DNA of 64,000 bases from Syntrophales bacterium (GTDB lineage: Bacteria; Desulfobacterota; Syntrophia; Syntrophales; UBA2210): the NCBI GenBank assembly GCA_963666365.2, contig CAXXNF010000001.1, forward strand, positions 1,312,001 to 1,376,000, in the 5' to 3' direction. This document shows positions 1 through 64,000 of the stretch, one piece after another. The notes under the pieces are model-generated. The model was not told where the DNA came from. It searched no databases and saw nothing but the letters and a program-made list of their open reading frames with translations. Made by a program: the position numbers and the translations under genes. Position 1 is the first letter of the stretch, and the number at the start of each line of letters is the position of its first letter.

Positions 1-119
1 ATGACTTTTCTCACAGTATCAAAACAAATCTTTCATGTGGATTTAGGGTGCGAATTTGAGCTATGATGCTAACACAAAAAAAGGAAGAAGAGAAGGTGTA
101 ATTTTCCCGGTTGCCTCTC

Positions 120-779
120 TCAGATTCGTCCGAATACAAGAATTGTTCTTCTGTCTCCGATGATCGGAAGTGCAAGCTCATGCGATTCAATCACATGAAA
201 ATTCAGTGATTTAATTACATCATGGGCATCGCGCAACTCTTCTTTCCATGTCCTCCCTTTCATGGCAATCATCCGCCCGTCAGGAGAAAGAAAGTAATCA
301 GCCATAGGCAGCAACTGAGCAACTTTAAAGGTCGCTCGTGTAATCACATAGTCAAAAGCGCCCCGAAGGCGATCTTCCCTCATGAGATTTTCTATGCGCC
401 GCACCATTACGGTTGCGCCTTCCATACCGAGCGTCCGTATGACATGTTTCAGGAAGGTTCCTTTTTTGCGGGACCCATCCACAAAGGTAATTGAGAGATC
501 ATCCCTCATGATTTTTACCGGAATCCCGGGAAAGCCGCCGCCGCTCCCCAGGTCGATCAGTGAGGCGTAACGGCCTGCCAGGTAGGGAAGAATTGTCAGG
601 GAATCAATAATATGCTTCACCGGCAGATCGGAAGGTTCCTTAAGAGAAATGAGCGGCATTTTTTCATTCCACAGAAGCAGCTCCCGACGGAAAACGTGGA
701 ATTGCATAAGCTCCTTCTCCCCGATTGAAATGTGGGCCGCCTTCGATGCACGCGTAACGATGTCCTGAAAGAGTTCCAT
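120..779 (-). CDS. rsmG: 16S rRNA (guanine527-N7)-methyltransferase RsmG/GidB
   Basis: Motifs LLLWNEKMPL, KHIIDSL, IDLGSGGGFPGIP and VITRA. Start trimmed to ATG (MELFQD). Confidence 0.92.
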   Translation of the reverse strand: MELFQDIVTRASKAAHISIGEKELMQFHVFRRELLLWNEKMPLISLKEPSDLPVKHIIDSLTILPYLAGRYASLIDLGSGGGFPGIPVKIMRDDLSITFVDGSRKKGTFLKHVIRTLGMEGATVMVRRIENLMREDRLRGAFDYVITRATFKVAQLLPMADYFLSPDGRMIAMKGRTWKEELRDAHDVIKSLNFHVIESHELALPIIGDRRTILVFGRI

Positions 780-916
780 GAATCTATCCTGTAGACTTTT
801 GTAACCTGTTGGTGATATTAGGCGAAGATGCAAAGTCGTGCAATGATTTACCACAGGCCTGTGAAAAAATTGAAGGACAGGCTGCAAGGGCCTGTGTAAC
901 GGCGGAGGAGTGTGCA

Positions 917-1684
917 ATGGGTGAAGGGACGGCTATGGATCACATTTCCATCGTCCTTGTGAGACCAAAATATGCGGGTAATATCGGTTCCGTGGCGCGG
1001 TGCGCGAAAAACATGGGCATTACCCGTATTATCGTGGTCAATCCACGCGAAATAGACAAAGATGAGATGAAAAAGATGGCGACTCACCTGGCCGCCGATG
1101 TCGTCGAAGGCATTCATTACGAAGATGATCTTGCCGAGGCGCTGTCGCCCTTTCAATTCATAGCGGGAACGACGGCGCGGGTAGGCGGCTCTTCATTGAG
1201 AAACGCCATGATTTCCTCGGCCGAGGCCGGGATGCGCATCGTGGAGGCTGCGCGCAGCAATCGTGTTGCCCTTCTCTTTGGGTCGGAGGACCGAGGGCTT
1301 GCCAACGATGACATCAAGCACTGTAATATTCTTGTGAAGATTCCCACCTCTGAAATGTTCAGATCCATCAATCTTTCTCATGCAGCGATGATCCTCTGTT
1401 ATGAAATATTCAAGGCGTCGCTCGAGTCCAAACCGACCTTCACCCCGCGATTAGCCACATCGGGGGAGGTCGAGGCCATGTACGATAATTTGAAGGATAT
1501 ATTCGTTAAAATCGATTTCATAAGAGATGAAAATCCCGATTACTGGATGGGAGCGATTCGAAGATTCTTTGCGCGACGGGGAGTTTTGTCACGGGAGGTA
1601 AAGATAATTCGTGGTATCTGCCGCCAGATTGAGCTTTTCGGGAAAGGCATGACATCCGGAGGAAGGGAAAGACAAAAGACTTGA
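917..1684 (+). CDS. SPOUT RNA methyltransferase, TrmJ/LasT (TrmH group 1) family
   Basis: Motifs VLVRPKYAGNIGSVAR, LFGSEDRGL and SINLSHA. GGAGG RBS before ATG 917. Confidence 0.9.
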   Translation: MGEGTAMDHISIVLVRPKYAGNIGSVARCAKNMGITRIIVVNPREIDKDEMKKMATHLAADVVEGIHYEDDLAEALSPFQFIAGTTARVGGSSLRNAMISSAEAGMRIVEAARSNRVALLFGSEDRGLANDDIKHCNILVKIPTSEMFRSINLSHAAMILCYEIFKASLESKPTFTPRLATSGEVEAMYDNLKDIFVKIDFIRDENPDYWMGAIRRFFARRGVLSREVKIIRGICRQIELFGKGMTSGGRERQKT

Positions 1685-1816
1685 CTTTCCCCCTGGTTTA
1701 TAAAGAATAAAAATTTTTACGGGAAATCGCGGAATCTTGAAGGTCTTTCTTGGGGCCAAGAAAAATACGATCAGAGAACGGAAATAAAACAGAGGAAATA
1801 ATAGAGGGGTGCATAC

Positions 1817-2974
1817 ATGGGTAAGATATTTTCTTTTACGGGCGCCGGTAAGATTGTCTTTGGGCAGGGGGCGATCGCACAACTGGTTGATTGCATTGAT
1901 GAAATGGGGAAGAAGCGGCCCTTTGTGGTGATGGACAGGGGACTAGCCGCATCGGGCATAAAGGAGATGATTGCTGAACTGTTTTCAAAATACACCGGTC
2001 AGTATCAGCTTTTTGACAAGGTAGAAGGGGAACCGCCCCTCGAGCTCGCTGACGAGGGCGCCGCTCTCGCGTCCAGAGAAAAAGCGGACGTTATTGTCGG
2101 TATAGGAGGGGGAAGCGCAATGGATGTGGCAAAGGCTGTTGCCGTGCTGGTTGCACAGGGAGGAAAGGCGGTGGACTATCTCGGACTCAACAAGGTTCCC
2201 GGTCCCGGACTTCCCAAGATTATGGTTCCCACCACTGCCGGAACGGGAAGCGAGGTCACGTTTACATCGGTGTTTATACGAAAGGATCTTAAAAAAAAGG
2301 AGGGCATGAACAGTCCCTTCCTCTATCCGGAGCTGGCACTCCTCGATCCGATGCTGACGCTGACCGTGCCGCCCGAAGTGACGGCCTCGACGGGAATTGA
2401 CGCACTCTGCCACGCCATCGAATCCTACACATCCGTCATTTCCAGCCCCATGAGCGAAATGATATCCCTGGAGGCAATCGGGCTTATCGCGGCGAATCTT
2501 CGCAGCTGCGTGCACAACGGCGCCGACAGGGACGCCAGGGAGGCAATGCTTCTGGGCAGTCTCTATGCAGGACTCGGATTGGCCAATGCCGGCGTCACGG
2601 CTGTCCACTCTCTTTCTTACCCGCTGGGCGGAAGATTCGGAATTCCCCATGGGCTTGCCAATACGGTGCTTCTCCCTGCGGTCATGAGATTCAATCTCCC
2701 CGGGGCGCTGGAAAAATTTGCGATAATCGCCGATGTTATCGGGGAGGCGACCGACAATATTTCAACAAGGGACGCGGCATACCTTGCCGTGGAGGGAGTG
2801 GAGGAGTTGATTTACGACTGCGGAATTTTGAGTACCCTGGAGGCACTGGGCATAAAAAGAGAAGATTTTGACGATCTCGCAGATGTGGCCATGACGGTGG
2901 CCAGGCCCCTCGCAAACAATCCTCGTACGATATCACGGGAGGATGCCCTGGACATTTACGGGGATGCATTCTAG
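1817..2974 (+). CDS. Iron-containing alcohol dehydrogenase family protein; candidate Kdo 8-oxidoreductase (KdnB-like by context)
   Basis: GGGSAMD, PTTAGTGSE, DALCHAIE and HSLSY..HG metal ligands. Directly upstream of a KdnA-like aminotransferase. Confidence 0.85.
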   Translation: MGKIFSFTGAGKIVFGQGAIAQLVDCIDEMGKKRPFVVMDRGLAASGIKEMIAELFSKYTGQYQLFDKVEGEPPLELADEGAALASREKADVIVGIGGGSAMDVAKAVAVLVAQGGKAVDYLGLNKVPGPGLPKIMVPTTAGTGSEVTFTSVFIRKDLKKKEGMNSPFLYPELALLDPMLTLTVPPEVTASTGIDALCHAIESYTSVISSPMSEMISLEAIGLIAANLRSCVHNGADRDAREAMLLGSLYAGLGLANAGVTAVHSLSYPLGGRFGIPHGLANTVLLPAVMRFNLPGALEKFAIIADVIGEATDNISTRDAAYLAVEGVEELIYDCGILSTLEALGIKREDFDDLADVAMTVARPLANNPRTISREDALDIYGDAF

Positions 2975-3006
2975 AGGATCAGAACAGAACAGAGGAGAAA
3001 TAACCC

Positions 3007-4212
3007 ATGGCAGGCAATGAACTGATAGGAAAAGAAGAAAGAGAACAGGTGATGGAAGTCCTGGAAACGGGAGTTCTCATGAGATATGAATTTGACGCCC
3101 AGAGAAAGGGGGTCTATAAGGTGCGTCAATTCGAGGAGGCCTTTGCCGGTTATCTCGGATGCGGCCACGCCCTGGCGGTCACGTCCGGTTCGGCGGCCCT
3201 GAAGGTCGCCCTGACGGCCCTCGACGTGGGTCCCGGAGACGAGGTCATCGTGCCGGCCTTTGATTTTATCGCCACCTACGAAGCAGTGCTGGAAACAGGG
3301 GCGATACCGGTTATGGCCGATATCGACGATACCCTGAACCTGGCGCCTCAGGCGATCGAAGATCGACTGACCCCCTATACGAAGGCGGTGATCCCTGTCC
3401 ACATGTGCGGTGCCCCGGCACAGATTGATGAAATCATTGCGGTGGCGCAAAAACATAATCTTCTGATACTCGAAGATAACGCACAGGCCTGCGGGGGCAG
3501 CTTTCAGGGAAAGAAGCTCGGCACCTTCGGTCACATGGGTATACTGAGCTTTGACTTTTTCAAGACCATCACCACCGGTGAAGGGGGAATGGCCATCACG
3601 GACGACAAGCGCCTCTATGATCGCGCGGACTGGTATCACGATCATGGCCACGATCATAATCCTGCCGTGGGGAGAGCCCTGGAGGGGAGATCCATTCTGG
3701 GCTTCAATTTCCGTATGAACGAATTGCAGGGAGCCGTCGGTCTGGCACAGTTGGGAAAACTCGATTACATCATTGCCGAACAGAGAAAAAATAAATCACG
3801 GATCAAAGAGGCGTTGGGAGGCATTGCCGGCGTAGGGTTCAGACGTCTCGCCGATAGAGAGGGCGATACAGCCACTTTTCTTGGGTTCAATCTGCCCGAT
3901 GAGACGGGAGCGCGCGCTTTCCAGAAAGCGCTTAAGAATGAGGGTGTCGACACCATCTACTATAAGGACAACGCGTGGCATTACGCGTTGCGGTGGGAGC
4001 ATCTGATCGCAAGGGCGACGGCGAACTCGAAGCAATTTCCCTTTACAAATCCGCAGTACAAGGGGAATGTGACCTACGATGCGTCTTTCATACCGAACGC
4101 CGAGACGCTTCTGGGGAGGACGCTCTTCATGACCATACCGGTGAAAATGTCGGAAGAGCGCATGGAATCGATCGTCAGGGGAATCGAAACGGCGGGTGCG
4201 GCAGGGAGATAG
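3007..4212 (+). CDS. kdnA: DegT/DnrJ/EryC1/StrS PLP aminotransferase, KdnA-like (8-amino-3,8-dideoxy-manno-octulosonate transaminase)
   Basis: SFDFFKTITTGEGG PLP lysine. The RYEFD, DHGHDH and NAWHY segments resemble Shewanella KdnA as I recall it. In an operon with hldD and kdsB. Confidence 0.72.
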   Translation: MAGNELIGKEEREQVMEVLETGVLMRYEFDAQRKGVYKVRQFEEAFAGYLGCGHALAVTSGSAALKVALTALDVGPGDEVIVPAFDFIATYEAVLETGAIPVMADIDDTLNLAPQAIEDRLTPYTKAVIPVHMCGAPAQIDEIIAVAQKHNLLILEDNAQACGGSFQGKKLGTFGHMGILSFDFFKTITTGEGGMAITDDKRLYDRADWYHDHGHDHNPAVGRALEGRSILGFNFRMNELQGAVGLAQLGKLDYIIAEQRKNKSRIKEALGGIAGVGFRRLADREGDTATFLGFNLPDETGARAFQKALKNEGVDTIYYKDNAWHYALRWEHLIARATANSKQFPFTNPQYKGNVTYDASFIPNAETLLGRTLFMTIPVKMSEERMESIVRGIETAGAAGR

Positions 4213-4229
4213 GAGAGGAAGGGAACAGA

Positions 4230-5204
4230 ATGATTATTGTAACGGGAGGCGCCGGGTTCATTGGAAGCGCCTTTGTGTGGAAACTTAATCAGGAAGGGGT
4301 TGATGATATTCTGATAGTCGATAATCTCGGCACCTCGGATAAATGGAGAAACCTTGTGCCCCTGAGATTTACCGATTATCTGCCCAAAGATCGTTTTCAA
4401 GAAATGATCCTCGCCGACCGGGCGCCGATGGATGCGACGGCGGTGATCCACATGGGCGCCTGTTCATCTACGGTTGAGCGCGACGCCGGATATCTGATGG
4501 AAAACAATTATCGTTACAGCCGCAACATTGCTGAATGGGCAGTGCGAAAGGACCTGCGTTTTATTTACGCAAGCAGTGCCGCCACCTATGGAGACGGCGC
4601 CATGGGATTTTTTGACGACAACGAAACAAGCGTTACCTTGCGTCCCATCAACATGTACGGATATTCCAAGCAGCTATTTGACCTGTGGGTCCTGCGCAAC
4701 AGGCTGGATTGGAAGATTACGGGAATCAAATTTTTCAATGTCTTCGGTCCCAATGAGTATCACAAAGGGGAAATGCGCAGTGTAATCCACAAGGCCTACG
4801 GGCAGATTCGGGAAAGGGGCGTAGTGAAACTGTTCAAGTCTCACCGGCCCGATTACGAGGACGGAGAGCAAAAGCGGGACTTTGTATATGTGAAAGATTG
4901 CGTGGAAGTGCTCTGCTGGCTCTTGGACCGGCATGACGTCACGGGCATATTTAATCTTGGCACGGGAAGCGCGCGGTCATGGAATGATTTGATCGGCGCG
5001 GTCTACGCGGCCATGAAAAGGGCACCTTCTATTGAGTATGTAGAAATGCCGGAGGCAATACGGGCACACTATCAGTATTATACGGAAGCATCGATGGAGA
5101 AGCTCAAAGCCGCGGGTTTCCCCATGTCCTTTCATACGCTGGAAGAGGCGGTAAAGGACTATGTGGTCCAGTATCTGGAGAGAGGTGAGCGATGCCTCGA
5201 GTAG
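4230..5204 (+). CDS. hldD: ADP-L-glycero-D-manno-heptose 6-epimerase
   Basis: MIIVTGGAGFIGS, HMGACSST, YASSAATYG, YGYSK and FNVFGPNEYHKG. Start trimmed to ATG 4230. Confidence 0.95.
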   Translation: MIIVTGGAGFIGSAFVWKLNQEGVDDILIVDNLGTSDKWRNLVPLRFTDYLPKDRFQEMILADRAPMDATAVIHMGACSSTVERDAGYLMENNYRYSRNIAEWAVRKDLRFIYASSAATYGDGAMGFFDDNETSVTLRPINMYGYSKQLFDLWVLRNRLDWKITGIKFFNVFGPNEYHKGEMRSVIHKAYGQIRERGVVKLFKSHRPDYEDGEQKRDFVYVKDCVEVLCWLLDRHDVTGIFNLGTGSARSWNDLIGAVYAAMKRAPSIEYVEMPEAIRAHYQYYTEASMEKLKAAGFPMSFHTLEEAVKDYVVQYLERGERCLE

Positions 5205-5953
5205 TCTGTGTTATCCCCGCACGATATGAATCGTCGCGCTTTGCCGGCAAACCCCTTGCCGATATAGGGGGAAAGCCGATGATACAGCATGTCTACGAGG
5301 GAGCACTGCGCGCAGAAACCGTTTCTTCGGTAGTCGTCGCCACCGACGACGAGAGAATATACAGGGCAGTAGAACGCTTCGGCGGTCAGGCGATCATGAC
5401 TTCCAGACGCCATCGTTCAGGAACCGATCGCGTTGCAGAAGCCGTGGGGTCCATGGCGTTGAACGAGCGCGACATCGTGGTCAATATTCAGGGCGATCAG
5501 CCGCTCTTTGAGCCTTTGCATGTAGATGAAGTGGTGGGGCCGCTTCTGGAAGATCGGGATGTGTATTTTTGCACCCTCATCTATCGTATTCGACGGCCCG
5601 AAGAGATTCATCATCCCAATGCCGTCAAGGTTGTCTTTGACAAAGACCATTATGCACTCTATTTCTCACGGGCCACCATCCCCTTTGTTCGAGACGGAGG
5701 GGTTGAAACCCACTATTATAAACACCACGGCATCTATAGTTACAGACACAGCTTTCTGATGAAGTTTGCCGCATTGCCTGCCGGGAGTCTCGAAACACAG
5801 GAGGCCCTCGAACAGCTCAGGGCTCTTGAGCACGGGTACAGGATAAAGGTTGTGGAGACGGACTGCGATTCGGTGGAAGTGGATACTCCTGAGGAATTGG
5901 AAAGGGTGAAGGACCTCGTACTCAAGAAGCGAAGAAGTGTAAAAGGTGAGTAA
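5192..5953 (+). CDS. kdsB: 3-deoxy-manno-octulosonate cytidylyltransferase (CMP-Kdo synthetase)
   Basis: IPARYESSRFAGKPL, SGTDR, NIQGDQP, LYFSR and LEQLRAL. Confidence 0.95.
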   Translation: MPRVVCVIPARYESSRFAGKPLADIGGKPMIQHVYEGALRAETVSSVVVATDDERIYRAVERFGGQAIMTSRRHRSGTDRVAEAVGSMALNERDIVVNIQGDQPLFEPLHVDEVVGPLLEDRDVYFCTLIYRIRRPEEIHHPNAVKVVFDKDHYALYFSRATIPFVRDGGVETHYYKHHGIYSYRHSFLMKFAALPAGSLETQEALEQLRALEHGYRIKVVETDCDSVEVDTPEELERVKDLVLKKRRSVKGE

Positions 5954-5955
5954 GA

Positions 5956-6600
5956 ATGCAAATTACGGAACGCCTTCATGGGTTCATTTGGCGCAATCCA
6001 GGAGAAAACAACTGTAATACATATTACCTTGAAGGTGAGCAACGCATCATAGTCGATCCGGGCCACAGGCATTTATTCGCCTACGTGGAAAGCGGCCTTG
6101 CGCAAACAGGCCTGTCAGCGGAAATGATCGATGTAGTCATCGCCACCCACGGTCATCCGGATCACATGGAGGGGGCATTGCGATTTCCTCCAGCGACGCT
6201 CTTCGGTATGGGTGGAGGGGAGTATCGTGCAATCAAGGAGATAGCAGGTGCCTATATGAATATCCCGAAACCTGCCTTTTTGCTTAAGGAGGGTACGCTT
6301 ATCCTGGGCGATATCACATTGCACGTTATTGAAACCCCCGGCCATTCCCCCGGCTCTTTATGTTTTTACTGGCCCTGGGAAAAGGCGCTTTTCTGCGGAG
6401 ATGTGCTGTTTAAAGACGGGATCGGACGAACGGACCTGCCCGGCGGCTCGGGAGCGCTTCTGAAGAAGAGCATAGAGACGCTTTCAACGCTCGATGTCGA
6501 AGTCCTGCTGCCGGGACATGGAGATATAATACGCGGAAAAGAGGCCGTACGGGAAAATTTCAGGAATATCGAGAAAAATTGGTTCGCCGTTCTTCGCTGA
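5956..6600 (+). CDS. MBL-fold metallo-hydrolase (glyoxalase II-like)
   Basis: THGHPDH, TPGHSPG, GDVLF and PGHG. Confidence 0.9.
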   Translation: MQITERLHGFIWRNPGENNCNTYYLEGEQRIIVDPGHRHLFAYVESGLAQTGLSAEMIDVVIATHGHPDHMEGALRFPPATLFGMGGGEYRAIKEIAGAYMNIPKPAFLLKEGTLILGDITLHVIETPGHSPGSLCFYWPWEKALFCGDVLFKDGIGRTDLPGGSGALLKKSIETLSTLDVEVLLPGHGDIIRGKEAVRENFRNIEKNWFAVLR

Positions 6601-6614
6601 AGATGGTCGGCCTG

Positions 6615-7133
6615 TTACGGAAGAAAGAGTGGCTTGAGACGTTCGGTAAAACGGTCTCGTGCATTGCTGTACCATTCTTGCCAGCGTTCATCATCCTCTA
6701 AGTTGGGATCAACCGCGGACCCGGAAATGCCTTGCGAAGCCAGCGATGCGCGCATGTCGCAGTCAAGATCTTTTGTAAAGGCCTTGCAGCGTTCAGTAAA
6801 CTGATGTAGTTCGAGGCGAATATCCGAAACGGATATAAAAGGAATAAGATCTAATATATCAAAAAGTCTCTCATTATCTCTGTCGGGGTCGATCCGTTCC
6901 AGCACACATTCGGCAAGTACCGCATCGGCAGTGGCGCCTTCATCCTTTTTGATGTGTTCGAGAGAGGCAGTCAGTGCGGTTTTATCGGTGAGTTGATCCA
7001 AATACCGCTGGAGATGGCCTTTGATTTTTCCTTCAATGTCTTTTCGCTTCAAGGCGGTTTTTTCATCGTCTGAAAGGGTCAAGCCTTTCGTTTTTTCCAT
7101 AATGAGATCGAGAGTGCTTTTTATTTCAGCCAT
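6615..7133 (-). CDS. Conserved hypothetical protein
   Basis: Helical protein starting MAEIKSTLDLIMEKT with a GISGSAV motif. Fills the gap between two plus-strand genes. Confidence 0.7.
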   Translation of the reverse strand: MAEIKSTLDLIMEKTKGLTLSDDEKTALKRKDIEGKIKGHLQRYLDQLTDKTALTASLEHIKKDEGATADAVLAECVLERIDPDRDNERLFDILDLIPFISVSDIRLELHQFTERCKAFTKDLDCDMRASLASQGISGSAVDPNLEDDERWQEWYSNARDRFTERLKPLFLP

Positions 7134-7327
7134 AGTGCCGCTTCCGGGTGGCATGATATTTAGGGTATAGACCCATAGATCCACACTGTGCATTCATAAG
7201 GTGACAGCGCCCCTTTTGTCAATAGGTAATATGGCGTTTCAGGAAGACCCGTGGTGTGTTTGCCTGTTGAAATTTGCCGGGTATCGTACTATAGGAGCAG
7301 GGTATTTACGAAGAGGAAGAGCACGAT

Positions 7328-8134
7328 ATGAAGATAATCCGATTCAGTACAAAAAAAGGAACTACCTGTTTCGGCGCGGTTGACGGAGCGGGAGAAATAA
7401 CGGCACGAATAATCGAGGGTGATATTCTGGGAGACTTTACAGTCACCGATAGAATCGAAAGGGTGGACAAAATATTGGCGCCGATTGATCCTCCTAATGT
7501 ATTTGCCCTGGGATTCAATTATAGAAAGCATGCAGAGGAAGCCAATGCCGAACCACCTGAAATACCAGAAGTATTTATGAAAGCAACAAGCAGTGTGACA
7601 GGGCACAGGGCTCAGATAATGCTCCCGAAGGCAGGGCCCCAAGAGGTGGATTATGAAGCGGAACTTGCGGTAATAATAGGAAAAACAGCAAAAAATATCA
7701 CCCCGGAGGAGGCATACAGCCATATAGTGGGATATTGTTGCGCCAATGATGTTAGTGCCAGAGACTGGCAGTGGAAAAAACAGAAGATACAGTGGGTGAG
7801 GGCAAAAAGCTTTGACACGTTCTGCCCCCTTGGACCCTGGATTGTGCCGAAGGAAGACATCGCCGATCCACACAATCTGGCCATTCGGATGTTGCTCAAC
7901 GGACAGGTGATGCAGGATTCAAATACGGCCCACATGATATTTGATGTATATCGGATCGTAAGTGACCTGAGCGCATCGGTGACACTCCTTCCCGGTACGG
8001 TCATTCTGACGGGAACCCCTGAAGGAGTGGGATTTACACGCAGGCCCCCTGTGTTTCTTTCGGAAGGGGATGAAGTGACGGTACACATAGAAGGAATCGG
8101 CATGCTTACAAACACAGTGACGACAGAAAAGTGA
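7328..8134 (+). CDS. Fumarylacetoacetate hydrolase family protein
   Basis: [31 protein letters not shown] and TGTPEGVG. Confidence 0.93.
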
Positions 8135-8195
8135 AGTGCGCAAGAGAGCGCTCGCTGAGAGACAGGAACGAACGGAGAAAAGAAGACAGAGGCTA

Positions 8196-9410
8196 ATGGA
8201 AAAAATGACGAAACAGGGATTCATTCAGTCAATAATGGTGTCTATGATTGTAACGTTCGCGATTTCGCTCATCGGAACCATGCTGTGTGTAACGACATCG
8301 AAGGAACCGTCTTTTTTGGATGCCCACGCGGCCGCCTCTGAGGCCGTGAGAGTCAATCCCTTTTCCTTTGCCGACCTGGCCGAGCAATTGCAGCCTGCCG
8401 TAGTGAACATCAGCACCACAAAAATCGTGTCGGCAGGAGGCTTCGGTCGGCACGACTCGCCCTTTCGAGGATCGCCCTTTGAGCAATTTTTCGAAGACGA
8501 TTTTTTCCGAAAATATTTCGGAGAAATGCCGCAAAGAAAATATAAAGAGCGGAGCCTTGGTTCGGGCTTTATTATCAGCAAGGACGGCTATATATTCACC
8601 AACAACCACGTAGTGGAACAGGCCCATGAAATTACGGTAAAACTCTCCGACGGAAAGGAATACAAGGCCGAGGTGAAGGGGGCGGATGCAAATACGGACA
8701 TCGCCCTTTTGAAGATAGATCCGAAGGACGATCTTCCCGTGGCGGCCCTGGGTGATTCAAAGGCGCTCCGCGTGGGAGAATGGGTGATGGCGATCGGGAA
8801 TCCCTTCGGCCTGTCGCAGACGGTGACCGTGGGCATCGTCAGCGCCACGGGACGGGTGATCGGCGCCGGGCCCTATGACGATTTTATACAGACCGACGCC
8901 TCCATCAATCCGGGAAACAGCGGTGGTCCCTTGTTTAATCTGTCGGGCGAGGTGGTAGGGATCAACACGGCGATTATTGCACAGGGCCAGGGGATAGGCT
9001 TTGCCATCCCGGTGGACCTTGCGAAGTCGATACTGCCCGGCCTGAAGAAGGAGGGGAAGGTGACCCGCGGCTGGCTGGGCGTATCAGTGCAGGATGTCAC
9101 CGAGGAGATCGCCGAGAGCCTGGGGCTGAAAGTGAAGGAAGGCGTGCTGGTGGCGGATGCGTTCAAGGGTGATCCGGCGGAAAAGGCGGGGATCAAGAGT
9201 GGCGACGTTATTGTGAAGGTGGACGGCAAAGACGTAAAGGATACCCACGAGCTTCTGAAAGTTGTGGCCGCCATTCCCGTAAAAAAAACAATTTTGGTGA
9301 TCGTAATTCGAGGAGGTGAGAAAAAAGAGTTTTCCGTCACTGTGTCGGAACGACCCGAAAAAAGCGCTTCCGTCAGGTCGCCCGAGAAGGATGAACATTC
9401 CTATTATTGA
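8196..9410 (+). CDS. HtrA/DegP-family serine endoprotease, single PDZ domain (copy 1)
   Basis: N-terminal hydrophobic anchor; catalytic triad in TNNHVV, DIALL and GNSGG; one PDZ domain (RGWLGV). Ends right after PDZ1. Start uncertain. Confidence 0.92.
8690..9259 (+). repeat. 570 bp exact direct repeat shared with 15556-16125 (degP paralogues)
   Basis: Line-by-line comparison by eye shows identity at offset 6866. The first mismatch is at 9260/16126, and near-identity continues to about 9359. Confidence 0.9.
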
Positions 9411-9520
9411 AAAGAGGCGCGTCGAAGTTCTTTGCGGCGGTGCGCCCATAGGGGGAGCGGTTGAAAGTGAGGGTATTTGACGACGGCGGCACAAAGCGTG
9501 CGGCTGGTGAATCCGGGAAC

Positions 9521-10153
9521 ATGGCACACAGACTCGTGACCATCTACAACGCGATGAACGATCATTTCGGCGATCTCTCATGGTGGCCTGGTGAAACCGC
9601 CTTTGATGTGGCGGTAGGAGCCATCCTCACACAAAACACAAACTGGAAAAATGTCGAGCGCGCCATTGCGAATTTACGAAAGGAAAATCTTCTTCATCCC
9701 GATGCCCTCTATAAGACGGATCCGGGACGTGTGGCGGAACTGATTCGGCCGGCAGGGTTCTTTAACGTAAAGACACGCCGGCTACGGGCCTTTCTCGAAT
9801 TTCTGCAATGTAATTACGAAGGAAATATGGAAGCAATGTCCGGCGAGGAGACAGGGGCCCTTCGTAAACGGTTGCTGTCTGTCAACGGTGTCGGGGAAGA
9901 AACGGCTGACAGCATCCTGCTGTACGGATTTCAAAAGCCGGTGTTTGTCGTTGACGCATATACGCGAAGAATATTTACGCACCATGGCTTCATCGATGAA
10001 CGATGGACCTATCACGACGTTCAGCGGTTATTCATGGATAACCTGCCGCAGGACAGCGCGCTTTACAATCAGTACCATGCGCTCATTGTAGAGACGGCAA
10101 AGCGGTTTTGCAGGACGCAGCCGCTATGCATGGGGTGCCCACTGAAGCAGTGA
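9521..10153 (+). CDS. Endonuclease III-related HhH-GPD DNA glycosylase family protein
   Basis: WWPGET, GAILTQNTNW, GVGEETADSILLY and VVDAYTRR; C-terminal C-x5-C-x2-CP Cys motif. Confidence 0.9.
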   Translation: MAHRLVTIYNAMNDHFGDLSWWPGETAFDVAVGAILTQNTNWKNVERAIANLRKENLLHPDALYKTDPGRVAELIRPAGFFNVKTRRLRAFLEFLQCNYEGNMEAMSGEETGALRKRLLSVNGVGEETADSILLYGFQKPVFVVDAYTRRIFTHHGFIDERWTYHDVQRLFMDNLPQDSALYNQYHALIVETAKRFCRTQPLCMGCPLKQ

Positions 10154-10160
10154 GAAATGT

Positions 10161-11207
10161 ATGACCTATTACGATCATAGCGGAGCGATTCACCTTCATT
10201 CGATCCATTCTTTTGATGGAAGAATCGCAGTGGCCGATATCATAGAGGCTGCAAAGAAATGCGGGCTCGACTTTATCATGCTTACGGACCACTCGAATCT
10301 TGATGCGAGGGCAGAGGAAGGGTGGCACGATGAGCTCTTGCTCGTTGCAGGACAGGAGATTTCTCCCCGTTTCAATCATTATATTGCTTTTGAGTGCAGG
10401 GACGCTATTTACGTTGAGGGGGAAGAAGACCCGGCGCCGCAGCACTATATTGATGCCGTTAACGAGCAGGGAGGATTCGGGTTTATTGCTCATCCCGACC
10501 ATGAGGGCACCCAGGTGTTTCACGTGAAACACTATCCCTGGCGGGACTGGTCAGTGTCCGGCTTTACGGGGATGGGGATATGGGATTTTATGACGGACTG
10601 GCAGGATACATTGACCAGCTATCCTCGCGGCCTTGTCAGCTATCTCTGTCCGGTCCTGGCGCTGACCGGACCAAAGAAGAAAACATTGAGCCGCTGGGAC
10701 GCTCTTTCGATGAAACGACCTGTGGTTGGTATCGGAGAGCTCGACAATCATGACACGCTGTACAAGTTGCTGTGCGTACGCCTTCGTGCATTTCCTTTCG
10801 AAAGAGTGTTTCGGTTGATCCGTACCCATGTGTTGACCGACAGACCTTTTGAGCGGTGCAAAACCGATATTCCCTTGCTGCTGGACGCGCTTCGCCGAGG
10901 TCATGCCTATGTGGCAATGGAATATTTCAACGAGGCGAAGGGGTTTTCTTTTGCCGTGACCGGGAGGGGGTTTCAGGGGATCATGGGGGATGAATTTTCA
11001 CTGAACGGAGCGGCAACGCTGACGGTTCAACTGCCGGGGGAGGGAAGGGTGAGAATTCTGAAAAACGGCATACCCCTGTGTGACTGCACAGGAAAGGGAT
11101 GGGAAGTGGAGGTGACGGAACCGGGGGTGTATCGCTGCGAAGTCTATCAAAAACGCTGGGGACGATTGAGGCCCTGGATTTTTTCTAATCCCATATATCT
11201 GCGGTAG
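10161..11207 (+). CDS. PHP-domain metallohydrolase
   Basis: HLHSIHSFDG, TDH, AHP and DNH metal ligands; C-terminal WIFSNPIY. Confidence 0.85.
   Translation: MTYYDHSGAIHLHSIHSFDGRIAVADIIEAAKKCGLDFIMLTDHSNLDARAEEGWHDELLLVAGQEISPRFNHYIAFECRDAIYVEGEEDPAPQHYIDAVNEQGGFGFIAHPDHEGTQVFHVKHYPWRDWSVSGFTGMGIWDFMTDWQDTLTSYPRGLVSYLCPVLALTGPKKKTLSRWDALSMKRPVVGIGELDNHDTLYKLLCVRLRAFPFERVFRLIRTHVLTDRPFERCKTDIPLLLDALRRGHAYVAMEYFNEAKGFSFAVTGRGFQGIMGDEFSLNGAATLTVQLPGEGRVRILKNGIPLCDCTGKGWEVEVTEPGVYRCEVYQKRWGRLRPWIFSNPIYLR
10516..10531. other. parS chromosome partitioning site (ParB-binding palindrome)
   Basis: Perfect TGTTTCACGTGAAACA matching the canonical bacterial parS consensus, lying inside a coding sequence. 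Confidence 0.85.
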
Positions 11208-11258
11208 TTTCCTTCGAGACTTTCCCCCGCCCGGAGGTGCTCGTCCTTCGAGATCCTT

Positions 11259-11657
11259 TTACAGAAGAGTGATGATTACCTCCCGTCGTGGGCGGGGACC
11301 GTCAAATTCACAGAAAAAGATGTTTTGCCACGTGCTGAGAAGCAGTGTGCCCTCCTCTACCGGAATGGTTTCGGAAGGCCCAATGATACCCGCCTTAATG
11401 TGGGCGTCTCCGTTCCCGTCTATGCGATCATGCAACCATTGCCCACGGGGGACGATCCGGCCGAGACAGTTGATGACATCGATGCCGATATGGGGATCCC
11501 AGTTTTCCTGTATCATGATTGCCGCTGTCGCTCCCAGGGCATAGAGTGAACAGATTTCGGAATCACGACCGTATCGGGATACGACCCTGCGCACCTGATC
11601 GGTGATATCTACCAGTTCTTCACGGACGCTCGTCTTGAAAGAGATAGTAGTTTTCAT
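11259..11657 (-). CDS. YjbQ/UPF0047 family protein
   Basis: TAAIMIQEN, HDRIDGNGDAHIK and TWQNIFFCEFDGPR. Confidence 0.92.
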   Translation of the reverse strand: MKTTISFKTSVREELVDITDQVRRVVSRYGRDSEICSLYALGATAAIMIQENWDPHIGIDVINCLGRIVPRGQWLHDRIDGNGDAHIKAGIIGPSETIPVEEGTLLLSTWQNIFFCEFDGPRPRREVIITLL

Positions 11658-11675
11658 TGAACTTCCCTTATCGTC

Positions 11676-13025
11676 TTATTTCATCACTCCATATTTTTTC
11701 AGTTTCAAATGCAGTGTACGCCGCGTAATTCCGAGCTTCCGCGCCGCTTCGCTTTTGTTTCCTCCCGTCGCCTCGAGTGTTTTCAGAATTGTACGCTTTT
11801 CGGCTTCTTCAAGGGGGACCAGTGCTGTGCCGGTCGACATGAGCGCCGCTCCGCCGCTCATGAGAAAGAGATCCTCCTCATCCAGATATTCCTTTCGGGA
11901 GAGCACCACTGCGCGTTCAATTACATTCATCAGTTCTCTCACATTGCCCTGCCAGTGGTGCTTGAGAAGTCTGTCCATAGCCTGGGGAGTGAATCCCCTG
12001 ATGGCGCGCTTATTTTTTTCTGCAAACAGGGCAAGGTAATGCTGCGCGAGAAGGGGAATGTCCTCCGGACGCTCCACCAGCGGCGGCACTACGAGAACGA
12101 CGACATTGAGGCGATAGAAAAGATCCTCCCGAAAACGGCCCGCCTTTACCTCTTCCTGAAGATTTTTATTTGTCGCTGTGATAATGCGCACATCCACTTC
12201 GATGACGGATTCACCCCCCACTCTGACAAATTCCCGTTCTTGCAGCACGCGGAGCAGTTTGACCTGCATGGGGAGCGGCATTTCACTGATTTCGTCAAGA
12301 AAAAGGCTCCCTCCGTGGGCCTGACGGAACGTGCCTTCTTTCCTCCTGTCGGCGCCGGTAAAGGCGCCCCGTTCGTGACCGAAAAGCTCTGATTCCAGAA
12401 GCGTTTCGGTCAAAGCGCCGCAATTCACCTTGACAAAGGGGCCATCTCGTCGAGGACTGTTAAAGTGAAGTGCCCCGGCGATGAGTTCCTTGCCTGTGCC
12501 GGAATCGCCCATGACAAGCACTGAGGCGTCGGATGGAGCAACCTGCGCTACGGTATCCAGAAGCCTTACCATGGCATCGCTCCGACCGATTATATTGCGC
12601 CTGTCGAACCGTGCGGAAAGGTTGCTTCGAAGCAGGCGGTTTTCCTCCTTCAGGCGCCGGTGATCCATGGCCCGTTCCATGACGATTTTCACTTCGTCAA
12701 AATCGAGCGGTTTCGTCAGATAATCATAGGCGCCTTTTTTCAGCGCTTCGACGGCCGTTTCTACAGACGAATAGGCGGTCATAATAATTACGGGTATGGC
12801 GGGGTTGATTTCCTTGATGGTCTCCAGCGCTTCGAGACCGGAAACCCGCACCATGCGCACATCCATGAGAATAAGATCAAAGGGCCGCTCCCTGACCAAT
12901 TGAATGGCTCGGTCGCCGTCGTCGGCCTCGGTAATGCCGTACCCCCACTCTGAAAGGAGGGTTCTCAACATGGTTCTGTGGGCATGATCGTCATCGACAA
13001 TTAATAGAGAACCCCGCACTGTCAT
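11676..13025 (-). CDS. Sigma-54-dependent Fis-family response regulator (ZraR/AtoC-like)
   Basis: Receiver domain (LIVDDD, MDVRM), GDSGTGKEL, GAFTGA and C-terminal HTH (GNKSEAARKLGI). Confidence 0.93.
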   Translation of the reverse strand: MTVRGSLLIVDDDHAHRTMLRTLLSEWGYGITEADDGDRAIQLVRERPFDLILMDVRMVRVSGLEALETIKEINPAIPVIIMTAYSSVETAVEALKKGAYDYLTKPLDFDEVKIVMERAMDHRRLKEENRLLRSNLSARFDRRNIIGRSDAMVRLLDTVAQVAPSDASVLVMGDSGTGKELIAGALHFNSPRRDGPFVKVNCGALTETLLESELFGHERGAFTGADRRKEGTFRQAHGGSLFLDEISEMPLPMQVKLLRVLQEREFVRVGGESVIEVDVRIITATNKNLQEEVKAGRFREDLFYRLNVVVLVVPPLVERPEDIPLLAQHYLALFAEKNKRAIRGFTPQAMDRLLKHHWQGNVRELMNVIERAVVLSRKEYLDEEDLFLMSGGAALMSTGTALVPLEEAEKRTILKTLEATGGNKSEAARKLGITRRTLHLKLKKYGVMK

Positions 13026-14833
13026 GACTGTCGTTCCTCAGATCCGCATTTCGTCAACACCGGAAGGGTGAAGACCACCGTTGTACCCTTTCCCGGGGTG
13101 CTTTCCACATGAATCGCGCCGTCGTGATGTTCTATTATCTGATGCACAATGGCCAACCCCAGGCCCGTTCCCGATGATTTGGTGGTAAAATAGGGATCGA
13201 ATATTTTTGCAATATTTCCGCCATCTATGCCGCCGCCCGTATCGGATACCGCGAAGACGAGACGTTGTGATTCATCAAAATCGACTCTGATGGAAAGGCT
13301 TCCTCCCCCCTCCATGGATTCAAGGGCGTTCAAATAAAGATTCAGCAATACCTGGTTGATTCTGTCTGCATCCACAAGAATCATCATATCGTCATCGGGC
13401 AGCGCGTATGAGATGACTACGCCTTGATTCTGCGCCCTCTTTTCAATCATTTTGACCGAGTGATCTATAAGCTGGGCGAGAGACGCCGGTTTCTTGTCGA
13501 GTTTCATGGGGCGGGCAAAATCCAGAAGCTGTCCGATCACACGATTCAGACGCTCCACCTCCTGTATCATAATATCGGCAATCTTCTGATCGTCCGGAAT
13601 ATCTCGATACCGCTCCTTGAAATAGGTGGCGAATCCCTTGATTGAGCTGAGAGGATTTCGTATTTCATGGGCGACTCCGGCGGCAAGTCGTCCAAGAGAG
13701 GCCATCCGCTGGCTTCGGTCGACTTCCTTCCGGAGGCGCTTCACCTCAGTGAGGTCTCTGAAAAGGAGTACGTGACCCTGGAACGTATCATTTTCCATCA
13801 GGGTTGTGGCGACCATGTCAAGTGGCAGCGATTTTTTATCTTCGCCAGTGACGATTATTTCCCCTTCCCGCAGTGAAGTATCATTTCTGAGTTCATTGAG
13901 AAAGTCCACAAATGGCGGCGGCAGCACCTGAACTCCCGATTTTCCTTTCATCTCCTTCGACTGCACCTGCAGGATTGATTCGGCCACCTGGTTGAAGGAG
14001 GTAATGACGCCATGACTGTCGGTGGCGATAAGAGCCATAGGCATATTTTCCACGAGATTGTCTGAAAAGGCCTTTACCCTGGAGAGTGAAACCCGTGCCT
14101 GGCGGTATCCCTGGGCAACCAGAAGAGATATAACGCCGGTGATGCCTATAAGAAGCAGTATGACGGCAGTGATTACGGTATCTCTGGCATCGGTCAAACG
14201 CGCCTTTTCTATCGTATCCATGTCGAGTCCCACAAAGATTACAAGACGGGAAGGCGGGGCATCTTCGCCTCGTGGATGCAGTCGAGATCTGAACCAGTCA
14301 TCGGGAATGGCCGTACCGAACGGGGTGGTCATAAAACCGGGAGTTGGCGCAAAATAACGTGTTATTTCAAAAGTATCGGGTCCCTTTTCATGTGGTATTT
14401 CTCGGTAGTAAAGGGATTTGCTGCGGGCAATTTCCTTTATATTTAAGTCATTGCCGTGATATTGACCGATCATGGAAGGATCGTTATGAGCGAGAATCCG
14501 GCCCTGAAGATCGGTAATCAGGAGGTAGACAATGTCGGGCTGATGAGCTGTTTCTACAAGAAGTTTCTGTATCTGCAGTCCGCCCCAACTCATTCCCAGC
14601 ACACCCGTTCGCGCGCCCGCCTCGAATGATCGTATCAACGCGGCGCCTTTCTCGATAAGAAGCTTTTCCATATACACCTTCTGTGTTTGAATGCTGTGAA
14701 AGGCGAAATAAATCACGATCGGAACGAGCAGAATCACTGTTCCGATGACTATCCAGGGGGAAAGCATGATCCATGATCGTGTCGGTGCTGACTGCATGGC
14801 GCCGATGAATCCTTTCGGATATTTATTATCCAC
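13022..14833 (-). CDS. Membrane sensor histidine kinase with PAS domain (ZraS-like)
   Basis: Two TM segments; EKGAALIRSFEAGARTG periplasmic start resembling ZraS; H-box AHEIRNPLSSIKG; N/G1/F/G2 boxes. Start codon uncertain. Confidence 0.9.
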   Translation of the reverse strand: MDNKYPKGFIGAMQSAPTRSWIMLSPWIVIGTVILLVPIVIYFAFHSIQTQKVYMEKLLIEKGAALIRSFEAGARTGVLGMSWGGLQIQKLLVETAHQPDIVYLLITDLQGRILAHNDPSMIGQYHGNDLNIKEIARSKSLYYREIPHEKGPDTFEITRYFAPTPGFMTTPFGTAIPDDWFRSRLHPRGEDAPPSRLVIFVGLDMDTIEKARLTDARDTVITAVILLLIGITGVISLLVAQGYRQARVSLSRVKAFSDNLVENMPMALIATDSHGVITSFNQVAESILQVQSKEMKGKSGVQVLPPPFVDFLNELRNDTSLREGEIIVTGEDKKSLPLDMVATTLMENDTFQGHVLLFRDLTEVKRLRKEVDRSQRMASLGRLAAGVAHEIRNPLSSIKGFATYFKERYRDIPDDQKIADIMIQEVERLNRVIGQLLDFARPMKLDKKPASLAQLIDHSVKMIEKRAQNQGVVISYALPDDDMMILVDADRINQVLLNLYLNALESMEGGGSLSIRVDFDESQRLVFAVSDTGGGIDGGNIAKIFDPYFTTKSSGTGLGLAIVHQIIEHHDGAIHVESTPGKGTTVVFTLPVLTKCGSEERQS

Positions 14834-14983
14834 CTGTATACCACATCCGGATATATTTTAGCCATCTCTTTGTGAATATGGAAAAAGAACCTGTTGTGTA
14901 TAACCACCCTATTTACTATAATGTGCGTCGTAAGTACACAAATGGATTGAGATTCCCTGAGGATGGCGGGAAATATCTCTTTG

Positions 14984-14999
14984 TGGCACAAGGGTTGCT
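14984..14999 (+). promoter_or_regulatory. Sigma-54 (-24/-12) promoter upstream of degP copy 2
   Basis: TGGCAC-AAGGG-TTGCT, exact GG-N10-GC spacing, about 57 bp before the ATG, next to a divergent sigma-54 activator operon. Confidence 0.85.
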
Positions 15000-15055
15000 A
15001 AGGTACATGACGAAGTAACACACACATATTCGCATTAAAAAGCAAGGAGGAATAT

Positions 15056-16540
15056 ATGAAGGAGCAACATACGAACACAGGACCCATACGTTCCATGTGG
15101 GTAAAGTATCTTCTGGTCGGCGCGATCATCGCGTCGCTCTTCGGCGCGGTCTATTTCATTCCGGGGAATGGAGGTCTCACTTCCACCGGAGTTGCGGTAG
15201 CCGGTGAAAAACAGGGCCTTGTGCAGCCCTCATTTGCGGACCTTGCCGAAAAACTGAAACCCGCCGTAGTAAATATCAGAACCACGAAAATCGTGGGAGG
15301 AGGCGGATTCCCCCATGCGTCACCCTTTAGGGGATCGCCCTTTGAACGATTTTTCGGCGACGATGAATTTTTCAGGAGATTTTTTGGCGGTCAGCCAGGA
15401 CGGGAGTTCAAACAGCGGAGTCTCGGTTCGGGCTTTATTATCAGCAAGGACGGCTATATCTTTACGAACAACCATGTAATCGAGAAAGCCGACGAAATTA
15501 TGGTCAAGCTTTCCGATGGCAAGGAGTACACGGCCGAGGTAAAGGGGGCCGATAAAAATACGGACATCGCCCTTTTGAAGATAGATCCGAAGGACGATCT
15601 TCCCGTGGCGGCCCTGGGTGATTCAAAGGCGCTCCGCGTGGGAGAATGGGTGATGGCGATCGGGAATCCCTTCGGCCTGTCGCAGACGGTGACCGTGGGC
15701 ATCGTCAGCGCCACGGGACGGGTGATCGGCGCCGGGCCCTATGACGATTTTATACAGACCGACGCCTCCATCAATCCGGGAAACAGCGGTGGTCCCTTGT
15801 TTAATCTGTCGGGCGAGGTGGTAGGGATCAACACGGCGATTATTGCACAGGGCCAGGGGATAGGCTTTGCCATCCCGGTGGACCTTGCGAAGTCGATACT
15901 GCCCGGCCTGAAGAAGGAGGGGAAGGTGACCCGCGGCTGGCTGGGCGTATCAGTGCAGGATGTCACCGAGGAGATCGCCGAGAGCCTGGGGCTGAAAGTG
16001 AAGGAAGGCGTGCTGGTGGCGGATGCGTTCAAGGGTGATCCGGCGGAAAAGGCGGGGATCAAGAGTGGCGACGTTATTGTGAAGGTGGACGGCAAAGACG
16101 TAAAGGATACCCACGAGCTTCTGAAGGTTGTGGCCGCCATTCCCGTAGAAAAAACAATTTCGGTGATCGTAGTTCGAGAAGGTGAGAAAAAAGAGTTTTC
16201 CGTCACTGTGTCGGAACGACCCGAGAGGGATGAGCTGGCCCGACAGGAGGAAGGGGAAATGCGGTTCGGCATGACGGTGCAGCCCATTACACCCGATATG
16301 GCAGAGCACCTCGGCCTGTCTGAAACCGCCGGCGTGATTGTCACACAGGTGGAACCGGGCGGTATCGCCGGTGAAGCGGGAATTCAACAGGGCGACATCA
16401 TTATTAAGGTTAATCGGATGAAGATAGATTCCATGAAGGATTATCTGGGAGCGCTCTCGAAGGCAGATCCCAAGAAAAGCCTGCTCCTTCTCATTAAGAG
16501 AGAGGCCTCCAAATTCTTTGTGGTGCTGAAACCTCAATAA
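15056..16540 (+). CDS. Periplasmic serine endoprotease Do/DegP/DegQ, two PDZ domains (copy 2)
   Basis: AGGAGG RBS, N-terminal anchor, H/D/S triad and two PDZ domains. Confidence 0.95.
   Translation: MKEQHTNTGPIRSMWVKYLLVGAIIASLFGAVYFIPGNGGLTSTGVAVAGEKQGLVQPSFADLAEKLKPAVVNIRTTKIVGGGGFPHASPFRGSPFERFFGDDEFFRRFFGGQPGREFKQRSLGSGFIISKDGYIFTNNHVIEKADEIMVKLSDGKEYTAEVKGADKNTDIALLKIDPKDDLPVAALGDSKALRVGEWVMAIGNPFGLSQTVTVGIVSATGRVIGAGPYDDFIQTDASINPGNSGGPLFNLSGEVVGINTAIIAQGQGIGFAIPVDLAKSILPGLKKEGKVTRGWLGVSVQDVTEEIAESLGLKVKEGVLVADAFKGDPAEKAGIKSGDVIVKVDGKDVKDTHELLKVVAAIPVEKTISVIVVREGEKKEFSVTVSERPERDELARQEEGEMRFGMTVQPITPDMAEHLGLSETAGVIVTQVEPGGIAGEAGIQQGDIIIKVNRMKIDSMKDYLGALSKADPKKSLLLLIKREASKFFVVLKPQ
15556..16125 (+). 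repeat. 570 bp exact direct repeat shared with 8690-9259
   Basis: Same line-by-line comparison as for the partner repeat. Confidence 0.9.
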
Positions 16541-16569
16541 GCCGTCAGAACGTAAACGGCTCGGCGCCT

Positions 16570-16609
16570 ATGTATCCCGGGGCTGTTGCACAGAAGCCCC
16601 GGGATATAT
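16570..16609 (+). terminator. Hairpin downstream of degP copy 2 (terminator-like)
   Basis: TATCCCGGGGCT-N10-AGCCCCGGGATA perfect 12 bp stem; weak U-tract. Confidence 0.55.
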
Positions 16610-16874
16610 GTATGGATAATCGCATGCATCTTTCCGATGGTGCATGACGATCTTTAAGGTCTTCATGTTCCTGGATATTTCTCTGAAAAAGGTATTGCCC
16701 TTTCACTGTGCCCGTGATACAAGGCGACCGTTATAGCGATCCCCATCCACACCTGTGTGTGCCGTTTATGAAATGAATGTGCGGCATCGAAGGAACGACG
16801 ATCGCGGCGAAGGCCTTGCAAAGGATACGCCTGATAGCATATAATAAATCAATAGCACTAAGGAAGAACATCCC

Positions 16875-17393
16875 ATGAAGAATACCGCCCTGCATACGTA
16901 TAAAGATGAGGAAGATCTTCGCTACAATAATATCAGAGAAATTATCTATCTGATCAGAAGATTGATGCAGGCGGGGTATCTCTACACCAAAGAATTGAAT
17001 AAAAAGTACAATATCAGTGCTCCTCAATTGAATTGCCTACTTGCGCTTCACGAAAACGGCCCGCTTCCACCGTCTCAGATTGCCCGGCATGTGATGGTGA
17101 AATCAAGCACGGTCACCGGTATTATTGACAGACTGGAGCAGAAAAAACTCGTCAGAAGACTTCGCAACTCCCCGGACCGGCGCGTCATTACAATCGAACT
17201 GACGGAAGAGGGGGAAACGCTGGCCCGCAATGCTCCCCCGCCAATTCAGCAAACGATTGTGGATGGTCTGAAAAAGCTGTCGCAGGAGGAAACCGAACAG
17301 ATTATTCACGATCTCACCTTACTTACAAAAATGCTTGACGGCCATGATCTGGTGGTGACGTTCCAGAACGGAGAATCACAGACGCTTCTATAA
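16875..17393 (+). CDS. MarR family transcriptional regulator
   Basis: ISAPQL, STVTGIIDRLEQKKLV and DRR...LTEEG. Confidence 0.93.
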   Translation: MKNTALHTYKDEEDLRYNNIREIIYLIRRLMQAGYLYTKELNKKYNISAPQLNCLLALHENGPLPPSQIARHVMVKSSTVTGIIDRLEQKKLVRRLRNSPDRRVITIELTEEGETLARNAPPPIQQTIVDGLKKLSQEETEQIIHDLTLLTKMLDGHDLVVTFQNGESQTLL

Positions 17394-17416
17394 CGTCAGT
17401 GATTCTGAAGACTTTT

Positions 17417-19423
17417 TCAACCGTCACTTCGCGCTGTGTTCCGTAGCGCGATGCCATGTTCCCTCTCGAGGGCTTCTATCGATTCTTCCAGTGCCGTCCA
17501 CTCTTCGTACAGTGCCTCAAGACGGCTGTGGAGCGTCGAGAATTCCTTCTGCAGCGAGCGAATAAGGCCGTCATCGGCGAAGGTTTCCTGTCGGGAGAAG
17601 GCTGCTTCGATATCGCCTTTTCTTTTTTCATGTGCGGCAATTTCCTTTTCGATCTTCTCCCGGGCGTCATTGAGCGGTTTGATCTTTCGGTGTTTTGCCT
17701 GACGGAGCGACGCTTCGCGACGCTTTCTTTCCTTTTCCTCAATTGATGCGGACAGTCTGGCCGGTCTCTCTGAAGAAGCGTCGGCCTGTTCCTGTGCGCC
17801 CCGGTGTTTTTCCAGATAGTCGTCCACCGAACCCTGATGGATTTCCAACTCCCCGTCTTTGATTACCGCAACCTTGTTAATGAGCGGCGCCATGAAATCT
17901 CTGTCGTGAGATACAATAAAATAGGTGCCGGAGAAGTCGCGAAGACGATCCTGAAGAACGGCTTTCGAACGGATATCCAGGTGATTGGTCGGCTCGTCGA
18001 GGATGAGAAAATTTGCCGGCTGAAGAAGCATGCGCGCAAGGGCAAGCCTGCTTTTTTCACCGCCCGAGAGGACCGATACAGGTTTAAAAACGTCATCTTC
18101 GGTAAAAAGAAAACACCCGAGGAGCGATCGCAACTCGCTTGAAGATTTCATGGGCGCCTGCACGTCAAGCGTGCGAAGCACCGTTTCATCGGGATTGAGC
18201 GTTTCCGTCATATCCTGTCCATAATAGGCGATCGCTACATTGTGTCCCTCCGATCGGGCGCCTTCCTGAAAGTCTTCCATTCCCGCGATGATTCGGGCCA
18301 GGGTAGATTTTCCCGAACCGTTCACTCCCAGACAGGCGATACGGTCGCTCCGCTCGATGGTGAGGGAAATATCATTCAGGACCATTGATGTTCCATAGGA
18401 TTTTGAGACGCCTGCCAGCTCCATCAGTACGCGTCCTGATCGGGGCGGATCGGGAAAGGTGAATCTGATCGCCTTTTCTTTCCCTTCCAGCGTGATTGCT
18501 TCGAGTTTTTCGAGTGCTTTAACGCGACTCTGCACCTGTCGCGCCTTGGTGTTCTTGTAGCGAAACCGTTCGATAAATCGGCTGGTCCGCTCTATCAGCT
18601 TTTGCTGATTTTCATAGGATGCTTCCAGGATTGTCTGTCGTTCAGCCTTTTGGATAAGATAGGCTGAATAGTTGCCACTGTACAGTGTCGCTTTTCCCAG
18701 GGATATTTCTATGACCTCCCGGACCAGGTTATCGAGAAAACGGCTGTCATGAGAGACAAGTATGATCGATCCGTGATACTGTGCCAGGTAACCCTCGAGC
18801 CATTCGAGAGATTCCATGTCCAGATGGTTGGTAGGTTCATCGAGAAGCAATACCGACGGTTCTGCAAGAAGAAGTTTTGCAAGCTCGATCCGCATTTGCC
18901 AGCCGCCGCTGAATTCGTCAGTCATTCTTGGAAGATCTGACTCTCTAAACCCGAGGCCGAAAAGAATCTGTTGTATCTTCGTCTCTGTCTTGTAACCTTC
19001 TCTATGCTCCAGGATGTGCTGGAGCTCACCCAGTTCTTCCAGAAGGTCTTGCAGCCGCGGTGATTCGGAACCCGCCGAGTGCGTTTCGCTTTCGATTTCA
19101 CGGCTGAGGTGTGCCATTCGTTGTTCCAGACGGGTAATATCCTCAAAGGCCTTGGCCGCCTCTTCGAAAAGACTTTTCCCCCCGTGATAGATGCCGTCCT
19201 GCGGAAGGTACCCTACCGCGGTGTGACGCGACCTGGTCACTCGCCCTGAATCCGATTCGCTATCTCCGACTATTATTTTCAACAGTGTGGATTTTCCCGT
19301 GCCGTTGAGTCCTACCAGCGCAATGCGGCTTCCCGGATTTATCTGAAGGGAAAAATCCGCGAAGAGCGTTTTCTGCCCATACTGTTTCGTAATGTTCTGA
19401 AGCGATATCACTTTTCTATACAA
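17417..19423 (-). CDS. ABC-F family ATP-binding protein (ribosome-associated, YheS/Uup-like)
   Basis: Two ABC domains (GLNGTGKS, SGGW, LLDEPTNHLD; GVNGSGKS, SGGE), no TM domains, C-terminal coiled coil. Confidence 0.93.
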   Translation of the reverse strand: MYRKVISLQNITKQYGQKTLFADFSLQINPGSRIALVGLNGTGKSTLLKIIVGDSESDSGRVTRSRHTAVGYLPQDGIYHGGKSLFEEAAKAFEDITRLEQRMAHLSREIESETHSAGSESPRLQDLLEELGELQHILEHREGYKTETKIQQILFGLGFRESDLPRMTDEFSGGWQMRIELAKLLLAEPSVLLLDEPTNHLDMESLEWLEGYLAQYHGSIILVSHDSRFLDNLVREVIEISLGKATLYSGNYSAYLIQKAERQTILEASYENQQKLIERTSRFIERFRYKNTKARQVQSRVKALEKLEAITLEGKEKAIRFTFPDPPRSGRVLMELAGVSKSYGTSMVLNDISLTIERSDRIACLGVNGSGKSTLARIIAGMEDFQEGARSEGHNVAIAYYGQDMTETLNPDETVLRTLDVQAPMKSSSELRSLLGCFLFTEDDVFKPVSVLSGGEKSRLALARMLLQPANFLILDEPTNHLDIRSKAVLQDRLRDFSGTYFIVSHDRDFMAPLINKVAVIKDGELEIHQGSVDDYLEKHRGAQEQADASSERPARLSASIEEKERKRREASLRQAKHRKIKPLNDAREKIEKEIAAHEKRKGDIEAAFSRQETFADDGLIRSLQKEFSTLHSRLEALYEEWTALEESIEALEREHGIALRNTARSDG

Positions 19424-19797
19424 AACCTTTCATGCCGTCGGTCAGTCCTTCAATATCCCGAGACGCCGATAAAATCAAGGGGGAAGGCACGCGCACAATG
19501 TCTAATATACCGAGCCTTTATTTGAACATAATTTAATCATTATAATTATAGGCTATCTGTGATAAATATACACGCAGTCCGAGATGTGGGCGTGTTGCCT
19601 GGACTGACACAGGATGGTTGACATCCTCTTTTCAATAGAGTATCTATTGCGTATTCCTTGTGCGACTCCCACGGCGCGCTTTTGCCATTGTTCGGTTTCG
19701 GTGCGGTTTACCTTCGATAATTCCACCGCGATAGTGTGTAACGATGCGACGGTTTTTATCGAGTGCATTTTTATTAAATCAAAGGAGAGAAAAAAGG

Positions 19798-21339
19798 ATG
19801 ATTAAAACAGTAGAGCAGTATCTTGAAAGCCTGAATGACGGACGGGAAGTCTGGTGCATGGGGGAAAAGGTCGCCGATGTGCGGACCCATCCGACGGTCA
19901 GTACCATCATCAGAATGGCTACCATGGACTATGTCCTGCCTAATCATCCCGATTACCGGGATATTTTTGTCACACAGGATGAAGATGGGGAGGACATCAA
20001 CTTTCTCCTCACTTCGCCGAAAACGTCTGAAGACATGCTGCGGCGGCGCGAATGTTATACCGTCGGCATCAGATCCGGCGGCGGCGTCATTGTGCACTGC
20101 ATGGGCGCCGACGCACTGGCCGCCTTCAGTGTCGCCGCCCAGGTTATGGACAAAAAACTGGGCACGGAATATACCGCACGGGTAGAGCAATATCGTAAAT
20201 ATCTGCAGAAGAACGACCTTGCCATCACCGGAGCCATCACTGATGTGAAGGGGGACCGCAGCCTCCATCCTTCAAAGCAGAAGCAGCATCAGGACTTTTA
20301 CCTGAGAGTAGTGGACAGACAGAAGGACGGTATCGTGGTCCGGGGCGCCAAGGTGCACATCAGCGCCTCTCCCTGCGCCAATGAACTGCTCTGTCTTCCC
20401 TGCCGGACCCATGGAGAAGCGGACAAAGATTATGCTCTGGGTTTCGCGGTATCCGTCAATACGCCGGGGGTGAAGCTTCTCGGTGTGGAACCGAATGTGC
20501 GGCTCTACGGGGAGGAATGCGAATTCGACTACCCCAGTTCGGACCACATGCAGCCTTCCGAATCGTTGATTATTTTTGATGACGTATTCGTGCCCTGGGA
20601 GCGGGTCTTCATGTGTGGCGAATGGCAGTATTCACAGGTGCTTGCCTACGCCTTTGCCAGCTACCACCGGCTCTTCGGCACCTGCAAGATGACGGGAACT
20701 CTCGAAACTATGACCGGTGCGGCGAGTCTGATCGCCGAATATAACGGCGTCCGGAATGTGCCGCACGTACGGAAGAAACTGGCCTGGATGGCCTACATTA
20801 CCGAAACGGTACAGATGCTGGGAAAACAGGCCTGTCTCGAGCCGATGACGGAATTCGGCATGGATGTGATGATGCCGAACCGCATGGCCATCAATGCGTC
20901 GAAATTCACCTATGCGAGCAATTTCCACCAGATGGTTCAGAACATGCAGGATATCGGCGGCGGCTTGACCACCACCGTGCCCGCCTTCCGCGACTGGAAG
21001 AATCCGGAGATACAGCCCTTCATTGAGAAATACCTGGCGGCGAAAGACGGAGTTCCCACGGAGGAGCGGCTTCGTATTCTAAGACTTATCAAAGATCTGA
21101 CGGGGAATCACTGGGAGGTCGACACCATTCACGGCGAAGGGTCCATGGCGGCGCAGGAGATGTTTCTTTTCGGTAGCGCCGACTGGGATAAACTCCACTC
21201 GGCGGCGAAGCGGGCGGCCCATATCGACGGCTGGCAGGACAACCCGATATACGGAAAGCTTCCTTTGCGGAAAGATTACGTAAAGATGCCTGCCATAGAT
21301 GAGTCATACGAAAGCATCGCCCCAACGGCAAAGAAATAA
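19798..21339 (+). CDS. 4-hydroxybutyryl-CoA dehydratase / HpaB family flavoprotein (paralogue 1, atypical motifs)
   Basis: YLESLNDGR, TDVKGDRS, RGAKVH, FDDVFVPWERVF, YHRLFGTCK and IHGEGS. Confidence 0.88.
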   Translation: MIKTVEQYLESLNDGREVWCMGEKVADVRTHPTVSTIIRMATMDYVLPNHPDYRDIFVTQDEDGEDINFLLTSPKTSEDMLRRRECYTVGIRSGGGVIVHCMGADALAAFSVAAQVMDKKLGTEYTARVEQYRKYLQKNDLAITGAITDVKGDRSLHPSKQKQHQDFYLRVVDRQKDGIVVRGAKVHISASPCANELLCLPCRTHGEADKDYALGFAVSVNTPGVKLLGVEPNVRLYGEECEFDYPSSDHMQPSESLIIFDDVFVPWERVFMCGEWQYSQVLAYAFASYHRLFGTCKMTGTLETMTGAASLIAEYNGVRNVPHVRKKLAWMAYITETVQMLGKQACLEPMTEFGMDVMMPNRMAINASKFTYASNFHQMVQNMQDIGGGLTTTVPAFRDWKNPEIQPFIEKYLAAKDGVPTEERLRILRLIKDLTGNHWEVDTIHGEGSMAAQEMFLFGSADWDKLHSAAKRAAHIDGWQDNPIYGKLPLRKDYVKMPAIDESYESIAPTAKK

Positions 21340-21350
21340 CAGTTCAAAAC

Positions 21351-21381
21351 AATGCCCGGGAATACCACATCCCCGGGCATT
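21351..21381 (+). terminator. Intergenic hairpin between the two paralogues
   Basis: AATGCCCGGG-N11-CCCGGGCATT perfect 10 bp stem. Confidence 0.5.
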
Positions 21382-21438
21382 CTATATTATAAAGGAATGT
21401 ATGCCGGTACTCCAAGCATAGTGTAAGGAGACATCAAT

Positions 21439-22986
21439 ATGATTAAGACGGTTGAACAGTATCTTGAAAGCTTGAACGATGGAAGAGAGATCTGGTGTCT
21501 GGGAGAAAAGGTGTCCGATGTGAGGACACACCCGACGCTGAGTAGTATTATCCGGACGGCGTCGATGGACTATGTGCTTCCGAATCACCCCGATTTCAGA
21601 GATCTTTTCGTTACGAAAGACGAAGAGGGTGAGGATATCAATTTTCTCCTTACCTCGCCCAGGTCGTCGGAAGATCTTCTGCGACGGAGAGAATGTTATA
21701 TTAACGGCGTTCGCGCTGGCGGCGGCGTCATGGTTCACTGCATGGGCGCCGACGCGCTTGCCGCCTTCGCCGTGGCCGCGCAAGTCATGGATAAAGCGTT
21801 GGGGACAGGCTACAGTGAGCGCGTCGCGCACTATCAAAAACACCTGCAGAAAAACGATCTTGCCATTACCGGCGCCATTACCGATGTGAAGGGCGATCGG
21901 AGCCTGCATCCGTCTCAACAGAAACAGCATCAGGATTATTATCTGCGTATTGTGGATCGGCAGAAAGAAGGGATCGTCGTCCGTGGGGCCAAGGTCCATA
22001 TCAGTTCGACCCCCTGCGCAAATGAAGTGCTGTGCCTGCCCTGCCGTACCCACGGCGAGGCCGACAAGGACTATGCCCTTGCCTTTGCCACGCCCGTCAA
22101 TGCCCCGGGAATCAAGCTTCTGGCCGTGGAACCCGTATCGCGCACTTACGGGGAAGAAGGGGAGTTCGATTACCCTTCGACAAGCAAGAAACAGCCCACA
22201 GAGTGCCTGATCATTTTCGATGACGTCTTCGTTCCCTGGGAACGGGTATTCATGTGCGGTGAATGGCAGTATTCAAGAAATCTGGCCTATGCCTTCGCCA
22301 GCTACCATCGCCTTTTCGGCACCTGCAAGATGATCGGCAAGCTCGAAATAATCACCGGAGCGGCGGGCCTTATGGCTGAATACAATGGTGTGGAACAGGT
22401 AAGCCATGTCCGTAAAAAACTGGCATGGATGGCCATGATCACCGAATCGGTGGCCCTACTGGGGAAATCAGCCTGTCTCGATCCGGTGACCGAATTCGGA
22501 ATGGATACCGTGATGCCCAACCGGATGGCCATAAACTCGGCGAAATTCACCTTTGCGAGCAACTTCCACCAGATGTGCCAGAATCTGCAGGATATCGCCG
22601 GCGGTCTCGCCGCGACGGTTCCCACCTTCCGGGACTGGAGCAATCCCGACATACGGCCCTATATCGAAAAGTATTTAAGTGCGAAGGACGGCGTTTCAAC
22701 GGAAGACAGGATTCGGGCCGTCCGCCTTGCCAAGGACATGACCTGTAACTTCTATCAGATTGACACCATCCACGGCGAGGGTTCCATGGCCGCCCAGGAG
22801 ATGTTCCTCTACGGCAGTGCCGACTGGAACAAGCTTAAATCGGCGGCGAAACGTGTGGCGCACATCGACGGCTGGCAGAATGATCCCATCTACGGGAAGC
22901 TTCCGCTCCAGAAAGATCATGTCGATCCCAAAATGCCCGCTGTTGAAGAATCCTATGCGAGCATACCGGTAACGGCGAAGGGATAA
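21439..22986 (+). CDS. 4-hydroxybutyryl-CoA dehydratase / HpaB family flavoprotein (paralogue 2, atypical motifs)
   Basis: Full-length, highly similar paralogue of 19798-21339; AAGGAG RBS. Confidence 0.88.
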   Translation: MIKTVEQYLESLNDGREIWCLGEKVSDVRTHPTLSSIIRTASMDYVLPNHPDFRDLFVTKDEEGEDINFLLTSPRSSEDLLRRRECYINGVRAGGGVMVHCMGADALAAFAVAAQVMDKALGTGYSERVAHYQKHLQKNDLAITGAITDVKGDRSLHPSQQKQHQDYYLRIVDRQKEGIVVRGAKVHISSTPCANEVLCLPCRTHGEADKDYALAFATPVNAPGIKLLAVEPVSRTYGEEGEFDYPSTSKKQPTECLIIFDDVFVPWERVFMCGEWQYSRNLAYAFASYHRLFGTCKMIGKLEIITGAAGLMAEYNGVEQVSHVRKKLAWMAMITESVALLGKSACLDPVTEFGMDTVMPNRMAINSAKFTFASNFHQMCQNLQDIAGGLAATVPTFRDWSNPDIRPYIEKYLSAKDGVSTEDRIRAVRLAKDMTCNFYQIDTIHGEGSMAAQEMFLYGSADWNKLKSAAKRVAHIDGWQNDPIYGKLPLQKDHVDPKMPAVEESYASIPVTAKG

Positions 22987-22997
22987 TCTATCAACAA

Positions 22998-23029
22998 CAT
23001 ACCCGGGAGCAGGCGATCTCCCGGGTATG
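22998..23029. terminator. Hairpin between convergent genes
   Basis: CATACCCGGGAG-N8-CTCCCGGGTATG perfect 12 bp stem. Confidence 0.55.
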
Positions 23030-23044
23030 AGTTTCCGACAATCC

Positions 23045-23791
23045 TTACGCCACCAGCGCTGCTGCGATTGTTTCACGGGTCCGCTTCATCAACTCATCCA
23101 GGCCGCCTTCTTTGTAGTCTGCGACATCGATGGGTTGGTGAATGATCATGGTTGCCCGTCCCGGGAACAGATCGATTGTTCCCGGCGGAAGGATTTTGCG
23201 GGTGCCGATGATCGTAACGGGAAGAATGGGGATCCCGAGGTCGAGGGCCATGGTGAAGGCGCCCCGTTTGAAGGTTTTGAGCTTGCCGTCCCGGCTTCGG
23301 GTTCCCTCGGGAAAAAAGATCACCGAGGTACCGTTGACTATCCTGTCTTTTGCGGCCTTGATTGTCGCAAGAGCCGCGGCCCCGTCGGACCGGTCGATAA
23401 ATATATGGCCGATCTTTTCGCACCCAATGCCCAGGCCCGGTATTTTTCTCAATTCCTTTTTTAACACCCACCTGAAATCTACTCCAAGCCAGCCGTAAAG
23501 AACAAAAATATCATACTGACTCTGATGATTGCTCACAATTACATAGGACTGGTTTCTGTCTAGATGCTCTCTTCCTTTTACGGTGACCCGCATGGGCGTC
23601 ATATATCCATTTAGTCTCGCCCACACAGCCCCGCCGATAAAACTGGCAATCCGCGGATTGGTCAGAAAGACCAGGCAGACCGTAAGGCCGCCGAAAAAGA
23701 GGGTGGAAATGATAAGCCAGGGGGCAAAAATGAGCCATTTGTAAGGCTGGTAGAGTATGTAGAGCGCTTTATTCATTCGGGTAGGTTCCAT
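23045..23791 (-). CDS. 1-acyl-sn-glycerol-3-phosphate acyltransferase (PlsC family)
   Basis: NHQSQYD, FIDR and FPEGTRS. The ATG overlaps the TGA of the upstream YeeE-family gene. Confidence 0.92.
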   Translation of the reverse strand: MEPTRMNKALYILYQPYKWLIFAPWLIISTLFFGGLTVCLVFLTNPRIASFIGGAVWARLNGYMTPMRVTVKGREHLDRNQSYVIVSNHQSQYDIFVLYGWLGVDFRWVLKKELRKIPGLGIGCEKIGHIFIDRSDGAAALATIKAAKDRIVNGTSVIFFPEGTRSRDGKLKTFKRGAFTMALDLGIPILPVTIIGTRKILPPGTIDLFPGRATMIIHQPIDVADYKEGGLDELMKRTRETIAAALVA

Positions 23792-24318
23792 CAAATTCGG
23801 TGTTTCTTTTCGAAAAGATAAAAAAGCAGAAGATAGATCACCGTCACTATTGCTATGACAATCCAGTGGTTAAGGCCCAGCACATCCGGAAGGGTGATTT
23901 TCCCGTAGTTTCCCCATGTCAGTATAGACGATTTAACGGCCGGGTAGACTTCCGCGTAAATGGCGGCGCCGACGATCATGCCAATAAGAGCGAACAGCGC
24001 ATCCCATCTGCCTTCCCCCAGGGCGCCGGCGGCGGTGCCGGGGCAGTATCCCACAAGGGCCCAGCCGATGCCGAAAATGATGCCGCCTATTATATTTGCT
24101 CCCAGTGAGGTGCCTTTGACACTCAAGGTCACCATACCGAGATCCTTCAATAAATAGATACCGATCATTGCCACGATAATGGTGGATAACATGAATTTCA
24201 CGATCGTAAAATCGATCAACCGCATTGCGCCGAGCTGCTTGTCGTAACGAATGACCTCGGCCTTTTGCATGAGAAATCCGAAAAGTATACCCGTCACAAG
24301 GCCGTATATAAGTTCCAT
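23791..24318 (-). CDS. YeeE/YedE family sulfur-transport membrane protein (second half-protein)
   Basis: Highly hydrophobic; GILFGF and IFGIGWALVGYCPGT motifs. Confidence 0.9.
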   Translation of the reverse strand: MELIYGLVTGILFGFLMQKAEVIRYDKQLGAMRLIDFTIVKFMLSTIIVAMIGIYLLKDLGMVTLSVKGTSLGANIIGGIIFGIGWALVGYCPGTAAGALGEGRWDALFALIGMIVGAAIYAEVYPAVKSSILTWGNYGKITLPDVLGLNHWIVIAIVTVIYLLLFYLFEKKHRI

Positions 24319-24322
24319 GGTG

Positions 24323-24841
24323 CTATTCCCCCCTTCCGTAGACTATACGCGCCGTGATGATGCCGCCGATAAAAAAGCATATCAACGAAACGAACCCGCT
24401 TACCGACATCTGAGCAAGACCGCTCAGTCCGTGTCCGCTCGGTCACCCCCCGGCCATGCGTGCACCGAAGAGCGCGACAATCCCCCCTGCGAAGGCGACC
24501 AGGTAACGCTTCCCCGCACTGTCGCCGAAGCGCCGCCGCCACATAGGAGGAACAGGGGTGGATGCAAAGGTTCCCGCAATTTTCGATGCCGCCAACGAAC
24601 CGACTATAATGCCGGCAACGAAGAGCATCTGCCAGTCAATCTTGATTTTCGTTTTGGTAAAGTAGTCCGAATTGGCTACATATTCCGTAGCCACCGTTTT
24701 TTCAATCAGCCCCGCAGAACGGACGAATGTGGTGGATGCGCCGAAATACTTGCCTGCGATGAGCACGGAAAGGCACAGCACCAGTCCCGCCAGGGCGCCC
24801 GCCCAATAGGGTGACCAGGTGGTTCTTTGAAAAAAGTTCAT
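24323..24841 (-). CDS. YeeE/YedE family membrane protein, probable selenoprotein (TGA=Sec at 24443-24445)
   Basis: The frame reads ...GARMAGG-TGA-PSGHGLSGLAQMSVSGFVSLICFFIGGIITARIVYGRGE-TAG. The family motif is GARxAGGCxSGH, and readthrough ends just before the next gene. Confidence 0.85.
24403..24442 (-). promoter_or_regulatory. Candidate bacterial SECIS element
   Basis: After the UGA: CCGAGCGGACACGGA-CUGAGC-GGUCUU-GCUCAG-AUGUCGG. 6 bp upper stem, G-first apical loop about 21 nt downstream, GACA/UGUC lower stem. Confidence 0.65.
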
Positions 24842-25002
24842 AGCATTCTCCTTCCGTCTGACCGTTTAAACAACTTTAAACAAAGACGGAGGAAATGGCA
24901 ATAGATCTTTGTATGATCATTGGAGTTCGTAATTATTTGACATCTTGATGCAAGTAATGGTTTAAAGTAGAAAATCACTCTATTAATAAAAAAGGAAGAG
25001 AC

Positions 25003-26955
25003 ATGAAAAATCTGGCCCATCTGTTACAGCCGCTAAAAATCAAATCGTTGGAACTTTCCAACCGCGTAGTAATGCCCCCCATGGGGACGGGGCTCGCCAA
25101 TCCGGATCATTCGGTGAGCGATGCCACCATTGCCTATCTTGCCAGGAGAGCAAAGGGGGGCGCCGGTCTGATAATTACCGAGATCGTCAGCGTCCACCCC
25201 GACGGGGCCGGCGGTCCGGGAGTGCTGGGAGCCTGGGACGATAAATTCATTGACGGAATGACGCGGCTGGCCGAGGCCGTACATGCACAGGGAAGCAAAA
25301 TCGCCATGCAATTCTACCACTGCGGTCGCGAAAGCGTCTTCCAGCTTGCAAACAGGACCGCCGTGTCCGCCTCGGCAATTCCCAGCGTCGTACTTGGCGG
25401 CATGCCGCGGGAACTGAGCCGGGATGAAATTAAAGCACTCGTGGCCGACTTCGGCCACGCCGCCGCGCGAGCACAAAAGGCCGGGTTCGATGCCGTGGAG
25501 GTTCATGGCGCACACGGGTATCTCCTCTGCCAGTTTCTTTCCGCCCTCTCCAATCAGCGGACCGATGAATACGGAGGCGACAGCCTGCGGGATCGTTCGC
25601 GTATTGTCATTGAGGTATTGAGGGAGATACGTCGCAGGGTTGGCGACGATTTTCCCATATCCCTGAGGATATCCGCCGAAGAAGATATTGAGGGCGGTTA
25701 CACCATCGAAGATATGCAGGTTGTTGTTCCTGATTTTGTTGATGCGGGCGCCGACATTATCCACGCCTCTTTTGGCACCGCCGGGAGCCCAGCCGGCCGC
25801 ATTATACCTCCCATAGAATATGCAGAGGGATGCAATGTCCGGCTTGCACGAAAGATCAAGGAGGTGGTCGATGTGCCCGTTATTGCCGTAGGACGCTTTA
25901 CCTCTCCCTCTCTTGCAGATGAAGTGATTGCCCGGGGAGATGCCGATCTTGTGTCGTTCGGAAGACAACATCTGGCGGACCCCGATTTCCTGATCAATGC
26001 AAAGGCGGGTAAAGAGGAAGCGACCATTCAGTGTATCGCCTGCAAACAGGGCTGTATCGAGCGGCTGAAGTTCGAACAGCGATCAGTGCGCTGTGCCATC
26101 AATCCGGAGACGGGACAGGAACTGATCTATCCGCGGACGCCTGCCCCGGTAAGCCGCCGTGTCTGGGTGATCGGCGCCGGCCCCGCCGGGTTGACGGCTG
26201 CCTCGGAGGCTGCCAGACTGGGGCACAAGGTGATTCTTTACGAGAAGGAGACGGAGACAGGAGGACAGGTGAAATTTGCCGCCAAGGCGCCCTATAAAGA
26301 GGCCTATGGCGAATGGATTCAACGCCTGTCCGCCCGAGCGCGGCGTATGGGTGTTGACATACGAACCGGTACGGAAGTGACGGAAGAAATACTCAGAAAG
26401 GGGATGCCCGAAGCCGTCATTCTTGCCATCGGCGGGGAAAAGATTATACCCTCCCTGGAGGGCATCGACCAGCCCCATGTCTGTGATGCCTGGCAGATTC
26501 TCAGTGGCGATGTTATGCCCGAGAATGATGCGGTGGTCATCGGCGGTGGCCTCACAGGGATGGAAGCGGCCGATTTTATGTGCGCGAAAGGCTGCCGGAA
26601 CGTGACGGTGATTGAGATGCTGTCTGAAGCGCCCGTCTCGCCGGCTACGTCACACGGCTACATGCTGCACGAGAGATTAAAAAATGGTGGCGGTTCGCTG
26701 CGACTGGGGACGAGGCTACACACAATCGGCAGTGACTATGTAACAGTTGTAGCGAATGGCCGAGAGGAACTGATTTCACCGATTGCGCAGGTGGTGGTGG
26801 CCGTGGGAGTTCAGGCGCGTGATACTCTAAAAGACTTTATCGAGAAAAAAGGCATTTCCTGTGAGGTGGTAGGTGACGCAGGGGAACCCCGCCGTATCAT
26901 AGAGGCGACAGAAGAAGGGGCGCGGGCCGCCTGGAATCTATCGTCGTTGAAATAG
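25003..26955 (+). CDS. Old-yellow-enzyme family FMN/FAD/[4Fe-4S] oxidoreductase (2,4-dienoyl-CoA reductase-like)
   Basis: HGAHGYLL, RTDEYGG, CIACKQGC-x12-C cluster motif, GAGPAG and GGGLTG Rossmann motifs. Confidence 0.92.
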   Translation: MKNLAHLLQPLKIKSLELSNRVVMPPMGTGLANPDHSVSDATIAYLARRAKGGAGLIITEIVSVHPDGAGGPGVLGAWDDKFIDGMTRLAEAVHAQGSKIAMQFYHCGRESVFQLANRTAVSASAIPSVVLGGMPRELSRDEIKALVADFGHAAARAQKAGFDAVEVHGAHGYLLCQFLSALSNQRTDEYGGDSLRDRSRIVIEVLREIRRRVGDDFPISLRISAEEDIEGGYTIEDMQVVVPDFVDAGADIIHASFGTAGSPAGRIIPPIEYAEGCNVRLARKIKEVVDVPVIAVGRFTSPSLADEVIARGDADLVSFGRQHLADPDFLINAKAGKEEATIQCIACKQGCIERLKFEQRSVRCAINPETGQELIYPRTPAPVSRRVWVIGAGPAGLTAASEAARLGHKVILYEKETETGGQVKFAAKAPYKEAYGEWIQRLSARARRMGVDIRTGTEVTEEILRKGMPEAVILAIGGEKIIPSLEGIDQPHVCDAWQILSGDVMPENDAVVIGGGLTGMEAADFMCAKGCRNVTVIEMLSEAPVSPATSHGYMLHERLKNGGGSLRLGTRLHTIGSDYVTVVANGREELISPIAQVVVAVGVQARDTLKDFIEKKGISCEVVGDAGEPRRIIEATEEGARAAWNLSSLK

Positions 26956-27028
26956 CCGATCGATAGGTTATGCAGTCACGTGCCGCATCATCTGCCGGCT
27001 TAATTACAAAATCGCTAGAGGGTTCAGC

Positions 27029-27793
27029 CTGTTTGACCATCCCATTGCGGGCAGTGTTTTTATCAACGATGCCACGATAATGTTTGATGACGTATTTATT
27101 CCACATGAGAGGATCTTTCTGAAAGGGGAGTGGGAATTTGCCGGGCAGGTGGCCCACATGTTCGCCAATTTCCACCGCTTGAGTGCGGAGACCTACAAGG
27201 CCATGGAACTGGAACTCTTTACGGGCGCCGCCGTTCTGATGGCTGAATACAACGGCATAGAGAAGGTAAGCCACGTGCGGGAAAAATTGACCTGGCTCGC
27301 CATGTATACGGAAGCCGTGGAAATTCTCGGACGGGCAGCTTCCGAGAATTGCATCAGCGAAACGGATTCCGACCTTGTCTATCCCAATCCCATGTATGCC
27401 AATATCTGCAAATTTTTCTTTGCCGACAACTGGCACCAGGCAACCAAGTTCATTCAGGATATTGCGGGAGGTATTGTCGCCACCTGTCCGTCACCGAGAG
27501 ATTACTTCAATCCGGAAATTCATGGTCTGCTTGACAAATATCTGGGAGGGCGCGCCGGAGTTCCCACAGAGAACCGGCTTCGTATGGCCAAGCTGATACG
27601 GAATCTCACGTCGTCCTATGAGGATGTCCTTACCATCCATGCAGAAGGGTCGCTTGAAGCCCAGAAGCTCTCCATTTTTGTGCGGGCCGATTTTGAGCGG
27701 TATAAGGCCGCGGCACGCAGGGCCGCCCGCATCGGGGATGAAAAAGTACATGCTATCTTTAAGGAGCTGCCGGAGTTTCCCCCGAAGCTGTAA
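27029..27793 (+). pseudogene. 5'-truncated 4-hydroxybutyryl-CoA dehydratase/HpaB-family gene (C-terminal half only)
   Basis: LFDHP...FDDVFIPHERIF...ANFHRL...IHAEGS matches only the C-terminal half. In-frame stop upstream at 26948-26950; no N-terminal domain and no RBS. Confidence 0.78.
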
Positions 27794-27803
27794 GAGTGGG
27801 GGA

Positions 27804-28217
27804 TTATACATCGATTGATGCAACCAGCTGTTCCATTTCAATAGTGCTAAGTCCGAGCCATGTGCAGGCGACATCGAAACTGCCGAAGACGATGGTATTG
27901 AGGCCCAGCGCCGCGGTTTGTTCAGCGAATATGTGCGCCTTGGCAAAACTATCTTCATCTTTTACAAGCACGGCGCACTTTGCAATGTAGGTTTTGTTGT
28001 CTGGTTGTTTGTGATTGTCCGACATTTCGCTTACCCTATCCGCAGTCGTTTCAAAGGTGACGGCCCGACAGTCGGCCAATACTATTGCGCCCGGACTGAT
28101 GAAAGAGTCCTGCAACTGTTCTCGCTCATGGGCCATAAGTTCCTCATGGGAGATCAATCCTGCCCATCTTTCGATGACCACATGTCCATCATGTACCACA
28201 ATATACTTGACTGGCAT
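27804..28217 (-). CDS. Hypothetical protein, possibly STAS/SpoIIAA-like
   Basis: Alpha/beta pattern with VLADCR, KCAVLV and VFGSFDVACTWL ending. Confidence 0.6.
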   Translation of the reverse strand: MPVKYIVVHDGHVVIERWAGLISHEELMAHEREQLQDSFISPGAIVLADCRAVTFETTADRVSEMSDNHKQPDNKTYIAKCAVLVKDEDSFAKAHIFAEQTAALGLNTIVFGSFDVACTWLGLSTIEMEQLVASIDV

Positions 28218-28507
28218 AGGTGACTTACGCTTTCCACGGCGACAGACCAAAAAGCCCCGCTCTAATCAAAACGAGGTATTGAGTTTGTTGTGAAATTACC
28301 GCATATCCCTGTGATTCCAGCGATGCATGGTTCGGTGCGTGCCTGGAGAGCATGCATATTCAAACTACATGCGCAGAAATACCAGACTTTTTGTCTGTTC
28401 GCAACAGGAAACAGTGGCAATGAAAACAACAACGCGTGTGCATTCTTTTTCTCACGAAGAAATTTCACGGAACTTCCGATTAACCGCCGTTTTTACGACA
28501 GGCAGTC

Positions 28508-29578
28508 CTATGCCTGTACGTGCTTGATAATCCTCACATGTGCGCTTTTCACAATTGCATAAACCCTGTCGCCCGATTGCACCTCAAGCTGTTCGACGGC
28601 GCTCCTGGTTACCAGGGCCGGTAGTTCTACGGAATCGGCAAGAAGATGTAAATAATACATTCTGCCTTCCGGGACGATGTCCTTTAGTGTGGTTTCAAGA
28701 ACATTCCGTGCTGACAGGTGGTGTGGTTCTTCTTTTGAAACAATAATATTTTCCGGTCGAATCGCCACGGTCACCTCGCTTCCGTTTTCCGCGTTATCTA
28801 TGCTCGCCAACTTCATGCCGTCTACATTGACAAATGTGTCGTCGCTGCCGTTTTTTTCAGCTGTTCCTTGCAGAATTGTGGCGCCCACGAAATTGGCAAT
28901 GAAGGGCGAACCGGGTCTGTCGAATATGTCATTGACCGATCCGAACTGCAATAGCGCCCCTTCTCTGAAAACTGCAATCTTGTTCGCAAGTGCCCAGGCG
29001 TCGTTCAAATCGTGGCTGATATGAATTACCGTCGTGTTGCTTTTTGCGATGACCCTTTTCAGGAGACGCCGCGTCTCTCGTCTTGTCTGCGGGTCAAGCG
29101 CCGAAAAAGGTTCATCCATAAGCAGCAATTTGGGATTGACGATCAAGGCTCGTGCCAATGCAACCCGCTGTTGCTCGCCGCCGGAGAGGGTATCCGGTTT
29201 CCGGTGAAGCAGATGTTCGATATTAAGGGTTCGGGCCATTTCTCTAATTTTTTCATCCCGATCGCGGATTTTTTTCTTTTTCAGACCGTATGCAATATTG
29301 TCAAACACAGTAAAATGGGGAAGAAGGGCGTAGTCCTGGTAGACAATACCGATATTTCTCTTTTCCGGAAGCTCATCAGTGATATTTATTTCCTCAAGAT
29401 AAATGGACCCTTGCTGGGGTTTCCAGAATCCCACAATACTTTCCAGGAGAATGGTCTTCCCGGCGCCTGTAGGACCGATAATCATCAGATAATCGCCCTT
29501 TTCCAGGCTAAAGAAGACCTCGCGTAAATAAAATTCTCCCAAAGAGATGTGCAGATCATCGACACGGAGAAAACTCAT
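28508..29578 (-). CDS. modC: Molybdate/tungstate ABC transporter ATP-binding protein with TOBE domain
   Basis: GPTGAGKT, LSGGEQQRV; SARN and AIVKS TOBE motifs. Confidence 0.88.
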   Translation of the reverse strand: MSFLRVDDLHISLGEFYLREVFFSLEKGDYLMIIGPTGAGKTILLESIVGFWKPQQGSIYLEEINITDELPEKRNIGIVYQDYALLPHFTVFDNIAYGLKKKKIRDRDEKIREMARTLNIEHLLHRKPDTLSGGEQQRVALARALIVNPKLLLMDEPFSALDPQTRRETRRLLKRVIAKSNTTVIHISHDLNDAWALANKIAVFREGALLQFGSVNDIFDRPGSPFIANFVGATILQGTAEKNGSDDTFVNVDGMKLASIDNAENGSEVTVAIRPENIIVSKEEPHHLSARNVLETTLKDIVPEGRMYYLHLLADSVELPALVTRSAVEQLEVQSGDRVYAIVKSAHVRIIKHVQA

Positions 29579-29580
29579 TT

Positions 29581-30363
29581 TTACAATCCCACCTCCGCTT
29601 TTTCAAATACGAAAATCGCCAGAAAGGAAACAATCATAAGAACGATTCCGCTGGTCAGCGCCATTCCCATATTTCCGTAGGAAATATTCAGATAGAGGGT
29701 AATGGGGAGAATTTCGGTTTTCATGTATGAACCGCCCGCCAGAATCAACACCGTTCCGAAGGTGCCGATGCAGCGTGCGAATGAAATGACTGTCGAGGCC
29801 ATAATCCCGTTTCTTGCCAGGGGCAGCGAGATGTTTTTGAATGTTTCAAACATCGAATACCCCAAAGATCGGGACACAAATTCCAATCTCGGATTTATGT
29901 AATCAAAGGTAGATTTCATAATGCGTATCGCATAGGGCAGTGCCGTAAAAAACTGGGCTGCCACGATGCCCTTCTTTGTAAAGACGAAATTCAATCCGAT
30001 GGAGGCAAGTACGTCTCTCATAAAGGTGTTGCCGAAAAGAAGAAGAAGGCACAGGCCGAGCACCAGTTCAGGAAATGCAATGGGCATGTCGATAACAGTT
30101 TTAACTAGTCCTTTGCCCCAAAAACGAAAACGAGAAAGTGCATAGCCAATGGGCAACGCAAACAGCATCACCAGAATCGTTGAAGTAATTCCCGTAATGA
30201 GTGACAGCTTTAGAGAAAACCGCATTTCCGGCGACCAGATATTTTGTCGTATATCTTCAAAGCTTGGGACCACAAAAAGAGACCCGATCGCCAGTACCAG
30301 CAGAAATGTGACGAAAAGGGTGATTGTGATAAAACTTACCTGAAAAAAACTTATTTTTCGCAA
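29581..30363 (-). CDS. modB: Molybdate/tungstate ABC transporter permease
   Basis: DMPIAFPELVLG and EAA-like loop SRSLG; lies between modA and modC. Confidence 0.88.
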   Translation of the reverse strand: MRKISFFQVSFITITLFVTFLLVLAIGSLFVVPSFEDIRQNIWSPEMRFSLKLSLITGITSTILVMLFALPIGYALSRFRFWGKGLVKTVIDMPIAFPELVLGLCLLLLFGNTFMRDVLASIGLNFVFTKKGIVAAQFFTALPYAIRIMKSTFDYINPRLEFVSRSLGYSMFETFKNISLPLARNGIMASTVISFARCIGTFGTVLILAGGSYMKTEILPITLYLNISYGNMGMALTSGIVLMIVSFLAIFVFEKAEVGL

Positions 30364-31109
30364 GGTTCAAAACCCCATTTTTTCCAGACATTCATCCCTT
30401 CGGGAGATGCTATATACGCATTAAATTTCAGCGCCAGCTGCTTATGAGGAGCCTTTGTGCAGACAGCCGTCGGTATCGTTTTGATCATATTATATTGTTT
30501 CTCTATGCGGACGATTTCCAATTTGCCTTTTCCCTCGGCCCATGTTACCAGGTCTCCCCAGATTATAGCGGCATCAACCTGGTTGAGTGCTACATAGATC
30601 AAAAGCTGATTCACTGTGGGTGCGTAGACGCGTATGTTGGGTTTTACCTTGTCCCAGATGCCGGCGTTGGTAAGCATTTTTTTTGCCACGCGGCCGATTG
30701 CCGGGGCTTTGGGGTCGCCGATGGCAACGCGGACATTAGGTCGGGTAAGATCCATGAACCCGCGTATCTTTGCGGGGTTTCCTTTGGGAACGGCAATAAG
30801 GGGCACGTGCAGAACCAATTTGGCAATGGTATCTTCGAGAACCCAGCCATTCTTGAGGGCATCTTCCGTGTACTTTGCTGCACCGGGAATCAGGACATCA
30901 CAGGGCTGTCCGGCCGCGACACCGGCGAAGATTTCACCGGAACTGCCGTAATGAACATCAACGGCTACGGAATGTGATTTTTCAAAATTAGTCTTCAGCT
31001 CTTCCATCGGTTTTATCAAACCGGCGCCGCTAAAGACCAAAAGATCTGCGGCGATACAGTTTGCGGAAAGGAAAAAAAAGACAATCAAAACAAACAAAAT
31101 TCGCTTCAT
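30351..31109 (-). CDS. modA: Molybdate/tungstate ABC transporter substrate-binding protein
   Basis: Signal peptide, FSGAGL, YGSSG, VPKGNP and AIGDPKAPAIG; GGAGGAG RBS. Confidence 0.88.
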   Translation of the reverse strand: MKRILFVLIVFFFLSANCIAADLLVFSGAGLIKPMEELKTNFEKSHSVAVDVHYGSSGEIFAGVAAGQPCDVLIPGAAKYTEDALKNGWVLEDTIAKLVLHVPLIAVPKGNPAKIRGFMDLTRPNVRVAIGDPKAPAIGRVAKKMLTNAGIWDKVKPNIRVYAPTVNQLLIYVALNQVDAAIIWGDLVTWAEGKGKLEIVRIEKQYNMIKTIPTAVCTKAPHKQLALKFNAYIASPEGMNVWKKWGFEPCEK

Positions 31110-31263
31110 GAGAACTCCTCCATGCATTGAAGTAGTATTTTTAAATCGTTTTCTTACATATTAGAATACTATTGTCAACTATTTGTATTATTTGTAATAA
31201 ATTTGTATTGTTGGTTATTATGAATGATTAATGGCGTTATTTTGGACGAGGGCAGAGATACAA

Positions 31264-32493
31264 ATGAATTCATCGAATCCGGAAAACATACCTGAAATAA
31301 AGGTGGAACAGGGAGGGGCGGGTTTACGAGCACACCTTGCCCCCATCCTCGTTCTCGTGGCAATCTTCTTCTTTAACTTTATCGCCAGGATTGTGCTTTC
31401 GCCGCTTACTCCTTCAATCGAAAAGGATTTGAGCCTCAATCACTCCGATATGGGATCCTTCTTTTTCTATATTACTGTCGGCTATTTTATCTCGCTTGTC
31501 GGATCCGGATTCGTTTCTTCGCGCCTGTCTCACAGGATGACAGTTGTTGTATCCGCCGCTGCAGTGGGAGTAACGCTGCTCGGTGTGTGTCTTTGTGCCG
31601 AGACGGCGAAGGGCTTTGGCCTTTGCATGTTTATTTTGGGTCTCGTGACGGGAATGTATCTTCCCTCCGGGATAGCGATCATTACGCATCTGGTGCGTCC
31701 GAGCCAGTGGGGTTCGGCAATTGCCGTTCACGAACTGGCACCGAACCTGGCCTTTGTCGCGGCGCCGCTTCTGGCGGAAGCGCTTATGTATTGGTTTTCC
31801 TGGCGCTCGGTTATGGCGGCCATAGGATTTGCATCGCTTGTGTCGGGCGCTCTATTCGCGGTTTTCGGTCAAGGAGGTTGTTTCAAGGGAGAACGCCCGC
31901 ATTTTGAAGCCTTGCGCCGGCTTGTGCTGCACCCGTCATTTTTCCTAATGGTAGGACTTTTCAGCATGGGTATCGGAAGCACGATAGGTGTATATGCCAT
32001 GCTTCCCCTCTATCTTGTGGCAGATCACGGCATTCCACGACTGGAAGCAAATACGCTGATTGCGATTTCAAGAGTGAGTACGCTTTTCGTTGTTTTCATT
32101 GGTGGATGGGCAACGGATCGTTTCGGGTCCCTGCGAACTTTGAAGAGTGTCTTTTTTTTCACGGGAACCGCCACAATACTGCTCGGCGTTGTTTCGGCCT
32201 CGTGGATAAAGATTGTTGTCCTTATCCAGCCTGTGTTTGCCGTCTGCTTCTTCCCCGCCGGTTTTGCGGTACTTTCGTCGATTGTACCGCCCAGGAGCAG
32301 GAACCTGCTGATATCACTTGTAGTTCCTGTTGCCTTTATGATCGGTGCAGGGCTTGTCCCCACCGGTATCGGCATTTTGGGAGACGCCGGTGCCTTTGAA
32401 GCGGGGTTCGCCGCGGTGGGAGCCTTTATACTGGCGGGAAGCCTGCTTGTAGGCCGTGTAAAGACAAGGGACTCCCACAAAGAATCACTGTAA
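31264..32493 (+). CDS. MFS transporter
   Basis: About 12 hydrophobic segments; GWATDRFG motif. Start uncertain (31231 or 31264). Confidence 0.88.
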   Translation: MNSSNPENIPEIKVEQGGAGLRAHLAPILVLVAIFFFNFIARIVLSPLTPSIEKDLSLNHSDMGSFFFYITVGYFISLVGSGFVSSRLSHRMTVVVSAAAVGVTLLGVCLCAETAKGFGLCMFILGLVTGMYLPSGIAIITHLVRPSQWGSAIAVHELAPNLAFVAAPLLAEALMYWFSWRSVMAAIGFASLVSGALFAVFGQGGCFKGERPHFEALRRLVLHPSFFLMVGLFSMGIGSTIGVYAMLPLYLVADHGIPRLEANTLIAISRVSTLFVVFIGGWATDRFGSLRTLKSVFFFTGTATILLGVVSASWIKIVVLIQPVFAVCFFPAGFAVLSSIVPPRSRNLLISLVVPVAFMIGAGLVPTGIGILGDAGAFEAGFAAVGAFILAGSLLVGRVKTRDSHKESL

Positions 32494-32540
32494 CGGTGAA
32501 CAGTTTTACATTTCACTCCTAAGCCGCCGGTATGTGAACC

Positions 32541-33788
32541 CTAAAAGCTCGGCTTGGCCATCACTGATCCGGTATCGATTTGCTTCCCGCTTTTGCGATC
32601 TTCAACTCCCGTATAAAAACTTGCCGGCGGAAGTTTTTTCGGGATTGTATCACCGCTTTTCACCATCTTCATGGCCCGCGCATCGGCAGGGCACGTGATG
32701 ACGCAAAGACCACAGCCGAAACACGTATCGGGATTGACCCAGGCTTTCAGTTTCTCCTGTTTGTCAGACCCGGGGTGGTGCCGCATTTCAATGGCCCCGA
32801 ATTGACAGCGCGTCACACAGACCTGACATCCGGTGCACTTGCCCGGGTCAACGGTCGCCTGATAGCAGCTCGGGGCGATCATTTTGTGAAGAGGAAACCC
32901 CATCATGATGGTTGATGCGGTGGGATCGCAGCAGCACCAGTGACAGTGGCAGATCATAGTCAGGCGGGTCGGCCTGGCCTCGTTGCTCTGGGGCATGCAG
33001 ACAAGACCCGCCTCATTAGCCATATCGTGGATTTCAAGGGCCTCTTCCACGCTGATGACACGGGCCGCTCCTCGGCGCAGGTTGTGTTCGGCCACACGAT
33101 CCATGATCAGACAAACCTCGGTCGGGCTTTTGCAGGCCCGATCTCGAACCAGCCGTTTGCAGGGGCAGTGTTCGACGGCGATGGTGCTGTAAAGTGTGAG
33201 CACCGCTTCTATATTGTCTTCAGGAATAATATTTTCAACATTTTTGAGAGACTTTCTGGCCGGCATGATGCGAAAATGGGGCGGTTCTCCTGAATTCGCC
33301 ACCGATGCCAACCTCTGATAGTAGGAGGTCGGATAGGCCTCAATCTTCAAGAAGGCTTCCCACAGGTCAAAATATTCGTCTCCAAGCCGTTCGTCGTACT
33401 TGGGATTGGACTGCGAGTCCTTGGCTTGATCGGCGGTGCGGGCCCAGCGCCATCCCCGCCTGGTGGGAAAGGCAAAACCCAGTTCAAACATGTAGTGAAT
33501 ATCCTTTTTAACTCTGTCTCTGTCGGCATTGAGCTTTCTTGCCAGCGCTTCAATCTGGTAGTGCTGAGGCTGTGCTGCCAGCGCTTCTTTCGAAAGTTCC
33601 AGAACGTCGGCTATCTCATCATCGGAGATATCAAGAGCCAATGCGAGACGGGCCTGTTCAAGTGAGAAAGCCCGTTTGATGATTCGCGGCAAATACTTGG
33701 AGCCGCCAAAGTTCATATGGGCGGCCAGTTCCTGGTACTCTTTCTCCACCTCGTTCGGATTGATTGCATACTTCTTCTCTTCAGCCAT
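32541..33788 (-). CDS. Uncharacterised Cys-rich 4Fe-4S dicluster protein
   Basis: CPCK..C..C and CHCHWCCC motifs, plus CTGCQVC..C and CFGCGLC..CP ferredoxin motifs. Confidence 0.85.
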   Translation of the reverse strand: MAEEKKYAINPNEVEKEYQELAAHMNFGGSKYLPRIIKRAFSLEQARLALALDISDDEIADVLELSKEALAAQPQHYQIEALARKLNADRDRVKKDIHYMFELGFAFPTRRGWRWARTADQAKDSQSNPKYDERLGDEYFDLWEAFLKIEAYPTSYYQRLASVANSGEPPHFRIMPARKSLKNVENIIPEDNIEAVLTLYSTIAVEHCPCKRLVRDRACKSPTEVCLIMDRVAEHNLRRGAARVISVEEALEIHDMANEAGLVCMPQSNEARPTRLTMICHCHWCCCDPTASTIMMGFPLHKMIAPSCYQATVDPGKCTGCQVCVTRCQFGAIEMRHHPGSDKQEKLKAWVNPDTCFGCGLCVITCPADARAMKMVKSGDTIPKKLPPASFYTGVEDRKSGKQIDTGSVMAKPSF

Positions 33789-33808
33789 TACCTTTACCCC
33801 CCTTTGTG

Positions 33809-34729
33809 TTATCCCACGTCCTGTAGTATTCGTTTTACTATTACCCCTATGTCCTCCTTTGCCTTCGAGTCCCCCAGAGGGTTCCCTTCAAGACCGGCTG
33901 CCGCAATCTCGTCATCGCTTTTGATTGCTCCCGCCTGACTGATATGTTTCAGCGCCAGGGCTTCGACCATCTTCCTTCGAGTCTCTTCCGAGGGGACCTT
34001 GTTCAGGATGGCCTTGACCATTCGCACACCGATTCCTTCCGCCATGTAGTCTATCTTTTCTGCAACTGCCATCGATTCAAAGGAGGGCTCTACTACAATC
34101 AGCACCGTATCGACGCTTTGTTCGACGCCGCGTCCGAAGCTTTCGACCCCTGCCTCGGCATCTATCAGTACTATCTCGTTATCGCCCAGAATGAGCTTGT
34201 CGATAAAATTGCGGCTCACATCGGCTAGCGAGCAGGCACACCCCTGAAAGGGATCTTCGATCTTGCCCACCATCATGAACTTGAGACCTTCCCGTTCCAC
34301 AATGTATTCCCTTGGAATGTCGGCCACGGTGAATTCTTCCCGATTTATCCATTCAGGATCGGCCTCCTCCTCGTCGATACCGAAGCGACTCAAAAGCTTC
34401 ATAAGCGGTTTCGGTTCCCGGTCGAACCCGAGAAGACGCCGGAGACCCGGGTTGGACTCATCGGTGTCGACTACAAGGACGCTCATGTTTTCATCCTGAA
34501 GCACCCGCCCCATGAGGGCGGTCACCGTACTTTTGCCTACCCCCCCTTTGCCGCAAATCGTTACTTTTTTGAACCTGCTGGTCCTGTCAGACTGCGATCT
34601 CAAGTAGGCCCGTATCGCTTCTGATGCCTTGATTCTGTCTTTTTTGTTGTCGGCGATGCAAAGACCGCAAAGAATACAGCCATCCCCGTCATAAAAAGGG
34701 CTGCCCAGAGGGCAATGAAACGTTCCCAT
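33809..34729 (-). CDS. CooC/AcsF-like P-loop metal-insertion ATPase with N-terminal Cys extension
   Basis: GKGGVGKS, DTDESNP, GCAC and DAEAGVESFGRG; N-terminal CP..GCILCGLC. Confidence 0.85.
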   Translation of the reverse strand: MGTFHCPLGSPFYDGDGCILCGLCIADNKKDRIKASEAIRAYLRSQSDRTSRFKKVTICGKGGVGKSTVTALMGRVLQDENMSVLVVDTDESNPGLRRLLGFDREPKPLMKLLSRFGIDEEEADPEWINREEFTVADIPREYIVEREGLKFMMVGKIEDPFQGCACSLADVSRNFIDKLILGDNEIVLIDAEAGVESFGRGVEQSVDTVLIVVEPSFESMAVAEKIDYMAEGIGVRMVKAILNKVPSEETRRKMVEALALKHISQAGAIKSDDEIAAAGLEGNPLGDSKAKEDIGVIVKRILQDVG

Positions 34730-34953
34730 CTCAACTGTGTGCTCCTTAAATATGAATGTATTTGAACTCTAAAAAAAAGAAACCGCCCTGTCAACGACAA
34801 ACACATTCGCCGGCACTATTGCGACGCGCAACGGGAATAGGCAACCATACAGTCATTACAAAGCACGATAGTATTTGTGCATCATATCGGTTGACCGGCG
34901 AATCGGATTCGAGTAAACATTGCCTTACTGTAACGAACAAAGGAGGAGAATTC

Positions 34954-35562
34954 ATGGAAAACAAAAATGATCGGCCGAAGGTGCTCGCTCTGCTGGGAAG
35001 CCCGCGTAAAAACGGCAACAGTGCCGCTCTTGCCGGACAAATTATCGCCGGAGCGGAATCGGCGGGAGTGAAAACCGAGACGATTCACCTTCATCGTCTC
35101 GAAATATCCCCCTGTCGCGCCTGCTATACCTGCCAGAAAAAGGACAGCGCCGGCTGTGCAATCGACGATGATATGCAGTCCCTCTATCCCAAGTTAATAG
35201 AAGCGGGGGGCTGGGTTTTGGCCTGTCCTGTATACTGGTTTTCCATGTGTGCCCAGATGAAACTGTTTATGGATCGCCTTTTCGGGCTTGTTGCTTACGA
35301 CCGTGATCCCTTTCGTCGGAAACATATCGCCATTGCAATGAGTTACGGAGACACGGACCCCTTTTCTTCCGGGTGCGTGAATGCATTGCGCACCTTTCAG
35401 GATGCCTTTCGATACACCGGTTCCCGCATCGTAGGGATGGTCTATGGCAGCGCCCTCGAACCAGGGGAAATTGCCACCAACACATCTCTAATGAACGAAG
35501 CAGAGGAGATGGGCAGAAAGCTGGGATCACGCCTCTTGGCCCCATCGTCTTCTGTGCGGTAA
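34954..35562 (+). CDS. Iron-sulfur flavoprotein / flavodoxin-family (NADPH-dependent FMN reductase)
   Basis: GSPRKNGNS, CRACYTC..C, PVYWF and KLFMDR; AGGAGG RBS. Confidence 0.92.
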   Translation: MENKNDRPKVLALLGSPRKNGNSAALAGQIIAGAESAGVKTETIHLHRLEISPCRACYTCQKKDSAGCAIDDDMQSLYPKLIEAGGWVLACPVYWFSMCAQMKLFMDRLFGLVAYDRDPFRRKHIAIAMSYGDTDPFSSGCVNALRTFQDAFRYTGSRIVGMVYGSALEPGEIATNTSLMNEAEEMGRKLGSRLLAPSSSVR

Positions 35563-35802
35563 GAAGTACCCGAAGGCCGGTGCCGGACACAGAGTCCAGT
35601 GAGGATAAATATAATAAATTCATAACATTATGCCAACAAAAGGGAGGTATGTTCCAAAGGTGAATTACACTATTATGGCTGCCGTTATTGAGTGATAATT
35701 AATCTTTTCTGGGATTTTTTTGTAATCCTCCAAAAAGTAAAACCGATACATCATGCTGTAATTGTTTGGCTATTGGTTGTCCGGTATGGTTTCAAAAATA
35801 TC

Positions 35803-35831
35803 TTGACATAAAAATAAAGATTCGATAGCAT
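35803..35831 (+). promoter_or_regulatory. Sigma-70 promoter for the ABC/TetR/CoA-ligase operon
   Basis: TTGACA-N17-TAGCAT. Confidence 0.6.
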
Positions 35832-36164
35832 TTTTCCGTCTTTGTTTTTTGTTTTTTTTGAGGGGGGTTCAAATGTCGTGCGCTTTCTGATGCAGGGGAG
35901 CACAGAGAGGCGCATATTCAATTTTATGTCTTACCTTTAAGAGTTTCACTACATATTCGGAGAGTAAAAAGGCAGTGTGTTGTATCCTTTTGAGCGAATA
36001 GTTCGTGATGAAGGGTCAAGGACGCTGAGAAACGTCACTTTTCGTGTGTGCACAGTGCTTCCCGCGCTCAGATTGTAAGGGGGCTTTTCCCACACCACAG
36101 TGAATAGTGACGTTCCTCAGATTGTTGCAATACCGTCCATTGCATCAATGAAGGGAGTTGGTTC

Positions 36165-37031
36165 ATGGAACTGCTCATCATTGGCACCATTAGAGGCGCC
36201 CTTTATTCTCTAATTGCCGTAGGTTTCGTACTTATATTCAGCGTCGGCGGAATTCTCAATCTCGCACACGGCACCTTTTACATGCTGGGGGCATACTTAA
36301 CGTACATCTTTTTCGTCCTCGTCTTTGGCGGATCGGGCGGCAGCGTAATGCTTGTTGTGTCGGTGATCTGCTCCGTGCTCTGCGTCGGTTTTATTTCCTG
36401 TCTTGTATACAAAGTCATTCTGAAGCCTCATATTGAGAATCTGATTTACGTCATGGTCATGACCCTTGCACTTGCGCTCTTTGTAAGTGAAATCATGTCC
36501 CTGCTGTTTGGGGTTACCGGCACCTATGTTCCCAGTCTTGTGGAGGGAAGCGTTGTTGTGTTCGGAGTGCGGGTAATTATTCAGCAGCTTATTCTCATTC
36601 CCATTGCGCTCGTGATGCTCCCGGCCCTTTGGATTTTTTTAAAAAGGACAAATTTAGGAAGGGGCATCGATGCAGTTGCACAGGAAAGAACGGGCGCCGT
36701 ACTTATGGGAGTGAGCGTCGAAAACGCCACCATGATTACCTCCGGTCTCAGTGCCGGATTTGCGGCACTGGCAGGGGCGCTTATCGCTCCTGTGTCCTCG
36801 GTCGTTCCCGAAATGTGGCTTTTCCCCCTTATTAAGGCCTTTGCCATCACCATCCTTGGAGGCATCGGGTCGCTTGTGGGGAGCATTATTGCGTCCTTTA
36901 TTCTTGCCTATGCGGAAGTCCTGAGTTCGTTTTTTATTATGGAGCAGCTTTCGGATCTGATCGCACTGGTCGTCATTGTGCTGGTTCTTCTCTTCAAGCC
37001 GTCAGGCATTATGGGATATAAACTGGGGTGA
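36165..37031 (+). CDS. Branched-chain amino acid (HAAT) ABC permease, LivH-like
   Basis: ILNLAHG and ITILGGIGS; hydrophobic. Confidence 0.92.
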   Translation: MELLIIGTIRGALYSLIAVGFVLIFSVGGILNLAHGTFYMLGAYLTYIFFVLVFGGSGGSVMLVVSVICSVLCVGFISCLVYKVILKPHIENLIYVMVMTLALALFVSEIMSLLFGVTGTYVPSLVEGSVVVFGVRVIIQQLILIPIALVMLPALWIFLKRTNLGRGIDAVAQERTGAVLMGVSVENATMITSGLSAGFAALAGALIAPVSSVVPEMWLFPLIKAFAITILGGIGSLVGSIIASFILAYAEVLSSFFIMEQLSDLIALVVIVLVLLFKPSGIMGYKLG

Positions 37032-38014
37032 GGCATATGCACGTCCAATCAAGGCTAATTTCGGTAACCAGGGCTCAATCACCGGCCGCAATGGCCCTTT
37101 TCGTGGTATTGGCGCTTTTCTCATTTTTCAGTGACAACATCTTTTACATAGAAGTGATACAACTGGCTGCAATTTATGCGATATTTGCAATGAGTTGGGA
37201 TATACTCACCGGATATACGCACGAAGTGAATTTCGGCTTTGCCTTTTTTGTCGGCGGGGCAGGGTATCTGTCGGGGATCCTGAACTCGTTCTTGTCGTTT
37301 TCGCCGTTTCTGGCAATACCGCTTGCTGCTGCGGTTGCCGGGATCACAGGGATCATCATAGGGTATCTCACTCTCCGCCTCAATGGCCCCTATTTCTCCA
37401 TGGCAACGCTGGCATTCGCCTCAATCTTATTTAAATTAAGTTTTGTGTTTTACAAGATAACCGGTGGTGAAGAAGGGATATCCAGCCTTGATCCCCTTAC
37501 CGAAAGCGTGAAATCGGGAGTGTTTGTGGTTCTTGCCGTAACGCTCTGCGTGTATTTCCTTCTGACTCTCTATGCCCGATCGAAGCGGGGAACAATTCTC
37601 AAGGCAATTCGTGCCAGTGAAGACGCCGCGAAATCCTCGGGTATCAATACCGCCTATTATAAAATAGAAGCATTCGCCATCAGCGGTTTTATGGCGGGCA
37701 TCGGCGGAGGGGTGTTTGCCCATTCTCAGATGGCGATAGGTCCCACAATGCTGTCGGGCTACATATCCATTATTGTGGTGCTCATCGCCGTTATCGGCGG
37801 CATGGGAACCATCGCCGGTCCCTTGATCAGCGCCGTCATTCTTTCCGTTATAAATGAATATTTGAGAATAGTTGAGGAATATAGAATAGTTATATATACG
37901 GGTCTCTTGATTGTGCTTATTTATGTCGCACCGGAGGGACTGTTGAATTTAAAGATAATGAAACGCTCGCGATTGGTATCGTATTTCTTTCTTGGGAACA
38001 GGAACAACACATGA
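37028..38014 (+). CDS. HAAT ABC permease, LivM-like
   Basis: LRLNGPYF, TGGEEG and IGGMGT. Confidence 0.92.
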   Translation: MRHMHVQSRLISVTRAQSPAAMALFVVLALFSFFSDNIFYIEVIQLAAIYAIFAMSWDILTGYTHEVNFGFAFFVGGAGYLSGILNSFLSFSPFLAIPLAAAVAGITGIIIGYLTLRLNGPYFSMATLAFASILFKLSFVFYKITGGEEGISSLDPLTESVKSGVFVVLAVTLCVYFLLTLYARSKRGTILKAIRASEDAAKSSGINTAYYKIEAFAISGFMAGIGGGVFAHSQMAIGPTMLSGYISIIVVLIAVIGGMGTIAGPLISAVILSVINEYLRIVEEYRIVIYTGLLIVLIYVAPEGLLNLKIMKRSRLVSYFFLGNRNNT

Positions 38015-38760
38015 GTCTTCTTCACATTGCGGGATTGACGAAAAGATTCGGCGGCCTTCAAGCCCTTAATGAAATAACGATCACTGTTGAAGCCGGTGAA
38101 ATTGTGGGGGTTATCGGGCCGAACGGGGCGGGCAAGACCACATTGTTTAACTGTATAACCGGGTTCATGAAATTTGATGCGGGATCAATCAGGTTCAACA
38201 ATCGAAACATCGCCCGCAAGCAGCCCCATGAAATCGTGAATCTCGGTTTTACGCGCACCTGGCAGTTGCTGAAACCCTTCTTCGGAATGAAGGTGATGGA
38301 ATCAATGATGCTGCCCTACTATTCAAAATCACCCCGCCTGAAAAGGATTGCCAGAACGCAGTATCTCTCAACGGTAGATGAGATCCTGTCGGATATGGGG
38401 CTTGGTGAAAAAAGAACGGCCGAGATCGATGATCTGAATCAGGGTGAATTACGGCTTCTCGATATATCCCGTGCCCTGGCGACATTTCCATCGGTGCTGC
38501 TCCTGGACGAGCCGTTTTCAGGATTATCTCAAAAGGAAATTCTGAATATCGGCGGAGTGATCCGCACGATGAATGCACGAGGCCTGACCGTGATTATTAT
38601 CGAACATCGACTTCGAGAACTTATGAAACTGGCGGAAAAAATAATCGTGATCAACTTCGGCCAAAAAATAGCGGAGGGAAATCCTGAATATATCGTTCAG
38701 GAACCGCAGGTAATAGAAGCGTACCTGGGAAAGAAGGGGATCAATCTTGTCACTGCTTGA
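38011..38760 (+). CDS. HAAT ABC ATP-binding protein, LivG-like
   Basis: FGGL, GPNGAGKT, LLDEP and AYLG. Confidence 0.93.
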   Translation: MSLLHIAGLTKRFGGLQALNEITITVEAGEIVGVIGPNGAGKTTLFNCITGFMKFDAGSIRFNNRNIARKQPHEIVNLGFTRTWQLLKPFFGMKVMESMMLPYYSKSPRLKRIARTQYLSTVDEILSDMGLGEKRTAEIDDLNQGELRLLDISRALATFPSVLLLDEPFSGLSQKEILNIGGVIRTMNARGLTVIIIEHRLRELMKLAEKIIVINFGQKIAEGNPEYIVQEPQVIEAYLGKKGINLVTA

Positions 38761-39457
38761 GATCAAACATCTTAGAGCCGCTTATCACGATATAGAGGTG
38801 CTTCATGGCCTGAATCTCTCGATGGATAACGGCGACTTTGTTGCCGTTATCGGCAGTAACGGGGCGGGAAAGACCACTTTTCTGCGCGCAATTTCACGAC
38901 TTGTGTCGGCAAGGGGGAGCATCCTCTTTCAGGGGAATGAAATTCTCACGCTCAATCCCCGTGATGTCATAAAGGGAGGAATCATTCACTGTCCTGAAGG
39001 ACGGCTTCTGTTTCCGAATATGACAGTCTATAACAATCTTCTCATGGGCGCTTTTTTGCGACGTGATAGAAATTCCATTTCAAATGATCTCGACCGTGTG
39101 TTTGCCTATCTGCCGGTGTTGTGGGATCGCAAAAATCAGTTGGCGGGGACTCTGTCAGGCGGAGAGCAGCAGATGCTGGCCGTAGGAAGGGCGATTATGG
39201 GACAGCCCGTTCTTCTCACCCTCGATGAACCCTCTTTCGGATTGGCGCCCATGGTTATAGAATCGATTTTCGAAGTGGTACAAAAACTAAACGACGAGGG
39301 TGTCGCGATTCTTCTTGTCGAGCAAAATGCGGCCCTCGCCCTCGATCTTTCATCATATGCCTATGTGCTGGAACAGGGGCAAATCATCAACCAGGGGGAG
39401 AGCGTTGTACTTACCGAAGATCCTTCAGTGACTGAAGCATATCTTGGTATGAACTGA
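38747..39457 (+). CDS. HAAT ABC ATP-binding protein, LivF-like
   Basis: GSNGAGKT, LSGGEQQMLA and VEQN; TTG start. Confidence 0.93.
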   Translation: MSLLEIKHLRAAYHDIEVLHGLNLSMDNGDFVAVIGSNGAGKTTFLRAISRLVSARGSILFQGNEILTLNPRDVIKGGIIHCPEGRLLFPNMTVYNNLLMGAFLRRDRNSISNDLDRVFAYLPVLWDRKNQLAGTLSGGEQQMLAVGRAIMGQPVLLTLDEPSFGLAPMVIESIFEVVQKLNDEGVAILLVEQNAALALDLSSYAYVLEQGQIINQGESVVLTEDPSVTEAYLGMN

Positions 39458-39543
39458 GTATGACAGGAGAAAGGAGGTGTCCATATTTTACCGTAAGCGT
39501 GCAAGGGGGATGAATAATACAGTACATATAAGGAGGGGAGAGT

Positions 39544-40767
39544 ATGAAGATAAAACAGTGCGTACTATCGATAGTGTGTCTTTGTGTGATGTTGGGTGTG
39601 TGCTTTTGTGCCAACCCGGTGATGGCGGCCGATACGCTCAAGATCGGCCTCATCACTCCCTTTAAAACCACCTCGGGTGAAATCATGATCAACGCGGCAA
39701 AGCTCGCCACGGAAGACATCAATGCCGCGGGCGGCATCCTGGGCAAAAAGGTCGAGCTGATTCTGGGGAATACAGAATACAAACCTGAAAAAGGGGCGAT
39801 GGCCTACAAAAAGCTGGTTCTTCAGGATAAGTGCGATGCTGTGATCGGAACCAATTCGTCGGGGGTTGCCAAATCCGTGATGGACCAGATGGCCCGTTAC
39901 AAAAAGGTGTTCATTTCTACGGGCGCCGCATCCGAAGCGCTCAGCGATACCTATTTTGCAGATAAGGAGAAATATAAATACTGGTTCCGGGTGATGCATC
40001 TTTCCCAGGAACTTTCCAGTGCCAGTCTTGACTTTGTCTATAACATTCCTGTGCTGAAAATGGGCGCGAAACGCATGGCCATAATAGCGGAAAACGCCCT
40101 ATGGACAAGGGGAATTGTGGCAAATGCCGAGAAATTTTTCAAAGAGAAGGGACTCGAAGTCGTCTACTCCGAATTTTTTGATACGGAGACGAAAGATTTT
40201 ACCACTATATTGACAAAAATCATGAACGCGAAGGCTCATTACATTTATGAGGTGTCCGCACATGTTGATGGATCGATCTACATAAAGCAGTGGTATGATC
40301 TCAAGGGTCCCATGATAGGCGGTGTGTCGGGCACAAGCGCTACCGATCGCTATTGGCAGGACAGCGCCGGAAAGGCGGTCAGTGAAACCAATTTATGCAT
40401 GGGCGCGGCCCCCGTACTCTACACAAACAAATCAAAAGCCTACTATGAGCGGTATCAAAAAAGTTTCAATGCCGCGTCCGCATACCCCGGCGGTTACACC
40501 TACGATGCCTTTTATGTCTATAAGGCAGCCGTCGAAAAGGCGGGAACCACCGATTCGGACAAGGTTGTGCAGGCGCTTGAAAAAACCGACTGGGTGGGAG
40601 TTGCCGGCAGATGGGTCTTCGATGATCACCATAATTCAATCTATGGAGAAGGCTATCGCCAGCTTCCGATGGTGCAGTTTCAGAAAGACGGAAGCAGGGA
40701 AGTGGTATGGCCCAAGAATCTGGCAACGGCAGAATTTTTTGTGCTGCCCTGGCAGGCGGTTAAATAG
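39544..40767 (+). CDS. HAAT ABC substrate-binding protein 1
   Basis: Signal peptide, INAAGGILGK and YDA motif. Confidence 0.9.
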   Translation: MKIKQCVLSIVCLCVMLGVCFCANPVMAADTLKIGLITPFKTTSGEIMINAAKLATEDINAAGGILGKKVELILGNTEYKPEKGAMAYKKLVLQDKCDAVIGTNSSGVAKSVMDQMARYKKVFISTGAASEALSDTYFADKEKYKYWFRVMHLSQELSSASLDFVYNIPVLKMGAKRMAIIAENALWTRGIVANAEKFFKEKGLEVVYSEFFDTETKDFTTILTKIMNAKAHYIYEVSAHVDGSIYIKQWYDLKGPMIGGVSGTSATDRYWQDSAGKAVSETNLCMGAAPVLYTNKSKAYYERYQKSFNAASAYPGGYTYDAFYVYKAAVEKAGTTDSDKVVQALEKTDWVGVAGRWVFDDHHNSIYGEGYRQLPMVQFQKDGSREVVWPKNLATAEFFVLPWQAVK

Positions 40768-40829
40768 AAATTTAACAGCAGGTCCATACATGCCGTGCCT
40801 GTTGGAACGGATGCAAGGAGGATGATGGT

Positions 40830-42059
40830 ATGAGAAAGACTATCGGAATAATTTTTGTTGCCGTTGCAATGTGTTTTCTTGTGACAATTCCTGTGTGGGG
40901 TGCAGACGCCGCACCCATCAAAATAGGATTTTTGCATAGCCTGAGCGGAGGAATCGGTCAGATATACGGAATTCCCGACCTTGCCGGGGCGGAAATTGCG
41001 GTCAGAGAGATCAACGCAAAGGGGGGTGTTTTAGGAAGAAAATTGGAGATAGTATCGAGAGATGACAAACTGAATCCGGAGGTAGGCGTCAGACAGGCCA
41101 AGGATCTGATCCTCAATGAAAAAGTCGACTGGATACAGGGCACTATCAGCAGTTCGGTTGCGCTGGCCGTTTCTGCCTACTGCGGACAGGAGAAAGTGCT
41201 CTTTATTGATACCAATGCACAGTCCGCCGCAATAACAGGTGAAAAAGGCCATCGTTATGTGTTCAGAATAAGCACGAATACCAGCAACTATACCTCTTCC
41301 GTGGCCCATGCCGTGGCAAAGTATTGGCCGGGCCTGAAAAAGGTCTTTGTAATCGGACCCGATTACGAATACGGCCATCGGTCCCACAAGGATTTTATGG
41401 ATACCTACACAAAGCTTGTGCCCGGTGCGACGGTGATAGGTGAACTGTGGCCGAAACTGGGCAACAAAGACTGGACCGCCTACATCTCCAAAATTATGAA
41501 TTCAGGAGCCGATTTCGTGTATTGCGCACTCTGGGGAGGCGATGTGTTGTCCTTTACAAAAACGGCCTATGGATTCGGATATTTCAAAAGAATAAAGCAC
41601 GCGGGACAGGATTGGGGAAACATCGAAGTTCTGGCAAAAATGACCAAAGATACCTATCCCAAGGGTGTGCTTGGGGGAAGCCACTATCCTTTCTGGCTTC
41701 TTGACAATCCCATCAACAATGCCTTCTGGCCACAAGTAAAAGAAGAAACAAAGGGGATGTACCCCGGTCTGGGCGCCACCTGTTCCTATGCGACAGTGTA
41801 TGCAATGAAAGCGGCAATTGAGAAGACCGGCACGGTCGACATAGAAAAAATTATAGACGCCCTTGAGGGTCTTTCCTTCAATGCACCTGTGGGCAAGGTA
41901 ACGATCAGGGCATGCGACCATCAGGCCATGTGGCCCTTTTGGGTAGGCAAAGTCAGTACCAGCGACACACTTCCCTGGCCCCATATTACCGACGCGGTGC
42001 TGCTTGATCCGGAAAAGGGGTATCAAACCTGTGAGGAAATTGCCGCGGAAAGAAAGTAA
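40830..42059 (+). CDS. HAAT ABC substrate-binding protein 2
   Basis: Signal peptide, INAKGGVLGR, PDYEYG and RACDHQA. Confidence 0.9.
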   Translation: MRKTIGIIFVAVAMCFLVTIPVWGADAAPIKIGFLHSLSGGIGQIYGIPDLAGAEIAVREINAKGGVLGRKLEIVSRDDKLNPEVGVRQAKDLILNEKVDWIQGTISSSVALAVSAYCGQEKVLFIDTNAQSAAITGEKGHRYVFRISTNTSNYTSSVAHAVAKYWPGLKKVFVIGPDYEYGHRSHKDFMDTYTKLVPGATVIGELWPKLGNKDWTAYISKIMNSGADFVYCALWGGDVLSFTKTAYGFGYFKRIKHAGQDWGNIEVLAKMTKDTYPKGVLGGSHYPFWLLDNPINNAFWPQVKEETKGMYPGLGATCSYATVYAMKAAIEKTGTVDIEKIIDALEGLSFNAPVGKVTIRACDHQAMWPFWVGKVSTSDTLPWPHITDAVLLDPEKGYQTCEEIAAERK

Positions 42060-42168
42060 GTGAACTGACACAAAGACTAAGTGCCAGAGGAGTGCTTGGG
42101 AAGGAACCAGGAGACATACCTGTTGCCGTGGATATTGCGGCGATACGTAACAAGGGTGACATAGCGCT

Positions 42169-43047
42169 ATGAATATTCAGGGACTTACAATACAGCTTCT
42201 TGGTGGCATCAGCACGGGAATGGTCATTTTTCTCATTGCAGTGGGCCTGTCTCTTGTATTCGGGACCTTAGGGGTATTAAATCTTGCCCATGGCGCCCTC
42301 TATATGCTTGGCGCCTATCTTGGCTTCACGGTATGCTCCCTCTTTTCTCAATGGAGCGGGTCCTTCTGGTGGGCGCTTCTTTTGGCGCCGATAGGGGTGG
42401 CGATTTTCGGAGGCATCGTTGAAGTGTTGCTCCTGCGACGGATATATTCACGAGAACAGCTGGATCAGTATCTGCTTACCTTTGCGCTCATTCTCATTAT
42501 CGGAGACCTATGCAAGTTTTTATGGGGGGTGGACTACCACATGGTGGACACCCCCTGGCCTCTTAACGGACCCGTTGCAATCATGGGCGGATATTTCCCG
42601 CTCTACAACCTGTTCCTTATTGTTTGCGGCCCCGTTGTGTTTCTTGCCATCCTGGCGCTTATACACTACACGAAATTGGGGAGAATAATCAGGGCAATGA
42701 CCCATGACCGCGACACGGCGAACGCTCTTGGGGTGAATGTGCCGGTGGTATACACGGCGGTATTTATGCTGGGATGCTGGCTTGCCGGATTGGGAGGCAC
42801 GCTGATTTCCCCCGTGTCCTCCGTTATGCCGGGAATGGACATGGTTGTCCTTATCGAATGCTTTATCATTGTGGTAATCGGAGGATTGGGAAGTCTTACG
42901 GGCGCCTTTCTCGGTTCTCTGATTCTCGGTCTGGTCAATGCGTTCGGAATTCTCGTCGCACCGCGGCTGGCTATTGCCTTCGGGTTTATTCTAATGATTA
43001 TCGTGCTTGTTATCAGACCCTGGGGCCTCATGGGGAAACCTGAATGA
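42169..43047 (+). CDS. HAAT ABC permease, LivH-like (set 2)
   Basis: VLNLAHG, VVIGGLGS and RPWGL. Confidence 0.92.
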   Translation: MNIQGLTIQLLGGISTGMVIFLIAVGLSLVFGTLGVLNLAHGALYMLGAYLGFTVCSLFSQWSGSFWWALLLAPIGVAIFGGIVEVLLLRRIYSREQLDQYLLTFALILIIGDLCKFLWGVDYHMVDTPWPLNGPVAIMGGYFPLYNLFLIVCGPVVFLAILALIHYTKLGRIIRAMTHDRDTANALGVNVPVVYTAVFMLGCWLAGLGGTLISPVSSVMPGMDMVVLIECFIIVVIGGLGSLTGAFLGSLILGLVNAFGILVAPRLAIAFGFILMIIVLVIRPWGLMGKPE

Positions 43048-43060
43048 CGGAGTTGTGCGC

Positions 43061-44002
43061 ATGAAAACGTACCCGAAATCGCTTATTATAGTGATCGCCG
43101 CGCTGATACTGATATCCTTTGCACTGCCTCTATTTCTGGGGAGGGGATGGATCAGTCTTATTAATGAAATGATCATTCTCGCATTGGCTGCATGCGGATT
43201 GAATCTGATGCTCGGATACGCGGGAATGGTATCCTTTGGGCCTGCAGGGCCTTATGCGGTAGGCGCCTATACCACGGCACTCATCCTTGTGTACACGAAG
43301 ATGCCTTTCGGCATCGCCTTTATTGCAGGACCGATCGTTGCGGCACTCATATCCGCCGCAATCGGGTGGTTCTGTGTACGCAGAACCCATGTGTATTTTG
43401 CACTTCTCACCCTGGCCTTTGCCCAAATAATCCATACGATTATTTTCGGGTGGTATGATTTTACGAAAGGGGATGACGGCATCGTCAATATACCCGTACC
43501 GTCCGTACTGCAGCCAATAGTGAATTATTATTACTTCAGCCTGCTCGTCACGTGCCTTTCCGTATATGTTCTATGGAGGATCGTAAAATCACCCTTCGGC
43601 AAGGCGTTGCAGGCGTTGAGGGAAAATCCAAATCGAACCGAATCGATCGGCATCAACGTGCGACGATACCAGCTCACGGCATTCATTATCTCCGGTTTTT
43701 TTCTTGGTCTCGCCGGTTCATTGTTCTGCGGATTCAACAAAAACGTCTTTCCCGATTATGCGCACTGGATGAAATCCACTGAAATGCTGGTCGTGTGTCT
43801 CCTCGGAGGGGTATACAGCTTCCTGGGGCCCATATTCGGTTCAGTGGTGTATGTGCTTCTTGACAAGGTTATCACCGGTTACACGGAGTATTGGCCCTTT
43901 GTGCTTGGGTGCGTCATCATTGTGCTGCTTCTTTTCCTCCGAGGGGGAATCAGCCCCTTTGTGGCGGAAAAAATCACCCTTTTTACAAAAAGGAGAGTCT
44001 AG
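43061..44002 (+). CDS. HAAT ABC permease, LivM-like (set 2)
   Basis: GMVSFG, VYFALLTLA and SPFG..RENP. Confidence 0.92.
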   Translation: MKTYPKSLIIVIAALILISFALPLFLGRGWISLINEMIILALAACGLNLMLGYAGMVSFGPAGPYAVGAYTTALILVYTKMPFGIAFIAGPIVAALISAAIGWFCVRRTHVYFALLTLAFAQIIHTIIFGWYDFTKGDDGIVNIPVPSVLQPIVNYYYFSLLVTCLSVYVLWRIVKSPFGKALQALRENPNRTESIGINVRRYQLTAFIISGFFLGLAGSLFCGFNKNVFPDYAHWMKSTEMLVVCLLGGVYSFLGPIFGSVVYVLLDKVITGYTEYWPFVLGCVIIVLLLFLRGGISPFVAEKITLFTKRRV

Positions 44003-44751
44003 TGCCTGGAACCATTTTCAGCGTCAAAGGCATACATAAGTCGTTTGGAGGACTGATTGCAGTAAATGATGTGTCCTTTGAACTGGAACGAGGGGAAATA
44101 AGTTCTATCATCGGTCCCAACGGCGCAGGCAAGACCACGCTTTTCAACATGTTGACGGGGCATCTGAAACCGGATTCCGGCCGTATTATCTTTGAGAATG
44201 AAAACATTACGAGCTTTTCACCGCATACAATATGCAAAAAAAAGATAGGGCGGTCCTTTCAACGCACAAACATTTTTCCCCGATTGACGGTGTTTGAAAA
44301 TGTTCAGGTGGCCGTGATGGCCAGCTATGGCAAAACGGAAAATTTTTTTCAAAGGTCTGATAGTTTATTTGAAAATGAAGTCGAAAGAATTCTCGAAAGT
44401 ATCGGTCTCATAAGCCAAAAAGATGTACAGGCGGACCTGCTCGCCCATGGCGATCAGCGGTTGCTTGAAATCGGCATTGCCCTTGGGAGTCACCCGATTC
44501 TGCTTCTTCTCGATGAGCCGACGGCGGGAATGAGTCCGAAGGAATCGGGCAAGACGGTGGAACTCATCAAAAAAGTTGCCCGTGAAAACGATCTTACCCT
44601 TCTGTTTATCGAACATGATATGAATATAGTGTTCAGTATCTCTGAAAAAGTACGGGTAATGCATATGGGAAAACTGTTTGCCGAGGGAAATCCGGACCAG
44701 ATAAGAGCAAATAGAGAGGTGCAGCGCATATATTTAGGTGAGGAAACGTAA
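44002..44751 (+). CDS. HAAT ABC ATP-binding protein, LivG-like (set 2)
   Basis: GTG start after AGGAG; GPNGAGKT and LLDEPTAG. Confidence 0.92.
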   Translation: MPGTIFSVKGIHKSFGGLIAVNDVSFELERGEISSIIGPNGAGKTTLFNMLTGHLKPDSGRIIFENENITSFSPHTICKKKIGRSFQRTNIFPRLTVFENVQVAVMASYGKTENFFQRSDSLFENEVERILESIGLISQKDVQADLLAHGDQRLLEIGIALGSHPILLLLDEPTAGMSPKESGKTVELIKKVARENDLTLLFIEHDMNIVFSISEKVRVMHMGKLFAEGNPDQIRANREVQRIYLGEET

Positions 44752-44752
44752 A

Positions 44753-45451
44753 ATGCTCTTGGAAACACAAAGGATCAACACCTATTACGGTGCAAGTCAC
44801 ATCCTCTTTGATGTCTCGATGGGTATTGATGAGGGAGAAGTGGTCTGCCTCCTGGGCAGAAATGGGATGGGCAAATCGACATTGATCAAAAGCATCATAG
44901 GATTAACGCCGCCCCGTTCAGGGAAACTCTATTTCGAGGGGGTCGATATTGTCGGGAAGCGGCCTTTTGAAATCGCCCGCCGGGGGGTCGGATTTGTGCC
45001 AGAGAACAGAGCGATTTTCCCGAACCTTACGGTTCGCGAAAATCTGGATATGGGTGTGCATAGGAAAGAAAGCGGATCATGGTCCCTCGAGCGAATCTAC
45101 CACATGTTTCCCATTCTTCAGGAAAGAGCCGGGCAGATGGGCGGCACCCTCTCGGGGGGAGAACAGCAGATGCTGACAATTGCAAGGGCGTTGATGGGAA
45201 ATCCCCGGCTTCTTTTGATTGATGAACCATCGGAAGGTCTCGCGCCGCTCATTGTGAACCAGATAGGCGCACAGGTCCAGGAAATGAAAAAAGAGGGCAT
45301 GACGATTCTTCTTTCGGAGCAAAACACCGGATTTACGCTCAAATTGGCCGATCGCGCCTACATTCTTGAGAAGGGCGTCATAAGCTGGCAGGGAAGTGTC
45401 ACGCAACTGGAGGATGACCCTCAGATTTTGGAAACCTACCTCGGTGTGTAA
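44753..45451 (+). CDS. HAAT ABC ATP-binding protein, LivF-like (set 2)
   Basis: GRNGMGKS, LSGGEQQML and DEPSEG. Confidence 0.93.
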   Translation: MLLETQRINTYYGASHILFDVSMGIDEGEVVCLLGRNGMGKSTLIKSIIGLTPPRSGKLYFEGVDIVGKRPFEIARRGVGFVPENRAIFPNLTVRENLDMGVHRKESGSWSLERIYHMFPILQERAGQMGGTLSGGEQQMLTIARALMGNPRLLLIDEPSEGLAPLIVNQIGAQVQEMKKEGMTILLSEQNTGFTLKLADRAYILEKGVISWQGSVTQLEDDPQILETYLGV

Positions 45452-45452
45452 T

Positions 45453-46637
45453 ATGGCGGCAAGAAACGATATTAAATTAGACGACAAGCGATCTCAAATA
45501 CTTGCCGCTGCCGAAGCTATAATATCGATAAAAGGACTGGAAAATACGAAGATATCGGATATCGCCCAGCAGGCGGGTATTGCCGATTCCCTCATATATC
45601 AGTACTTCCGGGGGAAGGAAGATCTGATGTTTTCAACTGCCGACGCCCGTATGGGCGAGGTTCTCAGGCTTGTGAACGAACACCTTCAGGGAATTATAGA
45701 CGCGCGCAGCAGAATCAGTAAGCTTATCTGGTTTCATCTTCATCATCATGACACTCACCGCGGCTATGCCGGCATTCTGCTGTTCGAGTGCAGATCCTCT
45801 CCCAACTTTTACAAGACCGATGCCTACACAAAGGTGCAACACTACGCGGCGCTTTTTTCCGACACTATCGAAGCAGGCATCAACGAAGGGCTCTTCAGAT
45901 CCGATTTAGATGTGAGGCTTGTCAGGGACATTATTCTCGGGACGTTGGATGCGGAAACAATATCCTGTCTCGGTTCCCGTGAAATAGAAGAAAGTGTTCC
46001 CGATCTGGAAGACATCGTGTCTCTTATCAATATTATGCTTTCAAAAAAGCCGGAAGCAACCTTTGATAAATCGGACAGAATACTTTTGGCTGCGGAAGAG
46101 GTATTTGCAGAAAAAGGATTTGCAAAGGCCAAGGTCATTGATATTGCGAAAGCTGCCCATGTTTCGGAGGGAACGGTCTACGAATATTACGAAACCAAAA
46201 AGGGGTTGTTGCTTTCCATGGCATGTAATCGTCTGAAAGAGCGCATGGATCGTTTGTCGGAAGAGTTCGAAAACGAACATCCGGTACAGGAGCTGAGAAC
46301 GCTTATGAGATGGTATTTTTCCTCTCTCTTGAAAGATCGAGGGTTCCTGAAAATATTCCTTCTCGACCTACAATTGAAAAAAGATTTTTATTCATCCTGC
46401 GCCTACCGCTATTTTAAGAAATACATCTCTTCGATTGAAAATGTCATCACGAGGGGCGTTGCCCGGGATTATTTCCGTGCTGATGTGAACCCCCGCGTGT
46501 TTCGAAACATGGTGATTGGTGCGTTTAATCATTGCGCTCTCAGATGGTTCATTTTCGGATTTGACAGCAAGATTGACAAAATGACGGAAATTGAAGATTT
46601 AATAGATCTTCTCTCGTTTGCAGTGATTAAAAACTGA
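45453..46637 (+). CDS. Tandem double-TetR/AcrR transcriptional regulator
   Basis: Two HTH units (ILAAA..IAQQAGI..IYQYF..KEDL and ILLAA..IAKAAHV..VYEYY..KKGL), each followed by a C-terminal ligand domain. Confidence 0.9.
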   Translation: MAARNDIKLDDKRSQILAAAEAIISIKGLENTKISDIAQQAGIADSLIYQYFRGKEDLMFSTADARMGEVLRLVNEHLQGIIDARSRISKLIWFHLHHHDTHRGYAGILLFECRSSPNFYKTDAYTKVQHYAALFSDTIEAGINEGLFRSDLDVRLVRDIILGTLDAETISCLGSREIEESVPDLEDIVSLINIMLSKKPEATFDKSDRILLAAEEVFAEKGFAKAKVIDIAKAAHVSEGTVYEYYETKKGLLLSMACNRLKERMDRLSEEFENEHPVQELRTLMRWYFSSLLKDRGFLKIFLLDLQLKKDFYSSCAYRYFKKYISSIENVITRGVARDYFRADVNPRVFRNMVIGAFNHCALRWFIFGFDSKIDKMTEIEDLIDLLSFAVIKN

Positions 46638-46691
46638 TAGGGGATCAGTCGCAGCGTTTCGGTAGTAATGCGAAAAAAGGAGGATATCGCA

Positions 46692-48263
46692 ATGAACATT
46701 ACATTGACTCAGGTGAGGTTTCTGGAACGGTCCGTCAAGCTATTCAAAACGAAAACGGCGGTAATTTGCGAGGGGAATCGGTGGAACTACAAAGAATTCG
46801 GCGCACGGGTGGAGCAGCTTGCCAATGCATTGGAAGATCTCGGCATACAACCGGGGGTGCGCGTCGGCTACATCGGGTACAACTGTCACCGTCTTCTGGA
46901 ATGTTACTATGGTGTGGTGAAAATGGGGGCGGTGTTGATGCCTCTTAATATTCGGCTTGCCGCGCAGGACTTCGAGTATGTGATAAACGATTCAGAGCCG
47001 GATTTGATATTTATAGATCCCGACTTTCTCGACAAGATAGGTCCGATACTGCAGAACATCAAGCCGGTAAAATATTTTTACCTTCTTGAAGGCATGGAGA
47101 ATCCGCCGGACTGGATCACCGGTCAGTACGATGAACTAATTGCGGCGGCGTCGCCGATTCCCAGACGCGCGACGACGGAATATTCTTTTCATGAGGACGA
47201 TATGGCCGAGCTATTCTATACGAGCGGTTCCACCGGTCCTCCCAAGGGCGTGATGCTTACCCATAGAAACCTCTACCTCCATGCATTGGTTACCATGGCG
47301 GCCGCCCCAATAGCCGAAACGGACATACAACTGCACCTGATTCCTCTCTTTCATGTGAATGGGTGGGGTACGCCTCATTATCTCATTGCAAAGGGCGGCA
47401 CCCATGTGATGATGAAGAAGTTTGATGCGACGGATGTGCTGGAGATAATCCAGAAAGAAAAGGTCAATAAATTCTATGCGATTCCCACCATGATAAGTGC
47501 CCTTATGGACCATCCCCATCTGAAATCCTATGATCTGTCAAGTATGAAGGATATTTTGATCGGAGGTGCCCCCCCGCCGACGGGAATGTGCGAGAGGGCC
47601 TCCCAGGTCTTCGGATGTATGGTCCATGGCGCCTTTGGGATGAGCGAGACCTGTCCGCTGATCGCCTATCCTGAATTGCCGCCCGATCTTGATCCGGAAA
47701 CACTTCGATACCGGGCTCACGAAACATGGGGGTTTCCCGCTATCGGCGTTGAGTTCAAAGTAGTCGATATGGCGGGAAATGAGCTGCCCTGGGATGGAAA
47801 ATCGACGGGCGAGCTTCTGGTACGAGGCGACATGGTGATGAAAGGGTATCTCAACAAGGAGGATTCGACACGCCGTGCGCTGGAAGGCGGGTGGTACCAC
47901 AGCGGGGATGTGGTGTCCATGGGTCCCGACGGCTCACTGTTTATACGGGATCGCATGAAGGACATCATCATCAGCGGGGGTGAGAATATCTCGTCTCTGG
48001 AAATCGAACAGGTGCTCTATTCCCATCCTGATATACTGGAATGTGCCGTTATCGGAAAGCAGGATGAAAAATGGGGAGAAATTCCAAAGGCGATTGTCGT
48101 ACTGAAGCCGGGAGCGACAGTGACACCGAACGCAATCGTCGAGTTTACCCGTGAACACATGGCACATTTCAAGGCACTGAGAGATGCTGAAATCATAGAA
48201 GAAATGCCGCGCGGCGGTACCGGGAAAATATTAAAGAGTGTGTTGAGGGAACGATACGGTTAA
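46692..48263 (+). CDS. Acyl-CoA synthetase (AMP-forming, medium/long-chain fatty acid-CoA ligase family)
   Basis: YTSGSTGPPKG, FHVNGWG, GMSET, WYHSGD, KDIIISGGENI and GKI. Confidence 0.93.
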   Translation: MNITLTQVRFLERSVKLFKTKTAVICEGNRWNYKEFGARVEQLANALEDLGIQPGVRVGYIGYNCHRLLECYYGVVKMGAVLMPLNIRLAAQDFEYVINDSEPDLIFIDPDFLDKIGPILQNIKPVKYFYLLEGMENPPDWITGQYDELIAAASPIPRRATTEYSFHEDDMAELFYTSGSTGPPKGVMLTHRNLYLHALVTMAAAPIAETDIQLHLIPLFHVNGWGTPHYLIAKGGTHVMMKKFDATDVLEIIQKEKVNKFYAIPTMISALMDHPHLKSYDLSSMKDILIGGAPPPTGMCERASQVFGCMVHGAFGMSETCPLIAYPELPPDLDPETLRYRAHETWGFPAIGVEFKVVDMAGNELPWDGKSTGELLVRGDMVMKGYLNKEDSTRRALEGGWYHSGDVVSMGPDGSLFIRDRMKDIIISGGENISSLEIEQVLYSHPDILECAVIGKQDEKWGEIPKAIVVLKPGATVTPNAIVEFTREHMAHFKALRDAEIIEEMPRGGTGKILKSVLRERYG

Positions 48264-48318
48264 AGAGGCGCCCCCTTCGGCCCTCTGCGCCGTAGAGAAC
48301 CCTTCGCAATGATGACCT

Positions 48319-48365
48319 CAAAGGGCGGGTGGCCGGTTAGGAGTTTTCATGGCCTTCCGCCTTTG
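48319..48365. terminator. Imperfect hairpin after the CoA ligase gene
   Basis: CAAAGGGCGG..GGCC / GGCC..CCGCCTTTG, located between convergent genes. Confidence 0.35.
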
Positions 48366-48576
48366 TATTCATGAGCATCCCTTTATCCGACATGACAGAA
48401 GGGATTTGACGAAAGATTCAATCTTTTTTGGAATAATGGGATCTCGAATTTGTGGGACAAGGACGGCGCCGGCCAATGACATTGACAGGCGTCCCTGTTC
48501 AGGTTGTCCGGTATGATGGTGTTTCCCGTATTTCGCCGGCGAATAGGGTGAAAGAGTGAAGTGCGAGTTCGGACTT

Positions 48577-49194
48577 TTACACCTGGCTCATATCTGACGG
48601 TGAAATCGCGATCTTTCGGAGCAAAGATGCAATAGGTAGAATGAGGATGTATGAGAGCGCACTCCACCCGGGGACAATAAAGGCAACGCATATCGCAATT
48701 AGAGGGACGATTATAAAGACTGAATTTACCCTTCGTTCTTTTGCAATAATCGAAATATCACATGAGTCCTCTTGAAGCAGGTGTCGGTTTCGGAAGATGT
48801 AGTTCCACCTGATGATTGAGAATATTCCAACACAGAGAAGGTTGAGATGAAAAAACAGTTCCGCTGCAATCAATCCGTGATAATCACCCAGCAGAGATGT
48901 GGAAAAGGGAATCAGTATAATGAACATCAGATTCCATAGACAAAGCCAGAGATAGGTCCGTTCCGTTTGTTTAATATAGTGAAATTGATGATTATCGTTG
49001 ACCCAGAGCGCGGCAAGGATTGCGAAACTGATTATATAATTGAGAAAAGTCGGTATCATGGTTCGAAGCGCATTAAATAAATCGCCCGATTCCGATATTT
49101 TTACCGTTGTTGGAACGGTAATATTGAGAACCAGAATGGTCATGGCTATTGCAAATAAACCATCAAGCAGCGCTTCGATACGGTTTTTACTCAT
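48577..49194 (-). CDS. TMEM175-family (DUF1211) potassium channel
   Basis: RIEALLDGLFAIAMTIL (RxxxxxD-type signature), YIISF and PFST. Confidence 0.9.
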   Translation of the reverse strand: MSKNRIEALLDGLFAIAMTILVLNITVPTTVKISESGDLFNALRTMIPTFLNYIISFAILAALWVNDNHQFHYIKQTERTYLWLCLWNLMFIILIPFSTSLLGDYHGLIAAELFFHLNLLCVGIFSIIRWNYIFRNRHLLQEDSCDISIIAKERRVNSVFIIVPLIAICVAFIVPGWSALSYILILPIASLLRKIAISPSDMSQV

Positions 49195-49258
49195 TTCCTC
49201 TTTTGTGTCTTGAAAAAATAGCATGAACCCTCTTAAGAATTGCTTTATAGCAGCAATC

Positions 49259-49360
49259 CTATCGATTCTTTTTCTTTTCTGCCTTAGCCTGTTTCTTTTC
49301 CTTCGCTGTTTTCTGTGGCTTTTTCTTTTCGTTTTTTTTAGCGTCTTCAGATTTGGCCAT
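49259..49360 (-). CDS. Small Lys-rich protein (33 aa)
   Basis: MAKSEDAKKNEKKKPQKTAKEKKQAKAEKKKNR, preceded by a GAGGGGAG RBS; below the ORF-track length cutoff. Confidence 0.6.
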   Translation of the reverse strand: MAKSEDAKKNEKKKPQKTAKEKKQAKAEKKKNR

Positions 49361-49806
49361 GCTGCATGTGCTCCCCTCAGTAGTGAATATTTCTTTCACA
49401 ATACAATATTCCCACACAAAAAGCTAAATTAATTGGGGGGATTTTCTAAGACTTCAACAGCGGCAAAAGAAAAATGAATCGGCGATCCTCTTCCTTTTCT
49501 ATTTGAACGTAAAAAGCGATGATCCCGAGCGTACTCTATTGCGGTTCGACGAAGGAAGCACCTACTCGGGAAAGAATTGATGTTCTCCCTCTAACCGTCG
49601 TTTTGCAGACTATCCGGTCGAAATCGTTTCGTCGCCTCTGCGCACAGTGTATGAAATAAAAATAAACAGGCTAGAATATCTCTTTGACTCTCTGAAAGGC
49701 TCGTAAAGGAACGTGACATGGTTCCCACTAAAAAGTATATGGTAAAAATGACACGCCCCCCTTTAGCGTAAGTCAAGAGCAGACTTGCCCCCTTGTTTTG
49801 GTTTTG

Positions 49807-50436
49807 TTACCTCTTCTCCATGCTTTCTATAATAATCTCTGCGGCAATTCTTGCACCCACCCCGGGAGCGACGGGGCACTTTTCACGGGCGCCAGACTTA
49901 TTAAACGCATCCAGCTCTTCAAGTCCGGCAAAGGGATCATAGGACTTTCCCAGTAAGCATTTCTGAATTTCCGGACATAAAAGGCTGCCCAGAACATTCT
50001 CAAAACGCTTTATGAATTCTCTTGCGGCAATATAATGAGCGGGATTTTCATAATCAGCCAGATTTTTATCTGAAAAGTAGAGGCCCAAGGCTGTCAATCC
50101 ACCTGCAACAGGTCCGCAGATTCCCCCTGTCATGGCAAGACCGGGGAATGGAGACAGTGCTCTTATATTCTCCATGTTACCCAGGCCAAACTCCTCTAGT
50201 AGAGCCAGCGCCGACCCTTTGGCGCAACTGCGAGTAAGATAACAGTACTCTTCACCCCTGTGTTGGACTCGATTCAAGATTTCATCCTTTTGACGCAGTA
50301 TTTCCTGGCTGTTTAAATTTTTTTCAGGAATACCCTTTTCAACAAGATGTTTGAACCGTGCCTCAATAGCGGGCAAATCCCACTCCCGATGAGCTAACTC
50401 TGCAACTCTTTCCTCAAATTGTTGAAAATTTGCCAT
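49807..50436 (-). CDS. C-GCAxxG-C-C family putative redox protein
   Basis: SCAKG, GGICGPVAGG, LLC and KC motifs; AGGAG RBS before MANFQQ. Confidence 0.82.
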   Translation of the reverse strand: MANFQQFEERVAELAHREWDLPAIEARFKHLVEKGIPEKNLNSQEILRQKDEILNRVQHRGEEYCYLTRSCAKGSALALLEEFGLGNMENIRALSPFPGLAMTGGICGPVAGGLTALGLYFSDKNLADYENPAHYIAAREFIKRFENVLGSLLCPEIQKCLLGKSYDPFAGLEELDAFNKSGAREKCPVAPGVGARIAAEIIIESMEKR

Positions 50437-50469
50437 ACGTAACAAGCTCCTCTCCGATTTTTTTGATAT

Positions 50470-50591
50470 GTACCTGTAAAAAGAACATATACTTGCTTGG
50501 CAATCTCTTCGCCGATTCGATAGACCTCGGCCATGGTGGGGCCGTCGTGATGGTTGCGCCCGATGATGACGATTATGGATTGTGGATCCAT
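50470..50591 (-). pseudogene. Possible remnant of a LOG/TIGR00725-family gene
   Basis: IIVIIG...VYRIGEEIAKQVYVLFTG resembles the family N-terminus, then similarity stops. Confidence 0.35.
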
Positions 50592-50755
50592 GCTGGCGGC
50601 CGCCATGGTTAATTTGCAGGTACTATAGCGGATAAAAGTTTAAAAATAAAGTGAGTAACTGCTTGCTCCAGAGCAACTCAATGGAGGGGACTATTTTTAT
50701 GAGCAGTTGATTACTCTTCTGCGGAGCGCGAAGTGCACGGTTGCTATACTGCCCC

Positions 50756-51868
50756 TCACTTCCTCCGAATAAACTGCCTCATTAATTTCCCCGCCGAGGT
50801 GTCCCGGGCGTGGAGCGCACCCTGAGGGCAGATTTCAATGCAGCAGTAGCAGCGGATGCAGCGGTCGTAAGCGAAAGCAAGGGTGTCGCCCTCGCGGGTG
50901 ATGGCGTCTGCGGGGCAGAAATCTACGCATTCTTCGCAAAGGATGCAGGCGTTTTTGTCGACGACGGGGCGCTGCAGGAGGTATTTACGAATCATATGCT
51001 GCAAAGGTTTGGGACCGTAGATGAGCGATGTCTCGCCGGGAAGCTTGAAGTTTTCCACTTTCGGAAGCACCCCGTCAAGGTCGATGCTTTCCGGAATAAG
51101 CCCAAGCTGTCCCGCTGCTCTGGTGCTGGGGAGGCTGTCTGTCTGCATGCCCAGCATGGTGCAGACGGCCATATCCAGAGCAACGGCGCTTTCACTTGCC
51201 AGGATAACGCCGATGTGGCGAGGTTCGCCGCCTTTTCCGGGACCGTCCCCCTCGAGACCTACAATACCGTCGAGAACGGTTGCGGTAGGAGCTACGGTGT
51301 GATGGATCTGGACGAGAAGACGGGCGAACATGTCGCTGTCCACGCCCGCCTTCATGTGCCACTCCACCTTGCGCAAGCCCACAACGCAGCCGAAGGTGTT
51401 TTTCACGCCCAGGGTCAGAAGCATCTGGCTGTGGCTTTTCAGCTTTGGCAGGTTGATGATCAGTGCCGTTTCCAGCGCCTCCCGGGCGATTTCGATCCTT
51501 CCGAAGGGCGCCCCCACATCCACTTCGACGGAGTCGGTGAATTCCTGCAGTTCCACATCGAGGTCCTTCAGGGTTTCCCTGAATCCGCCCGCGTTCATAA
51601 TGCGGCTGAAGGTTCCCATGGCGGGGCTGTCCGACAGGGTAGGCCGAGCGCCTTTTGAGAGGACGTATTCCGCCGCCGCCCGTGCCACAAGTGGGTGGGT
51701 CAGGATCGCCGTCTTCGGTGCCGACGGTGAAAGGAGATTCGGCTTGAGCAGCACCTTGTCACCGGCGCCGATCCGTTTGCCGCAGATGGATTCAAGCATG
51801 AAAAAGATCGTTTCTTTCAGCGATTCATAGTGGTCGTACGAGGCCTCCCGAATAATAACCTGCGCCAC
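50756..51868 (-). CDS. DUF362 domain Fe-S protein with C-terminal 2x[4Fe-4S] ferredoxin
   Basis: VLLKPN, THP, NLPKLKSH, KN, LDG..EGDGP, CILCEEC and CIRCYCC. Confidence 0.9.
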   Translation of the reverse strand: MAQVIIREASYDHYESLKETIFFMLESICGKRIGAGDKVLLKPNLLSPSAPKTAILTHPLVARAAAEYVLSKGARPTLSDSPAMGTFSRIMNAGGFRETLKDLDVELQEFTDSVEVDVGAPFGRIEIAREALETALIINLPKLKSHSQMLLTLGVKNTFGCVVGLRKVEWHMKAGVDSDMFARLLVQIHHTVAPTATVLDGIVGLEGDGPGKGGEPRHIGVILASESAVALDMAVCTMLGMQTDSLPSTRAAGQLGLIPESIDLDGVLPKVENFKLPGETSLIYGPKPLQHMIRKYLLQRPVVDKNACILCEECVDFCPADAITREGDTLAFAYDRCIRCYCCIEICPQGALHARDTSAGKLMRQFIRRK

Positions 51869-52879
51869 TTATATGCCCTTTCTTGCCATGTAATCGGCCA
51901 GGTCGGTGACCCGGCAGGAATAGCCCCACTCATTGTCGTACCAGGTGACCACCTTTGCCATGGTCCCGCCCAGCACCTGGGTAAATTCGATATCTACTAT
52001 CGAGGAATAGGGATTTCCCTTGAAGTCCGATGAGACAAGCATTCCCTCTTCGCAGGCCATGATCCCCTTCAGTCTGCGTTTTGCGCCCCTGCGGAGGGCT
52101 TCCCGCAGTTCTTCGGTGGTGGTTTCCCGTTTCAATTGGGCTACAAAGTCGACAATCGACACGGTAGGTGTGGGGACACGCAGCGAATAGCCGTCAAACA
52201 GGCCCTTCAATTCCGGAATCACCAGCGCCAGCGCCCGGGCCGCCCCCGTGGTGGTGGGGATAATATTTTGTCCCGCCGCCCGCGCCCGGCGCAGGTCGCG
52301 ATGGGGCAGGTCGAGGATGCGCTGGTCGTTGGTGTAGGAGTGCACGGTGGTCATCATGGCCCGTTCAATGCCGAAGGTCTCGTGGACGATGAGCGCCGGC
52401 GGCGCCAGGCAGTTGGTGGTGCAGGAAGCGTTTGACACGATGCGGTGTTTCGTTGGTTTATAGTCCTTATGGTTGACCCCCATTACGACGGTAAGGTCCA
52501 CGTCGGCGGCCGGCGCCGTGATGATCACCTTTTTTGCACCCGCTTCAAGGTGAACCGCCGCTTTGGGACCGGTATTGAAGATTCCCGTGCTTTCAATAAC
52601 GATATCGACCCCCTCGTCGTCCCAGGAGATCGAGGCGGGGTCGCGGTGAGAGAAGTTCTTTACCTCTCGGCCGTCGATGAAAAAATTCCCCTTTTTCAGC
52701 GATATGTCCCCTCGCAGCCGGCCGTAGTTGGTGTCGTATTTGAGAAGATGGGCGTTCGTTTCAGCGTCGAAGAGGTCGTTGATGGCGACAATCTGCATCG
52801 TGTCGGGGTACCGCTCGTGGACGGCCCTGAAGACCTGCCGTCCAATTCTTCCAAAACCGTTGATGCCGAGGCGAATCAT
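51869..52879 (-). CDS. gap: Type I glyceraldehyde-3-phosphate dehydrogenase
   Basis: [20 protein letters not shown] and WYDNEWGYS. Confidence 0.97.
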
Positions 52880-52889
52880 GGTGTCCTCC

Positions 52890-53465
52890 TTAATTGTCGT
52901 CAAGACGGTACTTGTGCTCCGTCATGAGGTCGCATTTGATCTTCAGATGTTCGTGGTGCCGGGCGTTGTCCAGGGCGATGGCGCTCAGATTGGCCACGGC
53001 CTCGAGAAACTGCACATCGTGCTCGTCAAACTGACGCACTTCTCCCGCATACACCCGCAGAACCCCGATGGCCTTATCATCGACGATCAGCGGCGCCGCC
53101 AGGACCGATTTAATGCCCTCCGTTCGTGCCTCGCCCCGGTACTGAAAGGCCTCATCGGTCTGGGTGTCCTTTATCCATACTGTTTCTCCTTTGATGATCC
53201 GCCGGTCCAGCTCGCTTTCCGAAAGTTCGATAGGACCCTTATGGAGATAACCTTTGGAAAGACCGTAACTTGCCGCCAGGGTAAGTTTTTCTCCCTTCGA
53301 TTCCAGAAGCCTCAGAATACTTGCCTTGGCGTGCATGGCCTCGGTGACGCATCGAACAATCTCCTGAAGGACCGAGGATGTTTCAAGCGACCGGTTAATC
53401 ACACGCGCCACCTGGTAGAGAGCGTTAAAATACTCCATCAGATCGACAGTTTTTTCTTTTTTCAT
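52890..53465 (-). CDS. Stand-alone GAF domain protein
   Basis: [21 protein letters not shown] and [17 protein letters not shown]. Confidence 0.88.
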
Positions 53466-53598
53466 GTTGAGTCCTCCTGTTCTATGCAAGAAGGTTGGTT
53501 TCCTTCTGTCGGCAGGCGAGATGCCGACAACAGCATAGCCTACGATCATACCACAACCGGAAGGTGAGGCAATATGTGAAAAAAAGAGAGAGGGTGTA

Positions 53599-53644
53599 AA
53601 AAGTAAGAACAGTAGGAAAAGTAAGAACGTAGGAAAGGTAAGAA
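53599..53644. repeat. Short degenerate tandem repeat AAAAGTAAGAAC(A)GTAGG x about 2.5
   Basis: Units at 53599, 53617 and 53634 in a divergent intergenic region. Confidence 0.6.
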
Positions 53645-53743
53645 AAATAACATCAGATTTAAGGCCATATTATTTTTCGGGGCGGTTGCGATCTTTGCCT
53701 AATTCTGTCATTGTGTGAAATATTCTTTTCGAGGAGGGGTGCA

Positions 53744-54334
53744 ATGAGTGACAGCCTGAGGCGGCAGTTGGATTTTACCGTGGAGATCGACAAGCTGAAG
53801 GGGATTGTGCGTCAGACTCTGCTCACCGACGGGTCTCGTAACGAAAACTCGGCGGAACATTCCTGGCACCTTGCAGTGATGGCGCTTGTTCTTTCCGGCT
53901 ATGCCCGGGAGAAAGATCTCGATTTGCTCCGGGTGATGACAATGGTGCTGATCCACGATATTGTGGAAATCGATGCCGGCGACACCTACTGCTATGATGA
54001 GGAAGCCAGGGAAGGGCAGAACGAGCGAGAGGAAAAAGCCGCGGCCCGTCTCTTCGGATTGCTTCCGCCGGAACAGGGTGAGGAGTTTCTGCATATATGG
54101 CGTGAGTTCGATGCACGCCAGACGCCGGAGGCACGGTTTGCCGCTGCGCTGGACCGTTTGCAGCCCATCATGCACAATTACCTTACCGGCGGGGCCATGT
54201 GGCGGCATCACGGCATAACAAAGGACCAGGTGGTGGAACGGAACAGGCCCATGGAGGAAGGCGCCCCTGAACTCTGGCGCTACGCCTCGGCGCTTATCGA
54301 CGATGCCGTGGAAAAGGGAATGCTGGCGCCTTAG
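53744..54334 (+). CDS. HD domain phosphohydrolase (HDDC2/YfbR-like)
   Basis: ENSAEHSW, HDIVEIDAGD and DRLQP. Confidence 0.9.
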   Translation: MSDSLRRQLDFTVEIDKLKGIVRQTLLTDGSRNENSAEHSWHLAVMALVLSGYAREKDLDLLRVMTMVLIHDIVEIDAGDTYCYDEEAREGQNEREEKAAARLFGLLPPEQGEEFLHIWREFDARQTPEARFAAALDRLQPIMHNYLTGGAMWRHHGITKDQVVERNRPMEEGAPELWRYASALIDDAVEKGMLAP

Positions 54335-54339
54335 AACGG

Positions 54340-55209
54340 TCAAGACATTTTCTGCGCGACTGCTTCGATGAGGATGATCCGCTTTTCGGCGAGGTTGCCC
54401 ATGACGTTGCGGGACATGGTGCGAATGTCCGATCCCATAATCAGGTGAAGCCCCAATGCCGGTTCCCCTTTTGCTTCCCGCTTGTTTGCTTTCAGATTTT
54501 CAAACCATGCCATGCCCAGGTCGGAAGTAGTGCGCCAATGGCTGACGGTAAATCCGGTCCCTTCAAGCATGTGCTTCAATTCATCGGGCGACAGAAGAAA
54601 ATTCATCGACGCATCCTTTGCCCAGGGCAGGGGAAAACGGGGGGGCGATTCCGGGCCTGCGGCTACATCGTACAGCGCGAGACGGCCTTCCGGTTTCAGT
54701 ACACGATACATCTCGGCGTAAAGAGTTTTTTTATCGGCAATATTCATTGCCGTATGTTGTGTCCAGACAATGTCAAAAGAGGCGTCAGAAAAAGGCAGGG
54801 CGAGTGCGTCTCCCTGCGTGAACGTCAGTGTTTCATCCAACCCCACCCTTTGGGCCAGCATGCGTGCCAGTTTGCAGTAGTCCTCCGTCAAGTCGATGCC
54901 GATCACAGGGCATCCGTAGTCCCGGGCGAGACAGCGGGAAGGCCCCCCGATACCGCTTCCCACATCCAGAACCCGCTGGTTCGGCGACGGGTTGAGTATC
55001 GCAGCCAGATCGCGTGTGGCCGCCCTTCCCCGGATGTGAAATTCATCAAGGGGGGCAATGTCTTCCGGTGAGAGCGGCCCTTTCTCTTTTTCCAGTGCCT
55101 CAAGGGCGGCGAGAACGCGTTCTTTGAGACCGGGACTGGAATAGTGTCTGGCAAGATTTTCGTTCGAAACTATTAAATTCTGCACTGGCAGGGTGTCCTC
55201 TTCGATCAT
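54340..55209 (-). CDS. Class I SAM-dependent methyltransferase
   Basis: DEFH, VLDVGSGIGG, GDALALPF and RVLKPEG. Confidence 0.9.
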   Translation of the reverse strand: MIEEDTLPVQNLIVSNENLARHYSSPGLKERVLAALEALEKEKGPLSPEDIAPLDEFHIRGRAATRDLAAILNPSPNQRVLDVGSGIGGPSRCLARDYGCPVIGIDLTEDYCKLARMLAQRVGLDETLTFTQGDALALPFSDASFDIVWTQHTAMNIADKKTLYAEMYRVLKPEGRLALYDVAAGPESPPRFPLPWAKDASMNFLLSPDELKHMLEGTGFTVSHWRTTSDLGMAWFENLKANKREAKGEPALGLHLIMGSDIRTMSRNVMGNLAEKRIILIEAVAQKMS

Positions 55210-55485
55210 GCGGCTGTGAAGAAATATATGAAAGTGAAATTATTTCAAAAAATTAAGCCGTATCAAGCGTAATGGCTTGTCAAGGCGACGAATTGTACTC
55301 GAAGGCACGGCGTTTTTCAAGCTCTCTGAGATATCTTATTCGGCCAACATTTCATGCTGAACGATCTTTTTAATTTCTTATGATACCGTCATTATTTGAC
55401 AAGATTCACAAGATGGCCTATGAAGAGATGTCAAAAGGCGGATACAGCCTTTCCTGAATGAAAAAAAGACGAGGGAGACCGAGGA

Positions 55486-56628
55486 ATGACACCCGCAAGT
55501 GAACGAATCGATAACCTCTATGCCCGCAGAGATGTTCGGGCCAGGGAGCTGCGAAAATCGGGAGAGAAGATTGTCGGGTACTTTTGCTGCTTTGTGCCCG
55601 AAGAGATTATTGATGCTCTCGGCATGGTTCCTTACCGTATTCAGGGAAGCCAGCGCGATTCAATAGATCAGGCCGACGCCTTTATAGAACCGATGGCCTG
55701 CCCCTTTGCCAGAAGCTGTTTCAATAAGGCGCTCAAGGGCGAATACAGCTTTCTCGAGGGTTTCGTGGCCCCCCACAGTTGCGATACGATTGAGCGCATG
55801 TATCACATCTGGCGCCATAATACGCCTTCTTCGTTCAATCACCTCATAAATGTACCTCATATGATGGGGCCAAGCTCGACGGCATTTTACCGGAACGAAC
55901 TGGCCTATTTTATAAAATGTCTTGAAGAATGGTCGGGCCGGACACTCGATCCCGAAAGGCTGAAGGAGGCGGTCAAACTGTATAACAGGCGACGCGCGGT
56001 CCTTCGAACACTGTATGAATTGCGAAAATACGATCCGCCCCTGATATCGGGCACGGAAATCACCAAAGTGCTCGTGGCGGGCATGGGTATTCCGGCAGCG
56101 GAGCATATCGAACTGGTGGAAGCATTCATCGATGAAGTGAAAAACCGTCCCGCACTTGCAACGGACGGTATTCCCCGCATCTTCATCTGGGGGAACGAAA
56201 TCGACGATACGGCCTTCATCACACTCGTAGAGGAAAGCGGCGCCCATGTGGTTATGGACGATCTTTGTACCGGAAGCCGCTTTTTCTGGGACGATGTGCC
56301 GGAAACAGCCGATCCCTTGGACGGGATTGCCGAGCGGTATCTCGCGGTCCATTGTCCCCGCAGCTACACCCCCCAGGCGGGAGCCCGGAAGGCGGACCTG
56401 AACAACCGCTACGGCTTCATAGGCCGGTTTATTGAAGAATGGAACGCAGACGGCGCCATTTTCTATATCGTCCGCTACTGCGATACCTGCGAGCTTGAAG
56501 GACCTGACCTTCGCGAGTACCTGAACGACAGAGGGGTCCCGTCACTCATGATCGAAGATGATTATTCCATATCGACCATCGGCCAGTTGCGTACCCGGGT
56601 CCAGGCGTTCCTGGAAATGATTGTGTGA
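55486..56628 (+). CDS. 2-hydroxyacyl-CoA dehydratase / class I benzoyl-CoA reductase subunit (HgdB/BcrC/BzdN-like)
   Basis: GYFCCFVPEE, CPFARSC, HSCD, DDLCTG, YCD and RTRVQAFLE. Confidence 0.88.
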   Translation: MTPASERIDNLYARRDVRARELRKSGEKIVGYFCCFVPEEIIDALGMVPYRIQGSQRDSIDQADAFIEPMACPFARSCFNKALKGEYSFLEGFVAPHSCDTIERMYHIWRHNTPSSFNHLINVPHMMGPSSTAFYRNELAYFIKCLEEWSGRTLDPERLKEAVKLYNRRRAVLRTLYELRKYDPPLISGTEITKVLVAGMGIPAAEHIELVEAFIDEVKNRPALATDGIPRIFIWGNEIDDTAFITLVEESGAHVVMDDLCTGSRFFWDDVPETADPLDGIAERYLAVHCPRSYTPQAGARKADLNNRYGFIGRFIEEWNADGAIFYIVRYCDTCELEGPDLREYLNDRGVPSLMIEDDYSISTIGQLRTRVQAFLEMIV

Positions 56629-56642
56629 GAGGGGGAACAAGC

Positions 56643-57947
56643 ATGCAGGAAAATGAACAGAAAAAAACGACGGCAGTAAAAGGCACTGAAACGGCCCGCA
56701 AGATCCGGGGGCTCGTAAAAAATATTTATAAAAGTGCCCACGAGGCAAAAGCCGAGGGGAAGAAGGTGGCCTATTTCATGGTCTCCTCCCACTATGATGA
56801 AATCGTGCGCGCCATGGACATCGTTCCCCTTCCCACGGAAAACTATGCGGGGCTCTGCGCCGCCAAGCGGGATATGGACCGCTTTCTCCTGCAGGCGGAA
56901 GCTGACGGCTATTCGCAGGTGCTCTGCAGCTATGCCCGCATCGGTCTGGGATTCGACAGCATGCGCAAGGAATTGGGCGGCATCCCTGAAAACGCCCCTG
57001 ACGGCGGCATGCCTCTTCCCGACATGATGCTGGGAAGCAGCGCCGTCTGTGATCCGCGCTTCAAATGGTACCAGGCGGCGGGACGCTATTTCGATGTGCC
57101 CACCTACGGGATGGACGTGGTGGCGCCCCCGGTCTATTCGGATTTGAGGGCAGTCCGCGATTACTACATCAGATACCAGAAGGAGCAGATGCGGGGGCTC
57201 ATCGAATTCCTGGAGAGGCAGACGGGGAAAAAGATGGACAAGGAGCGCCTCTGGGAAACAATTCGACTCGGTGACGAAGCCTGGCGGCTCTGGTATGAGA
57301 TCGACCGGCTGCGTGTGGCCGTTCCCTGCCCGATGCCGGCCCAGGACCACTTCAGTATCATGGTGGCAGGACACTACTACTCGGGCACACAGACGGCGGT
57401 GGACTTCTACCAGGAGCTCTACGACGAAGTGAAGCACAAAGTGGAACAGGGAGTCGGCGTCATTCCAGAAGAAAAATACCGGGTATTGTACGGCGGCGGG
57501 CTCCCCCCCTGGCACACGCTCTGGATATTCAATTATTTTGAAAGTTTCGGCGCCGTATTCGTGATAGAAAATGTTTACCGGGGCTTCGATCCCGTGGAAG
57601 TGCCCAACCACGTGAAAGATCCAATCGACTATCTGGCCTGGAGAACCTTTCTCCGCTACACGCAGCGTCACGAGAAGGCCAGGGCCAATAGCGGCAATCC
57701 CGTGGTGGAAAAGCTTCTGGAGATCATTGACGATTATAAGATCGACGGAGTGGTGTTTCACGCCTGCCGTTCCTGCAGGGCCACGACGGTAGGGCAAGTG
57801 CATATGAAAAATGTTTTAGGAACCTATTCCGATATTCCCATGATGCAGCTCGTCTCCGACATGGTGGATCTCCGGGACTATTCCGAGGCGCAGTGGAAGG
57901 CGCAGATAGGTGCCTTTATTGACGCCCTCGCTTCACGTGCGGATTAA
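56643..57947 (+). CDS. 2-hydroxyacyl-CoA dehydratase / class I benzoyl-CoA reductase subunit (HgdA/BcrB/BzdO-like)
   Basis: LCSYAR, GGMPLPD, VCDPRFKWY and CRSCR. Confidence 0.88.
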   Translation: MQENEQKKTTAVKGTETARKIRGLVKNIYKSAHEAKAEGKKVAYFMVSSHYDEIVRAMDIVPLPTENYAGLCAAKRDMDRFLLQAEADGYSQVLCSYARIGLGFDSMRKELGGIPENAPDGGMPLPDMMLGSSAVCDPRFKWYQAAGRYFDVPTYGMDVVAPPVYSDLRAVRDYYIRYQKEQMRGLIEFLERQTGKKMDKERLWETIRLGDEAWRLWYEIDRLRVAVPCPMPAQDHFSIMVAGHYYSGTQTAVDFYQELYDEVKHKVEQGVGVIPEEKYRVLYGGGLPPWHTLWIFNYFESFGAVFVIENVYRGFDPVEVPNHVKDPIDYLAWRTFLRYTQRHEKARANSGNPVVEKLLEIIDDYKIDGVVFHACRSCRATTVGQVHMKNVLGTYSDIPMMQLVSDMVDLRDYSEAQWKAQIGAFIDALASRAD

Positions 57948-57967
57948 AGCAGAGGACAGGATTCGCG

Positions 57968-58798
57968 ATGATTTTTGCAGGTATCGATATAGGATCCACC
58001 ATGACCAAGGTGGTGATTGTCGACGGGGAAGAGGCACTTCTGGCTTCGGTGGTCGGTCCCACCGGACCGGAGCATCGCCATTTGGCGCACCAGGTAATGC
58101 GCCAGGCCATGGGCGAGGCCAGCCATACCATAGAAGAGCTCGATTTCATCGTTGCCACAGGCTACGGCCGGATCAACGTCCCTTTTGCGGACAAGCAGAT
58201 TACGGAGATCACCTGCCATGCCCGGGGCATCCGTGCCCTGTTCCCGGAAGCGCGCATCGTCATTGACATCGGCGGTCAGGATTCAAAAGGAATTAAACTA
58301 AATGGGACCGGGAAGGTGGCAAATTTCGTCATGAACGACAAATGCGCCGCCGGCACGGGCCGTTTTCTGGAAGTGATCGCCGAAACGCTGGGCATCAGGC
58401 TGGAAGAGATGGGGCCCTTGTCCTGTGAAACTGACCGCTATGTCAAGATATCAAATACCTGCACAGTGTTTGCCGAACATGAGGTCACGTCGCATCTGGC
58501 GCAGGGGGCCTCTGTGCCGGAAATCGTCGCCGGGCTTCATGAGGCGATTGCCGGCCGGGTGGTCAACATGGTGCGCCATCTGGGTATTGAAAGGGATGTG
58601 GTGGTGACCGGCGGCGGAGCGAAAGACCGGGGTCTGGTGAAGGCCATCGAGGAAAAGGTCGGTTTTCCCGTCCTCATTCCGGACGATCCCTTTTTGACGG
58701 GCGCACTCGGTGCGGCGCTGATGGGAAGAGATTTGATCGCCAGAGGCATTACGCCTGACCATGCAAGAAAACTGGAGAGGGTGACGTTCTTCGGATGA
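57968..58798 (+). CDS. CoA-substrate enzyme activase (ASKHA ATPase; HgdC/BcrA/BzdQ-like)
   Basis: GIDIGS, TGYGR, DIGGQD, MNDKCAAGTG and CTVFAE. Confidence 0.92.
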   Translation: MIFAGIDIGSTMTKVVIVDGEEALLASVVGPTGPEHRHLAHQVMRQAMGEASHTIEELDFIVATGYGRINVPFADKQITEITCHARGIRALFPEARIVIDIGGQDSKGIKLNGTGKVANFVMNDKCAAGTGRFLEVIAETLGIRLEEMGPLSCETDRYVKISNTCTVFAEHEVTSHLAQGASVPEIVAGLHEAIAGRVVNMVRHLGIERDVVVTGGGAKDRGLVKAIEEKVGFPVLIPDDPFLTGALGAALMGRDLIARGITPDHARKLERVTFFG

Positions 58799-59592
58799 AC
58801 AATGGTGTAAAATACTATGCGGGTCTGGATATCGGATCCGTATCGACCAAGGCCGTCCTGATCGCCGATGGCTGTGTAAAGGCGGCCGAACTCATGCCTT
58901 CCGGTGGAAATTATCGGGATTCGGCGCAAAAGGTCATAGAAAGTGTCCTTTCCAAGAGTGGAATCGACGGGATAGCACACCTGTCAGGTATCGGTAAAAC
59001 GGGCCTGGGCGCCGAAGGCTCGACAATTGATGGGAAGGTCTTTTCCGATATTTCCTGCCAGGCCATGGGCTGCTATTTGATGTTTCCAGGGGCAAAGACA
59101 GTGATCGACATCGGCGGTCAGTTTACCAAGGCGGCGAGGATCACTCCCCGGGGCGCCGTTTCGGACTTTCTTTTGAGTGAGAAATGCGCCACCGGTTCGG
59201 GCCGCTTCCTGCAAATAATCTCCCGTATTCTCCACATTCCCCTTGATGACGTCGGACCGTTGTCGCTGACCGCGGAGTCTCCTGTTGAGTTTTCCACCAA
59301 CTGTGCGGTCTTTGCCGAATCGGAAACGATCTCAAGAATCGCCGAAGGGGCCAAGGCCGCGGACATCCTGGCCGGCGTACATCGATCCATGGCCTCGAAA
59401 GTGGCGATGCTGGTACGACGCTTGAAAATGGAACCCGACGTTGTGCTTACCGGGGGCGGCGGAGAAGACGAAGGCTTGGTGCAGGCAATAGGTGAAACGC
59501 TGGGTCTTCCTATCCGCGTACCGGAGCACCCCCGCTTCACCGCAGCCTACGGCGCCGCCTGTCTGGCGGAGAAACACGGTGTGGTAGTGTAA
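58795..59592 (+). CDS. Second CoA-substrate enzyme activase (BcrD/BzdP-like)
   Basis: GLDIGS, DIGGQF, EKCATGSG and CAVFAESE; ATGA overlap with the upstream activase. Confidence 0.9.
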   Translation: MNNGVKYYAGLDIGSVSTKAVLIADGCVKAAELMPSGGNYRDSAQKVIESVLSKSGIDGIAHLSGIGKTGLGAEGSTIDGKVFSDISCQAMGCYLMFPGAKTVIDIGGQFTKAARITPRGAVSDFLLSEKCATGSGRFLQIISRILHIPLDDVGPLSLTAESPVEFSTNCAVFAESETISRIAEGAKAADILAGVHRSMASKVAMLVRRLKMEPDVVLTGGGGEDEGLVQAIGETLGLPIRVPEHPRFTAAYGAACLAEKHGVVV

Positions 59593-59595
59593 CGA

Positions 59596-61002
59596 TTACA
59601 TCGCCGGCCAACGGTCGTTCCAGGGCCGCACTCTTTCATAGGCCCGCGAGGCCTGGAGCACCAGGTCGTCCCGAAGGCGGGGACCCACGATCTGAAGACC
59701 CGTCGGCATGCCGCTTTCGGTAAAGCCCGCCGGTACGGACGCGGCGGGATGGCCCGACAGATTGAAGGGATAGGTGAAGGCGACTACATCCAATATGTGA
59801 ATCGGCCGGCCGTCGATTTCCGAAGGTGGCGGCCCCCCGGCGGCGAACGCCTCCGTGGGCATTGTCGGCGTCAGAAGCAGATCGAATCTATCGAAAAGAT
59901 TCCACAGCACCTGGTTTTGTTCCGTCCTTATTTTTTGCGCCTCCACCAGGTCCGCCAGCGTCAATTTTCTGGTTTCTTCGAGCGAATATACCAGGGCCCT
60001 TCCCATTTCGGGTCCGTATTTGTCTATGTTTTCGCTCAATGTTCCGTAAATATTGAGGCTGAACAGTTTTGACCAGGCATTTACCACGTTGGGAATTGCC
60101 TCTTCAAGCAGGACCACGGTGTGACCCATCTCTTTAAAAGCGTCTGCCGCCTTCTCCACAGAGGCCATTACATCGTGCTGTACTGTGGCATATCCGAGGG
60201 TTGGGCTGAAGGCGATGGTAAGCCCTTTGGGCAGATTGTCCAGAGTGTCAAGATAGGAGTACTCGGGACGGGGAAGCGAGTCCGGCGCCGCAGGGTGGTA
60301 TCCCGCCACGCAGTCGAGAAGCATCGCCGCATCCTCCACGGTTCGTGTAAGAGGACCCAGGACGGCGATAGGACTCATGTAAAGCATCGGTACAGGGCCC
60401 AGAGGAATTCTGCCTGCCGATGTCTTCAGTCCGTAGCACCCCGTATAGGAAGCGGGGATGCGCACGGAGCCTCCCCCATCGGAGCCGGTGGCAAGAGGCA
60501 CCATGCCGGCCACAACCGCCGCGGCCGATCCGCCGCTTGATCCGCCGGGGGTCTTTTCGAGGTTCCAGGGATTGCGCGTCACTCCAAAAAGGCGGTTTTT
60601 GGTAAAACCGGTTGAACCGAACTCGGGCGTGTTTGTTTTTCCCACCACGATGGCCCCGGCCTCGCGCAGGCGCGCCACCTGCACCGAATCTTCGGTCGCG
60701 ATATTATTCTTAAAGGGAACGGAGCCGAAGCTGGTCACCATTCCCTTTACATCTTCCAGGTCTTTCACTCCCAGGGGAATGCCCGCCAGAGGACCCGGCG
60801 CCCCCTTGCGGGCAATCAAATCGGTAAGGGCCTTCGCTTCATCCATGGCACGATCGGCGTCGAGCGCTACGAAGGCGTTCAGCTTTGGGTTTACCTGCTC
60901 AATCCGTTGCAGCGTATGTTCCATTACTTCCAGGGGGCTTATTTCTTTGGACGCGATGAGCGTGGCCAGTTCCCTTGCGGACCGGTACTGAAATGACTGC
61001 AT
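59596..61002 (-). CDS. Amidase signature family enzyme
   Basis: VKD, GKTNTPE, GGSSGGS and [12 protein letters not shown]. Confidence 0.93.
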
Positions 61003-61123
61003 GGCGGGATTCCTCCTTTAGTGTAGGCAGGGTATGCCTTTGAAGAAGCAGGGTAATAAAAAATAATCCGTTGGTCAAGTGAATAGGATAGGATGGAAGG
61101 AGATATTGGCAGAAGAGAATGCG

Positions 61124-61741
61124 CTAGGTTGATCCATTGAAATGAGCGGAGTACTCACCGCAGCGGAGTGCGTCGATCAAATCCCGTTCGCTCCGAATCG
61201 GCACGGAAAAAAGGGTGTAGGCCTTTCCTACGGTAAAAAGCCCGTGGGCGTCGGAACCGCCGGTGCCCCTGATTCCCATCTTGTGGGCCGCCTCACGAGC
61301 CCTGCGATTTCCATCGGCCGATACGCTCCCGTTTGCGGCTTCCAGTGCATAGAGTCCCTTGAGATCCAGCACTTTGTCGCCCAGCGATCCGCCGACCATG
61401 TCTTTCTGGTAGGGATGGGCCGGAATCGCAACGCCGCCCCGGGTATGGACCCAGTCAGCAACCCCCTGCATCGGAAGGCCCGAAATCATATCGCTGCGCC
61501 CTACGGGGACGCCGAAAATAAGAAGGTGCCCGTCTGCGGCCCGGTATTCCATGCCGCGAAATATGGGGAATGCCGTGTCTTTCGCAATTTTCTCGAAGGG
61601 AGCGCTGAGTGCATGGTCATGGTGCTCGGTGACGCAGACCGCATCGAGTCCTGCGGCCCGCGCCGCCGGAACGAGCTCTTCCGGATGTATATTAGAGTCG
61701 CCTCCCAGGGCACTGTGAATATGAAGATCAATCTTAAACAC
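61124..61741 (-). CDS. PHP domain protein
   Basis: DLHIHS, TEH, AHP and GGSDAH; GTG start. Confidence 0.88.
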   Translation of the reverse strand: MFKIDLHIHSALGGDSNIHPEELVPAARAAGLDAVCVTEHHDHALSAPFEKIAKDTAFPIFRGMEYRAADGHLLIFGVPVGRSDMISGLPMQGVADWVHTRGGVAIPAHPYQKDMVGGSLGDKVLDLKGLYALEAANGSVSADGNRRAREAAHKMGIRGTGGSDAHGLFTVGKAYTLFSVPIRSERDLIDALRCGEYSAHFNGST

Positions 61742-61753
61742 AAAAACTCCATG

Positions 61754-61784
61754 AAAAAATTCGGGCGGGGTGTGTACCCCGCCC
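61754..61784 (-). terminator. Intrinsic terminator after the CCG Fe-S gene
   Basis: On the minus strand, GGGCGGGG-N6-CCCCGCCC followed by GAATTTTTT. Confidence 0.6.
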
Positions 61785-61832
61785 CTGCTTCTTTCCCTGT
61801 GAACGAGGGGACCCTTTCTACCATATTTTCTA

Positions 61833-62834
61833 TCATGCGGGAAAGGATTTTTCGCCCAGCGCCATCCGGCAGAGATCGGTAATATAAATTTCCTTCAGTC
61901 CCCGCTCCGACGTGGGGCGCCGCAGAATGCGGTGACAGACGGGGCAGAGGGTAATCAGGGCATCGGCCCCGCAGGCGATCGCATCGTCGATGTTTTTCAA
62001 TTGGAACTCTCTGGCGTGTTCCTTGTCGATGCGAACCATCGGCGCGGTGCAGCAGAGGGCGTTTTCCCCTTCATAGGTTCGCTTCGGTCGTTCCGCACCG
62101 ATCAACTCGAATATTTCATCGAGCAGGGCGTCTTTTTCGGGTGTGTAGCGGGATGCACAAGGACGCTGGTAGGCAACCTTTATATTGAGCTTTTTAATGC
62201 GGTCCTGGTGCTCTTTCAGGTAGTCAAGAAGATATTCAAAAATGTGCCTGTAGTTAAAAGGGACCGAAATACCGTAATCCTTTACCTTTTCCTTTACCAT
62301 GGCATAGCAGTCGTCGTGCAGAAACACAATATCCTTCCCGAGCGCTGCGAGGTTGTCGATAAATGACTGGGCGTGGTCCTCAATGGGGCTTTCCATCCCT
62401 CCATGCACATACCCGATAAGGCAGAAATAGTCGCCGCCCTTGACAATGGTCATCCCTTCGAAGAGCGGTCCATCGAGGGCGCCCGGGGGGATCTGACTTT
62501 CCATTACACAGAGGGAAAGGGCCGGTTTGTCCTTATCACCCAAAATGACTTCGGTCGGCAGCTGAAACGCCAGATCATACATGGCGGCGTCCTGTTCGCT
62601 TATCGGAAATGCTTTGAATTTTTCCTGCGCACGGAGAATCAGGTCGTAGGGATCGGCATCAGTGGGGCAGTATTCGCGACAGGCGCAGCAGGTGACGCAT
62701 TGACTCAAGATTTCAGCCTGCTGTCCTTCCATCAGACGCTGAATTTCCTCGACCGCCTTGGCTTTATCGTAATCGACGTATTGACATCTGACCAGGCAGT
62801 CTCCGCAAAAATCACATTTTGACGCATTCCACAT
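61833..62834 (-). CDS. Fe-S oxidoreductase with 4Fe-4S dicluster and CCG-type domain (HdrD/GlpC-like)
   Basis: CDFCGDC..C and CVTCCAC..CP, then YQRPC, LCC and CPVC; AGGAGG RBS before MWNASK. Confidence 0.85.
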   Translation of the reverse strand: MWNASKCDFCGDCLVRCQYVDYDKAKAVEEIQRLMEGQQAEILSQCVTCCACREYCPTDADPYDLILRAQEKFKAFPISEQDAAMYDLAFQLPTEVILGDKDKPALSLCVMESQIPPGALDGPLFEGMTIVKGGDYFCLIGYVHGGMESPIEDHAQSFIDNLAALGKDIVFLHDDCYAMVKEKVKDYGISVPFNYRHIFEYLLDYLKEHQDRIKKLNIKVAYQRPCASRYTPEKDALLDEIFELIGAERPKRTYEGENALCCTAPMVRIDKEHAREFQLKNIDDAIACGADALITLCPVCHRILRRPTSERGLKEIYITDLCRMALGEKSFPA

Positions 62835-62882
62835 GTGGTACCTCCTATTTGGCATTTACTTCGCGTTTGGTTCGAATCTTCG

Positions 62883-63818
62883 TCAGGCAATGAGATCGCC
62901 TAACATTCTTTGTGCGTTTCCTCCTAAAATGGCGTTGATTTCCTCTTTTGTGAAGGTAATTCCCCCGGAGGCCTGTTCCGGAAGCGTCTGAAGGATGTGA
63001 ATAAACTCCTTTACGGGGATTACCGGCTCGAAGACGGGTCCATCGGAGCCGAAAAGAATCTTTTCCACACCTACCTTGTCGATTATTTCGCGTAATTCCC
63101 GGCAGAAAAGAGGAAACGTTCGCTTTGCCATAAGCTGCCATTCGGCGAGGTCACCGTAAAGGCGGGGCTGTAGCGCGGCGAGACCCGCCCATTCGCGCCA
63201 CCAATACTGGCCCATATGCGCGGCGATTACGGTCAGGTCGGGGAAATCGGCGGCTAGAGGGTCGAGAAGCAGGGGGTGGGCATAGGTGCCCCCTTTGCCG
63301 GGCGGTATGATGGGACCCGTGTGAATCAGAACGATGCCGCCGGCCTCCTGAACGATTTCGTAGAGACGGTAGGCGTCCTCTCCATTCGGATAGTAGCCGA
63401 GGTCGGGGTGAAGTTTGAGCCCCTTCAATCCGTACTCGTCAAAGCAGCGCCGAAGCAGATCGGGCGCTTCCGGACGCCGCGGGTCAACGCCTGCAAGTCC
63501 GATGAACCGGTCCGGATGATGTTTTACGATGGCGCCGGTCTGTTCGTTGATTTCACGGGCTACTTCCAGGGTGGCGGCCTTGATGGATGAGTTATCCATC
63601 GCACAGAAGACAGTAATATCGATACCGGCACTGTCCATAACCCTGAGCAGGTGATCGCCGTTAGGACTGGCAAACTCTTTCTGCGCCCGCTCAACAAGTT
63701 CCTCAAAATCGAGATTCATGCCGAGCTTCTTGCCCGTTTCGTAGGTCCATTTCGCAACGACTCTTGCGGTGCCTTTGCCGAGGCGGTGCATCATATGATA
63801 GTGCGTATCGATTATCAT
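62883..63818 (-). CDS. Amidohydrolase_2 family metal-dependent hydrolase/decarboxylase
   Basis: IDTHYH, GLKLHP, HTG, AHMG and FGSDGP. Confidence 0.9.
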   Translation of the reverse strand: MIIDTHYHMMHRLGKGTARVVAKWTYETGKKLGMNLDFEELVERAQKEFASPNGDHLLRVMDSAGIDITVFCAMDNSSIKAATLEVAREINEQTGAIVKHHPDRFIGLAGVDPRRPEAPDLLRRCFDEYGLKGLKLHPDLGYYPNGEDAYRLYEIVQEAGGIVLIHTGPIIPPGKGGTYAHPLLLDPLAADFPDLTVIAAHMGQYWWREWAGLAALQPRLYGDLAEWQLMAKRTFPLFCRELREIIDKVGVEKILFGSDGPVFEPVIPVKEFIHILQTLPEQASGGITFTKEEINAILGGNAQRMLGDLIA

Positions 63819-63932
63819 CGAGACTGTCCCCCCTTTATTCTTTTTTGAAAAAGCCCTTGCGTGTGACGCCTATGGTACGAACCCCGGTGGTGAAAGTCAA
63901 GCGGCAAGAACTGACAATCAAAAATTGGCACA

Positions 63933-63961
63933 TTGACAGAGGGGCTTTCATTCACTATACT
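63933..63961 (+). promoter_or_regulatory. Sigma-70 promoter for a gene beyond the window
   Basis: TTGACA-N17-TATACT. Confidence 0.65.
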
Positions 63962-64000
63962 TTTTTCGAAACTCGCCGTTCTTCACGGCTAGTTCATCTT

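Follow-up and report, generated by a model that had tools for sequence, protein, structure and literature searches.

Does the in-frame UGA of a small YeeE/YedE-family gene in a Syntrophales bacterium end the protein, or is it translated as selenocysteine (Sec)? The gene, hereafter gene A, is located on the minus strand at 24323..24841 of the window (the whole stretch of 64,000 nucleotides that was analysed), and is followed by a second gene of the same family, hereafter gene B. From the comparison of sequences, it is very probable that gene A is a selenoprotein gene and that UGA 24445..24443 is decoded as Sec. For the locus as a whole, the best explanation, and a likely one, is that the Sec-containing product of gene A is paired with the product of gene B, together forming a split YeeE channel with Sec at the capture site. 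The evidence for each of these steps, and the alternatives at each step, are described below.

Reading frame and product of gene A

Gene A starts from ATG 24841 on the minus strand, and its sense codons extend over 24841..24326 up to TAG 24325..24323. Under translation table 11, the gene ends at TGA 24445..24443, after ...FGARMAGG, leaving a product of 132 amino acids. When this TGA (codon 133, minus strand 24443..24445, in the context GARMAGG-U-PSGHG) is read, 39 further residues (PSGHGLSGLAQMSVSGFVSLICFFIGGIITARIVYGRGE) are added before the TAG, giving a total of 172 amino acids. A preliminary description of this DNA had claimed that the frame runs past the TGA to a TAG just before the next YeeE gene, and this was borne out, the frame being 172 codons long and gene B starting 4 nt past the TAG.

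The translation with the TGA read matches Pfam PF04143 (Sulf_transp) with 87.4 bits (cut-off 27) over profile positions 173-310, corresponding to the C-terminal half of the family, and the match extends to residue 162, past the UGA. Gene A was classified as PmpA-like (C-terminal-half type), and four hydrophobic segments were recognized in its product by a rough Kyte-Doolittle scan. A promoter-like site 5' of gene A (24873..24901, minus strand) agrees with the consensus hexamers at 9 of 12 positions, a weak consensus match only; it is by itself no evidence, since the scan yielded four such sites vs 2.6 expected.

Gene callers cut gene A at codon 132, and a collection of 5.8 billion proteins contains only 132-aa fragments ending in ...GG for the gene A product and likewise for two close relatives, of 93% and 80% identity; among the top 120 matches in the same collection, 108 are full-length and carry the CPS form. 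Given these fragments, a complete transporter subunit is probably mislabelled in the annotation of the present genome as well as in dozens of Syntrophales/Desulfobacterota genomes.

TGA and Cys codons at one column of the homologues

The own genome and 60 relatives were searched in six frames with gene A, and matches were obtained in 30 genomes. Among the places listed in other genomes, one in-frame TGA was present in 16 of 37. Upon alignment of 29 fetched loci, the TGA (15 loci) fell at the same column as Cys in the 13 Cys-type loci that cover it. A further 80 named loci were obtained when one genome was scanned for each species, making a total of 110, among which L031 is the same as L059, L072 the same as L073, and L053 almost the same as L054. 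Homologues with Cys or TGA at this column, on which the preliminary description had proposed to check the claim, are thus abundant on both sides: the codon is TGA in 41 of the 110 loci and Cys in 66 (TGC in 38 and TGT in 28), the remaining three being unread. Counted as distinct downstream segments, these correspond to 39 TGA and 65 Cys sequences. The 39 residues past the TGA are conserved as well as those before it, and PSGHGLSG...ARI(L)YG is found in both TGA and Cys forms.

A sequencing error had been named in the preliminary description as a finding that could overturn the claim; a contig of run X4, which comes from a different study and carries a different organism label, covers 23860..24670 with no differences. 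The X5 sediment contig, 95% identical, carries 58 other letters over 53 places across the stretch, and among the 40 of these 53 places that were listed, none is located in the codon or in the hairpin described below. Runs X1 and X3 are identical to the stretch and may be its source. The 19 runs listed included no RNA run.

The genome (4.0 Mb, two contigs) was also expected to carry selA, selB, selC and selD, and all four Sec components were identified above curated cut-offs. The tRNA-Sec scored 76.3 bits and was called SeC(tca) by ARAGORN, and selB and selA scored 361.5 and 608 bits, respectively. The selD gene (TIGR00476, 382.8 bits) is located at C1:483557-484486 with one in-frame TGA within the match, and selenophosphate synthetase, its product, is probably a selenoprotein as well.

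A bSECIS-type hairpin downstream of the UGA

The hairpin CUGAGC-GGUCUU-GCUCAG, noticed already in the preliminary description, is present on the minus strand at 24410..24427, and consists of the stem strand CUGAGC (24427..24422), the loop GGUCUU (24421..24416) and the stem strand GCUCAG (24415..24410). The distance from the UGA is 15 nt to the stem and 21 nt to the loop. The bSECIS constraints given in a recent catalogue are a loop of 3-9 nt, a stem of at least 4 bp, G in the first two loop positions, a UGA-to-loop distance of 16-37 nt and an energy of -7.5 kcal/mol or lower (PMC13188914). The gene A hairpin stays within all of these limits, with a stem of 6-7 bp, a loop of GGUCUU or GUCU, a distance of 21-22 nt and an energy of -8.4 kcal/mol for the hairpin folded alone.

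The support for this hairpin comes from comparison and not from the fold of a single sequence, because the 66-nt fold of the single sequence gave a non-significant z of -0.57 in a dinucleotide-shuffle test. In a set of 16 TGA sequences, the six pairs of the hairpin form in 85% of cells, and the pairing falls to 16-48% in the control in which the 3' partner columns are slid by 1-3; in the same set, two compensatory pairs, C-G to U-A and A-U to G-C, were found. Another weak fold (-5.9 kcal/mol) was proposed by RNAalifold on these 16 sequences, and was set aside in view of this level of pairing in the named hairpin.

When nt 13-45 after the codon were folded by RNAfold, the mean energy was -10.7 kcal/mol for TGA (39 distinct sequences) vs -7.5 kcal/mol for Cys (65 distinct sequences), and 36 of the 39 TGA sequences reached -7.5 kcal/mol or lower. 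Within the clade of at least 50% identity, the means were -11.0 kcal/mol for TGA (n=36) vs -7.1 kcal/mol for Cys (n=15). The Mann-Whitney p values for these TGA vs Cys energies, 1e-6 and 8.5e-5, are overstated because the homologues are kin. A strict model of an unbulged hairpin is passed by 17 of the 39 TGA and 8 of the 65 Cys sequences; the hairpin is bulged in many of the TGA homologues, and the case for a SECIS element therefore rests on the RNAfold energies together with the comparison.

The form of the hairpin varies among the homologues. A second TGA group, which encodes GLSGSLQ instead of GLSGLAQ, carries the bulged hairpin CUGAGCG/CGCUUCAG, and the TGA paralogue L039 (43% identical) carries a shifted hairpin, GGGGUC/GACCCU. 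Two loci with TGC at the codon, L032 (L033 of the same genus code has TGA) and L058, are Cys-type and yet keep the SECIS-like hairpin intact (CUGAGCGGUUCGCUCCAG; CUGAGC-GGCCUG-GCUCAG), which looks like recent replacement of Sec by Cys with the hairpin not yet decayed. An Rfam scan of 24000..25000 with E up to 10 gave three chance miRNA/snoRNA matches only, the library being without a bacterial SECIS family for gene A.

Decoding of the UGA

That the TGA might be a private nonsense mutation in a pseudogene, or an error of sequencing or assembly, has nothing in its favour but the stop codon itself. This explanation was rejected, and its probability is close to nil: 40 other loci, belonging to many genera, share TGA at this column, the frame and the partner gene are intact, and the codon is the same in the independent X4 contig and, among the differing places listed, unchanged in X5. 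Sec insertion in bacteria is not known to be fully efficient, and the 132-aa product is the one recorded by gene callers and in the large protein collection; these points would suit read-through of the UGA without Sec, by near-cognate Trp or Cys, or a reading in which the truncated and the full-length proteins are both made and the truncated one is functional. Such readings are nevertheless very improbable, as the genome holds the complete Sec machinery, the hairpin accompanies TGA and fades in the Cys forms, the downstream 39 residues including the last transmembrane helix are conserved, and a 132-aa product would be without the pore motif PSGHG. The preferred reading is that SelB and tRNA-Sec decode UGA 24445..24443 as Sec under the direction of the hairpin 24427..24410, by which gene A would produce a 172-aa membrane protein with four helices.

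Distribution of the Sec and Cys forms

When 107 A-halves were placed in a quick maximum-likelihood tree, with the trait column made uniform and the three unread rows omitted, at least five changes between Sec and Cys were required, four of them forced by well-supported branches, and a mean of 33 changes was obtained after shuffling of the trait labels. Most Sec forms are located in one clade of 55 rows (38 Sec and 17 Cys), consisting mostly of Thermodesulfobacteriota (Syntrophales, Desulfobacterales, Desulfobulbales and Desulfuromonadales) with single rows labelled Nitrospirota and Chloroflexota. The TGA form is also carried by cultured relatives, for example at the loci of Syntrophorhabdus aromaticivorans (L077) and Hydrosulfovibrio ferrireducens (L074). 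Within the family code of the window itself, the gene A query gave a match in 14 of 36 genomes, and with the same query a genome of the same genus gave a Cys form only, 32% identical.

TGA is also present at the same column in distant paralogue groups with UTSGHG or UPLGHG (L088, L089, L039 and G005:C1:68937-69425; 41-46% identity). These distant TGA paralogues carry different hairpins, which are weak in L088 (-5.1 kcal/mol) and L089 (-5.2 kcal/mol). More than one gain of Sec within this family is probable.

Apart from these, nearly identical Sec-type loci were found in bins of different phyla, L053 in an Anaerolineales record and L054 in a Desulfobacteraceae record, which could be due to mis-binning or to very recent transfer.

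Gene B and the PlsC-like gene

Gene B (23791..24318, minus strand; ATG 24318) encodes a 175-aa YeeE/YedE partner of the PmpB-like (N-terminal-half) type with the motif GYCPGT, and its purine-rich, Shine-Dalgarno-like sequence GGAAGGGGGG is located within the read-through tail of gene A. The product matches PF04143 with 73 bits (cut-off 27) over profile positions 18-154, corresponding to the N-terminal half, as well as DUF6691, and five hydrophobic segments were recognized by a rough hydropathy scan. The Cys of GYCPGT is Cys92 (TGC, 24043..24045, minus strand).

A Cys-type half with GYCPGT had been claimed as the partner of gene A, and the arrangement of the homologues agrees with this: gene B is located 3' of gene A in 109 of the 110 loci, and in the single exception the sequence stops 146 nt past A. 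The pore residue of the B-half is Cys in 102 of the 109 and unread in the other seven, with TGA in none. All 41 Sec-type A genes are accompanied by a Cys-type B.

The stop codon of gene B overlaps, as TGATG, the start of a PlsC-like acyltransferase gene (23045..23794, minus strand; start at TTG 23794 or ATG 23791; PF01553, 116.9 bits; TIGR00530). Translational coupling with PlsC had been proposed; the overlap is real, but the arrangement is not conserved, because among the 95 of 110 loci with at least 940 nt after A, a downstream PlsC homologue is found in the own locus only. L084 carries a weak PlsC homologue upstream on the opposite strand. The PlsC-like gene was therefore rejected as a part of the conserved module, and an overlap present in one genome only says little about function. 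Directly 3' of the PlsC-like gene, a terminator-like hairpin with a 12-bp stem and a poor T tail was detected by a consensus scan at 22998..23029 (minus strand). Together with the promoter-like site 5' of gene A, likewise no more than a consensus match, it flanks A, B and the PlsC-like gene, which are here in one operon.

In another part of the window, an ORF of 237 aa on the plus strand (27080-27793) matches only the C-terminal HpaB domain (PF03241, 179 bits) without HpaB_N, and an in-frame stop is located about 130 nt upstream; its paralogue at 21439-22986 is full-length with both domains. The ORF may be a gene fragment or one part of a split gene.

A probable split channel with Sec at the capture site

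In a phmmer search against solved structures, residues 23-170 of the gene A product aligned with residues 198-330 of Spirochaeta thermophila YeeE (6LEO/8J4C; E 8e-6, a weak match), with Sec133 on Cys293 and Arg41 (codon 24719..24721, minus strand) on Arg215. Arg41 is retained in the homologue translations listed with the alignment of the 29 loci. Residues 5-165 of the gene B product aligned with residues 4-177 of the same protein (E 7e-9, also weak), with Cys92 on Cys91 and Ile23 on Cys22. The preliminary description had taken gene A for a Sec-containing YeeE/YedE half-protein with UGA in place of a functional Cys, and the alternation of TGA and Cys at one column, together with the position of Sec133 on Cys293, speaks for that assignment.

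In S. thermophila YeeE, Cys293 and Arg215 are reported to bind thiosulfate in a periplasmic indentation, and Cys293, Cys91 and Cys22 are placed along a constriction of 15 Å in steps of about 7 Å; the C91A and C293A mutants are inactive, and C22A is active (PMC7449682). The short proteins PmpA and PmpB correspond to the C- and the N-terminal half of YeeE, respectively, and contain a single Cys apiece, the equivalents of Cys293 and Cys91; a PmpA/PmpB heterodimer was proposed by the authors (PMC11582611). YedE1E2 of Cupriavidus pinatubonensis is described to import zero-valent sulfur, and Cys-to-Ser replacement in either half abolishes the import (PMC10812762).

On the basis of these alignments and of the gene order, it is highly likely that the products of genes A and B form one two-piece channel. 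The 172-aa product of gene A and the co-translated 175-aa product of gene B would assemble, as a putative heterodimer, into a channel of the PmpA/PmpB (YedE1E2) type. Judged from their counterparts in the fused YeeE, Sec133 and Arg41 of A would constitute the outward-facing capture site, and Cys92 of B, corresponding to Cys91 of YeeE, would be the next station inward. Inorganic sulfur, as sulfane/zero-valent sulfur or as thiosulfate, would be the most likely substrate, which would be handed from Sec to Cys and then freed into the cytoplasm, the presumed direction of transport.

The natural exchange of Sec and Cys marks the residue equivalent to Cys293 as chemically active. A selenol is deprotonated at physiological pH, and Sec at this position should therefore be unable to donate the S-H...S hydrogen bond that was proposed for Cys293 of YeeE. 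As a speculative and rather doubtful extension, the repeated Sec/Cys exchange at one site might mean that covalent chalcogen chemistry underlies the working of split YeeE channels, and that the Sec forms are high-affinity scavengers of sulfane sulfur (or selenium). An Se-S adduct would then arise by attack of Sec on polysulfide, sulfane sulfur or thiosulfate and be handed on to the partner Cys92, and the Sec forms would serve to scavenge scarce sulfane sulfur (or selenium) in sulfidic anoxic habitats. If this were true, the model of a passive hydrogen-bond relay would have to be revised for the whole family.

Genomic context and the nature of the substrate

In a Pfam analysis of 111 ORFs from 16 Sec-type loci, no recurrent neighbour was identified beyond A and B, and in particular none of TusA/YeeD, rhodanese, persulfide dioxygenase and ArsR recurs beside these 16 pairs. 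Scattered redox and metal genes are located near the Sec-type pairs of the same loci. Since a recurrent neighbour of sulfur metabolism is lacking, the context supports no particular substrate.

Two of the 16 loci (L071, 2709-3890; L081, 254-1441) have a gene of the Porin_O_P family (phosphate-selective porin) directly 5' of the Sec-type pair, too few for an association.

The genome holds three YeeE-family systems. Besides the Sec-type pair on contig C1, which includes the window, contig C2 carries a Cys-type split pair (C2:1831436-1832607) and, about 9 kb from it, a full-length YedE (TIGR04112, 496.6 bits), which adjoins the sole TusA-family gene of the genome (C2:1821761-1823045 for the two; the only PF01206 match is at C2:1821761-1821967).

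Sulfur is somewhat favoured over selenium as the substrate of the A and B pair, by analogy with the related channels. The opposite proposal is that the pair handles selenium, and that selenide, selenite or selenotrisulfide passes through a channel or relay lined with Sec to supply selenoprotein synthesis. The superfamily does contain YedE/FdhT, which is tied to selenium metabolism by its NCBIfam names and in the literature (PMC9312934, PMC11582611), and the Sec-type forms are concentrated in anaerobes with many selenoproteins, among them Syntrophales and Desulfobacterales. The proposal is nonetheless improbable, because the scores of both halves with the YedE models NF033796 and TIGR04112 are far too low, and no selD, selA or YedF-like gene is recurrent beside the 16 Sec-type pairs; a role of the Sec pair in selenium uptake is further weakened by the separate full-length YedE, already present elsewhere in this genome beside its only TusA-family gene.

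Comparison with known systems

YedE/FdhT (TIGR04112, NF033796) belongs to the same superfamily and shares the link to selenium biology, but is full length and is not itself a selenoprotein. The A and B halves scored 29 and 34.9 bits with NF033796, for which the cut-off is 350, and 38.6 bits was the score with TIGR04112, for which it is 200.

TsuA/YeeE (S. thermophila 6LEO, 6LEP and 8J4C; E. coli; partner YeeD/TsuB) is homologous in fold as judged by sequence, and its Arg215, Cys293 and Cys91 correspond to Arg41, Sec133 and B-Cys92. In TsuA, nine helices and three Cys belong to a single polypeptide of about 330-350 aa, whereas here two chains are predicted and the Cys22 position is Ile; in addition, the present locus has no adjacent TusA-like YeeD/TsuB gene. 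With the NCBIfam models for TsuA, the scores were far too low, at 36 bits for NF041049 (cut-off 645) and 50 bits for NF052577 (cut-off 400).

PmpA/PmpB of Serratia sp. ATCC 39006 and YedE1/YedE2 of C. pinatubonensis are likewise encoded by adjacent half-size genes in the order of C-half and then N-half, with one conserved pore residue per half, the equivalents of Cys293 and Cys91. The pair described here differs in having Sec as the Cys293-equivalent and strict anaerobes as hosts, and in the absence of ArsR, persulfide dioxygenase and rhodanese genes from the neighbourhood. The PmpA/PmpB halves are of about 130 aa and those of the present pair, with 172 and 175 aa, are about 40 longer, the type being assigned by the matching of halves and by the pore residues.

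The suspicion that Sec-type YeeE had already been annotated proved correct. YeeE/YedE is catalogued as a predicted selenoprotein family (PMC13188914, PMC9312934), the 2026 catalogue giving the motif GUxSG with one Sec (PMC13188914), and both catalogues cite Zhang and Gladyshev 2008 and Peng et al. 2016 for this family. Neither 'YeeE' nor 'YedE' occurs in the main texts of PMC2398784 and PMC5029168 (Peng et al. 2016); the family is found in the supplement of the latter, where file 4 contains the entry 'YeeE/YedE family, 5 organisms, 5 selenoproteins'. A full-text literature search for YeeE together with selenocysteine found no functional study of the Sec form.

Gene A resembles the catalogued family in the same Pfam assignment, in the single Sec, in G-U-P-S-G, which fits GUxSG, and in the anaerobic, selenoprotein-rich hosts, but the catalogue entry gives no partner, structural position of Sec or function. 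The Sec form of the YeeE/YedE family is already known, and with respect to the catalogue gene A adds a member, an incremental gain. The structural reading, in which a split channel would carry Sec in the capture position of Cys293, is useful but again incremental.
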